From Microcoleaceae cyanobacterium (GTDB lineage Bacteria; Cyanobacteriota; Cyanobacteriia; Cyanobacteriales; Microcoleaceae), in NCBI GenBank assembly GCA_051652765.1, contig JBOFUV010000063.1, positions 1-24,262 on the forward strand: a stretch of 24,262 bases of DNA, given 5' to 3'. A program made the position numbers and the translations under genes. Shown piece after piece: positions 1 through 24,262 of this stretch (the first letter of the stretch is position 1; every line of letters begins with the position of its first letter). The notes under the pieces were generated by a model, which saw only the letters and a list, made by a program, of their open reading frames with translations, did not search any database and had not been told where the DNA came from.

Positions 1-3000
1 TCCAGGCTGATGATGTTGTGACCATTGAGTCCATCGACAATAATGCTTGGATCTCCGACCCCAGTTAAATTATTGCCTAGGCCAGATTGGTCTGTCCATC
101 CTGTGACCAAATCAATCCCACTGGTACTAACGCCGTTATCCCCGTCTAGGTGCAGCACTAAACCATTGGTGACAGGGGGCCCTGAAACTGCAGAAACGGT
201 GGCCAAAACACTCGCAGTGGATGTTCTACCCGTTGAGTCTTCAATCGTGTAAGTAAAGGTCTCATTCCCGGTAAAGCCATTGCCAGGAGTATAAATCAGG
301 CGATCGCCAGCCCCATTGATGCTGACAGCGCTGCCATTTGCAGTTGTAATGGCGGCTACATTATTTGAGCCTAACCCTGTGATACTAATAGTGTCTCCGG
401 GATCAGGATCACTGTCGTTCGCGAGGACATTGAGGAGGTTGTTTTGGCTACCTGCCACAGCTTCCACTGCATCATTTCCGGCAACGGGGGGTTCTGGGTC
501 TGGATTCGGATCATCAATAACGTAGTTGGCAATGTAGGTCTGGTTGGTCTCTGGGGCAGATAGAGTTAATGCAGGTGTTGTTCCGACAACTGATGCACCT
601 GCTGACCAGTTTGCAAATACATATGGAACGTTCCCTAGCTGAACATTGGTCGGTGCTGTGACACCATGCTGGAAATTAACCGCTGTGTCAACGTCAAACG
701 GATTAGCATCTGTACTGGTTCGTGCAAATCCATCCAGGGTAAAGTTGAAATTGCCGGGAAGATTGTCATTGAAGCCAATGTCAACTTTTTTGGGAAAGAT
801 TGAAAAGGAGTCTATTGCAGTCAAACCTTCTGAATCTGTCACGGTCAACAGAAACTCAAAACCAACCTGAAAGTCAGCAGAAAATCCATGCTCTGTTGTG
901 GTCACGTTGAATGTTCCGCTACTGCCCTGGAAGTCATTGACCTCTGGGTGGGTATGCTCATCGTGGATAAACTGAACGTCCCAGTTGTAGCTACTTTCAA
1001 CTAATGAACCGTCTGGGTCAGTTGCCTGAGCCTCAAACAAGATTGTATCTCCAGCCTTAAAAAGATCAACGCCTTCCTCAAACAGGGTTCCGTTTTGCTT
1101 CCGCAGGATAATATTTGCAGTTGGGGGAGTACCCAAGGCAATCGGGGGTAACGTGTATCGATCTTCTAACTGACCATCTGAAACAACCAGTTGAGGTGTG
1201 TACTGGCCATTAGAAGAATAGGTATGACTGACACTTGCGCCCGTTGCTTGCGTGCTATCTCCAAAGTCCCAAGTGTAGGTAAGGGAATCTCCATTGGCAT
1301 CAGTTGCAACGCCCGTGAAATCAACAGTTAAACCATTGTCTACTACAGCGGTTGTGGATTGTTCATTGATGATAGGGGGAGAATTACCACTGTTCGGATC
1401 GTTGTAGGTGATACGACGCACTTCTCCGGGCTGACCTCCTGGCCTTGAAAGGTTAAGGTAATACAGGGCTCCATCTGGCCCTTGTTCAATAAATACAGGT
1501 CGCTTGACAGGGCCATCCACCTCGAAATTAAAGGAATCAACTGCGGATGTTGATGGATCGGCATCAATGACATTCCCATTGGTACCAAATTTCAGGTAAT
1601 GCATGGTGTTCCGGACAAAGTCTGCGTAAAAATAGGCTCCCTGAAATTCATTAGGGAACATGGTTCCTCGGTAAACCGTTCCGCCAATGATTGCAGCGCC
1701 ATTATCCGCAGCGTGCTGATACTGAAAGATTGGATCAGTTAACCCTGGGGCTCCATTGGAAGTGCCTTCATGGAGGTTCCACCCCAAGTTCGCCCCCCCT
1801 GAATTCAGGCTAATCCGATTCACCTCTTCCCAAGTATCGAAGCCAACATCGCCGATATATAAATGATTGCTTTGAAAATCCCAATCTGATCTAAACGGAT
1901 TCCGCACACCATAGGCCCAAATTTCCGGAAGAGCACCTGGGGTGTTCACAAACGGATTGTCTTGTGGAATTGTGCCGTCTTTATTCATCCGCAGAACTTT
2001 GCCTTCGAACAAAGACAAATTCTGAGCCCGCTCAGGGGCACTAAATCCCTTATCACCAAGGGTTAAATACAGCTTCCCATCTGGCCCAAAGTTGAGGCCC
2101 CCGCCGTAGTGATCGGGTGGGCCTGCTGCAGTTGGGTCTTGCCAAATTACAGTTTCACTATTGAGGCTGCCAGTATTGCCTTGATGTTCAAAGCGAGAAA
2201 TCTGGAACTGCTTGTTTGAACCGAGGGTGTAATACAAATAAAAATGGTTATTCGTCTCAAAATTTGGATCTAAAGCAATATCAATCAAACCTTTTTCTGA
2301 GGCAGTATTGATATCTGGCAAGGTCATGTAGGTGCTGAATGTGGGCACAGATGCCTCAAGATCTGCAATATAGACTGTTCCCAGCTTACTGAGAATCAGT
2401 GCCCGACCATCAGGTAGCCATTCCATTGAGATTGGATCAACTAAGCCTGAGAGCACTAGCTCGTTTGTAAAGTTGGGATCATTTGGCACAACCGGGTCGT
2501 TATGAAAATGCCCTTCATGGAAAATACCGTCATAACTTTCTAGCGGATCGGCTTGAAACGCCAACTCTGACTCGATCGATCCAGTTGTTACTTCAAAAGC
2601 CCAGTTTCCACCTAGGGCACTACTACCCGTTAAGTCATCTGAGGCGGCGATATCTGCTCCTGTGAACTGAGCTAGCTGACTCATCAAGTCTTGGTCTTGC
2701 CCAAGGTTGCAACCGTAAACTAAGATATCTGCTTCTGAAGTTAGAGATTCTGCCCACTGAGTTAAACCATCTTTATATTCATTCAAATTGCTTGAAGTCA
2801 GTTCCGTTGAACCAAGCTTGAAGCCTTGTGTATTTCCGTGGGAAATAATATGAATCGACTCTACATTATCCTTCTGAAGGAGTACCTCGGAGATTTGGTC
2901 GATCCCAGCTTGATGAGTATCAAGAACAACAACCTCAAACCCTGGTTTTGCAGAGAAAATAAGGCTGTTATAGTTCGGTATGCTGGGATCAATAAATAGT

Positions 3001-3032
3001 AGATTAACCTCTGATTCGAATATTGTCTCCAT
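1..3032 (-). CDS. Large secreted/surface protein; C-terminal end lies beyond the left edge of the window. DUF4347 + PQQ-dependent sugar (glucose/sorbosone) dehydrogenase-like domain + PKD + cadherin/Ig-like repeats + start of a LamG-like domain (>1010 aa)
   Basis: Manual minus-strand translation from ATG 3032 is open to the window edge. DUF4347 motifs: METIFESEVNLLFIDPSI..SIHIISHG..ADILVYGCNL..GADIAASDDLTG..GGNW. GSDH-type motifs: EKGLIDIALDPNF..HYGGGLNFGPDGKLYLTLGD..GKVLRMNKDGTIPQDNPF..EIWAYGVRNPFR. PKD motif: LTYTWDFGD..SHTY. Ig-like: NVLANDSDPD..FTYTIED. LamG-like start: GLVLHLDGD..WTDQSG. Absent from the ORF track because its stop codon is outside the window. Confidence 0.9.
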   Translation of the reverse strand, partial: METIFESEVNLLFIDPSIPNYNSLIFSAKPGFEVVVLDTHQAGIDQISEVLLQKDNVESIHIISHGNTQGFKLGSTELTSSNLNEYKDGLTQWAESLTSEADILVYGCNLGQDQDLMSQLAQFTGADIAASDDLTGSSALGGNWAFEVTTGSIESELAFQADPLESYDGIFHEGHFHNDPVVPNDPNFTNELVLSGLVDPISMEWLPDGRALILSKLGTVYIADLEASVPTFSTYMTLPDINTASEKGLIDIALDPNFETNNHFYLYYTLGSNKQFQISRFEHQGNTGSLNSETVIWQDPTAAGPPDHYGGGLNFGPDGKLYLTLGDKGFSAPERAQNLSLFEGKVLRMNKDGTIPQDNPFVNTPGALPEIWAYGVRNPFRSDWDFQSNHLYIGDVGFDTWEEVNRISLNSGGANLGWNLHEGTSNGAPGLTDPIFQYQHAADNGAAIIGGTVYRGTMFPNEFQGAYFYADFVRNTMHYLKFGTNGNVIDADPSTSAVDSFNFEVDGPVKRPVFIEQGPDGALYYLNLSRPGGQPGEVRRITYNDPNSGNSPPIINEQSTTAVVDNGLTVDFTGVATDANGDSLTYTWDFGDSTQATGASVSHTYSSNGQYTPQLVVSDGQLEDRYTLPPIALGTPPTANIILRKQNGTLFEEGVDLFKAGDTILFEAQATDPDGSLVESSYNWDVQFIHDEHTHPEVNDFQGSSGTFNVTTTEHGFSADFQVGFEFLLTVTDSEGLTAIDSFSIFPKKVDIGFNDNLPGNFNFTLDGFARTSTDANPFDVDTAVNFQHGVTAPTNVQLGNVPYVFANWSAGASVVGTTPALTLSAPETNQTYIANYVIDDPNPDPEPPVAGNDAVEAVAGSQNNLLNVLANDSDPDPGDTISITGLGSNNVAAITTANGSAVSINGAGDRLIYTPGNGFTGNETFTYTIEDSTGRTSTASVLATVSAVSGPPVTNGLVLHLDGDNGVSTSGIDLVTGWTDQSGLGNNLTGVGDPSIIVDGLNGHNIISL

Positions 3033-3304
3033 AAAACCCTAATACCCTGCAATGTTTTACAATTCTTGTAAGGACATCCGGTTGGATAATCGCTTGATCC
3101 CAATTCTAGGGAAAATTACATAGCAATGTAAGCATAAAATTTGACCTTGTTCAAATCTTTACAATGAGCTTTAATTTTGTAGGGCTTTTGTAAAGAGAAA
3201 CAGATAGACTAATCAGTCATGATGTATGAGATGTCTTTGGGTATAAGCTTCTACCCTGCGTTGGTAAGATGCCCACTCCACGTTCATGCTTCCAATCAAA
3301 TTGC

Positions 3305-3415
3305 TATAGCAATCCTCAATCAATTGTGAGAAAACCAAAAAGGGATTTGGAAGAAAACTCTTCAGGTAAAGCATTCCCCTTCAGTCCATTTCACACGTTA
3401 TTTGGGATTGCTATA
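3305..3415. mobile_element. MITE-like miniature inverted-repeat element (~111 bp)
   Basis: Imperfect terminal inverted repeats: left TATAGCAATCCTCAATCAATTGTGAGA; right (reverse complement) TATAGCAATCCCAAATAACGTGTGAAA. The outer 11 bp match perfectly, both ends are TA, and there is no internal ORF. Resembles the common cyanobacterial TATAGCAATCC..GGATTGCTATA repeat. Confidence 0.75.
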
Positions 3416-3438
3416 TTGACAGGTACGGTTGAAATAAA

Positions 3439-3815
3439 TTAGGACTCAATAATTGGATTAGGAGGTATATCCAACGCCGGATTTTGGTCGAAGAAGTTCC
3501 AGGGCTTCAGCTTAAAATGCATCTGATGGACAGGCATAATCGGCCAATCTTCAGCCCGAACCATGTGAGTCGTTCCCATCGTATACCACAGAACAACATC
3601 CTCTCCCATTAACGGCTCATTATCTAGAACATAGGAGGGTAGGCCCTGGCCAGGAATACCTTGGTTGGGATAGTCCCCAGCTCCGTAGCGTTCATCGGGA
3701 TTGTACTGGGTGACCCAGACATGGTGATCGGTAAAACCTGCCAGTTGACGAGCCTCAGCATAGGGAGACAATTGATTAAAGGCATTTTCTCCCGGCATCA
3801 GCATATAGGTAGTAG
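3439..3815 (-). pseudogene. C-terminal fragment (~125 aa) of a copper-containing primary amine oxidase (TynA/AGAO family)
   Basis: YMLMPGEN..AGFTDHHVWVTQYNPDERYGAGDYPNQG..EDVVLWYTMGTTHMVRAEDWPIMPVH..LKPWNFFDQNPALD matches the conserved C-terminus of enzymes of ~630-750 aa. The upstream TPQ (NYD/EY) and HxH regions are absent and the sequence beyond ~3815 is unrelated. Confidence 0.85.
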
Positions 3816-3993
3816 ACGCACATTGCCGGACTGCTAGATTGAAAGACACACTATCTGTCTGAAATCTGATATCCTTCCAGGGTGATCGCGTTTTCTTATC
3901 AGGAGGTTGATTCCTTTAAGCGAAAACGCATTGAGTTTTGACTTCATTCTGCAATTCCTGATTCACCAATAACCCAAATTGGAAACATACCTT

Positions 3994-4632
3994 ATGTCTA
4001 CATTCAAATACAATCGTCTAGACAAGAATAATGCTGCGGTTTTGCTGGTTGATCACCAAACTGGACTGTTCTCGCTTGTGCGCGATATTGGTGCCGCTGA
4101 CTTCAAAAATAATGTACTGGCGCTGGCAAGTGCAGCCAAGTTTTTTAACCTGCCTACCATTTTGACCACTAGCTTTGAGGACGGTCCCAATGGAGTCATC
4201 CTGCCGGAATTGAAGGAAAAGTTTCCTGATGCTCCCTTTATTCCACGCCCCGGACAGATCAACGCTTGGGATAATGAGGAATTTGTTAAAGCAGTAGAAA
4301 CAACCGGCAAGAAGCAGTTGATCATTGCTGGAATTGTCACCGATGTATGTGTTACTTTTTGTGCGCTTTCGGCATTGGAGGCAGGTTATGAAGTTTTTGT
4401 TGTCACCGACGCCTCTGGAACCTTCGATGAAGCCTGTCGCTATGCAGCTTGGAATCGGATGTCTCGTGCTGGAGTTCAGTTGGTCAATTGGTTTAGCGTT
4501 GTGTGTGAATTGCACCGTGACTGGCGTAACGATATTGAAGGACTGGGTAGTCTCTTAGGAGGGTTTATTCCTGACTACAAAAACCTGATGACCAGCTATG
4601 CAGCAACGGCAAATGCTGAATCTCCCAAATAA
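3994..4632 (+). CDS. ycaC: YcaC-like isochorismatase-family cysteine hydrolase
   Basis: MSTFKYNRLDKNNAAVLLVDHQTGL..PTILTTSFEDGPNG..RPGQINAWDN..AGIVTDVCV..ELHRDWRND; ATG at 3994 downstream of GGAAA. Confidence 0.9.
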   Translation: MSTFKYNRLDKNNAAVLLVDHQTGLFSLVRDIGAADFKNNVLALASAAKFFNLPTILTTSFEDGPNGVILPELKEKFPDAPFIPRPGQINAWDNEEFVKAVETTGKKQLIIAGIVTDVCVTFCALSALEAGYEVFVVTDASGTFDEACRYAAWNRMSRAGVQLVNWFSVVCELHRDWRNDIEGLGSLLGGFIPDYKNLMTSYAATANAESPK

Positions 4633-4700
4633 ATAGTCAGCGCCTCTAACTCGTGTGTCAAAGAATAAAGTAATAACCCAATAGAATCGGAGGAACGCAA

Positions 4701-5521
4701 ATGCTTGATCGAGAGAACGTCCAGAATCCCCATGCAGATTTAATCCTCAAATTGATGGCTTGCATTGGTTTTTTGACCATGCTGAAACCATCAGTGATCG
4801 CAATCTCGATCGAGTCCGCACCCTCAGTGGTGGGATTGCGATTCAACATCGGATGGCATATCAAGGCGAATATTTTATCGATCGCTATGGATCACAAGCC
4901 GCTCAACTTACTCCACCGATTGATCAGATGTTAGCCCTGGATATTCCAGTCGGCGCGGGAACAGATGCCACGCGAGTTGCAAGTAACCCCTTCGTGTCGC
5001 GGATGGTTACAGGTAAAACTGTGGGCGGAACGGCGATGTATCCAGAGCAAAATTGTCTCGATCGTATGGAAGCCTTACGTCGCTACACGGTTGGAAGTGC
5101 TTGGTTCTCTAATGAGGAAAGGAAGAAAGGGGCGATCGTCCCCGGACAATTGGCGGATTTAGTGGTTCTGAGCGACGATTATTTCGCGATTCCAGCCGAA
5201 CAAATCAAACATTTAGAGTCGGTTCTGACCATTGTGGGCGGTAAAGTGGTGTATGGTGCAGGTGATTTCGCCATTCTATCACCGCCACCGCTCCCAGTCA
5301 GCCCCGATTGGTCTCCGGTGAAGTATTGCGGCGGGCGGCTACGCCCGATCGGGCGCAGCGCCCTTAGCATCGACCCCCGAATCGGGTCACAAATCCTTCC
5401 ATATTGGTTGCTGTGTCCATTTCCCGTTTGCAACTGGGGAAAATTATCCCATAGCCTTAACCAAGCCGGATCGCTATCGAGTTTGTGGGGCGGAATGGGT
5501 TGTAGTTGTTTTGCCTTTTAA
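4701..5521 (+). pseudogene. Amidohydrolase_3 (YtcJ-like) pseudogene with a large out-of-frame internal deletion
   Basis: RBS GGAGG and ATG 4701 give MLDRENVQNPHADLILK, a typical family N-terminus. At ~4750 this is joined in a different frame to IDGLHWFFDHAETIS..QHRMAYQGE..GAGTDATRVAS..KKGAIVPGQLADLVVLS..LTIVGGKVVY..GCSCFAF, the C-terminal part of the family. Confidence 0.85.
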
Positions 5522-5537
5522 AGATAGAGAGAAACCG

Positions 5538-6110
5538 ATGACTCAGGTGATTTTGGATAGCGATCGACAACTCGTGACTGCGGTTATTTGCCATCTAGTA
5601 AAACCTGGTCAGGAAGAGGCTTACGAGCATTGGCTGCATGATATTTCTACAGTCGCCCAGCAATTTGCCGGACATTCTGGAGTCAGCTTTGTTCGTCCCG
5701 CAGATGCCAGCCACTCTGAATATGCGATTATCCTCAAATTTGATTGCTATCAGCATCTCAAAGCCTGGATGGATTCCCCCATTCGGCAAAGTTGGATTGA
5801 CAAAGCCCAACCACTGGTGCAAAGCGAACAAAAAGTCCAAGTTCTCACCGGACTCGAAACTTGGTTCACATTGCCAGGAAAACTCGTGCAGCGGCCACCA
5901 AAACGTTACAAAATGGCAATTTTGACAGCTCTAGCGGTCTTTGCCATTGCTCAAGTCTTGGGGCTGGTGGTTGCCCCTCTATTGACCAGTTTTCCTTCCT
6001 TATTGCGATCGTTTGTGCTCACAGTGGCCACTGTTTTGATCTTGACTTATGTGATTATGCCCCGTGTAACGCGATTATTTTATGGCTGGCTGTATCCAAA
6101 ACACAGATAA
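5538..6110 (+). CDS. Antibiotic biosynthesis monooxygenase (ABM)-domain protein with C-terminal membrane helices
   Basis: VTAVICHLVKPGQEEAYEHW..FAGHSG..FDCYQHLKAWMDSPIRQSW..TGLETWFTLP..PPKRYKMA followed by two hydrophobic helices and YVIMPRVTRLFYGWL; ATG at 5538. Confidence 0.85.
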   Translation: MTQVILDSDRQLVTAVICHLVKPGQEEAYEHWLHDISTVAQQFAGHSGVSFVRPADASHSEYAIILKFDCYQHLKAWMDSPIRQSWIDKAQPLVQSEQKVQVLTGLETWFTLPGKLVQRPPKRYKMAILTALAVFAIAQVLGLVVAPLLTSFPSLLRSFVLTVATVLILTYVIMPRVTRLFYGWLYPKHR

Positions 6111-6134
6111 GGGGACTGCGTCCCCAAACCCCGC
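6111..6134. repeat. Short palindromic dispersed repeat / possible terminator hairpin
   Basis: GGGGAC-TGC-GTCCCC followed by AAACCCCGC, directly after the ABM stop codon and between convergent genes. Confidence 0.5.
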
Positions 6135-6260
6135 TCTAGTTTTTCTTACATCTAGTTACTGATCGCCGTATCTGAAAAATACTGTAAGTGCAAGCATCCT
6201 AATCTGCAGCATCGGTTCGATATCACTGTTTAGAATTACCATCCCAGGAAAGCGGGGAGT

Positions 6261-6851
6261 TTACTTGCGTTGTAATTGGCGCGACAGGAAGATTTCAGTC
6301 ACCTGATTGTTTCTCAATGTAAACGATAGAGAGACTGGCATTGTACTGGAAGAGTAATGATAAACTTCTCCATCATCACCCTGTTGCTCAATACTGGAAG
6401 GGACACCGTAGGTTTCAACAACTTTTTGACGAGTATCATTGACTCGAACGCCGTTGCGGGTGGCCAACTTGTCATTGATCAACTGCACAGAGAACACCAC
6501 AAACTCGCTGGAGTTTCCTTCTTCAACCAGTTGAATCCCGTGAATCCCGATGTCGCTGTATTCAAGATATCGCTCGTTGCCAATCAGTGAAGTCTTGTCC
6601 TCAATCACCTGCTCTGGTTCCCCCAGTCGCGATCGCACCTCTGCCTCGGTCAACAAGATAGAGATGCCGCCAACTTCTAGGCTTTCAATGGGGAGAGGCG
6701 TACCTTGGGCTAGGACTCTGTTGGATGGTTCGGTATTAGGGTTAACTGGAGGCATTTTAGATTGAAGCGCAGCTCTAGACATAGACAAATAACCGCTGAT
6801 CAGGATTGTGCCTAAAACAAGTGAACTTGTGAGCCAGAGAAAACGTTGCAT
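6261..6851 (-). CDS. Hypothetical exported/membrane-anchored protein
   Basis: 196-aa ORF with N-terminal hydrophobic segment and two similar motifs, EAEVRSRLGEPEQV and RQKVVETYGVPSSI (BLIP/SmpA-like). Confidence 0.7.
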   Translation of the reverse strand: MQRFLWLTSSLVLGTILISGYLSMSRAALQSKMPPVNPNTEPSNRVLAQGTPLPIESLEVGGISILLTEAEVRSRLGEPEQVIEDKTSLIGNERYLEYSDIGIHGIQLVEEGNSSEFVVFSVQLINDKLATRNGVRVNDTRQKVVETYGVPSSIEQQGDDGEVYHYSSSTMPVSLSFTLRNNQVTEIFLSRQLQRK

Positions 6852-6916
6852 AAGTTGATTTTGATGACAAATGATCTGTTTTGAAGTAAAGGGTGGGACG
6901 GATTTAATGCGGGAAA

Positions 6917-8275
6917 TTACAGAGGGCGCTGAATCACAGTTTCAATGATTCGTCGCTTTGCCTTAGGATCAATCCCTAACAATCGGACATAATCCTTGGG
7001 ATGATCAACCAAACATGCTTCAATCGATCGAACGACCTCAAGATTTTGACCACTGGTTGTTAAGGAATAACTATTCCAAGATCCGGTTTTAAATCGCCGA
7101 GGGTCAGCATATTCTAAGCCAATTTGATAGCCATTTTCTAAGATTTGTTCGACTTGCTTGACGATCTCCAAACTCAAGCGAGTACTCACCGCTTGACCTC
7201 GTTCAATCACTGTTGAGCCCTGTTCATCGCCTTGAATTACAGTCGTAGCTTGGCTCTCTGGACGATGGGGAGGCATGATAGGATTGTACGGTAGATGAGT
7301 CGGTATAGTGGGTTGAAGATTTGTCGTAGAGGTTGTCGGAATCGTTCCTGGATTCTGTTGAGGACTTTGTTGAGTATTCTGTTGAATATTAAATGTACGG
7401 AATCGGTTATATTCCTCAACCAGTCGTAACTCTTGAATCCGCTGTTGTTCAGCAACCATTTCGTTGCCAATCTTAATTAAATGGGACAGAGAAAAGTTGG
7501 GAGTTTGAAACTTTGGAGCTGCTTCCAAGCTGTTGACGATGCGCTTTGAAACTTGATCGAAGCCAATTTGATAAATAAAATCCCGAATTTGTTCGTCATA
7601 AATTCGCGATCGCAGCGCACTAAAGAAGTCAATGGCCTGCTGAGAAAATTCATTCACGAGCTTGGCAATCTCTGGATTTGCCAGCCCATCAGCTTGAAAA
7701 ATCCCCTCCACAACGCCAATGCGTTCTGCCAAAGTCGGTTCCCAATAAAATTTGGCCATCCGTCCATCTCGAACTAAAGGAGCATAGAGGGTCGAAAAAT
7801 CATTCCCAGTTACAATAATTGGAATGCGTTGTAACGGTGTTTCATCATAGCTTCCAGGCAACTGGACATTGGTTGGGTTATCGGCAATATTCATCAAGGT
7901 GGCATTGACCAACTGAGTATTGACAGTATATTGAGTTCCGGAATCAAACCGTCCGGCCCCGGCATCCAGATCATTGATAAAAACAGCCCCCATTTTTCCT
8001 TGCACCCGCACCTGTTCAGCCGCCTCTCGATAACGGAGTCGGAGCAACCGGGCTGGATCTCCGGCATCAGGGCTTTCGAGTTCTCCCCCAGACATCATGA
8101 CTGGATCAATCCCAAGCTTTCCAAAGACCAATTCGCACTGAAAGGTTTTACCCTCGCCTTTACGCCCATGAATCCCCAAAATTAAAGGCACTCGAATCTG
8201 GGGCAGATTGAGAAAATTCTTGGTAATGTGAACAGCGAGGGTATCTAGAAATCGGGGGGAAATGTAGTATGACAT
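6917..8275 (-). CDS. rca: Rubisco activase-like AAA+ protein (Rca/ALC) with C-terminal RbcS-like (SSUL) domain
   Basis: MSYYISPRFLD..LILGIHGRKGEGKTFQ (Walker A)..FINDLDAGAGR (Walker B)..QYTVNTQLVNATLMNIADNPTNVQLPG..RDGRMAKFYW; Q/T/P-rich linker; SSUL GYQIGLEYADPRRFKTGSW..YVRLLGIDPKAKRR. ATG at 8275. Confidence 0.93.
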   Translation of the reverse strand: MSYYISPRFLDTLAVHITKNFLNLPQIRVPLILGIHGRKGEGKTFQCELVFGKLGIDPVMMSGGELESPDAGDPARLLRLRYREAAEQVRVQGKMGAVFINDLDAGAGRFDSGTQYTVNTQLVNATLMNIADNPTNVQLPGSYDETPLQRIPIIVTGNDFSTLYAPLVRDGRMAKFYWEPTLAERIGVVEGIFQADGLANPEIAKLVNEFSQQAIDFFSALRSRIYDEQIRDFIYQIGFDQVSKRIVNSLEAAPKFQTPNFSLSHLIKIGNEMVAEQQRIQELRLVEEYNRFRTFNIQQNTQQSPQQNPGTIPTTSTTNLQPTIPTHLPYNPIMPPHRPESQATTVIQGDEQGSTVIERGQAVSTRLSLEIVKQVEQILENGYQIGLEYADPRRFKTGSWNSYSLTTSGQNLEVVRSIEACLVDHPKDYVRLLGIDPKAKRRIIETVIQRPL

Positions 8276-8455
8276 GCAGTTAAAACCGTTGAAGGTGCTA
8301 GCCAGAAGAATCAACTTATTAATCTACAACAGTTCTACATGTGGCAACTCTCTTAAGAATCATGGCCATGCCATAATCTGAAGACCTGCAACAAATTGAT
8401 CGAATTCAGGTAAACTATGAATTGTTAGTCAATAACTCGAGTGAGTTGAGGAGGA

Positions 8456-8659
8456 ATGATGATTCTGCCAGGTTCTGCAGTTCGAGTGGTCAATGAAGGC
8501 GATATCTACTACGGCTTTCAGGGACAAGTCCAGCGAGTCAGTGATGGTAAAGTTGCCGTCCTGTTTGAAGGTGGAAATTGGGATAAGTTAGTCACATTTC
8601 GGCCATCAGAGTTAGAGGCCGCAGACACTACTGCAGGTCGTAAAGCGGCGAAGAAGTAA
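8456..8659 (+). CDS. ndhS: NAD(P)H dehydrogenase-like (NDH-1) complex subunit S
   Basis: [50 protein letters not shown] upstream; true start may be 8459. Confidence 0.93.
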
Positions 8660-8695
8660 TGGCAAAGACGTAATTTCTCTCTGGGTTCAACCGCC

Positions 8696-9367
8696 ATGCG
8701 GCTGCCGTTTCCTCAATTTACTCCGACTCATCGTCATCCCAATCACTTGGCCGAAGTGATTGAGACTTCAACGTCGGAATTCCTGGCTCAGTGCATGGAA
8801 CCAGACGACCTCAAGTTTCCGATAATGCCTGCTTTTGGAAGTTGGGTCAAGGCCGTTGATGAGGAGTCTGGCAACCCAGTTTATGGCGTGGTCTACCATG
8901 CAACCACCAGTCCTGTAGATTCTGTGCATCGGGCCCGAGCCTTGGGGTTGTCTCTCGAAGAATTGCGGGAACAGCAACCTCAGATTTTTGCCATGTTGCA
9001 GACGGAGTTTAAGGCCGCCATTGTTGGATTTGAGGTGGTGAACCCAGGAGGCGGTAATGGCTCGAAGTCCTGTCGAGGAACTGTTTATCAATATATTCCA
9101 CCTCGTCCTCCCCAAATTCATCAGGGGGTTTATCGCTGTGAATCGGTGGAGATTCTGCACTTCAGTGAACAGTTTGATTTTCTCAGAACGTTGTTGCAGG
9201 TTGGCAATGCTCCGGTAGATGCTCTGACGGCGGCGGCAATTCGAGAGGTTTACCAGCTTCGCCAAGGAGATCGCGCCTGGTTAGTTGAAGCAGGGCGCAT
9301 GTTAAGTGTGTTGTTAAAAGATGACTATGATCGGCTACGGGGGATTCTTAGACAGATTCATCCTTAG
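8696..9367 (+). CDS. HAS-barrel domain protein (conserved cyanobacterial neighbour of ndhS)
   Basis: MRLPFPQF..HPNHLAEVIETSTSEFLAQC..MPAFGSWV..DSVHRARALGLSLEELREQQPQIFAML..LLKDDYDRL. Confidence 0.8.
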   Translation: MRLPFPQFTPTHRHPNHLAEVIETSTSEFLAQCMEPDDLKFPIMPAFGSWVKAVDEESGNPVYGVVYHATTSPVDSVHRARALGLSLEELREQQPQIFAMLQTEFKAAIVGFEVVNPGGGNGSKSCRGTVYQYIPPRPPQIHQGVYRCESVEILHFSEQFDFLRTLLQVGNAPVDALTAAAIREVYQLRQGDRAWLVEAGRMLSVLLKDDYDRLRGILRQIHP

Positions 9368-9384
9368 TGACCTGCCATTTAAGC

Positions 9385-9390
9385 TATACT
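9385..9390 (+). promoter_or_regulatory. Probable -10 element of the rpsB promoter
   Basis: TATACT about 15 nt upstream of the rpsB leader motif. Confidence 0.5.
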
Positions 9391-9404
9391 TGAAGGGTTG
9401 TCTA

Positions 9405-9505
9405 AATTCGCACACCTAGGGTTCGGGTGTCTCAGCAACTCTCCCGGCTAAGGCTTGGAAAGTTGGCTTCACGAGATGCGCCTGGGTGGAGGATAAACCC
9501 GAACA
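9405..9505 (+). ncRNA. rpsB 5' leader (t44-like S2 autoregulatory RNA)
   Basis: ATTCGCACACC..TTCGGGT at the 5' side and GGGTGGAGG..ACCCGAA at the 3' side. CACACC/GGGTG and TTCGGGT/ACCCGAA can pair. Lies directly upstream of rpsB. Confidence 0.75.
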
Positions 9506-9519
9506 AGGAGAATTAAATT

Positions 9520-10326
9520 ATGCCCGTTATCAGCCTTGCAGAAATGCTGGAGGCAGGAGTTCACTTTGGACACCAGACTCGTCGCTGGAATCCCAAAATG
9601 TCTCCTTACATCTATACAGAGCGGAATGGAGTCCACATCATTGATCTCGTGCAGACTGCACAATTGATGGAGGGAGCCTACGAATACTTAAGAAATTCCT
9701 CAGAACAAGGCAAGAAATTCTTGTTTGTGGGAACGAAACGTCAGGCTGCTGGAATTGTTGCTCAAGAAGCCCTGCGCTGTGGTTCCAACTACGTGAACCA
9801 GCGGTGGTTAGGGGGAATGCTGACTAACTGGACAACGATTAAGAACCGTGCAGACCGCTTGAAACAGTTGGAGTATCGGGAAGAAAGTGGTCAGCTTGAC
9901 TACTTGCCCAAGAAAGAAGCCTCTGTCCTGCGACGGGAATTGGAGAAGCTACAAAAATACTTGGGTGGGATTAAAACCATGCGCCGGGTTCCAGACGCGG
10001 TAATTTTGGTGGATCAGCGTCGGGAATACAACGCTGTGATGGAGTGCCGGAAGTTGGATATTCCGATCATTGCTTTGTTGGATACAAACTGTGATCCTGA
10101 CTTGGCTGACATTCATATCCCTTCCAACGACGATGCAATTCGAGCGATCAAGCTGATTCTAGGTAAACTAGCTGATGCGATTTACGAAGGTCGTCATGGT
10201 CAGCAAGATGAGGAAATGGGAGACGAAGACTATGACTACGAGGGCGTTGAGGATGATTATCCGGAGGAAGAATTTGAGCCTGATTCAGAGCCGGATGTCG
10301 AAGCAAGCCCTGAGGAAGAAGAGTAG
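9520..10326 (+). CDS. rpsB: 30S ribosomal protein S2
   Basis: [53 protein letters not shown]; acidic tail; RBS AAGGAG. Confidence 0.98.
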
Positions 10327-10379
10327 CTTAAGACTGAACTCAACTGACACGCCATAGGCAAGTCATACCCTTGACCAAC

Positions 10380-10411
10380 AGCAAGTGGACAATACATTGT
10401 CCACTTGCTTT
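10380..10411 (+). terminator. Strong hairpin, probable rpsB terminator
   Basis: Perfect 14-bp inverted repeat AGCAAGTGGACAAT-ac-ATTGTCCACTTGCT with a short T tail, 54 nt after the rpsB stop. Confidence 0.65.
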
Positions 10412-10507
10412 CGAGTATCAAATCCGTTTTGATGAATATAGGTTAATACAGTCAGTGTTGCCTGTACTGTGACTGGCCTACATTCAATTGGACTTGGTAT
10501 TGCACTC

Positions 10508-11932
10508 ATGAACCCAGAGATATTGGCAAAACTGCGGGACTTCTGTCGAGATGATGCGGCGTTTGAGCAACTGAAGCAGACTCTCACGCAGGAAGTTCAG
10601 CCCTTAAAGCAAGAAATTAGTCAGGTGAATCTTCAGGTCGAGCAGCAGAAAGCCCTGTTTCGAGTGATTGCTTGCCTGCGGGAATATCTGGATATGGAAA
10701 CGATTTTTCGAGCCACTACCGTTGAGGTGCGTCAACTCCTCGCAGCAGACCGAGTGGGCATGTTTCGCTTCTATCCAGATTCTGGCTGGAATGATGGAGA
10801 ATTTGTGTCGGAGGATGTTGATCCGGCTTTTTCGTCAGCTATGGCACAAAAGGTTCATGATCACTGTTTCGGGGATCAGTTTGCGGTTCACTACCAGCAG
10901 GGTCGGGTTCAGGCTGTTGCTGATATTTACAATGAGGGACTGAGTGATTGCCACATTCAAGTTTTGTCTCAGTTTCAAGTGCGGGCTAACTTGGCTGTAC
11001 CCCTTTTGCAAGGTCAGAAACTCTGGGGGTTGCTCTGTATTCATCAGTGCTCTGCCCCTCGCCAGTGGCAAGAACTTGAAATCGAGTTTGTCAATCAAAT
11101 TGCCAATCACTTGGGGGTTGCCCTCCAACACGCCGAACTTCTAGCAGATCTGCGAACAGAAGTTCTGGAGCGGCAGCAGGCTGAGCAACAAGTCCAGGAG
11201 CTAAACCAAGGGCTGCGGCAAGCTATTATCGAGCTGCAAGCCGTTAATAAGGAGTTGGAAGCCTTTAGCTACTCTGTCTCCCATGACTTGCGTGCCCCCT
11301 TACGCAGTATTGATGGCTTTAGTCAGGCACTTTTAGAAGATTGCTACGACCAACTGGATATCACGGGGCAGGACTATTTGCGCCGGATTCGATTTGCAAC
11401 GCAACGGATGGGGCATTTAATTGATGACCTTCTCACCCTCTCACAAGTCACCCGTAGCAATATGCACCTAGAGTCCGTGGATCTAAGCGCGATCGCCAGT
11501 CGGATTTGCAGTGATTTATATCAGAGCCAGCCAGAGCGCCTAGTGGAGTTTGTGATTCAATCTGAGGCGTGGGCTCAAGGTGATGCTCCTCTGCTGCAGG
11601 TCGTGTTGGAGAACTTGCTGAGTAACGCCTGGAAGTTTACCTCTAAACACCTCCAGGCCACGATTGAATTTGGCATTATTCCTCAGGACAGTGGGATTTC
11701 TACATACTTTGTTCGAGATAACGGCGTAGGCTTTGACATGGCCTATGTTAGTAAGTTGTTTGGGCCGTTCCAACGACTCCATGGAATGCGTGACTTTCCA
11801 GGCAATGGTATTGGATTAGCAACTGTACAACGGATTGTGCATCGACATGGGGGCCAAGTCTGGGCAGAAGGGGCCATAGACCAAGGGGCAACATTTTACT
11901 TTACATTAGAGGAGAAGGCAGTTGAGGCATGA
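10508..11932 (+). CDS. DXCF-type cyanobacteriochrome: single bilin-binding GAF + histidine kinase (DpxA-like)
   Basis: [22 protein letters not shown] (DXCF, second Cys)..LSDCHIQVL (CH, first Cys)..[13 protein letters not shown]; His[20 protein letters not shown]; HATPase [25 protein letters not shown] at 10508. Confidence 0.88.
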
Positions 11933-12420
11933 GTGTGGGTATAAGCAACAAAATCATTCTTCTGGTGGAAGATAATCCCGATGATGAAGCGCTGGCAATC
12001 CGTGCCCTGAAACGTCATCATATTAGTAATCAGGTTGTGGTCGTCCATGATGGAGTTGAAGCCTTAGATTATCTATTTGGGGTAGGCACGTATGCGGGAC
12101 GAGACGTTAGTATTAGGCCAACTGTGATTTTGCTAGATCTGAAGTTACCTCGCCTCGATGGGCTCGAAGTCTTACGTCGATTGAGAGCAGATGAAAACAC
12201 AAAGCTATTGCCTGTGGTGGTCTTGACCACCTCCAGCGAAGAGCAAGATATGCTGAACAGTTATAACCTGGGATGTAATAGCTATATCCGTAAGCCCGTA
12301 GATTTTATCCAGTTTTCTGAGGCCATCCACCAACTGGGAATGTACTGGCTACTGATGAATGAACCACCGCCCCCCCTTGAAAAAACAGATTTTGAAACAG
12401 CAGATTTGAGAGATAGTTAA
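11929..12420 (+). CDS. Single-domain response regulator, Rcp1-like
   Basis: [50 protein letters not shown]; 4-nt ATGA overlap with the kinase gene. Confidence 0.9.
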
Positions 12421-12439
12421 ATTTGAGAGATAGCTAAAG

Positions 12440-15400
12440 ATGAACCCTCACCTGCACGTCTTGATTGTTGAAGATTCAGAAGACGACATGTTCCTAGTGC
12501 TACGGGAACTCCGTCGAGGTGGTTATGTTCCAGATTATGTTCGGGTGGACACTCCAACCGCCATGCAAGCCGCTCTAGAACAGCAGTCCTGGGATGTGGT
12601 GATTGCTGACTATAGCCTACCTGCATTTAGTGCTCCAGAAGCCCTAAAACTTCTTCAACAACAACAGCAGGATTTACCATTCATTATTGTCTCCGGCACT
12701 ATTGGGGAGGAAGTTGCTGTTGCTGCCCTGAAAGCGGGAGCCCATGATTATCTGATCAAAGGTAATTTGGCCCGGTTGGTACCTGCTGTTGAACGAGAGT
12801 TGCGGGAGGCCGAGGAACGACAGAAACGACATCAGGCAGAAGAGGATTTGAGGCAAAGCGAACAAAAGTTTCGGGCCATTTTTGATAGTACCTTCCAATT
12901 CATGGGCCTCTTAACCGTTGAAGGGATTGTGGTCGAAGCCAATCAGACCTCCCTAGATGTTATTGCGGCTGACTTAACTGAGGTGATCGGACAACCGTTA
13001 TGGAAAACGCCGTGGTGGAGCAACTGTTCGCAGCAACAAGCGAAACTAAGAGAGGCGATCGCCCAGGCAGCCCAGGGCGAATTAGTCCGTTTTGAGTCCC
13101 AGCATATTTGGGCAGATGGCTCCTTGGCATTTGTAGACTTTTCCCTGAAACCTGTGTTTGATGACGCTGGGAACGTGGTCATGTTAATTCCGGAGGGACG
13201 GGATATTACGGCTCGCAGGCACGCTGAAGCCCAACTCCGCCAGCGTGAAGAATTTCTCAGCAGTATCTATGAAGGTGCGGAGCAAGCTGTTTTTGTAATT
13301 GAGGTAACCCCAGGCAGAAACTTCTACTACCTGACCTCCAATCCAGTGTCTGAGCGGTATACCGGAGTCACCAGTCAGTCTATTCAGGGCAAGACCCCAG
13401 AAGAGGCATTTGGCCCCGATCTAGGGGCAACACTCCGGCAAAATTATGATCGTTGTCTGCACGCAGGCACCAGCATTTCCTACGAAGAGCACCTAACATT
13501 TCAGAACAATAGAATATGGACACTGACTACCCTCTCTCCGCTACGAGATGACCAGGGAGGCATCTATCGCCTTGTGGTTACAGCTACGAACATTAGCGAT
13601 CGCAAACGGGCAGAGGCGGATCTGGAACGATTAAATGCGGCCTTGAGCCATGCCATAGATGGGATTTCACTGCTGAATCAACACGGACACTACGTTCAGG
13701 TCAATCAAGCCTATGCCAGCATGATGGGGTACTCCCCGGAAGCCATGGTTGGAATGGGGTGGCAACGAACAGTTCATCCTGATGATTTAGACCGATTGCG
13801 GGTGGCCTATGAGCAGATGCGGCATCAGGGCAAAGTAGAAGCTGAAGTCCGGGGAGTTCGCCAAGATGGTTCCGTCTTCTATAAGCAAGTTGTGATGGTT
13901 GCAGACTATGACACCAACCAGCAATTGACGGGACACTATTGTTTTGTGAAGGACATTAGCGATCGCCATCGGGCGGAGGCAGAACTCCGGGAATCAGAAG
14001 CACGCTATCGTCTGCTATTTGAAAGTAACCCTAACCCCATGTGGGTATTTGACCTGGAAACTCTGGCCTTTCTGGCCGTGAATCAGGCAGCCATCGCCCA
14101 TTACGGGTATTCTCAGTCAGACTTTTTGACCCTGACCCTTGCAGATATTCTAGTGCCAGAAGAACTCCCTGCCTTGTACCAGGCCCGCGCCAACCTGGCA
14201 CTAGAGCAAAGATATCTGGGAGTGTGGAAACATGTGAAGAAAGATGGCACTGTGATTTTGGTTGAGGCATTGGCCCACACTTTTATATTTGCAGGCAAAC
14301 GGGCAAACTTGGTGCTGCTGAATGACATCACGGCTCGTTTGCAAGCAGAACAAAAAGTTCATGAACAGGCCGCTTTGCTCGACATTACCGCAGATGCAAT
14401 TGTTGTGTGCGATCTGGAACATTGCCTCCTGTTCTGGAACAAAGGATCTGAGCGCTTATACGGTTGGGATGTGACCGAAGCCCTTGGGCAACTGGTGACT
14501 GAGCTGTTGTATCCACCGGGAGAAACCTTACCCCAATTAACAGTGATTCAAGCCGCTCTGGCCCAAGAGAGCCAATGGCAGGGGGAATTGCAGCAAATCA
14601 CCAAAACTGGCAAACCGATCATTGTTCAAAGTCGGTGGACATTAGTGCGGGATGAAATGGGCAACCCTAAATCTATTCTGGTGGTGAACACTGATATCAC
14701 CGAGAAAAAGCAACTGGAAGTTCAATTCTTACGGGCTCAACGGCTAGAAAGCCTCGGCACCTTGGCCAGTGGCATTGCCCATGACTTTAATAACATTCTC
14801 ACCCCTATTTTGACTGCCGCTCAACTCCTACCCCTGAAGCTGCCCAACCTGGATGAGTCGAGTCAAAACTTGCTGAAGCTGATCGAAGACAGCACTAGAC
14901 GGGGAGCCGATCTGGTCAAGCAAATTCTGACCTTTGCCCGTGGGGTAGAAGGCAAGCGAGTTCCGCTACAAGTTAGGCATTTATTGTCGGAGGTGGGGCA
15001 AGTCGTCCGCCGTACCTTCCCCAAAACGATTGAAGTTTGCAGTGATATCTCTAGAACCAACCTCTGGACAGTTTCTGCCGATGCCACCCAACTCCATCAA
15101 GTCTTCATGAACCTTTGTGTAAACGCTCGGGACGCTATGCCGAATGGAGGTACCCTCAGTCTTTCCGTCGAAAATCAAATCATTGATGCCGCCTATACCC
15201 GCATGAATCTAGAGGCTCAGTTGGGATCTTATGTTGTGATTACGGTGGCAGATACGGGCATGGGGATTCCTCCAGAATTACTGGATCGGATTTTTGACCC
15301 CTTTTTTACAACCAAAGAGCCCGGAAAAGGAACGGGACTTGGGCTATCCACGGTTTTAGGCATTGTTAAAAACCACGGCGGCTTTCTCAAGCTCTACAGC

Positions 15401-15871
15401 GAGATTGGCAAGGGAACTCAGTTTAAAGTGTACTTACCTGCAATTCAAGATCTGATTACTCCTCAGGCAAAAGAACTCACAACTTTTTCCGGACATCAAG
15501 AATTAATTTTGATTGTCGATGATGAGCCGCTGATCCAACAGGTGACTCAAACGGTATTAGAAACCTACAATTACAGAACTCTGGTTGCCAGTGATGGAGT
15601 TGAGGCGATCGCCCTCTATGCCATATACAAACAGGAGATCAGTGTCATCTTGATGGATATCATGATGCCGTCAATGGATGGCTTGACCGCAATCCGTACC
15701 CTGAAACGACTCAATTCCCAAGTTAAGGTGATTGCAGTGAGTGGTCTAGCCTCAAACAGTCAGTTTGCTCAGGGATCGGGTCTTGAGATCAAGGCATTTC
15801 TATCGAAGCCCTACACGGCACAGGAGTTATGTGATACTTTGCAGACCGTTTTGAGTCCGGCTAATGCTTAA
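12440..15871 (+). CDS. Hybrid histidine kinase: REC + ~5 PAS/PAC + HisKA/HATPase + REC
   Basis: N-terminal [16 protein letters not shown]; repeated DITAR/NISDR/DISDR/DITEK PAC ends; [11 protein letters not shown]-box; [17 protein letters not shown]-terminal LIVDDE..MDIMMP..KPY. Confidence 0.92.
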
Positions 15872-15915
15872 AGTAATTCTGAAAGGGTTGGGTCTCCTCA
15901 AAAAGTAATGAGTTC

Positions 15916-15955
15916 GCCCCCCCTAAATCCCCCAATTCTGGGGGATTTAGGGGGC
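15916..15955. repeat. Palindromic small dispersed repeat (REP-like)
   Basis: CCCCCTAAATCCCCCA-ATTC-TGGGGGATTTAGGGGG, a perfect 16-bp stem of the cyanobacterial CCCCCTAAATCCCCC repeat type. Confidence 0.75.
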
Positions 15956-16029
15956 ATGGCATTTGTCTCAGGAGCTTGCTAGAATTATAGTGAATTTCAC
16001 CAATTTTAACGCTCGCCCAACTCAACCCT

Positions 16030-17727
16030 ATGAAGATTGCGATCGCCCAACTCAACCCCACCGTAGGCGACCTTGTTGGCAATTCAGAACTAATCCTCCA
16101 AGCCTCTCAGCGTGCTGTTGAGGCTGATTGTCAATTGATGCTGACTACGGAACTCGCATTAACAGGCTATCCTCCCCGAGATCTGTTGAGCTATCCCAGC
16201 TTTATTGAGGCAGCCATGACTCAGCTCAATCAGTTGGCAGCCCAACTCCCCCTGACTCTAGCTGTTTTGGTGGGAGTCACTCAACCCAATTCCATTGCAG
16301 CTCAACAGGGTGAAAAACCCCTATTCAATAGTGTTGCTCTGATTCAAAATGGTCAGGTGCAACACTTTTTTCAGAAGCGCTTGCTGCCTACCTACGATGT
16401 ATTTGACGAAGATCGCTATTTTGAACCGGGGAAGACAAGTGGTTCTTTCAGCTTGCCATTAACGTCAGGCGATCGCTTAAAGATTGGGGTCACTATCTGC
16501 GAGGATTTGTGGAACGATGAAGAATTTTGGGGGAGACGAAGTTATCGTTGTAATCCACTCAAAGACTTGGCTGATCAAGGCGTAAATCTGATTGTCAATC
16601 TCTCGGCATCTCCCTATCAAGTCGGCAAACAAAAGCTGAGAAACGAGATGTTGATCCATGGGGCAAAACATTATCACCTACCGATTCTCTACAGTAATCA
16701 AGTGGGAGGGAATGATGATCTGATTTTTGATGGTTGTAGCCTTGGATTGAATCAATCGGGAGAACAGGTCATGACTCTATCCGCCTTCTCCTCAGACTTT
16801 GCAGTGATTGAACTGAATGAGGCAACCCTGGATTTAAAGGGCTTAACAGCTAACTCAAATTCAGTTTCCATGCCTGCTTGTCCTAATGAAGAGATTTGGT
16901 TGGCCCTAGTCTTGGGAGTGAAAGATTACGTCCAAAAGTGTGGATTTTCCAAGGTTGTGCTGGGATTAAGTGGCGGGATAGATTCTGCTTTTGTGGCGGC
17001 GATCGCAACAGCCGCTTTGGGGTCAGACAATGTCTTGGGGATTTTGATGCCCTCTCCGTACAGTTCCGATCATTCCGTCAAAGATGCGTTAGAACTGGCC
17101 AAAAACCTAGGAATTCAGACGCAAATTTTACCGATTGCAGACTTGATGAAAACCTTCGATCAAGCTTTGTTGCCTTTGTTCTCCGGCACAGAATTTGGGA
17201 TTGCCGAGGAAAATATTCAATCCCGAATTCGTGGAACGTTGTTGATGGGGATTTCCAACAAATTTGGTCATTTGTTACTCTCAACGGGGAACAAATCTGA
17301 GATGGCAGTCGGATATTGTACCCTTTACGGCGATATGAATGGCGGACTGGCCGTGATTGCTGACGTGCCCAAGACTCGGGTTTACTCAATTTGTCACTGG
17401 TTAAATCAGAGTCGCGAGATTGTAATTCCGACCAATATACTGACTAAACCTGCCAGCGCTGAACTGAAACCCGGACAAATCGATCAGGATTCCCTGCCCC
17501 CCTATGAAATTTTAGATGATATTCTGTATCGCCTCGTAGAGCAGCATCAATCGATTCAAACTATTCTTGCAGCAGGACATGATCCGGCAACAGTGGACAG
17601 GGTGATGAAATTAGTCCTCCGGGCTGAGTTCAAACGCCGTCAGGCTCCTCCCGGCCTTAAGATCAGTAATCGCGCATTTGGCACTGGATGGCGAATGCCG
17701 ATTGCCAAGAAGATTAGTGGGTCGTAA
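16030..17727 (+). CDS. nadE: Glutamine-dependent NAD+ synthetase
   Basis: Nitrilase-like glutaminase domain MKIAIAQLNP..ELALTGYPPRDL..KRLLPTYDVFDEDRYF..ICEDLW; synthetase domain GLSGGIDS..EENIQSRIRG..TGNKSE..SAELKPGQ.DQDSLPPY..AEFKRRQ. Confidence 0.96.
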   Translation: MKIAIAQLNPTVGDLVGNSELILQASQRAVEADCQLMLTTELALTGYPPRDLLSYPSFIEAAMTQLNQLAAQLPLTLAVLVGVTQPNSIAAQQGEKPLFNSVALIQNGQVQHFFQKRLLPTYDVFDEDRYFEPGKTSGSFSLPLTSGDRLKIGVTICEDLWNDEEFWGRRSYRCNPLKDLADQGVNLIVNLSASPYQVGKQKLRNEMLIHGAKHYHLPILYSNQVGGNDDLIFDGCSLGLNQSGEQVMTLSAFSSDFAVIELNEATLDLKGLTANSNSVSMPACPNEEIWLALVLGVKDYVQKCGFSKVVLGLSGGIDSAFVAAIATAALGSDNVLGILMPSPYSSDHSVKDALELAKNLGIQTQILPIADLMKTFDQALLPLFSGTEFGIAEENIQSRIRGTLLMGISNKFGHLLLSTGNKSEMAVGYCTLYGDMNGGLAVIADVPKTRVYSICHWLNQSREIVIPTNILTKPASAELKPGQIDQDSLPPYEILDDILYRLVEQHQSIQTILAAGHDPATVDRVMKLVLRAEFKRRQAPPGLKISNRAFGTGWRMPIAKKISGS

Positions 17728-17740
17728 GCTCGGATCTCTT

Positions 17741-17760
17741 AATGTAGCCCTGAATACATT
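17741..17760. promoter_or_regulatory. Putative NtcA-binding site
   Basis: aatGTA-gccctgaa-TACatt is a perfect TGTA-N8-TACA box with extended AAT/ATT symmetry; GTA at 17744, TAC ends at 17757. Confidence 0.65.
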
Positions 17761-17816
17761 TTGTGAGTTTTTCTTGACAAGACTGATCAATCCAGTGCAT
17801 ATTTCCGGAATTGCGG

Positions 17817-17825
17817 TGCTATGAT
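17817..17825 (+). promoter_or_regulatory. Extended -10 promoter element
   Basis: TG-C-TATGAT. Predicts a TSS near 17832, about 13 nt before the riboswitch aptamer. Confidence 0.55.
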
Positions 17826-17842
17826 CTGTGAAGAAAAAATAA

Positions 17843-17930
17843 GTCGTTCATCTCCCCCAACCGCTGAATCAATTTTTGGGCTCTAGCGATCGAGGAAGAC
17901 GGAAGTAGGGTTAAACCCCGAAGGAACGTA
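17843..17930 (+). ncRNA. Glutamine riboswitch aptamer (glnA RNA motif) with extended P2
   Basis: P1 CGTTC(17845-49)/GAACG(17924-28); 5' CGTTCATCT; junction AGACGGAAGTA; P3 GGG-TTAAA-CCC; 3' CGAAGGAACG. This matches the glnA-motif consensus CGUUCAUCU..AGACGGAAGUAGG..CCGAAGGAACG. Confidence 0.85.
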
Positions 17931-17965
17931 CAACTTTTAATCCTTTGATAGTAGGAGAAACGGTT

Positions 17966-18184
17966 GTGGTAGTGCTGCCTTCCTTAATTTATTTGTCCAT
18001 CTCTGGTTTGGCCGCTCTTCTGAGCATTGCCGTCAGTGAAGAGATTGTTCAAGTCTTTTCCAGGGGTGTTGCGATTTGTTGCTTGATTCTTGGCCTTGTC
18101 TCAGCGCCATTATTGATGCTTTTGATTCTTGCAACTCCGTTGCTGGGATGGCAACTTCGTGAACAGTTGCAGAGAAATTTTTGA
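17966..18184 (+). CDS. Small hypothetical membrane protein (72 aa) downstream of the glutamine riboswitch
   Basis: RBS AGGAG (17953-57), 8-nt spacer, GTG at 17966: MVVLPSLIYLSISGLAALLSIAVSEEIVQVFSRGVAICCLILGLVSAPLLMLLILATPLLGWQLREQLQRNF, with 2-3 hydrophobic helices around an EEIVQ loop. Confidence 0.7.
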   Translation: MVVLPSLIYLSISGLAALLSIAVSEEIVQVFSRGVAICCLILGLVSAPLLMLLILATPLLGWQLREQLQRNF

Positions 18185-18222
18185 CAGTTTTTTTAAGTGA
18201 CGTTTGGTGTTGCTGGATAGCG

Positions 18223-18505
18223 GATCAACAACGCAGGTTTGATGAAAGATCAACGCGGGTATGGCATGAGATCAACGCGGGTTTAATGAAAGCTCAACGC
18301 GGGTTTAGTAAAAGATCAATGCGGGTAGGGAGTGAGATCAACGCGGGTTTAGTAAAAGATCAACGCGGGTTTAATGAAAGATCAATGCGGGTTTAGTAAA
18401 AGATCAATGCGGGTAGGGAGTGAGATCAACGCGGGTTTAGTAAAAGATCAACGCGGGTAGGGAGTGAGATCAAGTTGATCATGCTCTGTGATCAACGCGG
18501 GTAGG
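18223..18505. repeat. 22-bp-period tandem array: AGATCAA(C/T)GCGGGT core + 8-nt variable spacer, 13 units
   Basis: Cores start at 18248, 18270, 18292, 18314, 18336, 18358, 18380, 18402, 18424, 18446, 18468 (degenerate) and 18490, with a degenerate first unit at ~18223-18226. Confidence 0.92.
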
Positions 18506-18512
18506 ATGACTG

Positions 18513-18612
18513 CCCTCACCCTAAATCCCTCTCCCAGAGGGGGAGAGGGACTTTAACCACCAATTCTGGCTCCCCTTCTCCCGTCTTGGGAGAAGGGGTT
18601 GGGGGATGAGGG
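18513..18612. repeat. Composite palindromic dispersed repeat (REP/SDR-like, 100 bp)
   Basis: Outer IR CCCTCACCC../..GGGATGAGGG enclosing two hairpins, TCCCTCTCCC-agagg-GGGAGAGGGA and CCCCTTCTCCC-gtctt-GGGAGAAGGGG. Confidence 0.8.
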
Positions 18613-18620
18613 ATAATGTT

Positions 18621-19178
18621 CTACTCCACCACCAACTCAAACCCTGGTAAAACATCTTCACCTTTCAACCTGGCAGGAATGGATAACACTTGAACAGGTT
18701 GACCAGGGCGGTAGATCTCAACGGTTGCCTCACTGGGGTTGATCAACCATCCCAGCCTGACCCCGTTGTCCATGTATTCCTGCATTTTTTCCTGAGCGTC
18801 TACCAATCTGTCGCTGGGTGACATCAACTCTAAAGCAAAGTCAGGGGCTAGGGGTGCAAATTTCTGGCGTTGTTCCTGGCTCAAGGATTCCCATCTATCC
18901 AGTCGTACCCAGGCAGCATCAGGGGATCTGATAGCGCCATTGGGGAGTTTGAACCCACCACTGGAGTCAAAAACCTTGCCTAGCTTGGTTTTGCGGTTCC
19001 AGTTCACGAAGTCAGCAGTTAAACCAGCGTTTGTGTCTGAGGTTTCACTTCCGGTAGGTGGATTCACAATCAGTTCTCCTGTCGCAGTGCGTTCGAGTCT
19101 GAGATCTGGGTTGACCTGGCACAGATCCCAGAATAGTTCATCTGTCACATAAACCTTTGGGGGTGCAGTTGTCAGCAT
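18621..19178 (-). CDS. Uma2 family (DUF820) PD-(D/E)xK endonuclease-like protein, copy 1
   Basis: FWDLCQVNPDLRLERTATGELIVNPPTG..GKVFDSSGGFKLPNGAIRSPDAAW..APDFALELMSPSD..KMQEYMDNGVRLGWLI..GEDVLPGF. Confidence 0.92.
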   Translation of the reverse strand: MLTTAPPKVYVTDELFWDLCQVNPDLRLERTATGELIVNPPTGSETSDTNAGLTADFVNWNRKTKLGKVFDSSGGFKLPNGAIRSPDAAWVRLDRWESLSQEQRQKFAPLAPDFALELMSPSDRLVDAQEKMQEYMDNGVRLGWLINPSEATVEIYRPGQPVQVLSIPARLKGEDVLPGFELVVE

Positions 19179-19201
19179 GGCCTCAAGTCCTCCTCATTCC
19201 T

Positions 19202-19756
19202 TCAAATCTGTAACTCAAACCCAGGTAAAACATCCTCACCCTCCAACCTGGCAGGAATGGATAACACTTGAATGGGTTGACCAGGGCGATAGATTTCAAC
19301 CCAACTTCCTTTGCGATTGACTAACCAGCCTAATCTGACTCCGTTGTCGATATATTCTTGCATTTTGTCCTGAACGTCTTTGAGGGTGTCGCTGGGAGAG
19401 AGTAACTCTAGGACAAAGTCGGGGGCAATGGGGGCAAATTTTTCTTGTTGGTCTGGGGTGAGGTTGTTCCAGCGCTCTGACTGAATCCAGGAGACATCGG
19501 GGGAGCGGGTTGCGCCGTTGGGGAGCTTGAACCCGGTGGAGGAGTCGAAGACTTTGCCGAGCTGAGTCTGGCGATTCCAAATTCCAAAATCAACGATTAG
19601 GCCAGCATTGTATTGTCCGGTGTCTGAACCGGTGGGTGGATTCACAATCAGTTCTCCTGTCGCAGTGCGTTCGAGTCTGAGATCTGGGTTGACCTGGCAC
19701 AGATCCCAGAATAGTTCATCTGTCACATAAACCTTTGGAGGTGCAGTTGTCAGCAT
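19202..19756 (-). CDS. Uma2 family (DUF820) endonuclease-like protein, copy 2
   Basis: Same motifs (RSPDVSW, APDFVLELLSPSD, EYIDNGVRLGWL); RBS GGAGGA upstream of both copies. Confidence 0.92.
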   Translation of the reverse strand: MLTTAPPKVYVTDELFWDLCQVNPDLRLERTATGELIVNPPTGSDTGQYNAGLIVDFGIWNRQTQLGKVFDSSTGFKLPNGATRSPDVSWIQSERWNNLTPDQQEKFAPIAPDFVLELLSPSDTLKDVQDKMQEYIDNGVRLGWLVNRKGSWVEIYRPGQPIQVLSIPARLEGEDVLPGFELQI

Positions 19757-20051
19757 GGCCTAAAGTCCTCCTAGTCCCTTCAAACGCGCTTCAATTGCTG
19801 TAATTTGCAATTTTACCGTTGTTATATCAAATCCGTTTGAATAACCCTACTGAATTTCAGTATAGGTACTTTTATTTGTGCTAGGGAACTCCTAAAATTC
19901 AGGATTTTTACGGACTCATTCTTTCACCTTCTGGAGTAATCTAGATAATAATGGGATTAATTTTCGCTCTGACTACCTAGAGTTAATCTGTCTTTTAACT
20001 CATTTTAAACTAAAGATTTAGATTATTTATACTGTTAACTAAGGGGATAAA

Positions 20052-23000
20052 ATGGCACTGAACCCAGGAGATATTGCGTTTGTTAGCTACAATGCTGACG
20101 ATCCCGACAGCATTCAATTTGTTGCTTTAGTTAATATCCCTGCTGGCGAAGTGATTAACTTCACCGATAACGGCTGGCGCAACACCAACTCATTCCGAAC
20201 GGGAGAGGGAATCATCACTTGGACTGCGCCGGGGACAGTTGTCTCTGCAGGCACTGTTGTCACCCTGAGTAGCCTGAATACTACTGCACCGGGGGCTTCG
20301 TTGGGTTCGGTGGTTCGGTTAGGCGGTTTTGCCTTGGCTGTGGACGGAGATCAAGTGATTGCCTACCAAGGCCCGAACTTAATGATTGCAGCCCTGAACA
20401 ATGAAGGTGCTGCGGTCTGGCAAGCTAATGCAACTGACTCTAATACTTCGGCTTTACCCTTTGGTCTGATCAACGGGGCTGATGCCGTCGCCCTGAACGA
20501 AATTGATAACGCCGTTTACAGCGGAAGTCTAGTCATCGCAGACAAAGCCGCCCTGCTCGCCGCGATCAACACTCCTGCCAACTGGACAGGAAGCGACACT
20601 GTTGCTCAATCTTTCACCGGAACCATCACGGTTAACCTCAGCGCTGCACCCGTTTTAGCGAACCTGGATTCCCCTGTCACGGTGAATGAAAATGCAATCA
20701 ACGTTGCTGCCCAGGTGATTGATAGCGATGTCACCCTCACCGACAGCGACAGCCTGAACTTCAACGGTGGTAATCTCACCGTCAGCTACTCCAGCGGGGG
20801 CTCGTTTCAGGACACCCTATTCGTGCGAAACCAGGGAACGGGAGCCAACCAGATTGGTCTAGATGGCAGAGTCGTCACCTTCGGCGGAACCACAATCGGC
20901 ACCATCGCCAGGAACAATATTTTTGACGGTTCTGGGGGCAGCAACCTCGTCATCAGCCTCAACGCCAACGCCACTCCCGCCGCCGTCGAAGCCCTGATCG
21001 AAAATCTCACCTATCGCAACACGTCCAATACCCCGAACCCTAGCCGAACCCTTCAGATCACCGTCAATGACGGCAGCGGAGGAGTGAGCAGCCCTCAACC
21101 TGTTCAGATTGACATTACTCCTGAGGCTGATCTGCCGATAGTTGGGCCAACCACAGTTCTCTATGACAACTTTGCCGTTACTCCCGACAACGCTGCAGCA
21201 ACTTCAGCCGGAGCGTGGTTTGGTTTTGCTTCAGTCAGTCCTCCTTCTCCACCCGCGCCCAATGTTGGGAATGCAACCCAATCTGCAAATGGAACCGCCA
21301 CCTCCCTGAATACCGCAGGAAATCTCATTTCCAATCCTGCACTGGGAGGTAACTTAGTTTATTCCGGCTACAGCAACCACCTCTACAATCCCTTTGCCAC
21401 AACCTTTACCCTGGTGAACTCCAGTTTCCCAGCTTTGGATCGCGTTGCAGGCTACACCATCAACTTCAGGGCAAAAGTAGACTCTGAAAACAATGACGAT
21501 ATTGGAACCAATCAAAGCGACAAAAACAAAGACGGCAAGCTGGATCGGGCAGGGTTTGGTCTGGTTGCCATTAGTAGCGATGGTCAAAACGGCATCGAAC
21601 TCTACTTTGACAGCGATCGCATCTTTGCCCTAGAAGATGGGCTCAATCAGGCCACTCCCTCCGCTGAGTCCAATCCCACCAACGTTAGCACCCACAGTCG
21701 CCAACTCTTCAATCAGGCAGAGGGTGCAAGCTTTAACACAGTGACGGCGTTTGTGAATTATCAGCTCGCAGTTCAGGGAAATACTTACATCCTGTTTGCC
21801 GATGGCACAGAGATTCTCACCGGACGTTTGCGAAATTATACCGCCGCCGATATTACCCCGCCCCTTCCCGATCCCTACGGCGTTCCGAACTTCCTATTTC
21901 TGGGGGACGATACTCCCTCTGCCCAGGTTCAGATGCAACTGCAAGGGATTTCAGTTACTAATAACCTCCTCAATAGCCTAGTGGTGGATACGACTGTTGA
22001 TGAGAACGATGGCAACCTAAGTCCGGGGGATGTATCCCTGCGGGAAGCCCTTGCAAACATCGCCAACAACGGCACCATCACCTTCGACAATAGTTTTACT
22101 AATGAGACCATTACCCTGGCTCTAGGCGAACTCCCCGTCAATAAATCCGTCACGATTAACGGCGATACCGACAGCAACCCCGCCACCCGAAATATTACAG
22201 TCAGCGGCAACAACGCCTCCCGCGTATTCAATATCACCGATGGGAACAACGCCGCATTCCAAACCGTGACGATAGATGGCCTGACTATTACCAGGGGACT
22301 TGCAACAGGTGGTTTTCCTGCGGGCAGTGGTGGAGGCATCTACAACCGCGAAAGCCTGAGCCTCAGCAACAGCACCATTAGTGGCAATTCGGCTAGCTAT
22401 GGTGGGGGCATCTTCAACTATCTTGGAACAGCGGCGATCAGCAACAGCACCATTAGTGGCAATTCAGCGACTAACCGAGGTGGGGGCATCTTCAACTATC
22501 GTGGAACAGCGGCGATCAGCAACAGCACCATTAGTGGCAATTCGGCTAACAATGGTGGGGGTATCACTAACTATGATAATACGGTTGCTCTTGTTAATAC
22601 CACAATTAGTGAGAATATTGCCCTAGTTGGTAGTGGAATAGCAAGCTTTGGAGATAGTGTAACCTTCACAACCGTAACCTCTAGCATTATTTCTGGGAAC
22701 ACAGGTGGAGGGGCTGATGTAGAAGTATTTAGTGGAACAACGGATAGCTTTACCAGTGCTGGCAACAATCTAATAGGTGGTATTGGTGCAAATGTAAATG
22801 CCTTTAGCCAGCCTACAGATATTACTGGAGTGACTAACCCGTTACTCGGCCCCCTTCAGAACAATGGCGGCCCTACCTTCACTCAGGCATTGTTAACCGG
22901 AAGTCCAGCGATTGATACAGGCAGCAACCCCAATAGTTTAACTACCGATCAACGGGGAACCGGGTTTAATCGAGTAATTGGCCCTGCCGTAGATATTGGG

Positions 23001-24262
23001 GCATTTGAAGCTTCCAATCAACCCCCAACAGCGGTTGATGATGGGGGAACCGGGTTCACCATCGATCAAAACACCCTCTTCACCACCGGCGACGTTCTGG
23101 CCAATGACACCGACCCAGAAAACGATACCCTGACTGTCACTGGCTTCAACGACTCAGGAACCCTGGGAACTGTCACCAACAACGCCAATGGCACCTTCGA
23201 GTACAACCCCGATACCCAGTTCAACTTCCTACCCGAAGGTGCCACCGACACAGATAGCTTCACCTACACGATTCAGGACAGCGAAGGCAATCCAGGGGTT
23301 GCTCCCGCTACAGTCACGATTACCGTTGAGGGATTGAACGATGCTCCCACCGTTGCCCTTCCTCTGAATGCTCAATCTGCAACCCCAACGAACCCGTTCA
23401 GCTTTGTTGTTCCAGCAGGAACATTTGACGATGTTGACACTGGAGACATTCTCACCCTGAGTGCAGCAGGATTACCCACCTGGTTAACTTTTGACCCAGT
23501 CAGCCAAACCTTCAGTGGCACTCCCGCCAATGCTGATGGCGGAGTTACCACCACAATTACCGTCACAGCCACCGATGCTCTAGGAGCGACGGTTAGCGAT
23601 GACTTTGATTTACAGGTAGACAATCCTGTAGTCAATGACCCCCCCATCGCCAACAATGACAGTGGAACCGGGTTCATCACCAATCAGAACGCCCTCTTCA
23701 CCACAGGAAACGTTCTGGCCAATGACACCGACCCAGAAAACGATACCCTGAGTGTTACTGGCTTCAACGACTCAGGAACCCAGGGCATTGTCACCAACAA
23801 CGCCAATGGCACATTCGACTACGACCCCGATACCCAGTTCAACTTCCTGCCTGAGGGAGTCGATGGCACCGACAGTTTCACCTACACTATTCAGGACAGT
23901 GCGGGCAATCCAGGAGTTGCTGCTGCCACAGTCACCATCACGGTTGAGGGATTGAACGATGCTCCCACCGTTGCCCTTCCTCTGAATGCCCAATCTGCAA
24001 CCCCAACGACCCCGTTCAGCTTTGTTGTTCCAGCAGGAACATTCGACGATGTTGACACTGGAGACGTTCTCACCCTGAGTGCAGCAGGATTACCCACCTG
24101 GTTAACCTTCAATCCTGCCGCTCAAACTTTCAGTGGCACACCTGCCAATGCTGATGGCGGAGTTACCACCACAATTACCGTCACAGCCACGGATATTCTG
24201 GGAGCAACGGTTAGTGATGACTTTGATTTACAGGTAGACAATCCTGTAGTCAATGACCCCCC
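20052..24262 (+). CDS. Giant secreted adhesin/surface protein, running off the right edge (>1400 aa): N-terminal beta-sandwich, cadherin-like, choice-of-anchor-Y-like, CSLREA/beta-helix/choice-of-anchor-Q, and tandem VCBS/Ig + He_PIG(CADG) repeats
   Basis: ATG 20052 after AAGGGG; frame consistent to the window end. MALNPGDIAFVSYNAD..FTDNGW; LIENLTYRNTSNTP; FPALDR..DRAGF..DPYGVPNFLFLGDDT; VVDTTVDENDG..VSLREAL; GGGIFN..ISNSTISGNSA repeats; LGPLQNNGGPT..GSPAIDTG..DQRG..DIGAFE; NVLANDTDPE..DSFTYTI; LPTWLTF..FSGTP. Absent from the ORF track. Confidence 0.9.
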   Translation, partial: MALNPGDIAFVSYNADDPDSIQFVALVNIPAGEVINFTDNGWRNTNSFRTGEGIITWTAPGTVVSAGTVVTLSSLNTTAPGASLGSVVRLGGFALAVDGDQVIAYQGPNLMIAALNNEGAAVWQANATDSNTSALPFGLINGADAVALNEIDNAVYSGSLVIADKAALLAAINTPANWTGSDTVAQSFTGTITVNLSAAPVLANLDSPVTVNENAINVAAQVIDSDVTLTDSDSLNFNGGNLTVSYSSGGSFQDTLFVRNQGTGANQIGLDGRVVTFGGTTIGTIARNNIFDGSGGSNLVISLNANATPAAVEALIENLTYRNTSNTPNPSRTLQITVNDGSGGVSSPQPVQIDITPEADLPIVGPTTVLYDNFAVTPDNAAATSAGAWFGFASVSPPSPPAPNVGNATQSANGTATSLNTAGNLISNPALGGNLVYSGYSNHLYNPFATTFTLVNSSFPALDRVAGYTINFRAKVDSENNDDIGTNQSDKNKDGKLDRAGFGLVAISSDGQNGIELYFDSDRIFALEDGLNQATPSAESNPTNVSTHSRQLFNQAEGASFNTVTAFVNYQLAVQGNTYILFADGTEILTGRLRNYTAADITPPLPDPYGVPNFLFLGDDTPSAQVQMQLQGISVTNNLLNSLVVDTTVDENDGNLSPGDVSLREALANIANNGTITFDNSFTNETITLALGELPVNKSVTINGDTDSNPATRNITVSGNNASRVFNITDGNNAAFQTVTIDGLTITRGLATGGFPAGSGGGIYNRESLSLSNSTISGNSASYGGGIFNYLGTAAISNSTISGNSATNRGGGIFNYRGTAAISNSTISGNSANNGGGITNYDNTVALVNTTISENIALVGSGIASFGDSVTFTTVTSSIISGNTGGGADVEVFSGTTDSFTSAGNNLIGGIGANVNAFSQPTDITGVTNPLLGPLQNNGGPTFTQALLTGSPAIDTGSNPNSLTTDQRGTGFNRVIGPAVDIGAFEASNQPPTAVDDGGTGFTIDQNTLFTTGDVLANDTDPENDTLTVTGFNDSGTLGTVTNNANGTFEYNPDTQFNFLPEGATDTDSFTYTIQDSEGNPGVAPATVTITVEGLNDAPTVALPLNAQSATPTNPFSFVVPAGTFDDVDTGDILTLSAAGLPTWLTFDPVSQTFSGTPANADGGVTTTITVTATDALGATVSDDFDLQVDNPVVNDPPIANNDSGTGFITNQNALFTTGNVLANDTDPENDTLSVTGFNDSGTQGIVTNNANGTFDYDPDTQFNFLPEGVDGTDSFTYTIQDSAGNPGVAAATVTITVEGLNDAPTVALPLNAQSATPTTPFSFVVPAGTFDDVDTGDVLTLSAAGLPTWLTFNPAAQTFSGTPANADGGVTTTITVTATDILGATVSDDFDLQVDNPVVNDP
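23022..24262 (+). repeat. Intragenic 618-bp (206-aa) tandem repeat, at least 2 copies, with a third apparently beginning at the window edge
   Basis: For example ACATT(T/C)GACGATGTTGACACTGGAGAC at 23421 and 24039, and GATTTACAGGTAGACAATCCTGTAGTCAATGACCCCCC ending at 23644 and 24262. Confidence 0.92.

Follow-up and report, generated by a model that had tools for sequence, protein, structure and literature searches.

The glutamine-I riboswitch described here precedes the gene for a membrane microprotein of the family to which Ssl3769 of Synechocystis PCC 6803 belongs, and this pairing is real, conserved and apparently undescribed. The reading that we favour, with a probability of about 0.57, is a gifB-like switch that turns translation ON, whose response is probably weakened in this copy by the U at position 60 of the aptamer. 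Under this reading, strands of the aptamer would be captured in the ligand-free RNA by a hairpin over the RBS and by the first codons. Glutamine would cause P1 and the pair between G23 and N60 to form, stripping those pairings. The hairpin so shortened would let ribosomes load more often, and the level of the protein would go up when glutamine rises.

The DNA comes from a Microcoleaceae cyanobacterium (GCA_051652765.1, contig JBOFUV010000063.1). The window, ie the whole stretch that was analysed, comprises positions 1-24,262, and the element itself lies at 17741..18184. The features are given in Table 1. The aptamer is the single Rfam match in the window and the second of two glutamine-I riboswitches carried by the genome. 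The other copy (G000:C123) precedes an IF17-like gene and has an NtcA box over its -10, so the copy studied here is the non-gifB one. An operon link with nadE was ruled out, as nadE precedes the gene only in the three genomes of the source genus. Outside that genus the genes next to the leader and microprotein gene vary, being in other relatives presumably typA-like, dnaK-like or unrelated, and the conserved unit is therefore the leader plus the gene.

Table 1. Elements of the leader and gene, with the related fusion proteins. Positions are those of the window.
Feature	Location	Strand	Basis
NtcA-consensus palindrome TGTA-GCCCTGAA-TACA	17743..17758	.	sequence
Candidate second promoter TTGACA-18-CATATT	17774..17803	+	sequence
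Extended -10, TG-C-TATGAT (TGnTATGAT)	17817..17825	+	sequence; conservation
Glutamine-I (glnA, RF01739) aptamer	17843..17932	+	Infernal/Rfam, folding
Alternative helix CGAAGGA (17919-25) : UCCUUUG (17941-47)	17919..17947	+	folding
UA replacing linchpin C60 and the next base	17929..17930	+	numbering from crystal construct
Expression-platform hairpin burying SD and GUG start	17929..17968	+	folding
SD AGGAGA	17953-58	+	sequence
72-aa hydrophobic three-helix protein, Ssl3769-like family	17966..18184	+	GTG start; conservation
Coding start pairing back to aptamer 17892-17902 (including G22/G23)	17975..17985	+	predicted ligand-free fold
Membrane-anchored DUF4278 proteins (family domain, then 2-3 YRG repeats)	L130, L147-L152, L154-L156, L159, L160, L164		

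The match to RF01739 scored 44.5 bits (gathering score, 35; E 7e-7) and covered the full model (1-53), which bears out the full glnA-class aptamer claimed in a preliminary description of this DNA. P1 is made by 17845-49 and 17924-28, P2 is long, G22-G23 are at 17901-02 and P3 is at 17908-19; the P1 and junction strands GGAAGUA and GAAG are both present. In the numbering of the crystal construct, as given in PMC5393176 and PMC11477058, C60 directly follows the P1 3' strand and pairs with G23 on ligand binding. Here that position is a U, which had been overlooked, and the G23-C60 Watson-Crick pair is replaced by a possible G.U. All other core bases are intact. Position 60 is C in both same-genus relatives, G001 and G002, and U60 occurs in 4 of 37 switches of this family and in none of 37 other glutamine switches. 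On the family tree UA at 60-61 has three independent origins, and two of those branches still fold ON, suggesting a tolerated variant. A contig from metagenome run X1 also has U60, its two differences over 17917-18012 both lying elsewhere (one contig, depth 3), so that U60 and the longer alternative helix discussed below are not assembly errors.

The U at the linchpin base may weaken this copy. A decaying switch, without a glutamine response at physiological levels, with translation kept low by the hairpin and expression set by the promoter, perhaps through the NtcA site, is in our view unlikely, though it accounts for several of the observations. Besides the G23.U60 pair, these are an RBS hairpin modelled as about 98% closed whether or not the aptamer is formed, a sister genus (L073, L077 and L079) that has lost the ligand core while keeping P2, P3 and the promoter, and at least six gains or losses of the aptamer forced on the protein tree. 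Decay sits less well with the intact remainder of the core and its above-cut-off score, with X1 contigs which are 5-9% different elsewhere yet match this copy throughout 17794-17890 and 17917-17951, and with the two ON-folding branches that share UA at 60-61.

The direction proposed for the switch comes from comparison with gifB (IF17). The type-1 switch of Synechocystis PCC 6803 (RF01739; PMC6212724) shares with the present one the aptamer class, translational control in cyanobacteria and, as proposed in that paper, an anti-RBS hairpin that starts from the linchpin position. The present locus differs in leading a membrane microprotein without DUF4278, in its long P2 and the U in place of C60, in a hairpin that covers the start codon as well, and in an NtcA box placed far upstream and not over the -10. 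Klaehn et al. (PMC6212724) proposed for gifB that the RBS is paired with the linchpin base and the bases next to it, and is released when glutamine draws these away, and called this mode of action not proven. The gifB-type loci in our comparison show an anti-RBS hairpin beginning at position 60, and the hairpin of Table 1 begins at the same place. Folding agreed with the earlier claim that it buries both the SD and the GUG: alone it is worth -10.7 kcal/mol, and within the full leader its pair probabilities are about 0.95-0.98 (0.64 for the closing pair). Because it occupies the gifB platform position, the buried SD is no sign of the OFF logic which the preliminary description had drawn from it.

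The cost of opening the RBS was then compared across loci, with constraints on P1 and on the junctions and with position 60 withdrawn; in the family set of 37, L064 and L065 were counted apart and L115, without a P1 5' strand, was omitted. Formation of the aptamer made opening cheaper in 30 of the 37 family loci and costlier in four (median -2.95 kcal/mol). In the same test opening was cheaper in 16 of 24 gifB-type loci and costlier in six (class median -0.8), and cheaper in 11 of 13 with other aptamer classes. The present copy gave the largest OFF-direction value of the 37 (+2.2); over 18 folding settings it was OFF in 12 and ON in five. Its nearest orthologue, G002, was ON in 18 of 18 settings and G001 in 14 of 18. 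The method is coarse and does not resolve differences of around 1-2 kcal/mol, for the genome's own gifB-type switch, too, came out OFF in 12 of the 18. Folding with and without the aptamer therefore supports ON logic for the family and leans to OFF for this copy; an OFF switch with NtcA activation is not supported for the family as a whole.

In the predicted ligand-free fold the first codons also take part, and in many family members the aptamer GAAGG pairs with them. Of 32 homologues with the aptamer, 21 had CUUC or CCUU among their first codons, vs 11 of 33 without it (Fisher p 0.013, with kin not independent). Pairing between the arm that follows the aptamer and its own RBS was worth -4.8 kcal/mol, vs -3.8 kcal/mol with the RBS of other loci (32 distinct family loci, permutation p 2e-4), and was better than the median in 20 of the 32, again with kin not independent.

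The preliminary description had also proposed that CGAAGGA:UCCUUUG breaks the RBS hairpin in the absence of glutamine. The helix can form and breaks the aptamer. At -8.7 kcal/mol the duplex is the strongest of 74 switches (next, -6.4; G002, -5.5), and in ligand-free nascent RNA it dominates until about 17962 (P 0.98 at 17948 and 0.85 at 17962) before it is replaced by the RBS hairpin (P 0.02 by 17985). The rest of the proposal is not supported, as the helix has a probability of 0.009 in the full-length ligand-free leader and, once it has formed, the SD and the bases following it are predicted to be taken up by the released P1/P2 strand 17845-55, which leaves the SD buried. The probability of an unpaired SD was 0.32 free, 0.32 bound and 0.25 in the forced alternative fold. 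The free-minus-bound difference in SD openness at four transcript lengths was +0.09, -0.18, -0.06 and 0.0, without a rise, and in these models the SD of the ligand-free leader is not open as an OFF switch would have it. Transient pairing of the aptamer 3' strand occurs in 8 of 24 gifB-type switches as well, and a helix of this type exceeded a probability of 0.3 in 2 of the 37 family loci, the present locus not being one of them.

These results bear on a lineage-specific inversion, in which the ligand-free helix would open the RBS co-transcriptionally, glutamine would lock P1 and let the hairpin close, U60 would uncouple the ligand from melting of the hairpin and NtcA would activate from -81.5. 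An ancestral ON switch would then have been flipped to OFF in this lineage by a few substitutions: by C60U, by an anti-anti-SD helix two pairs longer and by completion of the NtcA box. The strength and nascent dominance of the helix, the largest OFF-direction value in the family, the perfect upstream box and the presence of U60, the longer helix and the box together in X1 contigs all lend themselves to it. We nevertheless consider it decidedly improbable, given the re-pairing of the SD, the flat SD openness and the similar transient pairing in gifB-type switches; it would also reverse the nitrogen logic of the family, described below. The position of the box tells in the same direction, for in Synechocystis 71% of the NtcA sites that activate are at -41 to -44, and the fact that X1 keeps the box is, at 9% divergence, not significant.

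Upstream of the leader, the sequence agrees with the earlier account of a perfect TGTA-N8-TACA (within AATGTA..TACATT, 17741-17760), an extended -10 and, from a TSS placed by inference at about 17832, a box centre near -81.5. TATGAT is unchanged in all five aligned relatives, and the X1 contig is without a difference over 17794-17890, which spans the -10. The second candidate promoter, overlooked before, would put the TSS near 17810 and the box centre at about -60; its TTGACA is kept in G002, G005 and G029, and its CATATT half is not. The box is thus at neither promoter near -41.5, the class II position of NtcA. Activation from upstream, class-I positions of this sort is known in the CRP family. 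That the palindrome might be a terminator was ruled out, since no terminator is predicted and the hairpin is worth only -2.9 kcal/mol.

The genome has 28 intergenic TGTA-N8-TACA sites vs 12, 16, 19 and 11 with spacers of 6, 7, 9 and 10, so that roughly half of such sites are due to chance. The box is therefore above background, with about even odds of being genuine, and is not decisive. It is unchanged in the approximately 91%-identical X1 contig, degenerate in G002 (GTA-N8-CAC) and absent from G001. Perfect boxes lie within 400 nt in 5 of 37 aptamer-bearing loci vs 7 of 35 aptamer-less ones. Those five are the present locus, L012 and L116 (both over the core promoter, the former in both paralogues), one that falls within P3 and another at -172; the aptamer-less loci include L126-L128, where the box is over the -10. 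Among gifB-type loci, NtcA boxes are over the core promoter in 20 of 27. When the homologues were checked for both elements, the aptamer was kept in 37 of 72 family loci and a box at the present position in just one of those 37. The proposed activation by NtcA from a class-I position therefore finds no backing, as the box is not kept in G001 or G002 and the other promoter-proximal boxes of the family overlap the core promoter. The upstream box is likely to be a lineage-specific site with a secondary role or none.

The small hydrophobic membrane ORF of the preliminary description is a real gene, judging by its conservation. It has a GRAVY of 1.36, and differs from the X1 contig at eight third, four first and no second codon positions. 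A single-sequence search matched it in 36 of 61 relatives, and a profile search found the family in 98 of 301 genomes of the phylum. The ORF has the family's acidic residue after helix 1, where Glu26 is invariant, and the Ala-Pro kink before helix 3; the AlphaFold2 model has three helices (pLDDT 71, pTM 0.31). Pfam gave no match to the ORF at E 0.5, PF14105 (YRG repeats) included, and with 32 family members Pfam and NCBIfam gave no family matched by more than two members, all of them weak. The 'riboflavin synthase subunit alpha' database label of some relatives was rejected for want of Pfam or NCBIfam support. The profile had no match among PDB sequences at E 1, Foldseek against the PDB gave one meaningless match (E 7.3), and the ESM Atlas held only unnamed cyanobacterial clusters.

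The 72 distinct family loci examined are the best scoring ones and not a random sample. Both core motifs of the aptamer lie upstream in 37 of them (37 genomes, about 10 families), many coinciding with Infernal matches. The main clade of the protein tree has 63 rows, 37 of them with the aptamer, a pattern which fits an old association of aptamer and gene with repeated loss. The source genome has three more distant paralogues (G000:C115, C64 and C98), two of which were checked and have no aptamer upstream.

Ssl3769 falls within the family (profile E 2.2e-14; the L126 protein is identical to it). It has 74 aa and the same helix pattern as the 72-aa protein, and is transcribed; its gene differs in being without a glutamine aptamer, and a GTA-N8-TAC overlaps its -10-like hexamer. 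Expression data place ssl3769 among 669 differentially expressed genes; its level in -N is 4.1-fold below that in ammonium, gifB being 5.0-fold lower. A search of supplements found ssl3769 in expression tables only, not among NtcA-bound targets, and the primer and sRNA tables of PMC8092223 and PMC13362535 did not contain it. PMC8136920 lists ncl0710 and ssl3769 on a joint transcript. A Cyano-1 RNA (RF01701) was seen at L126:2428-2506, just upstream of the ssl3769 promoter.

The core-promoter boxes and the lower expression of ssl3769 in -N point to nitrogen excess, not starvation, and speak against the double-gated nitrogen-starvation microprotein first suggested. IF7, IF17 and PirA are described as likewise small, raised by ammonium and repressed by NtcA, the logic suggested for this protein; they differ in being soluble with known targets, and are not known to resemble this protein in sequence.

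Distant members of the family are fused to DUF4278 (hhalign probability 97.6, E 2.6e-12), and PF14105 was found in 10 of 11 such proteins. In these fusions, from Microcystis, Calothrix, Trichormus and Synechocystis, the N-terminal 62 or so residues are homologous to the 72-aa protein (24-38 bits to the family, vs no more than 0.5 for reversed and 10.6 for shuffled controls); they differ in the two or three YRG repeats after the membrane part and form a distant subfamily. No aptamer or NtcA box was found upstream of the 12 fusions checked. A search for longer proteins gave none at E 0.001, a weak blank because the genome searches did find these fusions. DUF4278 is the N-terminal domain of IF17. 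From the fusions we infer that the microprotein is a regulator of nitrogen excess acting at the membrane, within an IF17/DUF4278 network. Its partner might, as a guess, be a protein with YRG repeats, or else an importer of nitrogen, for instance Amt, of which the genome has one.

Glutamine riboswitches of cultured cyanobacteria are described as controllers of IF17 (PMC6212724), and in Table S2 of that paper 77 genome cases are left with the label 'hypothetical, no CDD match'. PMC8400943 mentions that Limnospira has a second riboswitch, without a name for its gene. In searches that did not extend to subscription journals or to the supplements of preprints, we found no paper linking glutamine riboswitches to the Ssl3769-like family, nor one that says what Ssl3769 does. 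The present assignment gives one recurring target of these riboswitches a name, that of a widespread membrane microprotein family represented by Ssl3769 in the model strain. If it is right, the glutamine response should have a membrane arm that has so far gone unstudied, and the assignment also offers a handle on the role of DUF4278. The alleles with a natural U60, together with the sister alleles that lack the core, make up a series on linchpin control of sensitivity and polarity. If the inversion were true, a nitrogen-excess microprotein would have become a starvation one, a natural polarity flip comparable with the un-inverted sister alleles of G001 and G002.

Several other leaders were noted. 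Those of L073, L077 and L079 (genus g4), L107-L109 and L114 have a changed core with P2/P3 or P1-like stems kept, and may be relics or variant-ligand switches; an Rfam scan of such degenerate leaders at the E-value cut-off gave no match and no new family. L087, L089 and L095 have glutamine aptamers with P3 inserts of about 100 nt which the standard genome scan missed, and published counts may accordingly be low; those of L089 and L095 are motif matches only, missed also by the Rfam E-value scan. In a third class (L030, L031, L035, L038, L040, L041, L048, L053, L058 and L059), which has no NtcA boxes, the aptamer leads small acidic soluble ORFs with a common F-D-F-x-L-W-A-x-x-V-(K/R)-x-Q-like motif. 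A fourth (L013, L022 and L034) leads ORFs of about 93 aa with a W-R-L-L-I-I-A-L motif, and L011 has two tandem units of aptamer and short YRG-peptide 300 nt apart.

The segment 18060-18250, which takes in the ORF's 3' half together with the DNA that follows, has duplicates, 91-96% identical, at two other sites in the genome (G000:C145:12369- and C56:2467-), each directly after a large repeat-rich surface-protein gene. Further downstream, 18247-18473 of the window is an array of about 10 copies of a 22-bp tandem repeat, which recurs at many sites in the genome; an inverted-repeat element comes next, near 18515-18615.
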